From Perkinsela sp. CCAP 1560/9 (Eukaryota > Protista > Euglenozoa: Kinetoplastea), in NCBI GenBank assembly GCA_965644495.1, contig CBFFSA010000002.1, positions 930,001-994,000 of the forward strand: a DNA stretch of 64,000 nt. The letters run 5' to 3'. This document shows positions 1 to 64,000 of this stretch, piece after piece. A model generated the notes under the pieces. That model did not search any database, was not told where the DNA came from, and saw only the letters and a list, made by a program, of their open reading frames with translations. How positions within the stretch are numbered: position 1 is the first letter of the stretch; each line of letters begins with the position of its first letter. The position numbers were made by a program, and so were the translations under genes.

Positions 1-3000
1 AAAGGAAAACACACGTCTTCGATAGGTGGAAATCTGTATTGCATAGATTCGGAGGCGGTGTTTGGTACTGAGGTGCGCTCGTGTTCTCGTTGCAGGAAAA
101 GCGTTAGACTAGGAGGCATCCCATACTTTTCGTTTAAGAACGACTTGGACTTTGGTCTGAATTTAAGAGATCTCCGTTTGCCAACATTGGGAGTTGTCGA
201 ACGATCGGCCATATGCCGTATTCTGAATTTCCAGACGCTCTGTGAAATTCGTCATGGGCGGAATTTTGAGAAAAAATTTTGAAATCATGTTATTTCATTG
301 TTTTCAACAGGACCTCAGGACATAGCTCAGATTCTTCCAGCTACTGAACAGAGGGTGTTTGTGACATTTGTCGGTGAACAAACAAAAAGGAAAGCTGAAA
401 CAGATGCTTCCCTACAGGCATATTTCTCTGTTCGGGCTGACGCTACAAGAGCTTGGCTTTATTTTCTTAAAGAACACAATGTATTCTACTCAGATATTCA
501 CATATCGGAACAGAGAATAGAGGATTTGGTGAACGAAAGCAAAAGAATACTTGAAGAAGCAACTGTTGTCAACAATGCCATTTCAGTGGCAGCTTCACTA
601 TTAGCTCATAAACGAAACGCGATAGAAGAAGAAAAGTCGGAGGTAGAAAACGTTTTACTATGTGAACCTCCCCAACGAAATGCTGAGGATGAGATAGTCG
701 AAAGCCTAACAAACCTCATAAAAGGTAATGACCAAAGAAGGCACCATGCCAGAATTCACGTTACAAGTGCAGCTAAAGAGTTTAACGAGAATGACAAAAT
801 TTTGGGAACGGGGTTTCCAGATCTTTTTCCAGTTCTTTCTGAAGCGTCTGCCAATCTCCTAAAGCGCCCCCTTACTCCTGACAGCGGCCTGAAGCATTTG
901 TTGTTGCAAAAAGACCCTCGTTGGTGCAGAAACGGAAATTTTGGTTTCTTACATTGGGATCAAATCAGGCGCCATTCCTGAGCTCGAAGTGTGAGGGTCA
1001 AGCCCAATATGTGGAAAAAAGCAAAGAAACTTTTGGAAAAAGAAAATATAATTGTGCAGTTGAAGGAGGCACAGAAGGACCCTCAACGAAAGGAAAATCG
1101 TAAGCTTCTGTTGGAAGCATGCAATGTCCTGCATATTGTAACTGGTGATGTTCCATTTTCCGACGCAGCTCGGAATGCGTGCTTTAAACAAATGGTGGCA
1201 ATTCATGGGTTCATGGGTCATCCGACACTCTACGCCACCGTATCCCCATGCGATCCAGATATGAAAATTACCCTGGAATACCTATGCGCCTCTTCAAAAA
1301 GCGTGCAAGAGGATTTTCTAATTGACGATGCGTACCAAAGAGTACAAAAAGTGCGAGATCACCCTGCATATGCAGCGCAAACATTTCATTTAATTATTGA
1401 TGCGTTACTTACCACGATATTTGGTGTAGTCCCGCACAAACGATTTAAAAAATCAGGCCAATCGGTCAGTGCTATTTCAGAAGAAATGCCCGTCGGAATT
1501 TTCAAGATTATGAAGGGAATGTTTGGGGTGGTTGAGACACAAGGTAGAGGAAATTTGCATATGCATATTGTTATATGGGGCATCCCTCTCGCTGAGTATG
1601 CTTCCGAAAAGATTCATATGGAATCAGAAAGAAACAGTATAAGCCAATTAGTTTCTGATTGGATGACGGTTTCCGTGCCGTGGGATAAAGGAGATACGAG
1701 AAGCGCCGGGGGAAGAGTGGGGTTAGAGCCATGCCCGCCATTCGATAATCAGAAAGCCATGGATATCAGAGAGCATCGAGTTGCATCAACTGTGCAACAG
1801 CATGTGCATACGGAGAAATGTTTCAAAAATATAGGTGTAGCGCCAACAAAATGCCGATATGCATACCCACGCCAGGTTACGCCATTGAATGCTTTTTATT
1901 TGTTAGAACAATCAAGTTCTACACCAGGAAAAGTAGTGGCAAAAACAGTTTCAGAAAATATGGCGGCCCGTGCTGAAAGTACAGAGCCCTCTTTCTTTGG
2001 TTATATGTCACCCGACTTTCGCCCTCTATTGTACTTGCCTAAGAGATCATCAAGGGATAAAAATACTGCAGAATACAATTCGATCATGTCCTGCCTCCTT
2101 GGATTCAATACAAATGTTGTTTTTCTCGGATCAGCTTGCGTTGCAGCGATAACTACTTTCTATCTTTTTAAATATTTGTCCAAAAACTTGCTTGATATCA
2201 ATACTTGTATTGGGGCAGTTCAAGCAGCAAAACACAAAGAAAAATACGGAAGCCGAAGATCGCACGAGAATTCAGCAGACACATTGCTCTGCAATAGGCT
2301 TGGAAATAGTCAACTAGGAATGCAAGAAGTGTCGGCCCAGCTGGCCATGTATTGTTGCCTTGGTTATGAGTCGGAAGAATGCAGCCATATAGTTTCCTGC
2401 TTGGATGTACGGCAGGCATCTAAATTAATGGTCAAAGGCGTTTCAGGAGTACAGGAAGACGAAACAGAGACTGATAGCGAAATATCAGATAATGAAGGCC
2501 TCTCTGATGTGATTGTAAGGGATGATGGGTCTACTGAAATGTGCAGTAAGGCTCTGGACTATTACTTTCGAGGCACAGAACTTGAGTTCTTAAATTTTTA
2601 CCTTTACGACGCCACTATTGCGAGAGTTCGCATATCATCAGTGAAAACAATTGGTAAAACCAAGAAAGGGAGATCAAGAAACACTACATTCGCATTCAAG
2701 AAAGGACATCCGCTGATTGAAACTTTTACTCAGCGAATACGGAGCAAATATGTTATCCCATCTCCAGGGTATATACCACACTGGCCACATCTCCGGGATG
2801 TCGCTACAGATTGCGATCATTCTACAACTGTTTTAGCAAAAAAACACGCGAAATATTTTTCTGCCCTTATGCGCCCCTTCTCAAAAGATAAGAAAATATC
2901 ATATAGGCTAAGCGACTGGAAAGAGTACTTGAAGATACTCAAGGAGTGTAGTGAGGGAAAAAAGGTGGAAGGAACGGAATACCCTCCGGAAATTTGCTCT

Positions 3001-4639
3001 TTCTTAATTAAGATCATCAATAACTTGAGAATCGGAATTCAGGATTCTTCCTTTGAAGAACCAAGATGCATGATCAACATGTTTAGGCACCAGGAAGCTA
3101 CTACTTATGAAGAATGGAAATCAAAAGGCTTAACAGAAACAGCGCAAGATGTTGCAGAAGCTACTGGGTGTTTAGAAAAAGAAGCTGCGGATGGAATTCA
3201 GGAAGCGAACGATCTCCTTGCACAACATCAAGCAAATTCGAAGAAAGGAAAGAAAAGAAACGTTGAAACTGAACTTTTCTTGGTTGAACTTGAAGATCAA
3301 GTAGAAAGGCTTTTGAAAGATACATGGACATCGGATCAGAGAACGAATCATTGCTATGCTGCGCCTCAGAGCATCGGCGCAATGAGTACATCCTGTCGCG
3401 ATAACTTCGACAACAAAACATACAAGTTTCAGATAAAGGTGTCAGCTGGGAAATCCAGGAGGATAATTTCAAATCAAACGCCTGATCATGATATTGATGA
3501 GCTCAAGCAAAATAATGCAACGCAAGAAGATGTATTGGAAAGTTTGAATCAGAATCCGTTCTCGAAAGCCCGAGTTCTTAGTATAAACAAAAGTGTTGAG
3601 CTCATTTTTCGTTTAGGTGAAAAACATATAAGGAATAGGTCTCTCGACAAAAAGTTGGATAAGGATCAAGAGCAATTCGTTCTCAACACACTAAAGCAAA
3701 CAGAAAACCATATAGGATTGTCAGAAGGATACAAAGCCTTTCTACATGGAGGTCCGGGGTGTGGTAAAAGTGAAACCAGCCGATGCTTTATGGAAGCCAA
3801 GAACGCTTTCCGCCCAAGATCCGTACTTGCCTTCGGATACTCGGGGGCTTGCGCTGTCAACATTAATGGGGAGACCATACATTCTGGATTCTGTTTCCCA
3901 GCAGCGTGGAGTAAAAAGAGTAAGAGCGCTTTCCTAGATTATCTAAACCCTCAGAGGCTGAAAAAGTTAAAAGAAAAATTCAATGGCGTGGATACCGTTT
4001 TGATCGACGAAGCATCGTGTGTGTCAACTAAGACTTTGTGGCAAATTCATCAAAGACTTTGTGCAGTTTCTGAGAGCCAAGCAATATTTGGCGGGTTTTC
4101 CATAGTCATGGTCGGGGATTTTTTCCAATTACCCCAAGTACGAACTTCAGGCTCATCACTGGTCTACGGTGCTAGCTGCAGCCCCCATTCATGTACATTA
4201 GGAATTAATGATTTTGTTTTTACGAATCTTACCACCCAACATAGAGCAGATGGAACAAGTTTTTTTTTTTTTTTTTGGAGATGGAACAAGTGAAAAGGAC
4301 TTTGAACATCAAAGAATGCTGATGAACTTGCGGGATCCAAGCTTATGCGCTTCATCATTTAAGGGTTTCTTAAAAAACGCCCAGTATGCTACTGATGGGA
4401 TACCAAAGAATTCATGCATGCTGGTGATCACCAACAGAGAAAAAGAAGTACTTTCAAGACTTCGGAGTCAGGAATTTGCTCAGGAAAGAGGCATGTCCGT
4501 ATTGGAGCTCTCAATAGGAGGCGCTAGGTATTTTTCTGTTCCTGGGAAACCCGTGATGTGCCTAGTCAACCTATGCCCGCAGAGGCGACTAGTGAATGGT
4601 ACGCTAATGATTGAAGATGAAATCATTGTAAAGAACGAG
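1..4639 (+). pseudogene. Helitron Rep/PIF1-helicase (copy A), disrupted; runs into the assembly gap
   Basis: ORFs 58-282, 298-981 and 991-4293 share one frame, separated by single TGA codons. HUH Rep motifs: PTLYATVSP, VETQGRGNLHMH, YLFKYLSK. PIF1 motifs: GGPGCGKS, LIDEAS, GDFFQLP, QHR. Continues in another frame after a poly-T insertion at 4261-4278. Confidence 0.9.
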
Positions 4640-4839
4640 NNNNNNNNNNNNNNNNNNNNNNNNNNNNNNNNNNNNNNNNNNNNNNNNNNNNNNNNNNNNN
4701 NNNNNNNNNNNNNNNNNNNNNNNNNNNNNNNNNNNNNNNNNNNNNNNNNNNNNNNNNNNNNNNNNNNNNNNNNNNNNNNNNNNNNNNNNNNNNNNNNNNN
4801 NNNNNNNNNNNNNNNNNNNNNNNNNNNNNNNNNNNNNNN
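4640..4839. other. Assembly gap (200 N)
   Basis: Run of N. Confidence 1.
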
Positions 4840-7563
4840 CCTCCACGCACGTGATCAAATACTACGCAGGAAGCGCCACGGAGGCTTCGGTCTCAGATCG
4901 TCTACACTGCACGCAACGGTAGCATACGTTTCATCTGTCGCTCACGCCGCCGACATGGACGACTGGGACCCCTTGGAAGCTCAAGGATTTACTACCTCCG
5001 TGCAAGACGTAAACGATAAAGCAGGCGCAGCGCTTTTGGACCCATGCACAGGACGCACTCCCAAACAAAACAATCCTCGCACAGATTCTGATCTACGTCA
5101 TATCTTGTCCTCGCAAGGCAAACGCCCTCGGCGAACACAGAATCCAGGCTAAAGTGGACGAGGGAGATACTAAAGGCACCTTTGGAAAACCACCACAAAA
5201 ATGCAACAGTATCTCCCGTTAAAGATTCTTTTGTCCCATCCGAATCCTTTACAAATCGGGAGATACCGTTCCAGTTTCGAGGTAGTTTTCCAAAGGTGCC
5301 TTTAGTATCTCCCTCGTCCACTTTAGCCTGGATTACATAGCCATCCGAACATGCTCCCTATGGCGCTTTACAGATTCACATGCGAGGAAGTCGTCGTCGC
5401 CGCGGCAAAAAGGCAGAAGGCTCCGCCTTCTGCCTTTTTCCCTTGCGCCTCCTCCTTCCTCTAAGGCCTTGCGTGTCACACACTTCCAGGTAAATTTTGG
5501 ACTATGTAGGTTGTATCGGAACAGGGTGGAGAAATATCGAATGAAGCCAAAGCGTATACACGTATATCAGGCCCGAAACTCTAAAAAAACGGTCTAGGAG
5601 TTGATTTGGGAAAAAATTATTCTTTCGCTTTCGCCCATAAATTTTTTTTTTTTTTTTTGAAAATTTCAAAAATTGCTATGATCACCTTGATGGGTGGGGG
5701 CAGGGGTACCCATCGGAATTGTTGAAAAACTAGTGATCTCGTCACTCAATTCGATTCATACGTCTGCATTTTTTCCTTGCGCCTCCTCCTTCCTCATCGG
5801 CCTTGCGTGTCACACACTTCCGGGTAAATTTTGTACTATGTAGGTGTATTATCGGCACAGGGTGGAGAAATATCGAATGAAATCAAAGGGTATACAGGTA
5901 TAGAAGGCTCCAAACTCTCAAAAAACGGTCTAGGAGTTGATTTGGGAAAAATATTTGTTTTCACTTTCACCCACAAATTTTTAGTTTTTTTTTGCATAAT
6001 TTCAAAAATTCCTATGATCACCAGGGTGGGGAGGGGGGGGCAGGGGGTACCCATCGGAATTGTTGAAAAACTAGTAATCTTGTCACTAAATTCGATTCAT
6101 ACGTCTTTGTATACATTTTTTTCGAAAACTGACCTAAAACGATATCGGGCACGAAATCGGGCCACAAATCGGGCACGAAATCGGGCACGACGAATAACCT
6201 ACGGTAGCGAGGGAGTAGTATCTCCCTCAATAAAAAGGGATCAGAGAAGACGGCCGAACCGGAGATGATTATCCCTAGACAGCAAAAGCACAGCCAAGTC
6301 ATTTCCCAGCAAGAATTTAACACTGCATACGAGAAGGCTGACCCCCGCACACGTGCAAGATGGATATCAGAGTCCGGAAAAGGTGCCGGGAGCTGGGGTT
6401 TCGTGACTCCTTCGCGGACCAAGGGATACGCTTTCACTCCCACAGAGTTCCGTACCTTATCCCGCTGGTGGTTGGGCATGGATGTCTATCCAGAGGATCG
6501 ACCAAAGGATGTGACTTACCACTCCTAAAAAATGGGGAACACGCTCTGATGTGTAAGAAAGGACACGGCCTCATCACCCGCCACAATGCGGTCTGCCAAC
6601 AGTTCACCTCCTTCTGCAGCAAGGCCAATATGGCTCCTCAAAGGGAAAAAAGTCACGGAAATCGGGGACCTGGAGGAGGTCTCACCGGACCAGGCGATGT
6701 TTTTCTTCCCAACTATGAACTGGGAGGTGGCATGGTTCTAGACTTCGAAGTCACCCACGCACAGCAATTGAAGTATTTGGGCTCAGTCCGTAATGCTAGC
6801 TGGGTGGCTGCGGGGTCTTTTGCTGAACACTTCTCTGAAACGAAAGGGAAACAGCGCCAGGAAGCGGAAGCAGCTCAGTTACTGTTCACAGCGATGGTTG
6901 TTGAGTCCTTCGGCTCATGGAGCAGAAGTGCCTTGACGGTCCTGTGGAAGGTGGGGGCGTTGCGTGCCAACGCGTCGAACGGTCTTTTGACAGACACTCA
7001 GGCACGAAACATCCTTTTGCAAGAGCTTAATGTCACGTTGATGCGTTCCCGGGCTCGGATGATGGTCTCCAGGATAGTTGTCAGTGACCCTAACGACCCA
7101 CTTGAAGGCGCTTAGGGGCATGGAGAAGGCGCCATGCGCAGGGCCACATACCGCTGGCCCGGGTGCTGGTCGAGTCGACAGAGTCTATCTCCTCCCCGTC
7201 GGCCAGCATCCTGTTTCGCGACCGTGTCGCTGTCGACACAGGCCCGCGCCCTCCCGTATAACAAGGGAAGGGTCCACAAGCCAGGCCGTGGAGAGGTCGA
7301 AAGACCCGGCCCGGAACGCGCGAATGGATTGGGTCTGGATTGCTTGTTTTTATTGTTATTGTTATTATTGTTCTCATACTTACGGGAGATCGAATTGCTA
7401 GTTTTGGGCTCCAAAATATGAAATTGCTAATTTGATTGCTCGTTTTAAAATCGTATACCCCACCCGATGGACCTATAGGGTTCAAGTATTGGGTAAAAAT
7501 ATAGAGGCAATGCCGCGTTTCATGCTTCTCCCCCCTTATTCATCGCAAAAAAAAAAAAAAAAA
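4840..7563 (+). mobile_element. CRE/SLACS-like non-LTR retrotransposon 3' part (RT C-terminus, RLE domain, structured 3' UTR, poly-A), decayed
   Basis: HGGFGL; HALMC..RHNAV; PGDV..D RLE motifs in ORFs 6265-6528 and 6360-7115; A-tract 7547-7563; near-identical to 43254-45972. Confidence 0.85.
5144..6228 (-). mobile_element. Non-autonomous hairpin-ended element, family 2
   Basis: ~53-bp inverted arms at 5141-5334 and a small hairpin GAGGGAG..CTCCCTC at 6209-6228. AAT on both sides; removing the insert restores the host frame RRTQNKKGSEKTAEPEMIIPRQ. Internal ~330-bp direct repeat. Confidence 0.85.
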
Positions 7564-7650
7564 TTGAACCTGGCGAAAAAAATGGCAAAAAAATATTTTG
7601 CCAAAATCGTTTCCCCTATTGTATTTTGATAGTTTGGAAAAAAAAAATTC

Positions 7651-8029
7651 CATGCACCACTCCATGTGCGTTACATGCACAGGGGCGAAGATCTTCAAGA
7701 CCTGGACCTGTATTCCTATGCAGGCATTGTCAGCGTAAAGAAAAAAAGAGCTGAGCTAGCTCAAGAAGAGCCGGATCATGATTCAGATTTTGAATCAGAG
7801 CCAAATCGCGGACGTCGTGCTAATGGGAGATACGCCTTTGAGGACATTAAAGGCCTCCCGGAATTCGAGCCTGGAGATATTGTTGAGCAACAGGTGCGCT
7901 CTTTGCACACTGTGCCAGATATACCAGGTTTTCGCATATTGAGTTCTTCAAAAGAACCTGGGACACGAGCTCGAAGCCATCTTCGAGTAGCGAAACACAT
8001 GGTGGCATTGTTTTCCCCATGGACGAAAA
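7651..8029 (+). pseudogene. Helitron Rep fragment (duplicate of ~17125-17510)
   Basis: RYMHRGEDLQDLDLYSY...FSPWT is near-identical to part of ORF 16557-19379. Confidence 0.9.
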
Positions 8030-8422
8030 AAAAATCATAAAAAAAAATCATCAAAATCATTCCGGATTGCTCCGGATGGTCACTGGCAAGCCAGATCCTT
8101 CACAGACAGATTTGGAAGTTCCGAGGCCGACGTCCTCTACCAGTTTCCGCTTGTCCAAGCCGGCAACAACGTGCTGTTGCCAACAAGCTGCGTCGACGAA
8201 CTGTACGTCAACACGGCTTACCCAAGAGGTTTAAGCCGGGTAAGGGAGCTGGTTCCCTGAGGGGAGGGTCCGGGACGGTCCTCCGAGTACTGGGCCTAGT
8301 CGGTTCTCAGCCCAGCCTCTTAGAGTGAGGCCGCCGAGAATATTGCGATGAGCGGGTTTGAACTCGCCGTCTGAGCACCATGTGCTTCAAACTTTGAATC
8401 CTTGCCACTCCGCCACCTCCGC
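8030..8422 (-). mobile_element. tRNA-derived SINE family A, full length
   Basis: Minus strand starts GCGGAGGTGGCGGAGTGG (A box) and has GAGTTCAAACCC (B box); 3' hairpin TCCGGA-GCAA-TCCGGA; TGATT-type tail; multiple copies in the window. Confidence 0.8.
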
Positions 8423-8621
8423 CCGGCTTACGCCTCTTGGGTGTGCCGTGTTGACGTACAGTTTGTCGACGCATCGTGTTGGCAACAGCACGTTGGTGCC
8501 GCCTTGGACAAGCGGAAACTGGTAGAGGACGTCGGCCTCGGAACTTCCAAATCTGTCTGTGAAGGGTCCGGCTTGCCAGTGACCATCCGGAGCAATCCGG
8601 AATGATTTTGATTTTTTTTTT
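8423..8621 (+). mobile_element. SINE A 3' half
   Basis: Matches 24135-24333. Confidence 0.8.
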
Positions 8622-8692
8622 GACTCGAAGAGACTTTCTAGAGTTCCTTCGTCGCGTTGTAGCAGAACAAGGCCAGCAAGCTTTAGGAGGAT

Positions 8693-10552
8693 CCAACCAA
8701 CCAACCAACCAACACTGGGAGAATTTGCCCAGTTAAAGGATTTACAATTTTCTCCTGAACATTTAACCTTTCAATCCAACCGCGCGGAACTAACTTGCAG
8801 AAAATTTTTCGAAAACAAAACAGACTTTTTATTTTATGTATCCTAATCATTCGATCCCTATGACACTTCAGTACTTAGCCTTCGTCTTCTGTATAAGTCA
8901 CTTGCCGATGTGAGCACGACAGCAAACGGTTCAATCCACTTTTTCTGAAACTTGCAACGATACAAAGAAAAATATTGGAACTAAATGCACCTCCTATGTG
9001 AAATTCATTTTTGCATAAGCATTAGTATGAAAGGTCACTTTTCATGCTCTGTCACGTTTACTTTCTTATTGCCCGTAGTTGATCGCGAACTTGACAATGT
9101 CTTCGTTGTCTTATTGATTTCCGTAGTCTTCTGTCGACTTTCGTTGTGTTTTTCGCCTTTTGTCACTTGGGTATCTTCCTCTCCTGTATCTTTTAATCGC
9201 TTCTTTTGCGAATGATTCGAACGCGCTTTTTCTAATATAATTGTATTTGGGCTGACTGTCCGTGAAGGCTCCGGGATAGAATCTTTATTTTTATGTTTTT
9301 TTGTGTTTACTACAGTTGAAGTCATGTTGCGCGGTGAATTCCTAGATCTTTTGACTGTATTTTGATCACTAGTTTCCTGATTATCGTTTTCATTGGACTT
9401 GCTACGGTTTCCGCGTATTTTAGATTTTGTAGCTGGGGGTTTTACGGTCGTTGTTTCCATTGTTTTGAGTTTGTTCTATTTTGAAACCTTGTCGCCTACA
9501 TTGGGTCTTAGTTAAGCGGGGTCCCTGATTCAGACCTGTCTTTCTTTTACTTTCCAGCATCAGTACTTCCCCGAAATACTTAACTGAGACTTCACGTTTT
9601 GCTAGTTCACATGCCTCTTTCGCCATGGAGTCGGCTGTGTCGTTGTATGGGTTTTCGTTATGGGATTTTACTTTTACGCAATAGAAATTTCTGTTCGTCT
9701 TAATATCAAAATAAGAGTCTCTCAGCAATTCCATGGTTTTACGGTTTTCGAAAGATTGATACCCAATGAGCCTATATTTATGAACTATTTCGTGAAAGAA
9801 TTCCCATAGGTGCTCCGAATCTGTGTGTAAGATAACATCTCCCTCATACGCCTTTGCCTCTTCTATGGCCTCAATTGCAGCATACGATTCGATCGATTGA
9901 ATTGAGCTGGAATATTCGGGAGGTGGTTTCATTCCTCTAAATTGTATGCGCTCGCGTCCTCGCAAGATTACCATACCGCATCCCTTGAGTTGTTAATTCT
10001 TTTTAAAGATAAGCGATCCGTCAGTGTAAATATGTGTTTCGTTCTCTCTAATGGGAAACGCCGTTTTTCCTTCTTCGATGAATTGTAGCTCTTTATACCC
10101 ACTGTGGTGAGCGATTGACGTTTGATAGCGTTTATCCCAAGACGTTGAAGATACTTTTATGTATGAAGGACGTGGTTCCAGCTCTTTCTGAAGTTTTTCC
10201 ACCAGCTTGCGCCAATCAGATCGACTTTGGCCCAATCGAAGTATTTCGGAAACATTAGAGTGTAGTTCAGCTGCGCATCTTTCAGACAAGGAAGGTTTTG
10301 AAGTTTCGTCATTCGTCCGCCACATTGCAGCCGTAAGAAACGGTTGAGAATGCCGTATCAAGTGCCCTATGAGAGAAGCGCGTTGTGTCTGGACCACCGT
10401 CGCTGGTTTTAAGTCGGTTGGATATAAAGAGGTTTCTCTAAGGTGGATGTCCTTCGTATTCTTTACACCGAAAACAACTCTTCGCATTCGATTAATCTGA
10501 ACCTGGACGGAGTGAAGCTCATCTTGAGTAATGTTCCAAGTTCCCGGATTAT
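8693..10552 (-). mobile_element. RTE-like APE-RT-RNase H retrotransposon, 3' fragment of a diverged subfamily, (TTGG)n tail
   Basis: LQFIEEGKTAFP..HIYTDGS, HTDS and KVKSH..N..AD align with the C-terminus of ORF 29935-34095; CCAA repeats at 8693-8713. Confidence 0.8.
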
Positions 10553-10728
10553 AGTATACCTTAACTAGTATACTTTAACGGTGAATTTTTAATACACGAT
10601 AAATCAAGAATACCACAATAGTGTTCATTCATTAACAAAAGAAATACGAAGAAATAAATGTAAGATCAACCTTTTTGTAAGATCAACCTTTTTGTATGAG
10701 TACTCATCGAAGGTGTTTTTGACTTTTG

Positions 10729-10813
10729 GAATATTGCGACGAGCGGGTTTGAACTCGCCGTCTGAGCACCATGTGCTTCAAACTTTGAATTATTGCCACT
10801 CCGCCACCTCCGC
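10729..10813 (-). mobile_element. SINE A 5' (tRNA-like head) fragment
   Basis: Matches the SINE A head sequence. Confidence 0.75.
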
Positions 10814-12048
10814 CATCAGAACCTCATCAGAACTTCTCTTCTTCTCTCTCATTTTAAAAACCATATTCCTTTTCCTGCATATTGGAAGAAAGAAACGGAC
10901 GCATGTGAGCATGCGTTGTTGTTCCGTTTATTTCCTGGAGATGCAGAATAAAATGTTGAATCACATCTTCTCTAGGCATTTGGCAACGGTCCGCGAGCGC
11001 GTATAGTAGATTGCGTGTGTTTTTATGAAGTGCCCCTCCGGCGAGCATCGGTATGCATTCGAATTGTCCTGATTCGATCAAACCTGATGCGACATAGGTG
11101 TTTTGCTTGCGGGAGATCGCGTCACGCATGAGTTGGGGCGCCTTTTTGCCTTGATGCGACGGGGCCAATTCGTGAACCACGGTAAGGTCATAGCATTTTT
11201 CTCCAGAAGCCCAGTAGATAACAAGGTCTGGCCCTGTGCGATGCATGCGTTGCGTAGTACACTTCTTCATGTGCTCATTTTTAAGACGTTCGGCGATTTT
11301 TTTGGAGCACTTCATACACTTGTAAGATGTGAACTGTCGTGGTTCGCGTTCAGCCGGCAATCCTGCTTTGAGGCACAGCCCATATCTATAGCGTACGAGG
11401 GCATTGTGCTTAGTTGTAGTGTTGATTCCCGGACATTTCGTACATGCAGGGATGTGCCGCAGTGCTGTGGCTGAGTCATATGTGACTTGACACCCCGGAC
11501 ATTGTACGTTTGGTGGTAAGTTCGGATGTGGTAGATTGAATCGCGGCAGTATGGCGAAAGTGAATTGCTGTGAAGGAACGAAACGTGCAGTGTACATCAG
11601 CCACTCGTGGTTCCCCTTTTCGCTTGCGGACAGGATGGCAGACGCCGTCTTTGTGTTCAACATGAGACGTGTACGAATGTTTTCGTGATATAACGCAGTG
11701 TTGGCCTTAGAGTCCGTAATCGAATTCTCGCCGACGGGTTTAGGGGCCGCTAATGAGCACCCCCGAGCTGGAATAAGATTAAAGTGCTCAAGAGAGATGC
11801 CTTTAGAGGTCTCGTATGCCGTTTGGCGAAAGGGTTCTCTCGGACTCAGGCCTAACCCACCTTTCTTTAGTGGCAGCCGCCTCCATGAAATTTGCTCGGC
11901 AGTTAGCTTGCGAAACTATAACTGTAATACGCTGTTAACCTTTTCGTCAAAATTTCTGGTCAGGTTAAGGGAGGCTTGTGGGGGGTGCACCCTTATGTGG
12001 TAATTTTGCCTTACATTAACTCTTTTCGATAGTAACCGTAGTGAAATT

Positions 12049-12762
12049 GCGGTGGTTGTATAACTACCGCTCTACCCTCGATTGCGGTGGTTGTAAAACT
12101 ACCGCTCTACACTCGATTATTGAAAAAAAAGTGAACAAAAACAGTGAAAATATAAAGGGGAACACAGTAATATAATAGAAGAAAAAAATATAAAAGGGGG
12201 CTCCGGTGGAGTAAAACTGAAAAAAAAAATTGAAAAAAATGGTGGGTCCATGGGGGGGGTCCAGGGGGGGGGGTCCAGGGGGGGGGGCATGGTCGAGCAA
12301 TTTTTTTCGAAAAAATTAGTTTTCGAAAAAAAACCGCAGAAAGGGTAGCCGGGGGCTTGGCGCGCATTTTCCACCCCCCTACCCGGGGGTGACCCCCCCG
12401 CGTATCCGCATGACGGGTCCGCCAAGTTCGGATTTTTTCGGAAAAAAAATTTTGAAAAAAAATTCAACTTGGCGAAAAAAGTGACAAAAAAAATATTTTT
12501 CCAAAATCGTTTCCCCTATTGTATTGTGATAGTTTGGGACCTACACTAGCTTTCTCCGCAGTAGTGTTCGCAAGGTATCCCTTCTTCGAACCGTGGTGCG
12601 CCCCTCAAAATGACCCATTTTTGACTAAAAAAGGTGAAAAAGTATTTTTCGAACCTAAAGAGGCATTTTTGTGTCGAAAGAATGGTATGGTTGGAGTCGC
12701 ATTTTCTACCCAATACGTTCGGCAGGCTTTCATTCATGCCTACGAATGATTTCCCACGCGCA
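12049..12762 (+). mobile_element. Family-1 hairpin-ended element, 3'-truncated, with duplicated 5' hairpin
   Basis: Starts ATT-GCGGTGGTTGT; contains the G-rich VNTR; homologous to 39225-40180. Confidence 0.85.
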
Positions 12763-12788
12763 ATTACAACCACCGCAATAACCGGATT

Positions 12789-13659
12789 GCGGTGGTTGTA
12801 AAACTACCGCTCTACACTCGATTATTGAAAAAAAAGTGAACAAAAACAGTGAAAATATAAAGGGGAACACAGTAATATAATAGAAGAAAAAAATATAAAA
12901 GTGGGCTCCGGCGGTCCAAAACTGAAAAAAAAAATTGAAAAAAATGGGGGGTCCAGGGGGGGGCATGGTCGAGCAAATTTTTTCGAAAAAATTAGTTTTC
13001 GAAAAAGAACCGCAGAAAGGGTAACCGGGGTCTTGGCGCGCATTTTCCACCCCCCTACCCGGGGGTGACCCCCCCGCGTATCCGCAGGACGGATCCGCCA
13101 AGTTCGGATTTTTTAGGAAAAAAATTTTTGAAAAAAATTTCAACTTGGCGAAAAAAATGACAAAAAAAATATTTTTCCAAAATCGTTTCCCCTATTGTAT
13201 TTTGATAGTTTGGGACCTACACTAGCTTTCTACGCAGTTGCTTTCGCAAGGTATCACTTCTAACCGTGGTGCGCCCCTGAAAATGACCCATTTTTGACTA
13301 AAAAAGGTGAAAAAGTATTTTTCGGACCTAAAGGGGCATTTTTGTGTCGAAAGAATGGTGCGGTTGGAGTCGCATTCTCTACACAATACGTTCGGTAGGC
13401 TTCCATTCATGCCTACGAGTGATTTCCCACGCGCAAATGTCGGATTTAGTGCTCTGAGAGCAAAAATACGCGAAAATGACCCCATTTTTACCCGAAATTC
13501 GGCTATTTTTGGTTATAATCTTTCCGTTTTCCAGGCTAAATTTTCTTTTTTAGGCTCTTCGTTAAACGCGGCGGTAGTTTTCAACGCGAAGCGCGCAGCA
13601 TGAGTGACTTCTAAGTTGAAAACAACCACCGCGTTTAACGAAGAGCCTAAAAAAGAATT
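12789..13659 (+). mobile_element. Family-1 hairpin-ended element, full length
   Basis: 5' hairpin GCGGTGGTTGTAAAACTACCGC; terminal ~120-bp palindrome at 13538-13659. Confidence 0.88.
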
Positions 13660-14312
13660 TTTAACTTAACCCTTAACTTAAGGGAAAGTGGGGAAAGTGG
13701 GAATAAGTTAGCTCCCATGGCCTCCAGCCTCCGGAAAATGGTGTCATGTTTTTCGAGTTGATGAACTAATTTCGAACTGACGGATTGATTCTCTCCAACA
13801 AAGGCACCGAGAAATTTGGCGGCTTTTGCTTCTGTTGAAATGCCTTGGCACTCTAGAGTACCAGGTATTGCGATGTCATTCTTCCCGGTGAACCAAACGC
13901 ATTTTTGGCATGACAGCTCTATTCTTTTCTCCTGAAGAAGTACCTTAAACCGCTGGAAAGCCGTGCTAATGAGCGCAGGATCTTTAGAAGCAAAATTTAC
14001 GTCATCGATGTATGCGTAGATATATAGTTCGGGAAATTCATGTGCCATCGTTTCCAGCAATGGCTGGAAAAACGTACAGAAGTATAACGTAGATAACGAT
14101 GAACTCTGTTATCTGCTGTGCTATTAACCATTCCATGGAGGTTGCCACTTGAACCGTAGAATAACAACTCCGAGCTCTCTGAATATTCGGTGTGAAACAG
14201 TCTTTGGAATGGTTTCATCTTGTGGAAGGCAAACATTGCTTTCGCAATGTCGCCGGGTGGGGACGTTAAAGGCATTCTTGATATCCAGAGAAAGAATTGC
14301 ATGTCCGTCACA

Positions 14313-14856
14313 CAACTCTCCCTTTCCCCCCCTTTTCTTCTACGGGTATAGTTCTCTGTGCCGCGCAGGTGTGCCATCCTAAAAAAGTGGTCCGAAGAAC
14401 TGCCCGTCACCGCCCTCATAAACCACGGGCATTGCGTGGCATGCATGCTCGACGCCAATTGGAGAACCCTAGAGGTTCCGCTGAGAGGAGAAACACGACC
14501 GTGAGCACACTGAACGTGACGACACTAAAGCTTGAGGGGGAAGACGAGTTTTCCCTTCGAAGATGCACTCGTCTTTGAATTCTCTTTCATGATAGAAAAG
14601 GGGGCCTACATTATGTGCTTACAGGAAACCAGGTATAAATTTTCCAAGGATGTTCACGAGGATGGAATTATTTATAGGAAGGTCGAATATTTGGGGCATA
14701 GGTTTCATGTATACCTTCAGTCTGTCACAGGCGCGGATTCATACAACGGCATGGCTATCGTTAGCCGAAGGATACTAGGAAATGTGTGGAAGGTGAGTGG
14801 GAATCATCTTGTTTCGACATCTTGGAGTTATAACTATTCTACGTCAAAGATATACG
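14313..14856 (+). pseudogene. RTE-like element 5' fragment (start of APE domain)
   Basis: STLNVTTLKLEGEDEFS, CLQETR and YNGMAIVS match the N-terminal APE region of ORF 29935-34095. Confidence 0.8.
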
Positions 14857-16545
14857 TCAAGTGATGTCGATCATCTTGGAATACGTGGGGAGAGACACAT
14901 CGCCTGGCCTGGTGAGCCCCCCTCCGGGACCTCGATTGCCAAGACTGTGCTCTCGTTGGGGTGCCAAAGAGGCATGCCCGCAGGAGGAGGAAAAATGTTC
15001 AACCAGGGAATTGTGCCGGTTTATTATACCTTGTCCGTGTTTGCACACGAGTGCGTGATCCCCTTCAGGACCCAGAGGGAGTTTGCATTCGTCCGAGGGA
15101 CATGGACGAGTTTCTCCGTATACATACACCCCCAACCAACATAGACACAAGGTTCGAAACTCCGCGGGTTTGAATGCATAGCCCAGGTCCTTCGATGGGG
15201 TGACGAACGCCCAACTGCTAGCCCCTTTCCCTGATTGTGATACCCATCTGGTTCGCGTTCGTGTATCAGCGGAACTGTATGCTATGTTAAACTCCCTTTC
15301 CCCTATAGCGCGGATGATATCTTTCTGACGTGGGATGATACTTTCTTCCCATTCTGGCGGGTCAAGGTCAGCGTCTAGGTCAAGGTCAGCGCCCAACGGC
15401 GGGTCAGTATCTAAAAGAGGTTCGGTGTCCGATGGCTCGCGGGCTGTATCGACCTGTGTGGAAGAGTGAATGGATGGCTTTGGGGGAAAAGAGCGATGTG
15501 ATCGGTCGAGCTTTTGGGTGGTGGGGCAAAGGAAACAACCCGTTTCGGGATCTACGTGAGTGCCTCCGGCTTTTGCGTTCACGTCGTTGACGGCAGGTGA
15601 AAAACCTTCCGCGTCCAGTGGATTCCATCCGTCCTTGCTTGCTAGTACATTTCCGATGAACGCAGACCGAAACCTCCGTGTCTCTTCAGGCGTTGGATCT
15701 GAGCGCGGGCAGGGGCGTTCAGTGGGCAAAGTATTTCCTCAGCTGTGCTCAACAGTGAATTGTCTAGATGTTCGCAAACGCGTCGTATGCATTGTGGGGG
15801 TGTTGTACGTAGGGCGTAGACCAGTTGACAAAAGCCAGCACATTGTCGTACCAGTGCCATGTCGACCTGCGGGTCCTCAATTAAACAGGAAGCAACTAAC
15901 GTATCTTCTGCTGGTTCGATCGCATTGGTCATGAGGTATTCGGCGCAGTGTTCGTGGGATCCGATAGGGCTTCCTAGGATGTCGAAATTTCCTTCTGTGT
16001 TTTGCTTGTCTTTTGGTATATCTGGGAAAAGAAATGTTTGGTGTGCAGATGAGGGTTGTGTGATCTCGCTTTTCTTGCTATTGAGGTGTAGTCCGAGGTG
16101 ATCAAGTATGTCGAGAGCTTTTCCTACTTCTTCTTCTTTCCCTATAAAAACTCCACCGTCTAAATACCATAGGTTTAGAAGAAGTTCCGTGTACGACTGA
16201 ATTTGTTTGGTAACCTCCAACATAACTAAGGAAAAGGGAAGAGGACCGAGGGGATCGCCCTGTTGTACCCCTTCCGCGGACGGTACGAAACGGTGCCCGT
16301 AAGTTAAGCTACTGGTTTCGACGTAGCACCATTCAACCCATCTAGACAATTCCGGGAAGTGCTCTCTGGTGAGACTGATGAATGCGTCACGGCTAACGTA
16401 GCACCATTCTACCCATCTAGACAATTCCGGGAAGTGCTCTCTGGTGAGACTGATGCATGCGTCACGGCTAACGTTGTTAAATGCGTTGGGCAAATCAACT
16501 TTGAATAAAACTATATCGGAATTTGTTGTGTTAGTGTCCATTGTA
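14857..16545 (-). pseudogene. CRE-like RT-RLE relic related to 42297-45972
   Basis: VDLPNAFN, GVQQGDPLGP, WYLDG (degenerate YLDD), ILGSPIG, HALVC..RHN, RPGD; internal 75-bp tandem duplication; frameshift near 15650. Confidence 0.88.
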
Positions 16546-19506
16546 GGTCTCTGATTGTGCTTCTGCACAATAACCAGGACCCGACACAACACACTAAACG
16601 GGGATCCATCACCGTTCCGTACAATGAAACACTCACTGCTTGCGTAAGATGCAATACATGTGTAGTTTTCATTGGGAGCGAAGGTCCCGGCATAAAAATT
16701 ATGCAATATCTCATAAAATATATGAGCAAGGACATTGGTCCACCTGTGTACATTATACCAGCACTTCGCGCAGCCAATGACCACCTTCAAATGGGTCTGA
16801 ATTCAGAGCACAGAGTGCAAACTGACATTCCGATGGCACGCTTAGTTCTACAGAAATTGTCGAACATGACACATCGAAAGATAGAAGTTTCAACCGAAAT
16901 GGCAACTGCCTTTTGTCTCGGCCAATCCTCCGAGTATATGAGCCATAACTTCACATGGATCAATATGAACCGTGTAATGAAGTTCCTGGCAAATATCTCA
17001 AGTGAGTCAGATCACAGAGATCTAGAAATCAGTGACGATGATTCGTCACAAGACTCTGATATGGAGTTCGACGACGGTATCTTAGAGGCTCCTCTAATGA
17101 TCACCGAATATGATTGTGCAGTTCTTGCACCACTCCATGTGCGTTACATTCACAGGGGCGAAGATCTTCAAGACCTTGACCTGTATTCCTATGCAGGCAT
17201 TGTCAGCGTAAAGAAGAAAAGAGCTGAACTAGCTCAAGAAGAGCCCGATCATGATTCAGATTTTGAGTCAGGGACAAATCGAAGACGTCGTCGCGGACGT
17301 CGTGCTAATGGGAGATACGCCTTTGAGGACATTGAAGGCCTCCCGGAATTTGAGCCTGGAGATATTGTTGAGCAACAGGTGCGCTCTTTGCACACTGTGC
17401 CAGCTATACCAGGTTTTCCCATATTGAGTTCTTCAAAAGAACCTGGGGCACGAGCTCGAAGCCATCTTCGAGTAGCGAAACACATGGTGGCATTGTTTTC
17501 CCCATGGACGAAAGGCTCACCGAGCCATGAAATGACCCTAGAAGGGTTTGAAAAGCTTCTCAATGAAGCGAAAATAAATACGCCTGGAAAGTATGACATA
17601 ATGTGCAACTTTCTTCGGCTTTTACATGCTTCGAAGAATACAGAGAACGCGGCAGATTTGTATCGACGCAAAGATGCTTGCACTCTGGAAGAAGCAAGAT
17701 TAGCACGCAACATTGCGTACGAAAATGAGCTTGAAGTGCGAGAGGTTGAACCTCATCTTCAAGATGCTCTTGAAGCACAGCAGAACACTGCAGTGGTTAA
17801 TGAAGAGCGATTGGTTCAGCAGAATGCATACTGCGAACTACAAACGCGAGCTTTAACGGCCGCGTTAGGAGGTTCTACTGAGAACTCCTCTGAAGAAAAT
17901 GTTGATCTTGCATCGACAATGACAAGGACGAGGTCCAATATTTCAGTCATAAATGCGCGAGAGCGCTATGCTGAAATAATCCAAAACGAACGATTTGCAA
18001 CTTCGGCTCAATCTGAGCCAAGTGCACCAGTTGACAGAGCTCATTTTAATGAGGATCGTCCACTGGCTCGCAGTAATCAATACGAAGAGATTACGTTCGA
18101 TCGCAGCTACATATTGCGCGAAGACAACAATTCCATTGAACTGAACCAAGCACAGAAACAGTGCGTAAATCAAATTGAAGATTTACTAAACGGGAAACTA
18201 GACCCCGAGCGGAAATGTATGTTTCTGCTCGGTGGCCCCGGAACCGGGAAAAGTCTAGTTTCCCGTTTCATAATGCAAGAACTGGGAAGCCAATGTATTG
18301 CAATGGCGCCCACTGGGATCGCCGCATCAGTACTGCACTGTTGCACAATACACGCTTCCCTCTGCATACCGATAGGGGCTACTGCAAGAAATTTCAAACA
18401 TCTTTCAAGCAGTAGCCTTCTACCATACCAACAAAGGTATGAGACATGTCGATTAATCATAGTCGACGAAGTGTCAATGATCAGCAAGTGTTTCTTTGCC
18501 TGTATCAACACTAGGCTGCAGCAAATCAAAGGAAATGAGCAGCTTCCCTATGGAGGCATCAACATGCTCTTTGTTGGAGATTTTTATCAGCTGAGACCAG
18601 TACAAGGAGCGTCTCTTACCATAGAAGATAGCTCTCCTGGTAATAATCCCATTTTTGAGAATATTTTTCAAGTCTCGTATGTGTTTGAACTCAAACAGCA
18701 AATGCGAGCACGACAAGATACTGTATTTTCAGATATCTTGCGTGTTCTTCGAAAAGCTCCCAATGAGGGGTTGAAGAAGTTCATCCAATTGGTAAAACCT
18801 CTTACCTCTGAGGACCAAGAAAAGTTCCGCAATGCAATTGTCATTGTTGGAACAAATATTGAACGGCACAAGATTAATGTAGCAATGGCAAGAAATTTTG
18901 CCAGACGTCACAATTGCCCATTGTTCGCATGGACAGGCGATAACGTCCAAGGTAAACTCATTGACATACACCCTGAAGCATTTTCTGTATTTGTAAAAGG
19001 AGCACCCGGTGTAATCACCGAGAACATTGCTCCTTATACAATGAAAATTGCGGATGGGACAGTGATTGAAATGAGAGACCTTGTGTCAGACGATTTGTCA
19101 TACGACACTATTGATGGTGTTCGTTATCTACGAAAAGCCCCTTCTTTTATGCAATGCATTGAGAAGGGGTCAGGTGTAGAATTTTACGCCAAAAAGGCGC
19201 AGCACCATGATAAGGCTTCCCAAGGAAACTTTCAAGTGAAACTGGGGTTTGCCTATACGTATCACAAAGTACAAGGTATCACCGTGAAGAACGGTGTTAT
19301 TCTTGACTTGAATGATAAGGCGTGGTCCAAGAGACCGGAACTCGCCAGTAGCAATATCCAGGGCACAATGCCTCGATGATATTCGAGTGCTCCCTGGCAT
19401 GGGCACAGATCGCCCAGGAACACACCTGACTTCAGGTTACCATAGGCCTAAATTTTCGGCCATGGAAAAAGCAAATCGGCTTACCGATTTGACTTATCAA
19501 TTCTAA
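16546..19506 (+). pseudogene. Helitron Rep/PIF1-helicase (copy B), 5'-truncated, frameshifted near the 3' end
   Basis: YLIKYMSK; GGPGTGKS, IVDEVSM, GDFYQLRPV, QMR, TYHKVQG; the motif-VI-like VAISR lies in the shifted frame 19312-19506. Confidence 0.9.
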
Positions 19507-19546
19507 GAAATTAGATTGAAACGATCTTCTTAGGAAGACCTCTCTA

Positions 19547-19619
19547 GGGGGGAAGCACGCTTGATACCGGTCACAAGCCCGGCGTCTTCAGCTTCGGCAG
19601 AAGAAGTGCGAGTGACCCC
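19547..19619 (+). ncRNA. Twister ribozyme (type P1) fold
   Basis: GGGG-gG^AA-GCAC-GC-UUGAU-A-CCGG-U-CAC-AA-GC-CCGG-[P5 hairpin with UUCG loop]-A-GUGC-GA-GUG-A-CCCC. P1, P2, P4 and both pseudoknots pair. Confidence 0.82.
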
Positions 19620-19712
19620 AACGCTCACGCGCCATCTACCAAAAAAAATGTCTCCATCATAGCTGCAGAATTACGCTCCGTCAAAATTGCTTTCAAATTT
19701 TTTTATCGAAAT

Positions 19713-19912
19713 TTCAGAAGCTTGTTTCCTTCAAAAGCACCCACCGCGGCAGCGGGCCTGTACCCTCTCGAAGGGCGCTCCGGGAGGGCACTTCAAAAAA
19801 AGATATCAGAAGCTTGTTTCCTTCAAAATTACATGTCACGAGGTAAAGCACTCCCCGCGGCAGCGGGTCTGCACCCTCTCGAAGGGCCCTCCGGGCAGGC
19901 CCTTCAAAAACA
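19713..19912 (+). repeat. Two imperfect ~95-bp direct repeats
   Basis: CAGAAGCTTGTTTCCTTCAAAA...CCCTCTCGAAGGGC..CTTCAAAAA occurs twice. Confidence 0.75.
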
Positions 19913-19997
19913 AGACTTCTACGTTCATGTATTGCTTTTTAAGTTGAATGTTTCTAGACTCAGCTTGATTTTTTTGAAAACTTTCTTTGAAATTACT

Positions 19998-20328
19998 ATG
20001 GCCTCGGCGGAGAATCAATCAACCAATGGTAACGACATTTCCGACAAGGAAAGGGATACAAAGCGCAAAAGAGATGATTACTTAGAATCTCTACACGTTT
20101 TGCGCTCTGCGCGCGGAGCGTGACGAGCGCTCAATCACAATAGAACACCTTCCCTCCTCTACGACTAAAGAGGACCTTACCAAGCATTACGCTTCGTATG
20201 GTGAAATCGATTGTATAACAATCGTATCAAAAAAGTGACTGGCGCACGTGTGTTTTAGCACTACGGAAGAAGCGAAGCGCGCATCGAGCATTTACTTCAA
20301 AGGGAAAAGAAGAGAAACGGATACTTAA
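19998..20328 (+). pseudogene. RRM-domain ORF, disrupted copy
   Basis: Homologous to 48621-48950, with a small deletion and a TGA. Confidence 0.75.
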
Positions 20329-21002
20329 ATTTCTGAATAAGTGTGTAAGAAGACGTTTGAAAGTGAAAGTTGGTTTAAAATTTTGAAGTCATGATTCGAA
20401 GGTTAGCGAAGGAAAGAAAACACTTTTCTTTCGAGAAATTTTCGGCTTAAATTCGTCCACAGCACCGTTTTTTTACGATTCATCGCATCAAAGTTTTTCT
20501 GTGGTTTTACTTTGTGTCTCGGAAACCCTCTGTAAGTATTCGTAACTTTGCATTTTCTAAACTCAAATAAATACAATTGAAACCAAATTTGTTAAAAAAA
20601 TGTTTACATTTACATAGCAGATCTACGTTTGCAGTCATCACTTCTTCTATTTTTAGCCTGATCATTCAACAAATATGCTTTTGATGACTGAATTAGTGCA
20701 TATCCAACGTACTGTCAGAAAAGCGTTCCGACATGGCATTAACTGCACCCCTGGCGTAAACCAAATGAATCAAAACGAAGAAGTAAACCCACGAGGTAAA
20801 TCCCCCCCTTCAAAAGCCGGGGTGAATTCAAGTGCTTTTCAAAAAAAGAGGTCTCCACCCTGCTTCGTTCAAAATCGTGCGAACCGAAGGAAAACACATG
20901 TGAGCGGAAATATGGAAAAACAACCCTATTTTTGCCCAACTATCGGCTCTTTTTGGACCAAATCCAGAATTATCCCTCTGGTTTCTTTTACTCTCCTGTC
21001 AA

Positions 21003-21694
21003 ATTTTTCTTTTCTAAGCTCTTCGTTAAACGCGGTAAAGGAAAAAAATATAAAAGGGGGATCCGGTGGTCCAAAATTGAAAACAAAAATTGAAAAAAAT
21101 GGGGGGTCTATGGGGGGGGGGCATACCCTACCAGGGGGTGACCCCCCCTCGTATCCGCAAGACGAGTCCGTCAAGTTCCGATTTTTTCGGAAAAAACAAT
21201 TTGAAAAAATTTTCAAATTGACGAAAAAATTGGTAAAAAGAATATTTTTCCAAAGTTGTTTCGCCTATTGTATTTTTATAGTTTGGGACCTATTCTAGCT
21301 TTTTACGTCATTGGTTTTGCGAGGTGTCGCTTCTTGAAGCCGTGGTACGCCTCCCAAAATGTCCCATTTTTGATCAAAAAATGCGAAAAAGTAATTTTTG
21401 GACGCCAAGAGGTCTTTTTGAGTCGTACGAATCGTGTGGTTGGAGTCGCATTCTCGACTTTAGTGCTCTATATACAAAAATCACCCCATTTTTACCTACC
21501 TTTCCATTTTTACCTACCTCTTTCTACCATTTTTGGCTCAAATCCTTCCGTTTTCTTCCCCGTCCCTGGCCAATTTTCTTTTTTAGGCTTTTCGTTAAAC
21601 GCGGCGGGAGTTTTCAACGCGAAGCGCGCAGCATGAGTGACTTCTAAGTTGAAAACAACCACCGCGTTTAACGAAGAGCCTAAAAAAGAAAATT
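21003..21694 (+). mobile_element. Family-1 element, diverged and rearranged
   Basis: Internal homology to the family plus the terminal palindrome at 21572-21694. Confidence 0.8.
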
Positions 21695-21701
21695 ATTTAT
21701 T

Positions 21702-22785
21702 GCGGTGGTTGTATAACTACCGATCTACCCTCGATTGCGGTGGTTGTAAAACTACCGCTCTACACTCGATTATTGAAAAAAAATTGAACAAAAACAGTGA
21801 AAATATAAAGGGGAACACAGTAATATAATAGAAGAAAAAAATATAAAAGGGGGCTCCGGTGGAGTAAAACTGAAAAAAAAAATTGAAAAAAATGGTGGGT
21901 CCATGCGGGGGGTCCACGGATGGGGTCCAGGGGGGGGTCCAGGGGGGGGTCCAGGGGGGGGGTCCAGGGGGGGAACCAGGGGGGTCATGGTCCATGGAGG
22001 GGGTCCAGGGGGGGGTCCAGGGGGGGGGTCCAGGGGGGGGTCCAGGGGGGGGTCCAGGGGGGGGTCCAGGGGGGGGGACCAGGGGTCATGGTCGAGCAAA
22101 TTTTTTCGAAAAAATTAGATTTCGAAAAAAAACCGCAGAAAGGGCAGCCGGGGTCTTGGCGCGCATTTTCCACCCCCCTACCCCGGGGTGCCCCCCCCGC
22201 GTATCCGCAGGATGGGTCCGCCAAGTTCGGATTTTTTCGGAAAAAAAATTTTGAAAAAAATTTCAACTTGGCTAAAAAAATGGTAAAAAAAATATTTTTC
22301 CAAAATCGTTTCCCCTATTGTATTGTGATAGTTTGGGACCTACACTAGCTTTCTCCGCAGTAGTGTTCGCAAGGTATCCCTTCTTCGAACCGTGGTGCGC
22401 CCCTCAAAATGACCCATTTTTGACTAAAAAAGGTGAAAAAGTATTTTTCGGACCTAAAGGGGCATTTTTGTGTCGAAAGAATGGTATGGTTTGAGTCGCA
22501 TTCTCTACCCAATACGTTCGGTAGGCTTCCATTCATACCTACGAGTGATTTCCCACGCGCAAATGTCGGATTTAGTGCTCTGAGAGCAAAAGTACGCGAA
22601 AATCACCCCATTTTTACCAAAATTCGGCTATTTTTGGCTATAATCTTTCCGTTTTCCAGGCTAAATTTTCTTTTTTAGGCTCTTCATTAAACGCGGCGGT
22701 AGCTTTCAACGCGAAGCGCGCAGCATGAGTGACTTCTAAGTTGAAAACAACCACCGCGTTTAACGAAGAGCCTAAAAAAGAAAAT
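21702..22785 (+). mobile_element. Family-1 element, full length, with long (GGGGGGGTCCA)n array
   Basis: Duplicated 5' hairpin, VNTR at 21897-22086, palindrome at 22664-22785. Confidence 0.88.
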
Positions 22786-23477
22786 ATTATTAGCTCCCAT
22801 GGCCTCCAGCCTCCGGAAAATGGTGCCATATTTTTCGAGTTGTTGAACTAATTTCGAACTTACGGATTGATTCTCTCCAACAAAGGCACCGAGAAATTTG
22901 GCGGCTTTTGCTTCTGTTGAAATGCCTTGGCACTCTAGAGTATCAAAAAAAAAAAAAAGAGTATCAGGCATTTCTAGAGTATCAGGCATTGCGATGTTAT
23001 TCTTCCCGGTGAACCAAACGCATTTTTGGCATGACAGCTCTATTCTTTTCTCCTGAAGAAGTACCTTAAACCGCTGGAAAGCCGTGCTAATGAGCGCCGG
23101 ATCTTTAGAAGCAAAATTTACGTCATCGATGTATGCGTAGATATATAGTTCGGGAAATTCTTGTGCCATCATTTCCAGCAATGGCTGGAAAAACATACAG
23201 AAGTATAACGTAGATAACGATGAACCCTGTCGGACCACTAATGTGCTATTAACCATACAGTCTTTGGAATGGTTTCATCGTGTGGAAGGCAAACATTGCT
23301 TTCGCAATGTCGTCGCGGGTGGGGGCCTTCAAGGCATTCTTGACATCCAGAGAAAGAATTGCGTGTCCGTCATTGTACAAAGCGTGTAGTTTATGGACCA
23401 CTTGTTCACATCCTCCGTTCATCATTACGCCGTGTTGCATTGGCTTACAACTTTCCTTGCACGTAGTCTAACGGTTA

Positions 23478-23549
23478 GCGCACGTAGTCTAACGGTTAGG
23501 ATGCTTGCCTTCCAAGCACGCGGACCGGGTTCGACTCCCGGCGTGCGCG
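23478..23549 (+). tRNA. tRNA-Gly(TCC)
   Basis: Acceptor stem GCGCACG/CGTGCGC; T arm CCGGG-TTCGACT-CCCGG; anticodon loop CT-TCC-AA (one stem mismatch); followed by TTTT. Confidence 0.88.
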
Positions 23550-23557
23550 TTTTGCAA

Positions 23558-24333
23558 GCGGAGGTGGCGGAGTGGCAAGAATTCAAAGTTTGAAGCACAT
23601 GTTGCTCAGACGGCGAGTTCAAACCCGCTCATCGCAATATTCCTGGCGGCCTCACTCTAAGAGGCTGGGCTGAGAACCGACTAGGCCCAGTACTCGGAGG
23701 ACCGTCCCGGACCATGCCCTCAGGGAACTAGCACCCCTTACCCGGCTTACGAAATCCAAAAATCCAAATCATTCCGGATTGCTCCGGATGGTCACTGGCA
23801 AGCCAGAACCTTCACAGACAGATTTGGAAGTTCCGAGGCCGACGTCCTCTACCAGTTTCCGCTTGTCCAAGGCGACACCAACGTGCTGTTGCCAACACGC
23901 TGCGTCGACGAACTGTACGTCAACACGGCTTACCCAAGGGGTGTAAGCCGTGTAAGGGAGCTTGTTCCCTGAGGAGAGGGTCCGGGACGGTCCTCCGAGT
24001 ACTGGGCCTAGTCGGTTCTCAGCCCAGCCTCTTAGAGCGAGGCCGCCGAGAATATTGCGATGAGCGGGTTTGAACTCGCCGTCTGAGCACCATGTGCTTC
24101 AAACTTTGAATTCTTGCCACTCCGCCACCTCCGCCCGGCTTACGCCTCTTGGGTGTGCCGTGTTGACGTACAGTTCGTCGACGCAGCGTGTTGGCAACAT
24201 CACGTTGGTGCCGCCTTGGGCAAGCGGAAACTGGTAGAGGACGTCGGCCTCGGAACTTCCAAATCTGTCTGTGAAGGGTCTGGCTTGCCAGTGACCATCC
24301 GGAGCAATCCGGAATGATTTTGATTTTTTTTTT
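23558..24333 (+). mobile_element. SINE A (+), split by a nested antisense SINE A
   Basis: 5' half 23558-23751 and 3' half 24135-24333; TSD CCGGCTTACG. Confidence 0.85.
23752..24134 (-). mobile_element. SINE A (-), nested, with 10-bp TSD
   Basis: CCGGCTTACG at 23742-23751 and 24135-24144. Confidence 0.85.
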
Positions 24334-24588
24334 GACTCGAAGAGACTTTCTAGAGTTCCTTCGTCGCGTTGTAGCAGAACAAGGCCAGCAAGTTTTAGGA
24401 GGATTTCTCCTATCGCACTAGGCCGTACGCGACCTTCGGCTTTGGGGGGGCAACAAGTCGAGCGCGTCGCAGGCGTGTCATGAGCTGTTTGGACAGACAC
24501 CCATTGATTAAATCGAGAATCATGTGGCTTAAGTATATGCAACAGACTTCCATCCGCAATACTTCTTGACAATTCCTCCCCTTTTGAT

Positions 24589-25003
24589 GCGGTGCGGGCG
24601 TAGTTGGTAGACGGTGGGCCTTACAACCTGCAGGTTGTTTGTTCGATTCCCGCTATCGACAAAACTCGCAACCTGGTGGCCTCACTATAAAGGGAAAGCG
24701 ATCAGAAGTGCCTTCAAGGCCCACACCCAACCCCGCTCCCCTGGAGGACCGACCCGGAACCGCAGAGCTGAGCCAGGCTCCAGCGCAGCCGCTAAATTGC
24801 GAGCTGCTTACGCAAAGAAGGCTTGAGACACAGCCTACACGATGCAACGGGGTTGGACGCCCGTCCTGGTAGCTACGGTTGGGTAGCCGTTCTCGGGCCG
24901 CAAGGCGTCGAGTGCCGTCTGGGAAGGGGGTAGCAAGACGATGAAGGTCGGTGGCCTGAGACTCTACCCTAACGGTTGGCGCTGCAGAGCCCTCCGTGTT
25001 CTT

Positions 25004-25033
<30 letters not shown>
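24589..25033 (+). mobile_element. tRNA-derived SINE family B with (TTC)n tail
   Basis: A box GGCGTAGTTGG, B box GTTCGATTCC, CT-TAC-AA loop (Val-like); TTC repeats 24999-25033; interrupts an RT relic. Confidence 0.75.
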
Positions 25034-25034
<1 letters not shown>

Positions 25035-27762
25035 TCTAACAGTAGACGAATGATGCCGTCGGTCAGTCCTGTGGGGCCTTGTGCTGCCCCCTTTGCCAAA
25101 CGACGTCCTACGAAACGGAGCTCCTAGGTTGTAATGCATGCGATTTGGGGTGCATCATGAGGCAACTGAAATGTAATCGGGCCATCCGGATGCAATGCTT
25201 TAAGCTGGGAGAAAATTTCTTCGTCGGATAGAGCGTTTGGCTTGATTTTCCTGTCTAGTACTTTAGTGGCTTTTTAGACTGCACCTTCCAGCACGAATCG
25301 AATAGCTTTTTTAATTGCTCGTTTGTCGATTTCTTGTTAAGGCGATGTGGTTGATTCAAGGTTTTCTTTCAGTGGACGTCGCCATCTGCGTTTGGCCTCG
25401 GCTATCTGGACGGTTGTGAGTGAGTACTTAACGGCTGATAAGGCGCGATTCCATATAAGACTTCTCTCATCTTGCATTCCTTATAATCACCAATTATTCC
25501 TCGAAATATGGCGAAACGCATGAAGCATATTCTGGACTTATATTGCGTTGTGTCGGGATTGGTTCAAAATCCATGTCCGCAGTTGTGTTATTGTACGCCA
25601 TCGAGGGATCGTTGAGTGCTGGATCGCTTGCGGCTTGCGAAATATCATAATTTCCTTCCCCGTTTTTCCAAACAAGATGATAGACACGCACATTGGACTG
25701 TGGAGGAAGGAAGCCGATGAATGATTTACCCTGTTTGTGTCCGTGTATTCCGAAATACTCCAGGCTTATTTTCCCTTTTCCAGCTCTTCCTCGCACATTT
25801 TTGACTGTTCCTTTCGATACGTTAAACTGTTCTTGACAGTCGAAACTCCACGCCACCATAACTGTGTCATCTGCTTTTGCCTGTTTTGTTGACATCAGTA
25901 CGGAATGATGGGACAAAGGGAATTGCTGAGAAGGGTGTATTTTTTCTATCATATTGTTCCCTATCGCGAACTCTTCGATGGATGCTTCTATGTCTTTTGA
26001 TATATTTTCTTCAGATACACTTGGCTCGTGGGTTACCGTCCGATTATTCTCGTGTGGAGGTGCATTCGATGTCTGATTTTCGCGGGGAAAAACGACAATA
26101 CTCGTTGCTTGTTCGTAGATCGTCGTATCCTTTGGTGGAGATGGGCAATCGAAAACCTCATCATCAACACAAATAGGTGCTTGATGATTTGTATTTTGTG
26201 GGAATGAGGGGGTTGATGTGTTTTGGCATCTTTGATCGTGTGCATGATTATTGGCAATGACTGTGTACTCTTCAGGATTCTCGAAATCAGTGTCGAAGAT
26301 TGGAGTTCTGTATAGGTTGCACGTTGCTCCTCCCGTTATAGGTTGTGCGTTACTCCTTTTGCAATGGGCGACTCCTCACAGTGCATAATAGGTGGTGGCG
26401 TGTTCGGCGTTGGTAAGGGAGGCGGCAGTGGGGACGGTGTCGAAGAGCTTCCTTTGCTTTCAAGATCTGTAGATTTTGATTCAACACTCACACCATTCAG
26501 TGCTTGTACCATCGCTCTCCGGGATGCCGTGTGCATGCTCGGACGAGATTCATGCAGAGATGATGGAGGAAAAGAAGGCAGAGAGGGCGTTATGACCAGA
26601 GATGGCTAAGATGGCGCCGAAGGAGGCTCTGGAACTAGTGCTATGGGCGGTATATGTTGTTTTGGCGGGGGTTTCGTGGTCGGTGAAGAGACTTGGAAAC
26701 GATTACGCCTGGCCCTCGTGGGGAAGCGGGACGGGAAATGTGCGGCGAGTGTGTCGTAGAAGGGCGGTTTCTTTGGCGGATTCTTGACCGACTGCTTCGG
26801 CGTTGGCACCGGTGGAGGAGATTCCGGATGACTGTGCGTCAGAGATTTTATTTGCAACGGTGCGTGAGATGGTCGAGGCGAAGACGGTACCGACTGCGAC
26901 TGCGGCAGCGGTGGCGAAGGTGGCTGCGGTGGCAAAGGTGGCTGCGGTGGCGAAGGTGGCGGCGATTGCGGATGATGTGGCATCGGAGACGATCGCACGT
27001 GCGATGTCGGAGGCGGTGGTACCGACCGTGCCTGTGGTAACGGCGATTGCGAATGAATTGGGGTCGCAAACAACCGCGCTGACGTGTTTGGTAGCGGCGT
27101 CGATGGTAGCGGCGAAGAAGGTACCGACTGCGGATGATTCGGCAGAGAAGGTCGCAGCGGCGCGTGTGATGGTAACGGCGAAGGTGGTGCTGACTCCAAC
27201 TGCTGTGGCGGCCCAGCAAGAAGCACAATCCTGCAAAGTGCTCTGAGCACAAGCAGTGATACGCATTTTGGACAGAAAACGTCCTTGAAACGGAAAACAC
27301 ATACCAGTGAAAACTGCCTGGGTGTTCTGAAACACCTCTTGAAAAAGAGGCTATGACCAAGCATGTAGCACAACATTGCGAAGGAATGCATTTATGTATT
27401 CCTTGCAATTACTTCGCTATCTTGCAAGATTTACCACCAGTCATGGTGGATACGACTCAAGCGAATTCTCTTAAACATCGGGAAATGGCGTATCTGCATC
27501 CTAAATGGGAGCTTCACGTAAGTTTCTCCATTGGATCGTATGTGTGTGAACTCCGCGCCATACGTAAACAAAGTGTCAAATCTATGATGCGACACATACT
27601 CAGTATGGGAAACCCTTCACAGGTGCTCCCAACTGATATGAATGTTCATCTGCGAAGTATGTACGTATTTCGCACAGATACAAGGAACAACGGGCATTAT
27701 CCCAGCAGATGGGATCCCAGCATTTGGTATCAAGTGCGCATATTATGTCGTTGTTTGTTGTT

Positions 27763-28138
27763 TATTCCGGATTGCTCCGGATGGTCACTGGCAAGCCAGA
27801 CCCTTCACAGACAGATTTGGAAGTTCCGAGGACGACGTCCTCTACCAGTTTCCGCTTGCCCAAGGCGGAACCAACGTGCTGTTGCCAACACGCTGCGTCG
27901 ACGAACTGTACGTCAACACGGCACACCCAAGAGGTGTAAGCCGTGTAAGGGAGCTAGTTCCCTGAGGGGAGGGTCCGGGACGGTCCTCCGAGTACTGGGC
28001 CTAGTCGGTTCTCAGCCCAGCCTCTTGGAGTAAGGCCGCCGGGAATAATGCGATGAGCGGGTTTGAACTCGCCGTCTGAGCACCATGTGCTTGAAACTTT
28101 GAATTCTTGCCACTCCGCCACCTCCTCCGCCACCTCCT
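27763..28138 (-). mobile_element. SINE A, near full length
   Basis: Homology to 23752-24134. Confidence 0.85.
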
Positions 28139-28423
28139 CTTCAGCAAGGTAGTTATACAACCACCGCAATCTTTTTTAGGCTCTTCGTTATGTTCAAACC
28201 TCTTATGTTCAAATCGATTGGATCGAATTTGCCATCCCCTGCGAACAGAACAAATTCAAGTGCACTTTGTGCGCTACCGAACAAATGTTCACGTTTAAGG
28301 GGCTTCAAAAGCATTTTTACCGCGATCCGCAGCATGCTGAAGCTCGCGCTTTTCGACTTCGAATCACACAAGCTGAGCGCAACAGAGCTCACGCAATATC
28401 GCAGGATGATGAACTGGAACGTG

Positions 28424-28637
28424 TCCAATCCAAATCATTCCGGATTGCTCCGGATGGTCACTGGCAATCCAGAACCTTCACAGACAGATTTGGAAGTTCC
28501 GAGGCCGACGTCCTCTACCAGTTTCCGCTTGTCCAAGGCGGCACCAACGTGCTGTTGCCAACACGATGCGTCGACGAACTGTACGTCAACACGGCACACC
28601 CAAGAGGCGTAAGCCGGGCGGAGGTGGCGGAGTGGCA
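28424..28637 (-). mobile_element. SINE A 3' half plus the nested-insertion junction
   Basis: Same AAGCCGG|GCGGAGG junction as 8422 and 24134, in inverted orientation. Confidence 0.8.
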
Positions 28638-28671
28638 TTTCTTTCATCAGGCCCAATTTTTCATTCAGGCC

Positions 28672-28920
28672 CATTTTTCTTTCTTAGGCTCTTCGTTAAA
28701 CGCGGTGGAAGTTTTCAACGCGAAGCGCGCAGCATGAGTGACTTCTAGGTTGAAGACAACCGCCGCGTTTATCGAAGAGCCTAATTAAAAAATTAGCAGA
28801 AAAGGACCAAAAATTCTTTCGCGCCGCGAAGCGGCGCGGTCTGTGCTCTTGTGCTCGATTTTGGTCCTTTGGGGGCTGTGTGCGCGTTGGGCTTGCTATT
28901 TTGATGAAAAAATCATCAAT
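28672..28920 (+). repeat. Family-1 palindrome variant with extra CGCGCCGC-GAA-GCGGCGCG hairpin
   Basis: Matches 48112-48360. Confidence 0.8.
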
Positions 28921-28951
28921 TGAGGGTCCATGGGGGGTTCCATGGGGGGCA

Positions 28952-29443
28952 TACAGGGGGGAAATTAAGTTATGTCAACAAAAGTCATGTTAATTTCTGG
29001 GATTAACACGACTTTTGTTGACACAACATATGTTGCCGCAACATATGTTCACTTTTTTACCAAACTTTGCCAATTCTTACTGTTTGCCAAAAAAACACGC
29101 CATTGAAGAAAAGTTTCATTTAGTCACTCATTTCACAAAAAAAATTGAGTGAAACGTACCATGAACTCTTTCCCATTCGCGAGAAGCTTTGCTCGGACCC
29201 AAGCCATTTGTGTCATCATGACCCTTTCCTCTAGGAGAAGAAGGGTACTGCTTTAGGGTCTCTATGGAATTTAGGTCGCCCAAGACCTTCGCTTCAAGGG
29301 GGGTTACACTAATTAAGGGAATATGATTTACAAAAAAAATTATTCCCTTAATTAGTGTTCCCTTATTTAATGTTCCCTTAATTGTTTTATGAGAATCAAG
29401 TTGAAAATAGCCCAAGATCATCAGATAAGTACGATGAATAATT
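28952..29443. repeat. Left part of a repeated non-coding element (second copy 49104-51509; right part 40181-40812)
   Basis: Near-identical to 49104-49181 plus 50436-50848; includes a 22-bp inverted repeat at 28973-29023. Confidence 0.85.
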
Positions 29444-29758
29444 TGTTTGTTTAGACTTTTTGTTTAGACCAACTTTTTGTTTAGACCAACTTTTTGTTTA
29501 GACCAACTTTTTGTTTAGACCAACTTTTTTTTTAGACCAACTTTTTGTTTAGACCAACTTTTTGTTTAGACCAACTTTTTGTTTAGACCAACTTTTTGTT
29601 TAGACCAACTTTTTGTTTAGACCAACTTTTTGTTTAGACCAACTTTTTGTTTAGACCAACTTTTTGTTTAGACCAACTTTTTGTTTAGACCAACTTTTTG
29701 TTTAGACCAACTTTTTGTTTAGACCAACTTTTTGTTTAGACCAACTTTTTGTTTAGAC
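29444..29758 (+). repeat. 17-bp tandem array (TAGACCAACTTTTTGTT)n
   Basis: Direct reading; duplicate of the array at 34550-34890. Confidence 0.97.
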
Positions 29759-29934
29759 ACACACACACACACACACAACACTGAAGGCATTACCCTTCAA
29801 TTGAGAAACTGTTCAAGCTTCACTAAATATATGCTCCTAAAACTAGAACTAATAGAATTTGATTCCCACACCATCGTGCGCCCTATTGGTAGATATATTT
29901 TTCCATTACTTTCGTTTTGAGTACACCCCTGAGT

Positions 29935-32900
29935 TTACAGGTTGGATGTTCGGAAATGTTTCTTTTCGCTTTGTTCAAATTCTGCGTTAGCAAGCGAGGA
30001 CGCGGTGTCTAGTAACTTACCTTTTCTCTTACGCCGCATCCGACGCTCCTCACGGGTTGGGTTCGTGGTTTTCTTTTCTATTGTTTTAAGGCACGCTATC
30101 CACTCATATTCGGAGTGGGCCGATTCATTTCCTCGGTTCAGGTTTTTTCTTCGTTTAGAAATAGGTTCCGAACTAACGAGCTTTTTACTTAAGGTATCCG
30201 CTTCTTCATTCCATTTATTCCCTGAATGGCCTCGGACCTTAATAAAGGTGATGGTTCTCCCCTGACAATGCGCTGATCGAATAAAACTATCCAGAAAACT
30301 AAGCAGATCGGAATTCGAGCCTTCAAAACCAACCAGTCGATCTTTCCTTCGGCGCATATTTACAAAATTCCACACATAATACGAATCTGTGTGTACAACA
30401 ACATTTTCAACTTCTTTTAGTTTACTCAAACCAAATAGGGCAGCGTGAATTTCGGCTCTTTCAGGAGATTTGGTTTCCAGGTAGGATAGGGAGGACGAAA
30501 AACTTTCATGCTTCTCTGCGTTTACTATTACACATCCAACTGCTACCTTTACCCTTGTGTCCGTATCATCGGAGATAGAAGCATCCACGTACGCATGCAT
30601 TTCCTCTGGTTTTACAGGAAAAGGGGTTTCCCCTTCTTCGATAAATTGTAATTTATTACACACTGTTTCTTTTAAAGCGTTTTTGTATGCTAGTTTCCAT
30701 TTAGGACTTTTGTAGCCAATATAAGACTCTGAGGGCTCGAGTCTCTCTGAGAGGTTTTCAATTAATTTGGCCCAGTGTGCGCGATCAGAGGCATATACAA
30801 GCATTTCTTCCATCTCAATCCCAAGGTCTTGTGCGCATGCTTCGGAAGGCGATGGAAATCTCGCCTTTTCCCGGGAGCCCCATCCTACTAAAGAGCGGTA
30901 GATCTCAGAGTGCCTAATTTGGTGACCCACAAGGCGCGCCCGATTAATACGATGTATTGTATTGAAATGTAGCGTGTTGTGGTACAGAGATTCAATAGGA
31001 TAACAATGCCCATTCTCATCAACTCCTACGGCGTCACACACGATGCGCCTCATGTTGTTTACCTGTACTTCAACGTTTCTCACCTGCGATGCCGATATCA
31101 CCATGGATGACGTACCGTAGTTTAGTATGGGATAGACAAGGGTGTCAAAAATTCGAAGCTTAGCCTTTACGCGAAGAGGCGAGATCCAAATACCTCGTAG
31201 TTTGCTAAAACACGCCCACGTCAAACGTAATCTGTCGGTTAATGTTAATTTAGGCTCGGTTTCATGCTGAACATGCCCCAGATGGCGGTACGATTTTACT
31301 TTCGGAATGTTCCCACAAGTTGATGAAAGGAGATCGCCATCCTTATTCTCATTCTTCGAGATGGACATCCATGCCGTTTTGTTGACACCAGCGGCTATAC
31401 TCAAATTAGCTTTGGATGCTTCAGTAGCGACGCTGTCGACCATCCTTTCTAATGAACGTTTGGAGTCGGAAAACAGGATCAAATCATCAGCGTAATCAAT
31501 ATCAGTCACTCGTGTTGATTTATATCCACGTTTTCTGGTTCCGGCGGAGCTCAGCGTTAGTCCATCATCTTTATTTTTCAATGCCGCGTGAAGGATGCGA
31601 TCGAGAACCATGATAAATAAATACGGAGCCAGCACATCCCCTTGCAAAATACCCGAGGTAATAGGAAAGGAGCTGGTTTTCCCAAACGGGGTACGTACAA
31701 TGGCCTCTAAGCCCTCGTAGGCCGACATTGCAAGGGTTGTCATTCGAGGTCCTACGTGGAACGAATGTAACGCTGCCCTGATAGATGAGTGTGAAAGCGA
31801 TGGAAAGGCACTCGCGAAGTCGATGAAAGCAATCATGACATTTTCGTGACTTCGATTCCGTCTTGATTTCGTGAGGATTTCATTGAGAATAATTTGGGCT
31901 CCACAGGTGGACCTCTCCGGGCGGAAACCATATTGATTTTCGCGTAGAACTCGCTCGGTCGAGGGCCGAATACGATTCAAAATCATACCGTTAATTAGCT
32001 TGAGGATAACGTTGACAAGACATATTGGGCGCCAATTCCGCAGCTCGGAAAGATCACCTTTTTTCGGTACGGGGACTTGCAGAACGGTTTTCCAGAGATG
32101 GTGCGTCTTTCCCGTTTCAAGGGCTTTGTTGATGATTCCAAGAAGGAGATGGCGTAAAGAATTTTCTTCGAGTATGGATATGTACGCTTCCGCTGGTATC
32201 TCGTCGAGTCCTGGAGCTTTTCCTCGTTTAAGTCTACGCGCAGCGCATGCAAGTTCATCTTCTGTGAAAGGTGAATCCATGATTTCTCCTTCAAAGTTTT
32301 TGGTCTCATCAAATTCAACTTTTGTGTCTCCAACACCTCGGTTAGCAATTTTAGAGAAAAAGTCCTTAACGGCTGCTAGTCGTTTCCGGTTTGATTGACC
32401 TGCGCCATAATTAAAAACTGTTTTCCTCATTCCGCATATTTCGCGAATGAATCTCCAAGGGCTGGAATGGTTTTTCCGTAGTTTTTCTTGGAGAATTGCA
32501 CATTCAGCTTCAATTGTTTCCTCAATTTGCTCACGACTCTTGTCTACAAGACCTTTGAATGTATGCGCATTTCGACTAGATTTGTACAGGGCGCTGAGTG
32601 ATAATATTTCCTCTTGTTTGTTTGTTTCTTCTCGTTGCCCATTGGATTTACTTAAGTCACTTGGTGCCTCGAAATCCGGAAGTGTTTTCTGTGCCGCATA
32701 TAGTATCCCCTCTGATAAAACCTCCCACGGGTCGGGTCTTCCCTCTCCGATTACTTTGAAAACAGCTTGTTGGGTACATTTATTGAATTCCTTGCAAATA
32801 TTTTCTGATTTTAGGTTGTACCATGGCAAATGATTGCCAGGTTGTGTTTCATGCGCTTTCCACTTAATCTTGAGACGGGTGACAACCGAGCAGTGCTGCG

Positions 32901-34095
32901 TTGGGAAAGGAGCAAGTAAAACTTTATGATGTTGTATTGCTGACGCGTATCGATTGGAAATTATAATATGATCTAGTTGTCTCTCAGCGCCATTGGGAAG
33001 TTTACAAGTCCACTTTCGAGAGCTTGGTGAGAGAGTGTGGGCAGACTTGCAACCAACGTCTACAAGTAAGGCGCGAAATCGTGCTACAGCTGCTTTGTCT
33101 TCAGCAGTTTTGTTGACCAGCGTTAAAGGGGAATTAAAATCTCCAATTAAGATCGTAGGTCGTTGGGGGTTCGTGGATTCAAGATCGCGAACGGCCTTTC
33201 TTAAAGAAGCGTCGAAGGTAGATTTCATTTCCTTAGAAGAATCCCTAATGGGACCGTACACATTGAATAGTGTAGCGTTCCCGTTTTCCCAAGGAAACTG
33301 TGCAGTCATAATCCGTTCTGAGATAACCCGCACCTTTTCCAATGGAAAAGTACTAACGAGCGCCATTCCGTTGTAAGAACGGTCGGACGTTGCTGAGGAA
33401 AAATATAAGTAATACGTAACGCCGGTGTCCTCCGTTTGCTGACGTAGAATCTCACCAAAGAGACGAGAATCAAAACGGAACCTCGTTTCCTGCAACCCCA
33501 GTATGTGAATCCTCTTGCTACTCATAAGGTTCAATATTTCCTTCAATCGGACACACGATCGAATAGAAAACAAATCCCCCCCCTCTAATTTTAATGAGGT
33601 CACATTCAGGGTCGCTATCGACAACTTCTCCTTCACAGCCGAACCATTTTGGTTCTCCAAAGCGCGATCGACATGCTCGCCGGGCGACGTCGATTTGGTA
33701 GCGCAGCGACGCCATCGCCTCTTACGCCGGGAGGGAGCCGATCTCATTCGAACAGCGCATATGATAACTCTTGCGGAAATGGGGGGGAAGGGAAACACCA
33801 GGTCAGCTCTTTGATGATACTTCACGCTGAAGCGATCAGTATCCTCAAAGTTTCCCATAACATCTCCCTCCCATAGTCGGTATTTCCGAGAACCATCATA
33901 CCGCCATACGACTGCAATATGGCAACCTCTACGCATCCAGCGCATGAGACTTGATAACGCACTGCGACGGAGTTTTGCGCCCTTATTTTCAACCGGAATA
34001 GGCGGCAGAAAAAGAGAGCCCCGACCAAGCGTGGAACGATCGAGACATTCGCGAACAACGCGCACCTCGACCGCACCGGACGCATCCGTCGTCAT
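29935..34095 (-). CDS. APE endonuclease - reverse transcriptase - RNase H polyprotein (1386 aa, uninterrupted)
   Basis: APE: TLNV, LQET, NVYGP, GDFN, LDH. RT: KAPGLD, WRPICL, QYGFR, FIDF, GILQGD, YADD. RNase H: YVDAS, ERAE, HTDS, VRGHSGNKWNEEAD. Confidence 0.95.
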   Translation of the reverse strand: MTTDASGAVEVRVVRECLDRSTLGRGSLFLPPIPVENKGAKLRRSALSSLMRWMRRGCHIAVVWRYDGSRKYRLWEGDVMGNFEDTDRFSVKYHQRADLVFPFPPISARVIICAVRMRSAPSRRKRRWRRCATKSTSPGEHVDRALENQNGSAVKEKLSIATLNVTSLKLEGGDLFSIRSCVRLKEILNLMSSKRIHILGLQETRFRFDSRLFGEILRQQTEDTGVTYYLYFSSATSDRSYNGMALVSTFPLEKVRVISERIMTAQFPWENGNATLFNVYGPIRDSSKEMKSTFDASLRKAVRDLESTNPQRPTILIGDFNSPLTLVNKTAEDKAAVARFRALLVDVGCKSAHTLSPSSRKWTCKLPNGAERQLDHIIISNRYASAIQHHKVLLAPFPTQHCSVVTRLKIKWKAHETQPGNHLPWYNLKSENICKEFNKCTQQAVFKVIGEGRPDPWEVLSEGILYAAQKTLPDFEAPSDLSKSNGQREETNKQEEILSLSALYKSSRNAHTFKGLVDKSREQIEETIEAECAILQEKLRKNHSSPWRFIREICGMRKTVFNYGAGQSNRKRLAAVKDFFSKIANRGVGDTKVEFDETKNFEGEIMDSPFTEDELACAARRLKRGKAPGLDEIPAEAYISILEENSLRHLLLGIINKALETGKTHHLWKTVLQVPVPKKGDLSELRNWRPICLVNVILKLINGMILNRIRPSTERVLRENQYGFRPERSTCGAQIILNEILTKSRRNRSHENVMIAFIDFASAFPSLSHSSIRAALHSFHVGPRMTTLAMSAYEGLEAIVRTPFGKTSSFPITSGILQGDVLAPYLFIMVLDRILHAALKNKDDGLTLSSAGTRKRGYKSTRVTDIDYADDLILFSDSKRSLERMVDSVATEASKANLSIAAGVNKTAWMSISKNENKDGDLLSSTCGNIPKVKSYRHLGHVQHETEPKLTLTDRLRLTWACFSKLRGIWISPLRVKAKLRIFDTLVYPILNYGTSSMVISASQVRNVEVQVNNMRRIVCDAVGVDENGHCYPIESLYHNTLHFNTIHRINRARLVGHQIRHSEIYRSLVGWGSREKARFPSPSEACAQDLGIEMEEMLVYASDRAHWAKLIENLSERLEPSESYIGYKSPKWKLAYKNALKETVCNKLQFIEEGETPFPVKPEEMHAYVDASISDDTDTRVKVAVGCVIVNAEKHESFSSSLSYLETKSPERAEIHAALFGLSKLKEVENVVVHTDSYYVWNFVNMRRRKDRLVGFEGSNSDLLSFLDSFIRSAHCQGRTITFIKVRGHSGNKWNEEADTLSKKLVSSEPISKRRKNLNRGNESAHSEYEWIACLKTIEKKTTNPTREERRMRRKRKGKLLDTASSLANAEFEQSEKKHFRTSNL

Positions 34096-34106
34096 TTTGT
34101 TAAAAT

Positions 34107-34497
34107 CTTAACAAAAAGATGGTCTTAACAAAAAGATGGTCTTAACAAAAAGATGGTCTTAACAAAAAGATGGTCTTAACAAAAAGATGGTCTTAACAAA
34201 AAGATGGTCTTAACAAAAAGATGGTCTTAACAAAAAGATGGTCTTAACAAAAAGATGGTCTTAACAAAAAGATGGTCTTAACAAAAAGATGGTCTTAACA
34301 AAAAGATGGTCTTAACAAAAAGATGGTCTTAACAAAAAGATGGTCTTAACAAAAAGATGGTCTTAACAAAAAGATGGTCTTAACAAAAAGATGGTCTTAA
34401 CAAAAAGATGGTCTTAACAAAAAGATGGTCTTAACAAAAAGATGGTCTTAACAAAAAGATGGTCTTAACAAAAAGATGGTCTTAACAAAAAGATGGT
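34107..34497 (-). repeat. 17-bp tandem array (AAGACCATCTTTTTGTT)n in the 5' UTR of element 1 (~23 units)
   Basis: Perfect repeats of AACAAAAAGATGGTCTT on the + strand. Confidence 0.97.
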
Positions 34498-34549
34498 GGA
34501 ATCAAGTTGAAAATAGCCCAAGATCATCAGATAAGTACGATGAATAATT

Positions 34550-34890
34550 TGTTTGTTTAGACTTTTTGTTTAGACCAACTTTTTGTTTAGACCAACTTTT
34601 TGTTTAGACCAACTTTTTGTTTAGACCAACTTTTTTTTTAGACCAACTTTTTGTTTAGACCAACTTTTTGTTTAGACCAACTTTTTGTTTAGACCAACTT
34701 TTTGTTTAGACCAACTTTTTGTTTAGACCAACTTTTTGTTTAGACCAACTTTTTGTTTAGACCAACTTTTTGTTTAGACCAACTTTTTGTTTAGACCAAC
34801 TTTTTGTTTAGACCAACTTTTTGTTTAAAACCACCTTTTTGTTTAGACCAACTTTTTGTTTAGACCAACTTTTTGTTTAGAACAACTTTT
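34550..34890 (+). repeat. 17-bp tandem array (TAGACCAACTTTTTGTT)n in the 5' UTR of element 2
   Basis: Direct reading. Confidence 0.97.
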
Positions 34891-34925
34891 TGTTTATTTT
34901 TTTTACAAAGAAATGGCGGAAAGAA

Positions 34926-37900
34926 ATGGCGTCCGGTGCGGATGAAGTCAGAAAAGTTCAGCTGGCTTTGGATCGCTCCACGCTTGGTCGGGGTGTTCTT
35001 TTTCTTCCGCCTTATCCGGAGGCTAAAGAGCACCCGAAACTCCGCCGCAGAGCGGTATTCACTTCGCTGCGTTGGATGCAAAAGGGGTGCAAGATTGCAG
35101 TTGTGTGGCGGTATTGTGATGGCGGTGGATATCGACTCTGGGAGGGTAAAGTTTTGGAGCGATGTGCTCATACTTCGCAGTGCATGGTGAAGTATGATCA
35201 GAGAGCAAACATTGCGTTGCCCTTTCCCCCCATTTCGCCGAATATTATTATATCTGCCGTAGGAGTGAGATCTTCACCTCTCCGGCGCAAGCGACGATGC
35301 CGCCGCTGCAAAAAATCGACATCGCCTGGCAAGCTTGTCGATCGTGACGTGGAGGACCACACTGGTCTCGCTAAGAAGGGTAAATTGTCTATTTCGAGCC
35401 TAAACGTTACTTCACTGAAGCTTGAGGGGGGAGACCTTTTTTCGATTAAATCCTGCTGCCGGCTTGCCGAAATTATCGCTTTTATGGACAAGCACCAAAT
35501 TCATATTCTTGGATCGCAGGAGACTAGGCTTCGGTTTAAAACTGAGGTTACAGGGAACATTCTGCATCAGCAGTTAGAAGATGCCGGCACCGTCTACCAT
35601 CTTTATTTTCTTTCCGCTAGATATACAACTTCTTATAATGGAATGGCTTTCATTTCTGTTTTCCCATTATACGGAGTCCGAGCCATCTCTGACAGAATAA
35701 TGGCAGCTCAATTTTCCTGTGAGAAAGGCCTCGCTACGCTAATAAATGTGTACGGACCGATTCGAGACGCTTCTCAGGAGGCGAAATCTCTCTTCGACGC
35801 ATCTTTGATAAAGACATTCCGCGAAGTTGAATCCACTAACCGAATAGACCAACAGTTTTAATAGGTGATTTGAATTCCCCGTTGACGATCAGTAATAGCA
35901 AGGAAGATATTGCGGCAGTGTCTAGGTTAAAAGCCCTACTTGTTGACATCGGCCTTAAATCGGCACATTCCACATGCCCCAGCTCTAGAATCTGGACATG
36001 TCAGCTCCCAAACGATAGCAAAAGACAGCTTGATCACATCGCAATCTCCAACCGCTTTGCGTCAGCCATTCAGCGACATAAAGTTCTTAAAGCCCCTTTC
36101 CCAACGCAGCACTGTCTTGTTTTAGTTCACCTTGCGATCAAATGGAAAGCCCCCGCAGAGAAAGGCAGCACTGCGATATGCTGGCAAAAACTGCGATCTG
36201 ACGAATCTAAGAAAGCTTTTAATGAATACACTGCAAATGCTGTTGATGCGGTGGCCGCTGAAGGGGGTGAACCGGGTGAAATATGGGAGGTGCTTACGGG
36301 AACAATGCGCAAGGCGGCGGAGAAGTTTCTCTCAGACACAGGAAAGATAGAATCAGACTTTTTGCAACAGACAGAGGTTCAGGAAAATACCAACACACTA
36401 CGAAAGGTGTTCGAAGCCAGTCGCTCCAAAAAATGTTTTCAAAAACTTGTTCATAATCACCAAACTCACATTGAAAACGTCATTGAAAATGAATGTAATA
36501 TCTAGAATCCAAACTATGGAAAAATCACTCAAGCCCATGGCGTTACTTAAGGGAAATCTGTGGTATCAGGAGAAAGACGTTTGATTTCGGAGAAGGTGAA
36601 TCCAGAAGAAAAAGGCTTGAAACTGTGAGAGCATTTTTCGCCAAAATGGCCAATCGAGGTTCTAGCAGCACGGAAATGATATTTCATGAAGCCGATAATT
36701 ACATAGGTGAAATAGATGATAAAATTTTCGGGGAACGTGAAATGCTTACAGCGGCGCATCAGCTCGGCAAAGGGCGAGCCCCAGGTCTAGACGATATCCC
36801 GGCGGAAGCCTATTGCTGCATTTTCGATAACAATAAACTCCGAAAAATGGTTCTTGACATGATAAATCAAGCCTATGAAAGCGGAAAAACTCACAATGTA
36901 TGAAAACAGGTCGTGCAAGTACCGGTCCCTAAAAAAGGGGATACTGCAGAGCTGGCAAACTGGAGACCCATTTGTTTGGTTAACACAATAGTAAAACTCA
37001 TTAATGCGATGATACTAAACAGAGTAAGACCTGTAGTGGAGCGCGTTCTTCGAGAAAACCAGTTCGGTTTCCGACCGGAACGCTCCACCAATGGAGCCCA
37101 GGTGTTGCTAAATGAGTTGCTCTCGAAATCAGGAAGAGGTGACAAGTTTTACCTTGCCTTTGTGGACTTCGCCAGCGCATTTCCATCCGTATCCCATGCT
37201 GCTATCGAAGCCGCCTTAAAAGCCTTCCACGTTGGACCTATGCTCAGACGACTTACAATGTCATTGCATTCTGATTTGGAGGGCTTGGTGCGGACGCCTT
37301 TCGGCAAAACTGCATCATTCCCCATTACATCAGGCATACTTCAAGGCGATGTGTTTGCTCCCTACCTTTTTATCATGGTTCTGGACAGAATTTTGAACGC
37401 GGCAATCGATCGAAATGAATTTGGACTCAAGCTACAAACAAAAGGCACGAGAAAAAGAGGCTATCAATCCACTCGTATTTCCGACATAGATTATGCAGAC
37501 GATTTAGTATTTGTTGCGGAATCGAAACCCGAGTTAACTTCTATGATTGATAGTTTAATTTCTGAAGCAAGCAAAGCCAACTTACATTTAGCGGTGGGCC
37601 AGAAGAAAACAGCATGGATGAATCCAAACGGTAAGACTTGCGACGATTTGGGTTCCTGTAACGCCTCTTGTGGCTTAATACCGCGCACCTCTTCCTATCG
37701 ACACCTCGGAAACATACAGCACGAAAGCGACCCACAGGTAACACTGAAGGAAAGATTGCATCTTACCTGGGCATGCTTCTCCAAATTGCGTGGCATATGG
37801 ATTTCTCCCTTGGGAACGAAAACCAAGCTTCGCCTCTTTGATACCTTAGTTTACCCTATTGTAAATTATGGTTCTTCGTCGCTTTATCTCTCTAAATCCC

Positions 37901-39066
37901 AAATTCGGCGTGCAGATGTCCAGATAAATCACATGCGACGCATTGTATGCGAAGCGACGGGCGTAGATGAACACCAGAAATGTTATCCACTTGAATCCTT
38001 GTACAAAGACACCACGTTTCGAAACCATACATCGCGTAAGTCGTGCCCGCCTGGTTGGACATCAAATTCGCCACTCTTCTATTTACGTGGAGCTCATCAA
38101 ATGGAACTTTCGTTCAAAAGCTAGGCGCCCGTCTCCTGCCGAAGCGTGCGCTCAAGACCTTGGTATAGAGATGGAAGAAATGTTTGCTTACGATTTTGAC
38201 AGGGAGCATTGGCGGAAATTACTTGAAAATTTGCAAGAGTCCTTAGAACCTAGTGTATCCCTGGTGGGGGTCAAGAACCCAAAATGGAAAACGACACAAG
38301 CTAGACTACGTAAAGACCCAGATTCCAGTAAGCTTCAATTTGTGGAAGAAGGTGAAAAACTCTTTCCAATTAGGCCTGAGGAGTTGCATGTATATGTCGA
38401 TGCATCGATTCCGGATCGGAGTATTGCTTCGAGGGGTCCAGCCGTCGGATGCGTTACTTTACAAGGAAGTCACAATGAATCATATACATGTATGCTATCG
38501 GCCGCAGAGACAAACTCACCGGAGCGAGCTGAAGTGCATGCTATTCTTGTTGGCCTCAGTCATATAAATACCTCTAAACATGTCAGCATACACACGGACT
38601 CCTACTACGTCTGGGATTTTGTGCACATTCGTCAAAAAGGGAGAGACTTGTTGGGTACGATGGGTCAAACTCAGATCTGCTGCAATTTCTTGACTCTTGC
38701 TTACGATCATTGAAAAACAATGGAATTACAATCAATATTATTAAGGTTCGAGCACACTGCGGTAATAAGTGGAATTCTGAAGCGGACTCTTTATCAAGAA
38801 AACATACTGAAAATGAGCCACGTGTCAAGAGAATTAAACCGAATACTCAGGGGAAAATAGTGCTATTTTCTGAATATTCATGGATCAGGGCCCTAAAGAT
38901 TATGATGGAACAACCGAATTGCACCATTCCAGAAAGAACTTGCTTATCCCGGAAACGGAAAACAAAGCTGATCGACGAGGCACATTCTATTGCGGTAGAA
39001 TCCCTAAATCAGAAAAAATCGAGATCGACGAATTCGCAGGAAAAGAAGAATTTTTTCAAGACGTAG
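34926..39066 (+). pseudogene. Disrupted APE-RT-RNase H ORF of element 2
   Basis: Six ORF pieces colinear with ORF 29935-34095; frameshifts and a stop. Confidence 0.92.
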
Positions 39067-39224
39067 AGCGACAAAACCGTAAGTCGCAGAAGAATAATTG
39101 TGAAAGGGTCCTTGAGTTTAAGTGAAAGTATAGTGACTTTTTGGGGAGAATTGAGAGTTTACCAATTGGTAGACAATAATGTATTATCTGCCAATGTTTA
39201 TGTATGTATGTATGATGAATAATT

Positions 39225-40180
39225 GCGGTGGTTGTAAAACTACCGCTCTACACTCGATTATTGAAAAAAAAGTGAACAAAAACAGTGAAAATATAAAGAG
39301 GAACACAGTAATATAATAAAAGAAAAAAATATAAAAGGGGGCTCCGGTGGTCCAAAACTGAAAATTTTTTTTGAAAAAAATGGGGGGTCCATGGGGGGGT
39401 CCATGGGGGGGGTCCAGGGGGGGGGGTCCAGGGGGGGGGTCCAGGGGGGGGTCCAGGGGGGGGGTCCAGGGGGGGGGGGGCATGGTCGATCAAATTTTTT
39501 CGAAAAAATTAGTTTTCGAAAAAAAACCGCAGAAAGGGTAGCCGGGGTCTTGGCGCGCATTTTCCACCCCCCTACCCGGGGGTGACCCCCCCGCGTATCC
39601 GCAGGACGGGTCCGCCAAGTTCGGATTTTTTCGGAAAAATTTTTTCGAAAAAAAATTCAAATTGGCGAAAAAAATGACAAAAAAAATATTTTTCCAAAAT
39701 CGTTTCCCCTATTGTATTTTGATAGTTTGGGACCTACACTAGCTTTCTACGCAGTTGTTTTCGCAAGGTATCACTTCTTCGAACTATGGTGCGCCCCTCA
39801 AAATGACCCACTTTTGACTAAAAAAGGTGAAAAAGTATTTTTCGGACCTAAAGGGGCATTTTTGTGTCGAAAGAATGGTATGGTTGGAGTCGTATTCTCT
39901 ACCTAATACGTTCGGTAGGCTTTCATTCATGCCTGCGAGTGATTTCCCACGCGCAAATGTCGGATTTAGTGCTCTGAGAGCAAAAATACACGAAAATCAC
40001 CCCATTTTTACCCGAAATTCGGCTATTTTTGGCTGTAATCTTTCCGCTTTCCAGGCTAAATTTTCTTTTTTAGGCTCTTCGTTAAACGCGGCGGTAGTTT
40101 TCAACGCGAAGCGCGCAGCATGAGTGACTTCTAAGTTGAAAGCAACCACCGCGTTTAACGAAGAGCCTAAAAAAGAAATT
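39225..40180 (+). mobile_element. Family-1 hairpin-ended element, full length, ends defined by an empty site
   Basis: Filled site GAATAATT-[GCGG...AAAGAA]-ATT-GTAAAC versus empty site GAATAATT-GTAAAC at 50841-50854. Confidence 0.92.
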
Positions 40181-40817
40181 GTAAACTGTAAATTGTTGCA
40201 GTTTTATTTTAAACATATTTAGAGGTGAAAAGCAGCTGTTGAATATCAAAATTATTCTTTTTACAAAGCACAAAAAGCACAAAAAATATACAGTGCGCCC
40301 AGATAGTAAAGGTTTTAGTAGTTACCACCGATTTTGGGTAACTACTAAAAAGAAACCTGACTATTTGGGAAAACCGTTTTTTGGGACTTTACTAACTGGG
40401 CAATCAATTGTATTTGAAGCACAGAGAAAAAAAGAAAACGCATAATCAAAAAGCAACTGGGCTGGAGTCTTGAACAACGCTTTCCAATGCAAGCTGTATG
40501 CGATTTTTTTTAGATGAAATGAAATCAATTTCTTTTAGACAAAAATTCTTGAAAAAGAGAAAAACTCTAAAAAAAGGTAACTACTAAAAAACACTTTACT
40601 ATTTGGGAAAACCCTTTTTTGGGGCGCAATGTAAACTTCATTTCAAGAAAAATTCACTACTCAAAACAATATATATCCTGAGGGTTGGGGGTGCCTGGGC
40701 CATGGGTGGAAAAAATAAATATTAGTTATAAACTGCCTGAAAATGCCAAAAATTGACGAAAAACAATTATTCCCTTAATTAGTGTTCCCTTAATTGATGT
40801 TCCCTTATTTAATAACA

Positions 40818-41664
40818 TAGGAGCGCGCGGGTCGCCAAAAAATATAATTCTGTCGCAGGGCTACGCTCACAGTTGGGCCTTGCTCGCAAACGGGGGCTTT
40901 TGCCTCTAGACGTGGGCTTCGCTCGCAGTCGAGCCTTGCCTCCAGACAGGTAAACTAGGTGATGCAATATAAGACAAAGATACACAATCCTGCGGAAGTA
41001 GCAGGCATAGGTTCTCAGTGCGCGACCCGCGCGCTGGAGCGCGCGGGTCGCCAAAAAATATAATTCTGTCCCAGGGCTACGCTCACAGTTGGGCCTTGCT
41101 CGCAAACGGGGGCTTTTGCCTCTAGACGTGGGCTTCGCTCGCAGTCGAGCCTTGCCTCCAGACAGGTAAACTAGGTGATGCAATATAAGACAAAGATACA
41201 CAATCCTGCGGAAGTAGCAGGCATAGGTTCTCAGTGCGCGACCCGCGCGCTGGAGCGCGCGGGTCGCCAAAAAATATAATTCTGTCCCAGGGATACGCTC
41301 ACAGTTGGGCCTTGCTCGCAAACGGGGGCTTTTGCCTCTAGACGGGGGCTTCGCACAGTTGAGCCTTGCCTCACTGTCTGGAGGCAAGGCTCAACTGTGC
41401 GAAGCCCCCGTCTAGAGGCAAAAGCCCCCGTTTGCGAGCAAGGCCCAACTATGCGGGTCGCCGAAAAATATACTTCTGTCGCAGGGCTACGCTCACAGTT
41501 GGGCCTTGCTCGCAAACGGGGGCTTTTGCCTCTAGACGTGGGCTTCGCTCGCAGTCGAGCCTTGCCTCCAGACAGGTAAACTAGGTGATGCAATATAGGA
41601 CAAAGATGCACACTCCTGCGGAAGTAGCAGGCATAGGTTCTCAGTGCGCGACCCGCGCGCCTTA
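40818..41664. repeat. Tandem 216-bp MITE-like units with GCGCGCGGGTCGC/GCGACCCGCGCGC inverted ends; internal inversion
   Basis: Units start at 40821, 41037 and 41253; inverted segment ~41376-41450; last unit ends at 41664. Confidence 0.85.
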
Positions 41665-41865
41665 TTTCACTTTTCTCCAGGTACGCGGTTCTTTCTATGA
41701 CCAGCCAGAGAAACCTGGGTCTCGCGGTGTCACACGACGAACGTTTCGATGCATAAGCGCTGCCAATGGAAGATAATTCCTTTGCCCAGGAAGAGAAATC
41801 TCATAACGCTGGAGACTGGGACCAATTCGCCGGGAACGCTCACTTGATTTCTGGCAGAAGCACGT

Positions 41866-42293
41866 ATAATTTTCTTTTTTAGGCTCTTCGTTAAACGCGG
41901 TGGTTGTTTTCAATTTAGAAGTCACTCATGCTGCGCGCTTCGCGTTGAAAACTACCGCCGCGTTTAACGAAGAGCCTAAAAGAGAAAATTTAGCCTGGAA
42001 AACGGAAAGATTATAGCCAAAAATAGCCGAATTTCGGGGTAAAAATGGGGTGATTTTCGCGTATTTTTGCTGTCAGAGCACTAAATCCGACATTTACGCG
42101 TGGGAAATCACTCGTAGGCATGAATGGAAGCCTACTGAATTTTTCAATTTTTTTTTTCAGTTTTGGACCACCGGAGCCCCCTTTTATATTTTTTTCTTCT
42201 ATTATATTACTGTGTTCCTCTTTATATTTTCACTGTTTTTGTTCACTTTGTTTTCAATAATCGAGTGTAGAGCGGTAGTTTTACAACCACCGC
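41866..42293 (-). mobile_element. Family-1 element with internal deletions
   Basis: Palindrome at 41867-41990 and 5' hairpin at 42272-42293, inverted. Confidence 0.85.
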
Positions 42294-42296
42294 AAT

Positions 42297-45200
42297 GAAC
42301 TCCTTTACACCATCCCTATTCCCGAGAATGTGCCCGAATACTGGACAAGACGAGCTGTCAGGATAGACGGAGAGAAACCCACGCCAGACACGGGGAAGAT
42401 AACAGACAATGAGGAGACGAATCACTCCCTCGTCATACGAACAAACATGACACAGCCTCAAGCGAACCTTGACACCAACGCTTCACCTGCAACCAAGACT
42501 CCGAAACGCAAAACACCGAATTCCACTCCACAATACGCCATACAACGTGAATGCCCAGCGGCAGGTTGCACCTGGAAGACTCCCCCACACGGAGAGCAAT
42601 GGCAAGCGCTCTACAATTATGTAGCTCACCGACATGGTAAAAATATTTCAACTGATTGGTGGGAAAAGGAAGGTAGATTCCTTTGCAAGGATTGCATCCG
42701 ACATTACGACAAAATCAAACAGAACTCTCACCTTAAGCACTGTAAAGGACGAAACCAACCCGTTCGATCACTAACCCCGCCCATGCCGACGTCTTTTTCG
42801 GAGAAAATAAATGAAGAGCATCCAGTTGATCCACTTCCACCTCTTAGCTCAGTTTGTTCACTTCCTTTAAGCACCTGTAAGGACGTCCCCCATTGCTGCA
42901 GATTCCTGCGAAAAGTGAAATCATAACGCCACCTTCCTCGGCTCATCTCACAAAGCTTTTTCCCGAGATCCCAAAGGCGAAAATCCGGCATGACGGGACC
43001 TTCGGTATCCTTGGGAGCCCGATCGGGTCGGACGAGCACTGCGCGGAGTTCCTGATGCAGCACGTGAGACCCTAGCCGCCATAGGTTTAATAGGAGACCC
43101 CCAAGTGGCCAGTGCTCTAATCCGTCAATGCACGGAGTTATGTCAGATGGTATACGCCCTCCGAACTGCACCCCCACAGGCCCTTACCCATCTTTGCTTT
43201 TTACTAGACGACTCTGTCATGACGGCTGTAGAGTGGGCACTTTTTCCCCTGAACCTCCACGCACGTGATCAAATACTACGCAGGAAGCGCCACGGAGGCT
43301 TCGGTCTCAGATCGTCTACACTGCACGCAACGGTAGCATACGTTTCATCTGTCGCTCACGCCGCCGACATGGACGACTGGGACCCCTTGGAAGCTCAAGG
43401 ATTTACTACCTCCGTGCAAGACGTAAACGATAAAGCAGGCGCAGCGCTTTTGGACCCATGCACAGGACGCACTCCCAAACAAAACAATCCTCGCACAGAT
43501 TCTGATCTACGTCATATCTTGTCCTCGCAAGGCAAACGCCCTCGGCGAACACAGAATCCAGGCTAAAGTGGACGAGGGAGATACTAAAGGCACCTTTGGA
43601 AAACCACCACAAAAATGCAACAGTATCTCCCGTTAAAGATTCTTTTGTCCCATCCGAATCCTTTACAAATCGGGAGATACCGTTCCAGTTTCGAGGTAGT
43701 TTTCCAAAGGTGCCTTTAGTATCTCCCTCGTCCACTTTAGCCTGGATTACATAGCCATCCGAACATGCTCCCTATGGCGCTTTACAGATTCACATGCGAG
43801 GAAGTCGTCGTCGCCGCGGCAAAAAGGCAGAAGGCTCCGCCTTCTGCCTTTTTCCCTTGCGCCTCCTCCTTCCTCTAAGGCCTTGCGTGTCACACACTTC
43901 CAGGTAAATTTTGGACTATGTAGGTTGTATCGGAACAGGGTGGAGAAATATCGAATGAAGCCAAAGCGTATACACGTATATCAGGCCCGAAACTCTAAAA
44001 AAACGGTCTAGGAGTTGATTTGGGAAAAAATTATTTTTTCGCTTTCGCCCATAAATTTTTTTTTGTTTTTTTGAAAATTTCAAAAATTGCTATGATCACC
44101 TTGATGGGTGGGGGCAGGGGTACCCATCGGAATTGTTGAAAAACTAGTGATCTCGTCACTCAATTCGATTCATACGTCTGCATTTTTTCCTTGCGCCTCC
44201 TCCTTCCTCATCGGCCTTGCGTGTCACACACTTCCGGGTAAATTTTGTACTATGTAGGTGTATTATCGGCACAGGGTGGAGAAATATCGAATGAAATCAA
44301 AGGGTATACAGGTATAGAAGGCTCCAAACTCTCAAAAAACGGTCTAGGAGTTGATTTGGGAAAAATATTTGTTTTCACTTTCACCCACAAATTTTTAGTT
44401 TTTTTTTGCATAATTTCAAAAATTCCTATGATCACCAGGGTGGGGAGGGGGGGGGCAGGGGGTACCCATCGGAATTGTTGAAAAACTAGTAATCTTGTCA
44501 CTAAATTCGATTCATACGTCTTTGTATACATTTTTTTCGAAAACTGACCTAAAACGATATCGGGCACGAAATCGGGCCACAAATCGGGCACGAAATCGGG
44601 CACGACGAATAACCTACGGTAGCGAGGGAGTAGTATCTCCCTCAATAAAAAGGGATCAGAGAAGACGGCCGAACCGGAGATGATTATCCCTAGACAGCAA
44701 AAGCACAGCCAAGTCATTTCCCAGCAAGAATTTAACACTGCATACGAGAAGGCTGACCCCCGCACACGTGCAAGATGGATATCAGAGTCCGGAAAAGGTG
44801 CCGGGAGCTGGGGTTTCGTGACTCCTTCGCGGACCAAGGGATACGCTTTCACTCCCACAGAGTTCCGTACCTTATCCCGCTGGTGGTTGGGCATGGATGT
44901 CTATCCAGAGGATCGACCAAAGGATGTGACTTACCACTCCTAAAAAATGGGGAACACGCTCTGATGTGTAAGAAAGGACACGGCCTCATCACCCGCCACA
45001 ATGCGGTCTGCCAACAGTTCACCTCCTTCTGCAGCAAGGCCAATATGGCTCCTCAAAGGGAAAAAAGTCACGGAAATCGGGGACCTGGAGGAGGTCTCAC
45101 CGGACCAGGCGATGTTTTTCTTCCCAACTATGAACTGGGAGGTGGCATGGTTCTAGACTTCGAAGTCACCCACGCACAGCAATTGAAGTATTTGGGCTCA

Positions 45201-45972
45201 GTCCGTAATGCTAGCTGGGTGGCTGCGGGGTCTTTTGCTGAACACTTCTCTGAAACGAAAGGGAAACAGCGCCAGGAAGCGGAAGCAGCTCAGTTACTGT
45301 TCACAGCGATGGTTGTTGAGTCCTTCGGCTCATGGAGCAGAAGTGCCTTGACGGTCCTGTGGAAGGTGGGGGCGTTGCGTGCCAACGCGTCGAACGGTCT
45401 TTTGACAGACACTCAGGCACGAAACATCCTTTTGCAAGAGCTTAATGTCACGTTGATGCGTTCCCGGGCTCGGATGATGGTCTCCAGGATAGTTGTCAGT
45501 GACCCTAACGACCCACTTGAAGGCGCTTAGGGGCATGGAGAAGGCGCCATGCGCAGGGCCACATACCGCTGGCCCGGGTGCTGGTCGAGTCGACAGAGTC
45601 TATCTCCTCCCCGTCGGCCAGCATCCTGTTTCGCGACCGTGTCGCTGTCGACACAGGCCCGCGCCCTCCCGTATAACAAGGGAAGGGTCCACAAGCCAGA
45701 CCGTGGAGAGGTCGAAAGACCCGGCCCGGAACGCGCGAATGGATTGGGTCTGGATTGCTTGTTTTTATTGTTATTGTTATTATTGTTCTCATACTTACGG
45801 GAGATCGAATTGCTAGTTTTGGGCTCCAAAATATGAAATTGCTAATTTGATTGCTCGTTTTAAAATCGTATACCCCACCCGATGGACCTATAGGGTTCAA
45901 GTATTGGGTAAAAATATAGAGGCAATGCCGCGTTTCTCCCCCCTTATTCATCGCAAAAAAAAAAAAAAAAAA
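42297..45972 (+). mobile_element. CRE/SLACS-like retrotransposon relic (N-terminal zinc fingers, RT largely deleted, RLE, poly-A)
   Basis: CPAAGC..H, CKDC..H..C, ILGSPIG, HGGFGL, RHNAV, PGDV; A-tract 45955-45972. Confidence 0.85.
43558..44643 (-). mobile_element. Family-2 hairpin-ended element (duplicate of 5144-6228)
   Basis: Same structure and same AAT flanks. Confidence 0.85.
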
Positions 45973-47042
45973 TTGAACCTGGCGAAAAAAATGACAAAAC
46001 AATTATTTTTCCAAAATTGTTTCCCCTATTGTATTTTGATAGTTTGGGACCTACACTAGCTTTCTCCGCAGTCGTTTTCGCAAGGTATCACTTCTTCGAA
46101 CCGTGGTGCGCCCCTCAAAATGACCCATTTTTGACTAAAAAAGGTGAAAAAATATTTTTCGGACCTAAAGGGGCATTTTTGTATCGAAAGAATGGTATGG
46201 TTGAAGTCGTATTCTCTATCCAATACGTTCGGTAGGCTTCCATTCATTCCTACGAGTGATTTCCCACACGCAAATGTCGGATTTAGTGCTCTGAGAGCAA
46301 AAATACACGAAAATCACCCCATTTTTACCCGAAATTCGGGTATATTTTGGGCTATAATCTTTCCGTTTTCCAGGCTAAATTTTCTTTTTTAGGCTCTTCA
46401 TTAAACGCGGCGGTAGTTTTCAACGCGAAGCGCGCAGCATGAGTGACTTCTAAGTTGAAAACAACCACCGCGTTTAACGAAGAGCCTAAAAAAGAAAATT
46501 ATTGTTTTTTCTTCTATTATTATTTTTCTTCTATTATTGTGTTTCTCTTTATATTTTCACTGTTTTGGTTCACTTTTTTTCAATATAATTTTCGTTTTTA
46601 GGCTCTTCGTTAAACGCGGTGGTTGTTTTCAACTTAGAAGTCGCTCATGCTGCTCGGTTCGCGTTGAAAACTACCACCGCGGTTAACGAAGAGCCTAAAA
46701 AAGAAAATTCGGCCTGGAAATCTGAAGAAAACACAAAGATGATAGCCAAAATTAGCCGATTTTTGGATAAAAATGGGGTGACTTTTGCGTGTTTTTGCTC
46801 TCAGAGCACTAGATCTGATATATGCGTGTGAGAAATGACTCGTAGGGATTTTTAGGTAATAATGGGGTGATTTTTGTATATTTTTGCTCTCAGAGCACTA
46901 AATCCGACATTTGCGTGTGGGAAATCACTCGTAGGCATGAATTCGAGCCTACCGAACGTATTGGGTAGAGAATGCGACTCCAACCACACCATTCTTTCGA
47001 CACAAAAAGGCCCCTTGGGGTCCGAAAAATACTTTTTCACCT
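45973..47042. mobile_element. Cluster of family-1 fragments in both orientations
   Basis: Palindromes at 46377-46500 and 46587-46710. Confidence 0.85.
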
Positions 47043-47359
47043 TGTGTATTTTTCAGCAAGACGGGGCCACGGCACACACCGCACGCGCCTCTAAGGAGTA
47101 TATTACGAATATAATGAAAGATCTATTGAAAAATTGGTTCCCCAATTCACCAGACCTTTCCCCCATAGAAAACGTCTGGTCTATGTTCCAAGAGGTAGTG
47201 GACGAGAAGACCCCATCAGATAAATCTTGATTCATCCGATGCATACGCAATGGGTGGTCTCGTTTGCCACAAAAAATGATTGATAAAACTGTTTTGAGTT
47301 TCGATGCTCGCCTCAAAGCGTGTATAAGATAGAAAGGCGAAAAAGTGAAAAAATGGTAA
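47043..47359 (+). pseudogene. Tc1/mariner-type transposase C-terminal fragment
   Basis: FQQDGATAHTA...WFPNSPDLSPIENVW (35 aa between D and E); stop at 47228. Confidence 0.85.
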
Positions 47360-47859
47360 ATGTTAAATATAAAGGTGAAAGTAAAGGAAAATTCGCTTTT
47401 TTATGACTTTTTAGCTTGACATTTTTCTTTTCAACAAAAGAACATTATCTACGTACATAATATTGTATATGACTATTGTATACTCATTTTCCGTTATTTT
47501 CTATGGTATGCCAGGGGTGTCGTGGGTTCGCTTGTCGATGACAGTTCACCCTCAGCCGTATATCACGCTGGTCGGAAGCACAGTGCGAGCACTGGCTTCG
47601 AAGGCCCGGGCTTGTCACGAGAAGCGTTTTCTGTGGAAAAAGGACACACTCATCGACAAAAGAAATGGAATTAGAGGATAGTGTGTGGCACTGTACTAAG
47701 AAATGAAACAGTAGATTTCTAGATAGGGTGTAAACTAGCGTGTAAAGCAAATGTTTTTCAAAAAAGTCGAATTTTCCTTTACTTTAACCAATATAAACTA
47801 ATTATAATAGAAAGAAATAGTAAAAATAGTAATATACTATGAAAAACATTTTCTGTCTT

Positions 47860-48360
47860 GACCCATTTTTGACGAAAAAAGGCGAAAAAGTATTTTTCGG
47901 ACAGTATTTTTCGGAAAGAATGGTGTGGTTGGTGTCGCATCCTCTGCCGATTACGTTCCGTAGCCTTACATTCATGCGTACGAGTGATTTCCCACACGCA
48001 AATGTCGGATTTAGTGCTCTGAGAGAAAAATACCCAAAAAGCACCCCATTATTACCTAAAAATCGGCTATTTGTGGCTCAAATCCTTCCGTTTTCTTCAG
48101 CATCCCTGGCCCATTTTTCTTTCTTAGGCTCTTCGTTAAACGCGGTGGAAGTTTTCAACGCGAAGCGCGCAGCATGAGTGACTTCTAGGTTGAAGACAAC
48201 CACCGCGTTTATCGAAGAGCCTAATTAAAAAATTAGCAGAAAAGGACCAAAAATTCTTTCGCGCCGCGAAGCGGCGCGGTCTGTGCTCTTGTGCTCGATT
48301 TTGGTCCTTTAGGAACTGTGTGCGCGTTGGGCTTGCTATTTTGATGAAAAAATCACCCAA
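47860..48360 (+). mobile_element. Family-1 3' part (variant subfamily)
   Basis: Internal homology, palindrome at 48112-48225 and GC hairpin at 48260-48278. Confidence 0.8.
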
Positions 48361-48620
48361 AAAGGGAATATCGAAGGATCATTTTTGTGGATCTCAAGCA
48401 AAGACGGGGTAGGTGTCAGGGAGAGGGGGGGTAGGAATATTAAGCACCATTGGGACACTTAATATTACTGGTAGGAATAATACGAGGGTATAGGAATATT
48501 AACCCGGACAGTGGTTTACAAAAAACGATGGTCTTACAAAAAACCATGGTCTTACAAAAAACGATGGTCAATGTTTCTAGACTTAGAGTGATTTTTTTGA
48601 AAACTTTCTTCGAGTATATT

Positions 48621-48950
48621 ATGACTTCGGCGGAGAATCAATCAACCAATGGTAACGACATTTCCGACAAGGAAAGAGATACAAAGCGCAAAAGAGATGA
48701 TTACTTAGAATCACTGCACGTTGTGCGCTCTGCGCGCGAAGAGTATGACGAGCGCTCAATCACAATAGAACACCTTCCCTCCTCTACGACTAAAGAAGAC
48801 CTTACCAAGCATTACGCTTCTTATGGTGAAATCAATTGCATAACAATCGTATCAAAAAAGGGACTGGCGCACGTGTGTTTTAGCACTACGGAAGAAGAAA
48901 AGCGTGCATCGAGCGTTTACTTCAAGGGGAAAAAGAAGAGAAACAGATAA
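48621..48950 (+). CDS. Small RRM-domain ORF (109 aa), probably TE-borne
   Basis: RSITIEHLPSSTTKEDLTKHYASYGEI..KGLAHVCF (RNP2/RNP1-like); second copy at 19998. Confidence 0.6.
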   Translation: MTSAENQSTNGNDISDKERDTKRKRDDYLESLHVVRSAREEYDERSITIEHLPSSTTKEDLTKHYASYGEINCITIVSKKGLAHVCFSTTEEEKRASSVYFKGKKKRNR

Positions 48951-49181
48951 AGCTTTCGCAAAAATTTGTGAATTTTTTATTGTGCCACTTTTGAAATTGT
49001 TGCACAATAATAAATTCACAAATTTTTGTTGCACAAATATTTGTGGAGATTTTTTTTGTTGAGGGTCCATGGGGGGGTCCATGGGGGGGTCCATGGGGGG
49101 CATACAGGGGGGAAATTAAGTTATGTCAACAAAAGTCATGTTAATTTCTGGGATTAACACGACTTTTGTTGACACAACATA

Positions 49182-50433
49182 CATGGGTGGGCACCTTCAG
49201 AGTGGGGGGGTCTAAAATTCGTAAAACTTGTTCAATTTTGGAAAGTAATAGCGCATTCGAGAGCTCTCAAATAGTCTGGTGTAATCGTAAAAAGCACTCT
49301 GCGAAAGTTTACGGGAATCAAAGAAAGCTAGAATGGTCCCAAACACGAATTGCAACTTTATTTTTTAAGCGAAAAAGTCCTTTTTTTCCAAAAATAATCT
49401 CAGTACCCACAATTTCCCCCTTTTTTCTCAATAACGATTTGAAAGCGCTTGGAGACACTCTTTATGGTCTTCACGCAAGTACTTTTGAGATCGGTTTGAA
49501 GTGCCTCGTATGCACTCTCGATAGAAGAGAGGAGATCTGTGCGATTGCGTGGTCGCATGCGATCCTTGTGCTGATCCATGATATTCCACAAGTTTTCGAT
49601 GGGGTTGAGATCCGGTGACTTTGCGGGCCAGGGGAGCGTTCGCACGTTTTGCTGCTGAAAAGTACGCCTTGCCAAGTTGTGCGCAGGGCAATTGTCCATA
49701 GCAACAACTGCACGGTGCCTGTGTAGGTAGTTCAAAAGACCATTACGCTTGGTCATGGCAGCTTCGAAAACAGCCCCGTTCACAGTAACTCTATTTCCCT
49801 GCTCATCTCTATTAGGAAAAATGTGCAGATGAAATCCATGCTTTATGCTTACCCCCATCCACACCATTATACCATCGCCCCCTACCCACGCTTCCAGCTC
49901 ACCTAGCTGCTCTTTTACAGGGTCGGACCGTCGGCAAAGGTAGGTGTTTTTGGTAGACTTCTTGCAGGTAAACTTTTTCTCATCACACCAAATAATATTA
50001 TCAAGCTGGTGTTCGCTCCAGCCCGACATGTCCTTACAGAATCGGACTCTAACGTCTTTATGCTGCTGGGTTAGTCGTGGTTTACGCTGAACTACGCGGA
50101 GGATAATATCGGGCTTCAAAGCTCGAGCCAAAGTGCGTCTGGAACACTGAAACCCTCTCTGGAAGGGAAACCGTGATGTTTGCGATCGTACACGTTTCTG
50201 AGGCATTAACGGCGCAAAAAAACTAAAAAAAGCCAAAAAAACTGAAAAATTGCATCTTCGGGGAAAAATAAATTCCTTGTTTTTCTGTCATTTATCTCGA
50301 ATGTCTAAAAACGGGAAACGGATGTTGCCATTACACCAGACTATTTGAGAACTCTCGAATGCGCTATTACTTTCCAAAATTGGTCAAGTTTTACGAATTT
50401 TAGACCCCCCCACTCTGAAGGCGCCCACCCCTG
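49182..50433 (-). mobile_element. Tc1-type DNA transposon, ~105-bp TIRs, TA TSD
   Basis: TIRs at 49182-49286 and 50330-50433; empty site CAACATATGTTG at ~29024-29035. Confidence 0.93.
49400..50206 (-). CDS. Tc1-like DDE transposase (N-terminus short)
   Basis: KPRLT, WCDEKKF, MDNCPAH, WPAKSPDLNPIENLW. Confidence 0.88.
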   Translation of the reverse strand: MPQKRVRSQTSRFPFQRGFQCSRRTLARALKPDIILRVVQRKPRLTQQHKDVRVRFCKDMSGWSEHQLDNIIWCDEKKFTCKKSTKNTYLCRRSDPVKEQLGELEAWVGGDGIMVWMGVSIKHGFHLHIFPNRDEQGNRVTVNGAVFEAAMTKRNGLLNYLHRHRAVVAMDNCPAHNLARRTFQQQNVRTLPWPAKSPDLNPIENLWNIMDQHKDRMRPRNRTDLLSSIESAYEALQTDLKSTCVKTIKSVSKRFQIVIEKKGGNCGY

Positions 50434-51509
50434 TATGTTGCCGCAACATATGTTCACTTTTTTACCAAACTTTGCCAATTCTTACTGTTTGCCAAAAAAA
50501 CACGCCATTGAAGAAAAGTTTCATTTAGTCACTCATTTCACAAAAAAAATTGAGTGAAACGTACCATGAACTCTTTCCCATTCGCGAGAAGCTTTGTTCG
50601 GACCCAAGCCATTTGTGTCATCATGACCCTTTCCTCTAGGAGAAGAAGGGTACTGCTTTGGGGTCTCTATGGAATTTAGGTCGCCCAAGACCTTCGCTTC
50701 AAGGGGGGTTACACTAATTAAGGGAATATGATTTACAAAAAGAATTATTCCCTTAATTAGTGTTCCCTTATTTAATGTTCCCTTAATCGTTTTATGAGAA
50801 TCAAGTTGAAAATAGCCCAAGATCATCAGATAAGTACGATGAATAATTGTAAACTGTAAATTGTTGCAGTTTTATTTTAAACATATTTAGAGGTGAAAAG
50901 CAGCTGTTGAATATCAAAATTATTCTTTTTACAAAGCACAAAAAGCACAAAAAATATACAGTGCACCCAGATAGTAAAGGTTTTAGTAGTTACCACAGAT
51001 TTTGGGTAACTACTAAAAAGAAGCCTGACTATTTGGGAAAACCGTTTTTTGGGACTTTACTAACTGGGCAATCAATTGTATTTGAAGCACAGAGAAAAAA
51101 AGAAAACGTATAATCAAAAAACAACTGGGCTGGAGTCTTGAACAACGCTTTCCAATGCAAGCTGTATGCGATTTTTTTTAGATGAAATGAAATCAATTTC
51201 TTTTAGACAAAAATTCTTGAAAAAGAGAAAAACTCTAAAAAAAGGTAACTACTAAAAAACACTTTACTATTTGGGAAAACCCTTTTTTGGGGCGCAATGT
51301 AAACTTCATTTCAAGAAAAATTCACTACTCAAAACAATATATATCCTGAGGGTTGGGGGTGCCTGGGCCATGGGTGGAAAAAATAAATATTAGTTATAAA
51401 CTGCCTGAAAATGCCAAAAATTGACGAAAAACAATTATTCCCTTAATTAGTGTTCCCTTAATTGATGTTCCCTTATTTAATGTGTCTCTTAATTAATGTT
51501 TCCACGGTA
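50434..51509. repeat. Uninterrupted copy of the non-coding element split at 29443/40181; ends in TTCCCTTAATT subrepeats and TTTCCACGG-TA
   Basis: Homology to 29030-29443 and 40181-40812. Confidence 0.8.
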
Positions 51510-51534
51510 TAACAAAAATGAAAATTTATAATTA

Positions 51535-51847
51535 CTATCCCCCCTATTTAATAGGGCTACGTGTCACCCCCCTTTTAATAGGGCCATTTTGTCTGGAAGG
51601 CCACAAAAAATATTTCAGGGAAAGTGCCAAAAAATTGTCGAATCCGGCGCGAAGCGGCAGATTGTTTTTCCATTTCTACCCCAACAACCAAAAGTGTATC
51701 AAAAGGGAGTAGGACCTTGTTTCACAACGATAAAAAAGGCGCCGCTTCGCGGCGCCGATTTTTTTCTTTCATATTATTTTCCATGTGCCCCCCCTTTATT
51801 AGGGCCTTTTGCCCAAAATTGGAGTCCTATTAAATAGGGGGGGATAG
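51535..51847. mobile_element. MITE with CTATCCCCCCTATTTAATAGG-type TIRs and TA flanks
   Basis: Inverted ends at 51535-51556 and 51826-51847. Confidence 0.8.
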
Positions 51848-52938
51848 TATATTTATATTTATAAAAATTAATGAGAAAGGGTAGGTGGAACGACGTGATA
51901 TACAACACTTTAGCTGATAGGATGAACCAATTTGTTTCACTGTAAGGATAGATTGCGGGTAAACGAAGATGACAATTATGAGATGTTAACGATAAATATT
52001 TGCTTAAGCACCCATAGAGTAATGAAGGGAGGACTAAGGTACGAAAGGCAGATCTGCACTTTCTGGAGAAAATTCTTCCTGTCCCTTCGTCTCCACAAAC
52101 GTTATTATACGCCGATTTCTACGAATTTCTTCTTGATCAGCGATGCGCTGCGGGGAAAAATAAAAGCCAAGCCCCTTGTCCGAGGTGAGGTCCAAATGTA
52201 AACGGGGGTCCGGTTTGCATACCTTTGACCTGGTACCATACCTGGGGAGGGGTATGGTATCGTGACCCAGGGTCGATAGCATACCCCCCCCCTGGTTTTT
52301 CAGACAGACAACATGTGATGTCGACTTCTTGTTCGAGGTGGCCCACGTAGATCATAACCCTACAGAGCATTATTCGTTTGTTTTCTTTACTATTTATCGC
52401 GTTTTTTCACTTCTATGACTTTTACTGGTGATACAGTGCACACAATTATTAGTGTAACAATAATTCGTAAAACAAAAATTAGTAAATTTTTAATTAGTAA
52501 AACATTTTGCGAAATTCAGGTTTTACACCTTACATTTTTTTGTTTTTTTCGGAATTCTATCTTTTTTACGAAAAGTTTTCAGATTACTATGTCGCACGAA
52601 AGCGAGCAAGATTTCTGTGAGCAAGATTTTTATTAATATTATTTTTTTGGGGTGTTTTTTACTCTGTGCTACAGACACATATTACTTTCCCCGCTCCTGA
52701 TCTTTTTCTGAATCTCTGACTTTCTTGTTCGTTATACTCCCATTTTTAAAAGACTTTCTCCGCTCCGCGAACGCGAAACATCGCTCTCTTGTATTTAAGA
52801 GTTTTTTTTCATATTTAAGAAAATACTGATGTAGGGACATTGTGTGGGAGGGGGTAAAAGTCAATCCCTTTTTGGGGGATATTCTTGGTAAGGATTTTCT
52901 TTGTAATACGCTTCACTGAAGCCTGACACACTCAGCAT

Positions 52939-53011
52939 GGGGAAGCATGGTCGGGACCTCCTCTCGGTCTTCCCTAGCATTACCATTTTGCAGATGGTAC
53001 TAACGCCGACC
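52939..53011 (+). ncRNA. HDV-like ribozyme fold
   Basis: P1 GGGGAAG/CUUCCCU (G.U first pair); P2 GGUCGGG/C(G)CCGACC; P3 ACC/GGU; L3 UCCUCUC; P4 UACCAUUU/AGAUGGUA; J4/2 CUAA. Confidence 0.8.
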
Positions 53012-53515
53012 TTAGAGGAGACAACCTACTCAAACGACAGAAATACCGTTTCTGTAAAAATTGATTTTATCAAGTTGGCAAATTTTTTGGGGCAGTGCAA
53101 AAATTAGTAAAACAAAAATTAGTGAATTTTTAATTAGTAAAACGTTTTTATTATTTTACAATAAAAGTTTTACTAATTTTAGTATTACTAATACTAAAAG
53201 TACTATACCGGGGGTATGGCAAGCTGAACATTGGTTTAAAACACATTTCCAAATTCGGAGACCTTTCCTTTGTTGAAGAGGTTTCTCTTCTTCGAAGTCC
53301 TTTCCTCTTTTGAAGACCTTTCCTTTTTGGAAATCCAATCCTTTTTGAAGACCCTCCTTTTTTTGAATTTCCCTTTTTTAAAGACTCCATTTTTCGAAGA
53401 CATTTACTTCAATTTATTGTGCAACAATTTTAGAAGTCACACAAAATTTTGCGAGCGCTGTAATTTTCGCAACCCTAGATGAAAACCCTTCTTCAATTAT
53501 TCTTGATGTTTTTAC

Positions 53516-53636
53516 AATTTTTCCTTTTTAGGCACTTCGTTAAACGTGGAGGTAGTTTTCAACGCGAAGCGCGCAGCATCAGTGACTTCTACGTTGAGAA
53601 CCACCGTGTTTAACGAAACGACTAGAAAAGAAATTC
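53516..53636 (+). repeat. Degenerate solo family-1 palindrome
   Basis: TTTTAGGCACTTCGTTAAACG..CAACGCGAAGCGCGCAGCAT..TTTAACGAA. Confidence 0.8.
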
Positions 53637-53726
53637 TTAATTGATGTTTCCACGGTATTCAGAGGAGGAGCAATGGTTCGTAAGTAAAACTGCATGCAGA
53701 ATAGGCTGCATGAGGAAATATGCGTC

Positions 53727-56471
53727 CTACTGTTTTGGCAAGAGCTTGTCAGTTCGCCTCTGCCTTTGCTGTTGATTTATTTCACACCAGAGTGAGGCGT
53801 TGAACTCAGTTAGAGGGAGTATATACTTCCCGAATTCCGAAACACGTCGCGGTGTAGGGAAAATTCGTTTAAAACGACCCTTGTAGGCAACCTCATCGCG
53901 AATACGCGACATAATGAACGATGTAAGATTCGACTTTGTCACGAGAGATCGACTTAGTCTTTTTTTTCTTGCAGCGACACGAGAGGAAAAACTATTTATG
54001 GATTTCGTGGGTAAGACATGTTGTCCTTTTCGGGAACCATTTTTCTTTTTCTGATGATTCAAACATGGCTTATAAGAAAAGGAGAGGTCCGATCTGGTAG
54101 TTAAGAGTTCTTGTGATGTGATACAAAGCAAGTTGAACATGTCTGTTACTACATTTGACTTTAATTCATAGTCCAGGCTACTGCTGCTCTCCAGAGAGGG
54201 AAGAACATTGACCTCCAGTAGCAAGGGTTTTCCTAAATGGTCGAACATAATGTCAAACCCATAGAGCTCGAAGCAACCGAGCGAGAGAATCTGAGATCGG
54301 GTTAGACAGTCCTCGGCGAGTGAAGAGTCGTCGTTTCTTAAAGCCATATTGGAGAGACCGTGACGCACGCATCGCGTTTTTTTCGACCGTCGGGTGATCT
54401 CTAGGACTTTATCAGTTGACACTTCGGTAGGGGAGAAAAAGGAGGAACGACATGGTAAAGAATATTCTAACGGAACGTCTTCGTCCCGCAAATGACCTAA
54501 GAGTGGTTCGCACGTGGCCATCAATGTTTGCAAGATCACGTCATCAACGTCTCTCCACAACTGTGTGATGTTCACACCTTGAGATCGAAGCCTTTTATTA
54601 AGATCAGCCAAGGTGGACTTTAGATTTGGCTTCCAAATTTGCGGAAGATCCGTTGGACTTGTTGGAAAGGCCTCATTCAATAAGGAGCTAATATGTTCGG
54701 TATATTTTCGACCTACACTGTAATTGGTAAGCTGACTAAAACGATTGGAGAGTGCTTGAGGGTCATAAGGCTCAGCTGCGAAACGAGCTAACCCTTCCTC
54801 GTACCGGTAAATCACGAGGGGGTCCAACGAGGTTACAAGGACGTAGAGACGAACATCAAATTTAAAGCCTTCTAGGAGCATTGGTTCATCAATGTACTGC
54901 TGTACTATATACGGAGGTGTGGGTTCTGAAGAGCTAGAACCGGAAGAATAGTCATCAGGATTGTTTGGAAGATCTGAAAACTCAATAGAGTCGGTTTTTT
55001 TCGCGTCGCATGTACCGGAAGGAAGATATCGTTGAAGTAAGGCTGTGAGTTTCGGGCAGTTGGCGGTAACCACACTAATGCCACGACCACAGGAGCCACG
55101 AGAGGGTTTGATAATATATTTACGAGGAACTCGTTCGGAAAATGAAGAGGCTTTGCTTTGTGAAAAAGAGGTGTCTGAGCGTGCGGACTCAATAGACGAC
55201 ATTTCCACGTGCGCGTACGGAGAAGAATGTGAGTTACCAGAAGATAAATTGCGTTTCGCTGATGCAGCGCGCATGCTATCGTTTTCCATTTTTAACTCGT
55301 TTTGAAGAAATAAAGCATCGCGCGGAAGACACCACGTAAAAGGGGAAAATGAAAAAAGTGACTTCCCTTCGAAACTTGTTTTCTTCGCATATTTTTGCTG
55401 CATTTTGCTAAGGTTTCGCTGTAACCCGCTTTTACATCCCAGCTCTGTGGCACTTCCGGGAAAGTGATTCAGACGGTGATGAGGGTTGGTGGGACGTCCT
55501 AGAAGTTGCAGTTCGCATTCCGTTTGCTGTTTTAAAACACGTTCGATTTCGTTACAAGTGTATTCCATCTCGGTAGATGCTGTCGGACTTGCGTTGTATT
55601 CTTCACTTTGTATTGTGGTAGGAGGCAAAATAGCTCCGGATAAACTTGATGACAACGGGGAGTGTTTGGGTACTGATCCACCCAAAAAAGAAATAAGCTG
55701 AGAGGCACGCGAAAGCAATCGAGAAAATTTTGATATCAACCAACAATCCAGCGACTTCAATGTTGGTGAATGTTGAATCGTTTGTATGACTTGGTGTTCA
55801 CACTCCAAAGTGTGCAACGCACATATCTGAAGTAGTTTCTTTTGTAATTGGCTTCGAAGTTTATCTCGTAGACTGCGATATCTTTTAATTCGTGACTGTA
55901 ATACTTTTAAACTAAAAGTGGGCCTATTCCATGACATAGCACACGGGACGAAATGTTGCTGCGGAACCCTCCGCAGGCCAGCTTTTAGTAGAGGGAGTCG
56001 CACTGCATAGTATTCGCACTGCTTATGAACTTTGTAAAACAGTGGAGCAAGGGGAAGTTGGTGCGCAGATGTGCGGTCGGAGGCAGTATTTTGGGATTCT
56101 AAATATTCAATAACTTTTACCTTGGGGGGAGTGCGCTCGTAATCTCGGGAGAAATAAAAAGAGGATGGTAGTCCGGAGAAGGAAGGCTTTAGGTATATCC
56201 GACGAGGCTTGTTTTCTTCTAATTCAGATTCAAAAGGTTTTGCGCACGTGGGGTCTTTGACTTCCACTGAACGTTGCTGTTCCTTTGAAGGAAGAGTACA
56301 CTTCATTTTATCCGATAAAGAATCACAAGAAGTGTTGCTAATACAGTAACGGTAACCAGTTAGGTGTAGAATACACGTGGTAGATGTACAAAATTGAATC
56401 GAGCGCAGGACGTTGTGCTGAAAGTTTGTCCGAACAGAGCGCGTACCTGGGTGTCTGATTGGATGCATCAT
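53727..56471 (-). CDS. Tubulin-tyrosine ligase-like protein (TTLL polyglutamylase, TTLL4/5-like)
   Basis: LNHFPG, YIIKP..SCGRGI, IVQQYI, KFDVRLYVLVTS, EEGLARFA, LTNYS, FELYGFDIM, LLEVNVLPSL. Start codon uncertain (56471 or 56306). Confidence 0.9.
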   Translation of the reverse strand: MMHPIRHPGTRSVRTNFQHNVLRSIQFCTSTTCILHLTGYRYCISNTSCDSLSDKMKCTLPSKEQQRSVEVKDPTCAKPFESELEENKPRRIYLKPSFSGLPSSFYFSRDYERTPPKVKVIEYLESQNTASDRTSAHQLPLAPLFYKVHKQCEYYAVRLPLLKAGLRRVPQQHFVPCAMSWNRPTFSLKVLQSRIKRYRSLRDKLRSQLQKKLLQICALHTLECEHQVIQTIQHSPTLKSLDCWLISKFSRLLSRASQLISFLGGSVPKHSPLSSSLSGAILPPTTIQSEEYNASPTASTEMEYTCNEIERVLKQQTECELQLLGRPTNPHHRLNHFPGSATELGCKSGLQRNLSKMQQKYAKKTSFEGKSLFSFSPFTWCLPRDALFLQNELKMENDSMRAASAKRNLSSGNSHSSPYAHVEMSSIESARSDTSFSQSKASSFSERVPRKYIIKPSRGSCGRGISVVTANCPKLTALLQRYLPSGTCDAKKTDSIEFSDLPNNPDDYSSGSSSSEPTPPYIVQQYIDEPMLLEGFKFDVRLYVLVTSLDPLVIYRYEEGLARFAAEPYDPQALSNRFSQLTNYSVGRKYTEHISSLLNEAFPTSPTDLPQIWKPNLKSTLADLNKRLRSQGVNITQLWRDVDDVILQTLMATCEPLLGHLRDEDVPLEYSLPCRSSFFSPTEVSTDKVLEITRRSKKTRCVRHGLSNMALRNDDSSLAEDCLTRSQILSLGCFELYGFDIMFDHLGKPLLLEVNVLPSLESSSSLDYELKSNVVTDMFNLLCITSQELLTTRSDLSFSYKPCLNHQKKKNGSRKGQHVLPTKSINSFSSRVAARKKRLSRSLVTKSNLTSFIMSRIRDEVAYKGRFKRIFPTPRRVSEFGKYILPLTEFNASLWCEINQQQRQRRTDKLLPKQ

Positions 56472-57174
56472 TAGATGAAAACCACCAAAGAAGGTAAAAT
56501 GAAGAGTTTGTATGGAAAGAGTATTATACTTTATTGGTATCGACAACAAAAATTTGGTCGATACTAACAAAAATCTTATTATAAAGAACTATTTAGAATC
56601 AAAATTAATCAGAAACTCGTTAACAAGTAAAAAGAGGTTAAAATTATTAAAAAATGGTCGCCACAAAAAAGATAATACTTTTTAGGCCAACCGTTTTTGA
56701 GAAGATACTTTTCCCGTGGTGTATACGATATTTTGTAGTGTGAATTGTGAACCTCTTTTGTTTCGTCCACAAACCCGACGAGAAAAGAAACGAAACAAAG
56801 AACGCAAGAAAACACCGACCTAACGCAAGAGAGCCCAAGTATACAGTGCTGCAAAGAATCATCTTTGCAGACCAGTTTGCGCACAAACACAGATTAAGTC
56901 TACTTCATGTATCCATGCTTACGCGCAATGTAAAAGCATTCATATTTATAATTTGCCGGTGCATAAAAAATAATTTCCATGCTCGTACGAAGCACTTACT
57001 CTACTGTTGCGCCATACATACAGTGCTGTCCAGATCGTGGATGGATTCAAAGAAATCAACTCGCTTCACAATTTTGTGTCGTAAAACCAAATCATGAAAC
57101 GAATACAAAGTACAGTGTATGTGAGCTAAAAAACAAAAATAAAATTTGCACAAAAAACCAGACGCCTAAGTAAG

Positions 57175-60100
57175 TCATGTTTTTGGAGAGGGTCTTGGCA
57201 CTGACTTCGACCTCCGAACACTACTGTGTGAGCGCTTCTCCGGTCGTGAGGGCCGCAGCCAGTGAAGCAATCCATGGGAGCGGCAGTACTGCTCAATCGT
57301 GAGACCTCCCAGTAAGTGGTACAGCGCACACACCTTATCTTCCTCATGCATGGTCGCAAACCGAATCGTTTTACCCGTGTCCTTTCGTAGCGCAAACGAT
57401 TGTCCGGGGTACTGATATTGTAGCACGCGAACTTTTGCGTGCTCTGGAAGATGGGCAAAAAAAGATGTAAGTTTGGTTTGGTATTTCAGCTTCACGTTGG
57501 GAATGAGATAAAACAGATCTGTTGCGGCGGAAGAAGACAGGGGAGAAGAAGAGGAACGGGTCCCGGAATTTGTGGTGTTTTTTTCCGGACCTTGTGACCC
57601 CTCCATCCGTCGCTGAATCTCCTTGTCAGTTTCACGAAGAATTAAATCAATTGGGGCATGCATATCGGAGTTCGCATTCTCCGCACAAGACGGCGAGGAG
57701 GAAGAAGAGGAGATTGCATCCGGTGGGGTAATATTCACCGCTCGGTAGTTCTCAAAATTATTGAGCTGCTCGTTCTCCAGTCGCAGCACCGCCCACATGG
57801 CGCGACGTGTGAGCTCAAGACTTACCCACAGAATCCACCCCCAACCAGAGAACAGTAACGATCGTCCCCAATTGGGGAAGAAAATATGCCGGATGAGCCA
57901 CAGAAAGCGTAACACTGCGTTAACAGCTGCGCTCGAGAAATACGCCCATCGAGGATACCACAGCTGTTCCCGTAAAAGCGGATCCCGCGACCCACGATTA
58001 CGAAAAAATGACAACAAACCCCAATCCATGTGATAGTCCCATAAAAGTTTATAAGAGGCATCGGAAAAAGCCGCAAACAGCCATACCCCTTCCATCACCG
58101 CAAACGCGACAGACTGCATCCCAAACATTCGTTTACACACCAACAAAACAAACCCTAAAACGAGTTGTAAAAGCCCAGCAGCGTATTTCATCGCGTTTGT
58201 TAAATTCGGGTGAAGGCTATCCCCTTCCTGGTCACGGTACCGACGTAGACACTGCAGCAGACGAAGCATGTGAGGCAACGCCGGGAGCAGCGGAATTCGC
58301 CATGTGCGGTATCCGAGACAAAAAGCGTTTGTTGCGGAAGATGGATATTCCCACACACATAGCGCTGTGGGAAGCTCCCCGAGGACATCGGTCATGGAGC
58401 ATAAATAATCCATTAAAAAGAAATCCGCGAATCGAACCCGGTACCAGGGGGCCGCAAAGGCACGAAGTAAATGATGCCACAGCCAGTGGGAAGAAAACCG
58501 ATGACGGAGGTGAAAAAGAAACGTAAGCAAAACGCTCAGGGCAGCGAAAAGGTAGGCGTAGGTCGGGGCGTTCGGGGTGAGGCTATAGCCCTCGGTAAAG
58601 AGCGCGCTGTGGAGAAAACCATAAGCGCACGTCACCCCGATAAGGAGTTGCAGGAAGGCAAGGCACATCAAACCGAACGCCGTAAAGTGCTTTCGTAGGT
58701 CCAGTTCCAAGATAAAGGCATAGTTGATGCCGTAGGACTCCCAAATTAGAACGACCAAAGCAAAGGAGAGAAGGAGAAACGTCCCGACGTAGCCGAGAGA
58801 GAAAATAAACTGCGACCGCGAGACACTCGCCTCTGAGAGAGAAGAGATTTCGGAGTAATGTGAGCAGTACTCGAAAAGGAGCAACACAAAGATGGCAAGC
58901 GTGGCTCCGGAAAAGAAACCCGTGAGGAATAAAGGAGAGCGTGACTCCTTTTGTCGTTCGTCGTGCTTCTTTACATGCAGAAACGTTCGCGCGGTTTTCA
59001 TCGATCCTTGACAAAACAGATCAGCGTAGACTTTAACTAAGAGATCCTTCAGTCTTCGATTTGGAGAGGAGTCAATGCTGTGAGTGGTTTGGAAAAACCA
59101 CCTAGACGAAAGATACTGCGTGACGTCCTCTCGACAATTTTGAAGCGTGTTTTTGTCAAACTTCTTTAAAATTTTGCAAAACGCAATGGAGTTCACTGTG
59201 CAATAGGAGCGCAACAAATCAAGAGCAAAATACGCCTCTTCCATACCCTGTCGCAGACGTTGTTTCTCCAAACTGGACATTGTAGCAACCATTTTAGCTC
59301 GATCCAGCAACAACGCAGCGCGGTTCGCTATAAACTGCGCGCGAGACATGTAAAACCGATTCACCTTTCGACACTCCCTCAAAATCCAGTTTCCCATTTC
59401 CTGATTCATGGAACGGTAGAGATGCGCCACACGATGTAAAATCCAAGAAATCTCGGACATTTTCTGCACCCCCGACGCACGTAGAAAAGGCGACACGAGT
59501 ACCCCTTGTCGTGGAGGCGCTTCCCTTTGCACCACCCCAGGCGATTCCATACCCTCCGAGCCCTGGGGCGTACCCACGAGCGCCGAGAAAACGACCCCGG
59601 GCTTTTCCTCCAGCTCCTGTTCCTCTTTTTCCCCTTCCCCGGTGGCACTCGGGGGGAGCAGCACGGCCTGGGCAGGGGGACGAAGTTTCGACAAACTTCG
59701 ACGGATGGGGGTCGTCGCGAGTGGGGCTCGCGTCTCCCCCGGTGTCTCATAACCACCACCCCGTGCGCTGCCCCGCTCTGCCGGATAAAACGGCAACACC
59801 TCCATGTCAATTAACGGGGAGGACTCCCCTGCGGGAGGGACCCACCCCGGGGGAGAGGACACCGGGGCTAAACGCCTTGTGTTCTCCGAAACGGAAAAGG
59901 GAGAAGAAGAAACAGCAGAAGAAGCAGAAGAAGAAACAGCAGAAGAAGCAGAAGAAGAAATCTTCACCTCTTTTTGTGAAGCCTTTGTGGGGAGCAGCGC
60001 CCCGGGGGATGGGGGGACCGTGACGGTCACCGAGGGGGACTCGGAGGTTTCAGAACTTTGCGGTCGTGGCTCCAACGTAGTGGGCTCTTCCAGGCTGTGC

Positions 60101-60750
60101 TGGAGCCCTAGGTGGAGCACAGTGGAGGGGGTGGGGGGGAGGGCAGATTCCCATTTGGGGGGATGGCCATTTCGGGGGTTTCCGGGGTCAATTTCCACAA
60201 AGGGAGGGTGGGGTAGCTCCTCCGGGGGAGGGGAGGGGAGGTGGGGTAACTCACTTGAGGCGGGGGTGTGGACGGGGTGGGCGGAACCAGGAAACAGGGA
60301 GTAGTCCAACTCGGGGAGGTGTTCAATGGACATGGCGTGGAGTTTGCTTAGACTTCGTGGACGTTTCTCGGTGAAGTGAGAGGGGTGGGAGGAGGTAAAT
60401 TTTGAGGAGGGAGGCAGAGGACTGTTTTCTCCGAAATTTCGGGTGGTTTCCTCCACCACAGGCATCTCTACGGAGTAGTAGGAAGGGGGCTGTGATTTCT
60501 CTCGAGAGAAACGAAAGGTGCCTCGAATACGCCGAGGGCACATGAATCCAAGAGAGGAGGATCCCGTCCCAGGACGTTTCGGGTCGACCTCGTATTGGGA
60601 AAGTGTGATGTGGTGCGCCTCGATGAGGGTGTGATATTCCTCCAAGTCCTCGCGTAAAGTGTAGATCAAGTTTTTTCCATCCTCATAGTCTACATACATG
60701 CGGGACCACTCGGGGATGGTGAGGACTTTGATTTGCTCGCCGAATTTCAT
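57175..60750 (-). CDS. SPX-EXS phosphate exporter-family protein (SYG1/XPR1/PHO1-like)
   Basis: MKFG..IPEW..YVDY..K, KVNRFY, N..AF.KILKKFDK; transmembrane helices; FADFFL.D, QCLRRY, WDY.MDWGL, RLENEQLNN. Confidence 0.93.
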   Translation of the reverse strand: MKFGEQIKVLTIPEWSRMYVDYEDGKNLIYTLREDLEEYHTLIEAHHITLSQYEVDPKRPGTGSSSLGFMCPRRIRGTFRFSREKSQPPSYYSVEMPVVEETTRNFGENSPLPPSSKFTSSHPSHFTEKRPRSLSKLHAMSIEHLPELDYSLFPGSAHPVHTPASSELPHLPSPPPEELPHPPFVEIDPGNPRNGHPPKWESALPPTPSTVLHLGLQHSLEEPTTLEPRPQSSETSESPSVTVTVPPSPGALLPTKASQKEVKISSSASSAVSSSASSAVSSSPFSVSENTRRLAPVSSPPGWVPPAGESSPLIDMEVLPFYPAERGSARGGGYETPGETRAPLATTPIRRSLSKLRPPAQAVLLPPSATGEGEKEEQELEEKPGVVFSALVGTPQGSEGMESPGVVQREAPPRQGVLVSPFLRASGVQKMSEISWILHRVAHLYRSMNQEMGNWILRECRKVNRFYMSRAQFIANRAALLLDRAKMVATMSSLEKQRLRQGMEEAYFALDLLRSYCTVNSIAFCKILKKFDKNTLQNCREDVTQYLSSRWFFQTTHSIDSSPNRRLKDLLVKVYADLFCQGSMKTARTFLHVKKHDERQKESRSPLFLTGFFSGATLAIFVLLLFEYCSHYSEISSLSEASVSRSQFIFSLGYVGTFLLLSFALVVLIWESYGINYAFILELDLRKHFTAFGLMCLAFLQLLIGVTCAYGFLHSALFTEGYSLTPNAPTYAYLFAALSVLLTFLFHLRHRFSSHWLWHHLLRAFAAPWYRVRFADFFLMDYLCSMTDVLGELPTALCVWEYPSSATNAFCLGYRTWRIPLLPALPHMLRLLQCLRRYRDQEGDSLHPNLTNAMKYAAGLLQLVLGFVLLVCKRMFGMQSVAFAVMEGVWLFAAFSDASYKLLWDYHMDWGLLSFFRNRGSRDPLLREQLWYPRWAYFSSAAVNAVLRFLWLIRHIFFPNWGRSLLFSGWGWILWVSLELTRRAMWAVLRLENEQLNNFENYRAVNITPPDAISSSSSSPSCAENANSDMHAPIDLILRETDKEIQRRMEGSQGPEKNTTNSGTRSSSSPLSSSAATDLFYLIPNVKLKYQTKLTSFFAHLPEHAKVRVLQYQYPGQSFALRKDTGKTIRFATMHEEDKVCALYHLLGGLTIEQYCRSHGLLHWLRPSRPEKRSHSSVRRSKSVPRPSPKT

Positions 60751-60963
60751 GAGTGAATGATGAGTGTTGCGAAGAGAAGGGAAAGGGCGAGAAGCTAAAA
60801 CGAAGGAAAATGTAAACGAAATTCCGGGTAAATGCCTTGGAGATGGTCCATTATAAAAAATTGCATGTCAAAAACAGGCTTTCTGCGGATAAGCCGCATG
60901 AAGGAGTCTTCAACTAAACTAAAAGAATAAGGTTTCAAAATGTTTTTTACTACAAATGACGGA

Positions 60964-61659
60964 TCAAGAAACTGGTTTTGAGCGAAAACCGTTTGCCGAT
61001 ACAATCGAAGGTACATTTTGTCCCTGAACGCAGCTGAGATTTAAGTGACGCATTTCCACAGAAAGCAATCCCTTGGGAAGCGCGGAGAAATCCACAGTTC
61101 CCGAAAAATCATTATCACTTAAAAACAGATGCGTCAGTGATTTCGGAAGTGACATCAAATTAAGCTCCCCATCAAACATATTGCGCCGAAGGTCCAACGC
61201 AAAAAGGGACGGTGGGAGCTGCGTAAGATCCGCCCCACCGGAAAACCGATTCCGTTGCAGCACAAAAGAAAGCAAACTCACCGGGAGCTCGGTAAACGGA
61301 ACCGACCCCGTTAGATAGTTTACACTTTCGTACCATCCACACCCCAAGTCCACGTCCTGGACCCTGGCCGGGAGAAAACCCCAGGAGGGCTCTCCGCAGA
61401 GCTTTAGTCCGGACCAGTTGATTCCGAGCACGATTTCAAGCGACCCATCGCAGCGTATTCCATTCCACGTGCAGCCATGGTTGTGCTGAACCCAACTCGG
61501 GTGGTGGGGGTGAAGATGCTGGATGAATTGAGAGAGCGCGTATTCGGGAGTGAAAATCGAGGCCCGGACTTTACCCCGGCGTACGGGGGTATCCGAGCAG
61601 GGGAGGGGTAAGGGGAAGGGGGAGGAAGGAGAGAGTGAAAAGAAGAGGGAAAAAGACAT
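60964..61659 (-). CDS. Leucine-rich repeat protein
   Basis: C.W.GI.C cap; repeats of the form LP..L....L..N.F.G..DL. Confidence 0.85.
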   Translation of the reverse strand: MSFSLFFSLSPSSPFPLPLPCSDTPVRRGKVRASIFTPEYALSQFIQHLHPHHPSWVQHNHGCTWNGIRCDGSLEIVLGINWSGLKLCGEPSWGFLPARVQDVDLGCGWYESVNYLTGSVPFTELPVSLLSFVLQRNRFSGGADLTQLPPSLFALDLRRNMFDGELNLMSLPKSLTHLFLSDNDFSGTVDFSALPKGLLSVEMRHLNLSCVQGQNVPSIVSANGFRSKPVS

Positions 61660-61867
61660 GGGGAAGCGAGGGGAAAAGGGTGAAAGAGGGTAGAGATTCT
61701 GTTTTTGTAAAGGAAAAAGGATGTTGAAGAGTGTTCTGTGCTGAAAATAAACAAGAAATCAGATTAGCGCATGTACGACAGAAAAATTGAAAGGAACATG
61801 AAAAATAAGAAAATGAGATGACGAAATAAAAAATCAAGGGTTTGCCGCCCACTACATTGAATTTCTT

Positions 61868-63424
61868 TTATTGAACAGAACACCCCGAAGTACCAGGTAT
61901 TCCGTATTCCGCTTCGAATATGTCATCTGTTTGAATTTCGGGATCCTCCTTCAAGGATTCAAACTCTTTGGCATTCTGAACATCTGAAAGGTAGCGCTCG
62001 CGGGACTGTTTGTGCGCGATACAATATTCCTGATGAAGAGTTTCATTGGAATCGTCAGTATTTGTATCCGTTTTGCAAGGTAAAATAATTGCTCCACGTG
62101 CGTGGCCTTGGGAACGACCTTTTGAAGTGTTTTCGTGAGCATCGCGAGGAATCTGTTTCTCAAGAAGCTCGCGTGCTGACTCCGACAAACGTTCCGGAAA
62201 CTCCACTTTGAACTTCAAAATTAAATCACCTCTCTCGGAGTCAGTGAGTTCTTTGTTACCAGAAATCCTCGAGGAACGATCAGAGTGAACTCCTGTCGAA
62301 AGTGCCTGTATATTCCTGTTTTGCATCCGTCTGATTTTAGACTCGCGTTTGGAAGAAGAACCACGCTTCGGCATCCCCTCTCCTGCTATGCGTCGTGACT
62401 CCTTTCCATTTAGAATCACATTTTCTGTATCAACGCAAATGGGAGAGCCATCTAAGTGCTTAAACGAAAAGCGGCACCCAAGCAATGCGTGACTTAAGGG
62501 AAGTGTTTTTGTGAAATACAAATCCGGTCCAACACGTTGAAAACAAGAATGCGGAAGCACGCGAATAATTATTTTCAGATCTCCGCAAAGCAAGCGAGAC
62601 GTAGATAAGATATTCGAAGTGTTGGATGCGTTTACGTCGTAAAACACTCTTTCGTGACCGCGATTTTTGAAAACAAGTTCGTCCCCGTCTTCCACTCCAG
62701 GCTCTATCGTAAGAGAAAATGTGGTCTCTTGTAAGATTAAACCCTTTTCACTACAAAAGGTACATGCAACTCGTTTTGCAACTTTACCTTTCGCATGGCA
62801 AGAGTCGCATGGAACAAGCCGTGAGTTTCTTGATACTCGATAACCGTTTGTACCAAACGAAACGCCAGAAGAACGTTTTCCACTTCCCCTACAATCGGGA
62901 CAAGTCATCGAGCTCTCACCCGTGCCTTGACAATGATGGCAAGGAGCAAATTTTCTTTTTCTTACGGTTTCTGATTGTGCTTGCTTTGGATTCGAGGTGA
63001 AAATTCGACCATTTCCCTTGCAAACATCACATTTAGGAAATACAGAAGAGAAAGAAGAGTGAGGAGCAGAACCTGAGGTTTGCATAGCGTTTAAATTGTT
63101 CCTTTCACCATTTGGATTATCAAGTGAACCACAGCCGAGGCAATGAGAACACTTTTTCTGTCGTTCATAGGAAACGGAGAGCACAGTTCCAGTAAAGCAG
63201 TCCTCTAAACGAATATGAATTTCACGTGAAAGGGTGCTAGGGGGGCTTGAGGATAGCGCGGATTGAGGAAAGAAGGGCCGAAAAGAAGGTGGAATACCAC
63301 TAGATGTCCTCTGGGTCGTGCTGCGGTGATTTGATCGCCTTGCGTTTGTAGAGTTCGTGGGATAAGGAGCAGAAAAAGCGTCGAAGAAGGCAGAGCGAAA
63401 GAGATCGGGAAAAGGAAAATCCAT
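61868..63424 (-). CDS. Class-A DnaJ-like protein lacking a J-domain; six CxxC repeats; C-terminal CaaX
   Basis: LEDCFTG, CxxCxxxG repeats, IEPG..DG, GDL, F.R.G.DL, ALLG, HLDG, GEGMP, RGDL..F.V.FP, ends CSVQ. Confidence 0.85.
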   Translation of the reverse strand: MDFPFPDLFRSAFFDAFSAPYPTNSTNARRSNHRSTTQRTSSGIPPSFRPFFPQSALSSSPPSTLSREIHIRLEDCFTGTVLSVSYERQKKCSHCLGCGSLDNPNGERNNLNAMQTSGSAPHSSFSSVFPKCDVCKGNGRIFTSNPKQAQSETVRKRKFAPCHHCQGTGESSMTCPDCRGSGKRSSGVSFGTNGYRVSRNSRLVPCDSCHAKGKVAKRVACTFCSEKGLILQETTFSLTIEPGVEDGDELVFKNRGHERVFYDVNASNTSNILSTSRLLCGDLKIIIRVLPHSCFQRVGPDLYFTKTLPLSHALLGCRFSFKHLDGSPICVDTENVILNGKESRRIAGEGMPKRGSSSKRESKIRRMQNRNIQALSTGVHSDRSSRISGNKELTDSERGDLILKFKVEFPERLSESARELLEKQIPRDAHENTSKGRSQGHARGAIILPCKTDTNTDDSNETLHQEYCIAHKQSRERYLSDVQNAKEFESLKEDPEIQTDDIFEAEYGIPGTSGCSVQ

Positions 63425-63794
63425 AATGCGTTCAGATGGAGTAGGAAGGGATAAAAAATAGAGTCGTACTAGTGATTCGGTTTTTAGAAATCAAAGAAGC
63501 AGACAAAGAAAGATGTTAAAAAGAATCAAAAATATAGGCCCTCTGGAAAGGCAAACAACCCCATATCCATGTACACTCTGTCCGGTGCGAGATGTTTATG
63601 AATGTATCTAAAAAAATTGTAGAGCAAAAAGCATGTAAAAGCTGGAAATTTAATCAAAAAACAAGAAAAGTACACAGTATCCTTCACAATAAGAAAGAAA
63701 TCGATCTGCGTGAACTATTCTATACACAAGAATTCCATTCTGTACACAAGAAGTAAAAGCAAAAAATGTAATTCTGTTCACAAAATATTCCCAG

Positions 63795-63998
63795 TTACTT
63801 CTTCTTTAGGGTCGCAGTGCGCTCCGTTTGTACTGGAGCTCTCTTCAACCGGCCAAACGATTTACCAGTTGCAAGCTGTGAGACTGTTGGTGCATCGACG
63901 TGTAAGTAAGGCTTCGCATGTTGCGAGGTCCCTGCCTTCGCTTTTCCACGATATTGGTGCACTCGGTCGGCCACTGTTTCAACAGCACTCCAAAAGTT
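63795..63998 (-). CDS. 3' end of an unidentified gene running off the window
   Basis: Open frame of 67 codons (..NFWSAVETVADRVHQ..TLKKK*) on the same strand as the cluster. Confidence 0.5.
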   Translation of the reverse strand, partial: NFWSAVETVADRVHQYRGKAKAGTSQHAKPYLHVDAPTVSQLATGKSFGRLKRAPVQTERTATLKKK

Positions 63999-64000
63999 GC

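Follow-up and report, generated by a model that had tools for sequence, protein, structure and literature searches.

A putative type-P1 twister ribozyme between the Rep-helicase and RRM genes of a Helitron family

The window that we analyzed, a stretch of 64,000 nucleotides, contains on its plus strand a type-P1 twister ribozyme in which P5 is present and P3 is absent (19548..19619; 19547-19619 in an earlier, sequence-only reading of the same DNA). The assignment is based on Rfam model RF03160, on our own model R1, and on covariation among relatives. The motif is located in a copy of a Helitron with the following layout: a Rep-helicase ORF, 41 nt, the twister, a 379-nt leader, a 113-aa RRM ORF, and a 3' region that ends in a palindrome. 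Our preferred explanation, to which we assign a probability of roughly 45%, is that this is a probably active type-P1 twister inside an autonomous Helitron, where it would split a long transcript between two genes.

The sequence-only reading had described all twister modules in the correct order, and a direct parse of positions 19547-19619 bears this out. P1 is formed by G19548-G19551 and C19616-C19619 with A19615 bulged; the G.A that had been placed at the top of P1 represents an alternative register. The cleavage site consists of G19552 (position -1) followed by A19553 and A19554, and the predicted cut falls between G19552 and A19553. P2 pairs GCAC (19555-58) with GUGC (19606-09), pseudoknot T2 pairs GC (19559-60) with GC (19577-78), and P4 pairs CCGG (19567-70) with CCGG (19579-82). 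The L4 segment reads U-CAC-AA-GC, with U19571 and A19575-C19578 as conserved nucleotides, and its CAC (19572-74) forms pseudoknot T1 with GUG (19612-14). P5 (UCUUC-A-GC-UUCG-GC-A-GAAGA) occupies 19585-19604, and G19610-A19611 contain the conserved guanine at the base of P2, which serves as the general base in twisters (PMC6154101). All positions for catalysis, pseudoknots and tertiary contacts are intact and match the consensus, including the general-acid A, the general-base G, T1, T2, and L4. The Helitron twister departs from the consensus twice, by its G at position -1 and by an additional A at the T1-P1 junction; in a large assay of natural twisters, position -1, the T1-P1 junction, and P1 itself were broadly tolerant to change (PMC11662667). 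With all catalytic positions at consensus and both deviations at tolerant positions, the sequence suggests that the Helitron twister is probably active.

The Rfam twister-P1 model had been proposed as a check on the motif. A search at the gathering score returned no match; in a permissive scan of 401 nt, RF03160 aligned to 19548-19618 over its full length with 24.4 bits (E=0.005), far below the curated gathering cut-off of 67.2 bits. The low score results from the deletion of P3 and the insertion of an 18-nt P5 relative to the model. Our genome-specific model R1 scores the Helitron twister at 76.8 bits, and its one match in the 64-kb window is at this site (19546-19620). Folded as a single sequence, the twister is no more stable than shuffled sequences (z=0.37). 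Throughout the assembly RF03160 gives 54 sub-threshold matches and none at the cut-off (best 39.1 bits), which means that the Rfam cut-off here misses the twisters of an entire genome.

The relatives of the motif within the genome provide evidence for the fold. R1 matches at least 93 twister-like sites in the 21-Mb assembly, and BLAST detects 18 copies or variants of the window twister there. In an alignment of 28 distinct sequences, 91.4% of the cells expected to pair do so; the value is 69.6% for shuffles and does not exceed 48.8% for slid partners. Compensatory changes on both sides are present for 18 of 24 pairs. P1 is paired in 81% and P2 in 95% of cases, with all four pairs of each doubly changed, and P4 is paired in 99% with one of four pairs doubly changed (the third pair occurs as GC, AU, and UA), values to be read with the caveat that the alignment was fitted to a model that already contains these helices. 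T1 is absent from the covariance model, and its covariation is therefore independent of the alignment method: 96% of cases are paired, two of the three pairs are doubly changed, and the forms CCC/GGG, CAC/GUG, CCA/UGG, and CUC/GGG occur. The CAC/GUG of the window had been interpreted as a compensatory change relative to CCC/GGG, and the presence of these two forms and of CCA/UGG among the genome's twisters supports that interpretation. T2 is GC/GC in 28/28 relatives; it is therefore present, but being invariant it contributes no covariation evidence. RNAalifold recovers P1, P2, P4, and P5, and covariation is seen in these helices and in T1. The AA of the cleavage site is invariant in all 28 aligned relatives, and position -1 is G in the Helitron twister, U in most of the genome's twisters, and A or G in a few. 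The alignment used was model-based; with MAFFT alone, the 3' strands of the CUCC/GGAG group came out misaligned. Judged by these comparisons, 19547-19619 is a genuine type-P1 twister, beyond chance resemblance. The genome's P3-less twisters fall into three sequence clades, and as a set of at least 93 members with natural compensatory variants in T1 they constitute a compact natural collection for structure-function work.

An intact copy of the element (G000:C8) contains a 2965-aa Rep-helicase ORF, the stop codon, 41 nt, and a twister identical to the one in the window, whose predicted cut would fall at C8:161854/161855. Its ORF (L019:913-9807) encodes DUF6570, Helitron_like_N, and PIF1 in a single 2965-aa frame (PF20209 at aa 1350-1475; PF14214 at 1601-1821, 76 bits; PF05970 at 2509-2702, 88 bits), in agreement with the sequence-only reading, which had placed a sense-strand twister directly after a Helitron Rep-helicase ORF. 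The window copy is collinear with G000:C8:158840-163972 at 97.6% identity and retains the 3' third of the ORF, the PIF1 part (16545..19506, plus strand; PF05970 PIF1, E=1.5e-24). It is 5'-truncated at 16545, keeps the helicase part only, and is frameshifted by an 8-nt deletion after 19345; only past this deletion does it reach the frame of the stop codon TAA 19504-19506, which is the true end of the ORF in the intact copy and from which the earlier count of 41 nt to the twister is correct. The RRM ORF of the window is likewise disrupted, having lost 2 nt after 20115 and 1 nt after 20304. With its 5' truncation and frameshifts in both ORFs, the window copy is dead.

The spacer of about 40 nt between stop codon and twister (19507..19547, plus strand) contains a hairpin, UCUUC-UUAG-GAAGA (19525-19538), followed by CCUCUCUAG; it is conserved in the family copies and in a 90%-identical sub-lineage and not in an old diverged fragment (L013). 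The leader between the twister and the second ORF (19620..19997, plus strand), seen in the family-A copies checked, contains a run of eight A (19643-19650) and a repeat duplicated at 111-nt spacing, with a 66-nt core at 19734-19799 and 19845-19910. The 3' terminal region (21126..21700, plus strand) shares homology with the 3' portion of an abundant ~950-bp repeat. It terminates ~2.1 kb past the twister in a 117-nt palindrome (21574-21690) that recurs at 13538-13658, 22663-22782, 40058-40177, and elsewhere. In C8, C4, and C18 the copies cease to be homologous no more than ~15 nt past ...GAGCCTAAAA. The boundary after the palindrome reads ...GAGCCTAAAA(AAGAAAATTATT) and not CTRR; from its letters it looks more like the ends of Helentron or Helitron2 elements. 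The hairpin and CTAG at 19525-19547 look like a canonical Helitron 3' end; they were considered as the true end of the element and rejected: the copies remain collinear for another 2.1 kb up to the shared palindrome, and the hairpin and CTAG are therefore internal. A second Helitron family in the window (~892-4164) has no twister, which reveals that Helitrons of this genome do not need one.

The twister is present in all 12 of the family copies examined that retain the end of the ORF. Homology between copies extends from 3-9 kb before the twister to 2.1 kb past it, where the copies share their 3' boundary at the palindrome. The distance between stop codon and twister, which the sequence-only reading had singled out as a check on the linkage, is conserved in all family copies examined, in the 90%-identical sub-lineage, and in L013. 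Over the last 57 helicase amino acids this fragment shares 61% identity with family A, and about 56% over the coding DNA, whereas identity rises to 95% over the initial 40 nt of the twister core; L013, a single fragment, has A in place of the general-base G. Among seven close copies the twister has no variable sites, where stretches of this size average 5.6; the sign is weak, given that 7.8% of such stretches likewise have none. The family copies are 97-99.6% identical and thus young, so that shared identity is expected and the evidence for selection is thin. Degraded copies include a twister with P2 and T2 substitutions (C60) and one with a 4-nt deletion (L009). A candidate for a third twister-bearing Helitron lineage (L026, in C7) was rejected; another repeat interrupts its helicase and reaches the twister. 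Judging from the copies compared, the twister belongs to the interior of an autonomous, possibly still active, Helitron family and is inherited with it.

Searches beyond the genome found no relatives with a Helitron-twister pairing. The closest outside helicase homologues are only 34-35% identical, and the 113 nt that follow the stop codon in contig L060 contain no twister. A scan of metagenome contigs for exact 20-mers yielded two matches, a degenerate half-twister (L062) and a partial match (L061), with no helicase near either. Within the window, no segment complementary to the twister was found within ~250 nt upstream or 800 nt downstream (19300-20400). The sequence-only reading knew of no described Helitron-twister pairing, and our full-text literature searches likewise found no paper that links a Helitron with a twister or another self-cleaving ribozyme.

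Downstream of the twister is an ORF with an RRM domain (19998..20336, plus strand), which encodes 113 aa in intact copies (PF00076 RRM_1, 27.5 bits against a cut-off of 20.7 in the C8 copy) and in the intact copy starts 379 nt past the twister. It is intact in seven Helitron copies at 97-100% identity. In sub-lineage L009, whose helicase DNA is 90% identical, an intact RRM ORF that is 50% identical is also found 3' of the twister. A separate intact copy of the RRM ORF (48621..48950, plus strand; 94% DNA identity) has neither a twister nor a helicase upstream, and at C9:582550-583081 a helicase fragment is followed by 70 nt and a 39%-identical RRM, with no twister match.

The proposed function supposes sense-strand transcription of the Helitron across the two ORFs, in the course of which the twister would fold and cleave the RNA at G19552/A19553. 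The product upstream of the cut would be the Rep-helicase RNA, with a 2',3'-cyclic phosphate end just past the small hairpin; the downstream product would carry a 5'-OH, the folded ribozyme body, and the RRM ORF. Because the cut would fall between the Rep-helicase and RRM ORFs, it would uncouple the two cistrons. By analogy with the twisters of Perere-3 elements (PMC8501958), cleavage would most plausibly license expression of the RRM gene, and as a side effect any poly(A) tail would be lost from the transposase RNA. The placement of the twister between two genes was missed in the sequence-only reading, and it changes the likeliest purpose of the ribozyme. If the twister does cut, it would provide a simple case of a ribozyme that splits a two-gene transcript in a eukaryotic DNA transposon. 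A more far-reaching proposal, which we regard as a long shot, is that the ribozyme-headed 3' RNA and the encoded RRM protein form an RNA-protein unit that acts in or regulates Helitron transposition. The released RNA would then run from the folded ribozyme to the terminal palindromes, and the RRM protein might bind this RNA or single-stranded transposon DNA. Should this be the case, the twister would represent the first catalytic RNA with a life-cycle role in a eukaryotic DNA transposon.

Elsewhere in the genome, twisters are found at the 5' ends of other repeats, including tyrosine-recombinase elements. In families B to F, copies become homologous 7-30 nt (mostly 11-25) ahead of the ribozyme. 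Seven twisters are followed, at a distance of 3.0-4.1 kb and on the same strand, by a tyrosine-recombinase (Phage_integrase) domain; the chance expectation is ~0.15. Pfam gave no match in the ORFs downstream of several other twister families, whose retroelement nature rests on this test of co-location with the recombinase. The core of the Helitron twister is 83-90% identical to families B, C, and E and 55-62% identical to other clades; the CAC/GUG type of T1 is found in the Helitron copies only. The close relationship to one clade of retroelement heads, which the sequence-only reading had missed, suggests that the Helitron twister was probably acquired from twister-headed retroelements of the same genome. 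If so, ribozymes would pass between transposon classes within one genome.

Helitrons are known to pick up foreign DNA, and the twister may be a relic that is carried along as a passenger: the Helitron would have captured the twister head of a retroelement, or such a head would have landed in its 3' region, and the ribozyme might still cut, to no use, and persist only because the Helitron family is young. We consider this possible, if doubtful. The nearest relatives are indeed the retroelement-head twisters B, C, and E, conservation among copies of such high identity says little, degraded copies lose the motif without restraint, and both the second Helitron family and the separate RRM copy do without a twister. 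However, L013 keeps the spacing and 95% identity over 40 nt of the core next to flanking coding DNA at ~56%, the helicase-twister-RRM layout persists where the RRM protein has diverged to 50% identity, and an insertion is marked neither by retroelement sequence in the flanks nor by a target-site duplication or a poly(A) boundary. The eight A at 19643-19650 were considered as the poly(A) tail of a retroposed twister RNA; this was rejected, as no target-site duplication was seen in the flanks and L013 has no A-run. An alternative explanation is that the tail-less end of the upstream product is what matters and the downstream RNA is a by-product, the cut either defining the 3' end of the Rep-helicase RNA, as the sequence-only reading had mainly proposed, or holding transposase expression down. 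The twister is only 41 nt past the stop codon at a conserved spacing, and the small hairpin (19525-19538) just 5' of the cut could cap the cleaved end. Eukaryotic mRNAs that a ribozyme has cut and that lack poly(A) generally show low expression, a property that would fit a transposon that limits itself. This explanation is nevertheless unlikely, as the hairpin is not conserved in L013 and the conservation of an intact RRM ORF in two sub-lineages suggests that the downstream product matters.

The sequence-only reading had allowed that the twister might instead be the 5' end of a downstream retroelement, which would be nested in or abut the Helitron, with the hairpin and CTAG as the true Helitron end. 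The hairpin and CTAG do lie immediately 5' of the twister, homology in the five other families B to F starts 7-30 nt 5' of the ribozyme, and seven twisters are found upstream of tyrosine-recombinase domains. However, the 2.1 kb downstream contain no reverse transcriptase (RT), endonuclease, or recombinase; they contain the RRM ORF and homology to the Helitron terminal repeat. In addition, no copy was found in which a twister heads this downstream sequence and the helicase is missing, and the junction is identical in all copies, which makes a nested retroelement very unlikely. Finally, the motif could be a chance resemblance, or dead from the G at -1 and the extra A beside P1. The 24.4 bits against a cut-off of 67.2, a fold no more stable than shuffled sequences, and the rule of U at position -1 in the genome's other twisters would fit, but with covariation over 28 relatives that includes the unmodelled T1, with consensus at every catalytic and tertiary-contact position, and with deviations at positions reported to be broadly tolerated (PMC11662667), this explanation is extremely improbable.

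To our knowledge, the self-cleaving ribozymes in eukaryotic mobile elements have so far been tied to elements that move through RNA, namely non-LTR retrotransposons, Penelope-like elements, and retrozymes. Here the host of the twister is a Helitron, which moves as DNA, and the ribozyme is located between the transposase and an accessory RRM gene. The ribozyme itself resembles known type-P1 twisters (RF03160, rice Osa-1-4) in the order of its helices, the AA of the cleavage site, L4 (U-NNN-AAGC), the GC/GC and 3-bp pseudoknots, the G at the base of P2, and the optional P5; the rice twister is likewise without P3 (PMC6154101). It differs in having G instead of U at -1, an extra A between T1 and P1, CAC/GUG instead of CCC/GGG in T1, and a score below the Rfam cut-off.

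A functional parallel is provided by Perere-3 retrotransposons, which are headed by twister variants whose cleavage is needed for translation of a downstream reporter (PMC8501958). In both cases a mobile element carries the twister ahead of an ORF, and the twister is, or here would be, co-transcribed with upstream sequence; other twisters of this genome share the Perere-3 layout as 5' heads of repeats. However, the host described here is a rolling-circle DNA transposon and not a retrotransposon, and the ribozyme is internal between two ORFs and not at the 5' boundary of the element: a ribozyme at the 5' boundary is found in families B to F, whereas homology continues for 3-9 kb upstream of the Helitron twister. 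The downstream ORF encodes an RRM protein and not an endonuclease/RT; no ORF for RT, endonuclease, or recombinase follows the Helitron twister, whereas Phage_integrase is found downstream of seven others. Furthermore, the Helitron carries P1 itself and does not depend on a target-site duplication to supply it. R2 non-LTR retrotransposons have HDV-like ribozymes at their 5' ends (summarized in PMC8501958). Similar to these, a cut near the twister's own 5' end would free the downstream RNA and leave the ribozyme on its 5' end; the ribozyme class, the class of mobile element, and the internal position differ. HDV-like ribozymes are also carried by RTE and L1Tc elements.

In the IStrons of Clostridioides, a group I intron is fused to an HUH transposon of the IS200/IS605 type. 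Both there and here a catalytic RNA is coupled to a mobile element whose HUH transposase acts on single-stranded DNA, but the bacterial IStron is self-splicing and clears the element from host transcripts, whereas the ribozyme described here would be self-cleaving and would separate the element's own cistrons. Autonomous Helitrons and Helentrons can carry accessory genes after RepHel, for example for RPA-like single-strand-binding proteins, and canonical Helitrons have 5'-TC and 3'-CTRR termini, the latter after a subterminal hairpin, and insert between A and T without target-site duplication. The element described here shares with the accessory-gene Helitrons and Helentrons the giant RepHel ORF (Helitron_like_N + PIF1) followed by a small ORF for a nucleic-acid-binding protein, and a 3' hairpin or palindrome in common with abundant non-autonomous partners. 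It differs from them in that the accessory gene encodes an RRM protein, a ribozyme is located between the genes, and the 3' end is not the canonical CTRR.

Read directly from the sequence, window 19547-19619 begins with the 5′ strand of P1 (GGGG), the cleavage-site loop (G, AA) and the GCAC strand of P2, continues through GC (T2), the linker UUGAUA and CCGG (P4) into L4 (U-CAC-AA-GC, which contains the T1 and T2 partners) and the second CCGG of P4, and ends, after P5 (CG-UCUUC-A-GC-UUCG-GC-A-GAAGA-A) and the GUGC strand of P2, with GA, GUG (T1), A and the 3′ strand of P1 (CCCC). Every module listed in the sequence-only reading is present, and its coordinates are correct. The Rfam check proposed there came out divided: a permissive scan of 401 nt gave a full-length match to twister-P1 (RF03160; 24.4 bits, E=0.005), and this match lies below the gathering score of 67.2. 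According to the alignment, the low score is due to a missing P3 hairpin and an 18-nt insertion in P5. Folding the single sequence recovers P1, P2, P4 and P5, with a stability no greater than that of shuffled sequences (z=0.37). Because the Rfam score is weak and the fold stability unremarkable, the site taken alone is suggestive of a twister and not proof of one. The sole Rfam match in the whole window at curated thresholds is a tRNA gene (23478-23549, 57.8 bits).

BLAST with the 86-nt stretch at the site detects 18 relatives across the assembly (21.0 Mb, 110 contigs). The Rfam twister model matches 54 sites there over its full length, all of them below threshold, with a top score of 39.1 bits. 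A covariance model (R1, from alignment A3) made from 11 of these matches yields 93 matches in the assembly at E<=0.01 and gives the window twister 76.8 bits. Among 32 distinct sequences parsed by module, P2 occurs as GCAC/GUGC, ACAC/GUGU, CUCC/GGAG and CCCU/AGGG, T1 in the Watson-Crick variants CCC/GGG, CAC/GUG and CCA/UGG, P4 in three variants, and P1 and P5 in many; the AA, both GC dinucleotides, U...AAGC and GA are invariant. When 28 distinct sequences are aligned with the model (A4), the twister structure pairs 91.4% of cells when both pseudoknots are counted, compared to 69.6% after column shuffling (none of 500 shuffles as high) and at most 48.8% when the partners are slid. Both sides have changed in 18 of 24 pairs, and two of the three T1 pairs covary, independently of the alignment procedure since T1 is absent from the model. 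RNAalifold predicts the same four helices. Judged from this sequence comparison, the twister-like sequences of the genome form a genuine twister family, to which the window site belongs as a regular member.

The general acid of twisters is the adenine 3′ of the cut (residue roles follow PMC6154101), and the window copy has the consensus at this adenine, at the guanine at the P2 base, in both pseudoknots and at the L4 nucleotides. It deviates in two places: position -1 is G, not U, and T1 is separated from the 3′ strand of P1 by an additional A. According to a high-throughput assay covering ~1900 natural twisters, imperfections at position -1 and in P1 and insertions just downstream of the T1 pseudoknot are broadly tolerated, and pseudoknots and catalytic residues are sensitive to change (PMC11662667). 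Because the key residues are consensus and both deviations fall at tolerated positions, the window twister is likely active in self-cleavage.

The adjoining Helitron copy is a dead remnant, truncated at 16545 and carrying an 8-nt deletion after 19345; its 940-aa ORF (16557-19379) still contains a PIF1 helicase domain. The RT ORFs of a retroelement (13647-16790, - strand) lie directly upstream of the truncation point. An intact copy in the same assembly (G000:C8:152912-161809; locus L019:913-9807) encodes 2965 aa in a single frame, with DUF6570, Helitron_like_N (76 bits) and PIF1 (88 bits) domains; ~1300 aa of repeated zinc-finger-like modules precede DUF6570 at the N-terminus. This ORF ends in ...RLTDLTYQF-TAA, and 41 nt later follows a twister identical to that in the window, so that the spacing behind the Rep-helicase stop codon claimed from the window holds exactly. 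Further copies are found on C4, C18 (two), C51, C60 and C2 (40.9 kb), and degraded ones on C4 (11.4 kb), C5 (two) and C1. Over their 3′ 2.9 kb the copies on C8 and C4 match at 99.6% identity; the family is therefore young and may still be active.

The Helitron copies are collinear for 2.1 kb beyond the twister, and in C8, C4, C18 and the window homology ends no more than ~15 nt beyond a palindrome of 117 nt (window 21574-21690, ...GAGCCTAAAA...). Because the copies are collinear past the twister to this shared palindromic 3′ end, sequence comparison places the ribozyme inside the transposed unit. On the same grounds we rejected as Helitron end a hairpin and CTAG 5′ of the twister (19525-19547), which mimic a canonical end. 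The last ~600 bp of the Helitron share ~82% identity with the 3′ portion of an abundant ~950-bp repeat, and both end in the same ~117-nt palindrome, which occurs in the window at 13538-13658, 21574-21690, 22663-22782, 28673-28782, 40058-40177, 41872-41991, 46377-46496, 48113-48222 and 53516-53632. Tandem copies of the ~950-bp repeat (C8:151110-152783) precede the intact Helitron ORF by ~100 bp, and the repeat after the window Helitron's end contains a (G6-8TCCA)n tandem array (21897-22085; periods 12, 25 and 78 nt).

The pairing of Helitron and twister is real and inherited. Its spacing recurs not only in C8 but in an isolated old fragment, L013 (C12:292319-292390), in which the C-terminal 57 aa of the helicase (61% identity, E=3e-15) are followed by a stop codon, ~40 nt and a CAC/GUG-type twister. 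Compared to the young family, L013 is ~56% identical in coding DNA and ~47% in the spacer, and the first 40 nt of its twister core are 95% identical; its P5 differs with pairing intact. This single locus gives the strongest hint that constraint has kept the ribozyme in the Helitron lineage. The L013 twister itself is probably dead now, because an A replaces the general-base G. Seven close copies have no variable site in the twister, where windows of the same length average 5.6, and 7.8% of such windows likewise lack a variable site. A third candidate for the linkage, L026, was discarded, as a separate repeat lies between its helicase remnant and twister. A second, distant Helitron family (window ~892-4164; Helitron_like_N at 892-1575, helicase matches 27-30% identical) has no twister.

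The sequence-only reading had also considered that the site might be the 5′ end of a downstream retroelement. Elsewhere in the genome twisters do occupy the 5′ ends of repeats: in five other twister families the homology shared by the copies sets in 7-30 nt (mostly 11-25) 5′ of the twister and extends downstream for hundreds of bases, and the ribozyme therefore heads these repeats. For seven twister matches, a Phage_integrase (tyrosine recombinase) domain follows on the same strand at a distance of 3.0-4.1 kb (twister/domain: C6:103324/107253, C1:2543178/2547348, C29:60883/57113, C82:16218/12696, C2:795246/791682, C2:1235364/1231875 and C7:282775/279794), where simple arithmetic from 93 twisters, 53 domain matches and 21 Mb predicts ~0.15 such pairs by chance; they fit as heads of DIRS/Ngaro-like retroelements. 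Downstream of the window twister there is neither a reverse transcriptase nor a recombinase, the twister is marked by neither a boundary of its own nor a target-site duplication nor a poly(A) end, and in this genome the CAC/GUG type is found only beside this Helitron helicase. On these grounds the downstream-retroelement reading is rejected for this site. With P1 and P5 excluded, the identity of the Helitron twisters to the clade formed by families B, C and E is 83-90%, a match that extends to the non-essential linker UUGAUA, and to the remaining two clades only 55-62%. In the simplest history, this twister would have come into the Helitron lineage from the head of a retroelement. Directly 5′ of P1, families B, C and E have ~12 nt in common (CATTATCACAGC-like, ending CAG|G, splice-acceptor-like; at ~1488-1500 in L014, L017, L032, L035, L039 and L041).

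Downstream of the twister the Helitron carries an RRM gene as cargo. In intact copies a 113-aa ORF begins at an ATG 379 nt past the twister and encodes an RRM domain (PF00076, 27.5 bits; cut-off 20.7). This ORF is unbroken in seven Helitron copies and disrupted in the window by small deletions at 20115 and 20304. In a sub-lineage (C4:8437-12370) with 90% identical helicase DNA and a twister differing by one substitution and a 4-nt deletion, the RRM protein is only 50% identical, yet its ORF is open and its motifs are retained. Among ~30 RRM relatives in the genome (30-100% identity), another intact copy in the window (48621-48950, 94% identical in DNA to that of the Helitron) lacks both helicase and twister; it is flanked by a palindromic repeat copy and a (GGGTCCATGGGG)n array. 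At C9:582550-583081 an RRM match (39% identical) begins only 70 nt past a C-terminal fragment of the helicase (74% identical), and no twister match is present; the locus may represent a lineage without the ribozyme or a deletion carrier.

A function of the twister in the Helitron is plausible. Sense transcription would run through the helicase and RRM ORFs, the twister would cleave at G19552/A19553, and the downstream RNA, with the folded ribozyme at its start, might be used to express the RRM gene; this role is suggested by analogy with Perere-3 twister variants, in which downstream translation required cleavage (PMC8501958). The transposase RNA would be left without a poly(A) tail, and the product that matters may be either this upstream RNA or the downstream RRM RNA. 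Alternatively, the ribozyme may merely be a passenger that the Helitron tolerates.

The earlier statement that no described Helitron-twister pairing was known agrees with our full-text literature search, which found no paper tying twisters or self-cleaving ribozymes to Helitrons, co-mentions being separate. Neither helicase homologues (the closest outside the genome 34-35% identical; a single contig with DNA, no twister) nor a metagenome scan (one degenerate half-twister and one partial match, neither near a helicase) revealed relatives with the pairing beyond this genome. In metagenome contig Ga0222724_1003999, TATCACAATGCC (L062:700-712) precedes the 5′ half of a CAC-type twister, the 3′ half of which is degenerate. 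The association would be a new kind of system only if a role in the Helitron life cycle were shown; it places a known ribozyme class in a new context, of solid interest to specialists in ribozymes and in transposons, alongside the twisters already known at the head of non-LTR retrotransposons (PMC8501958).
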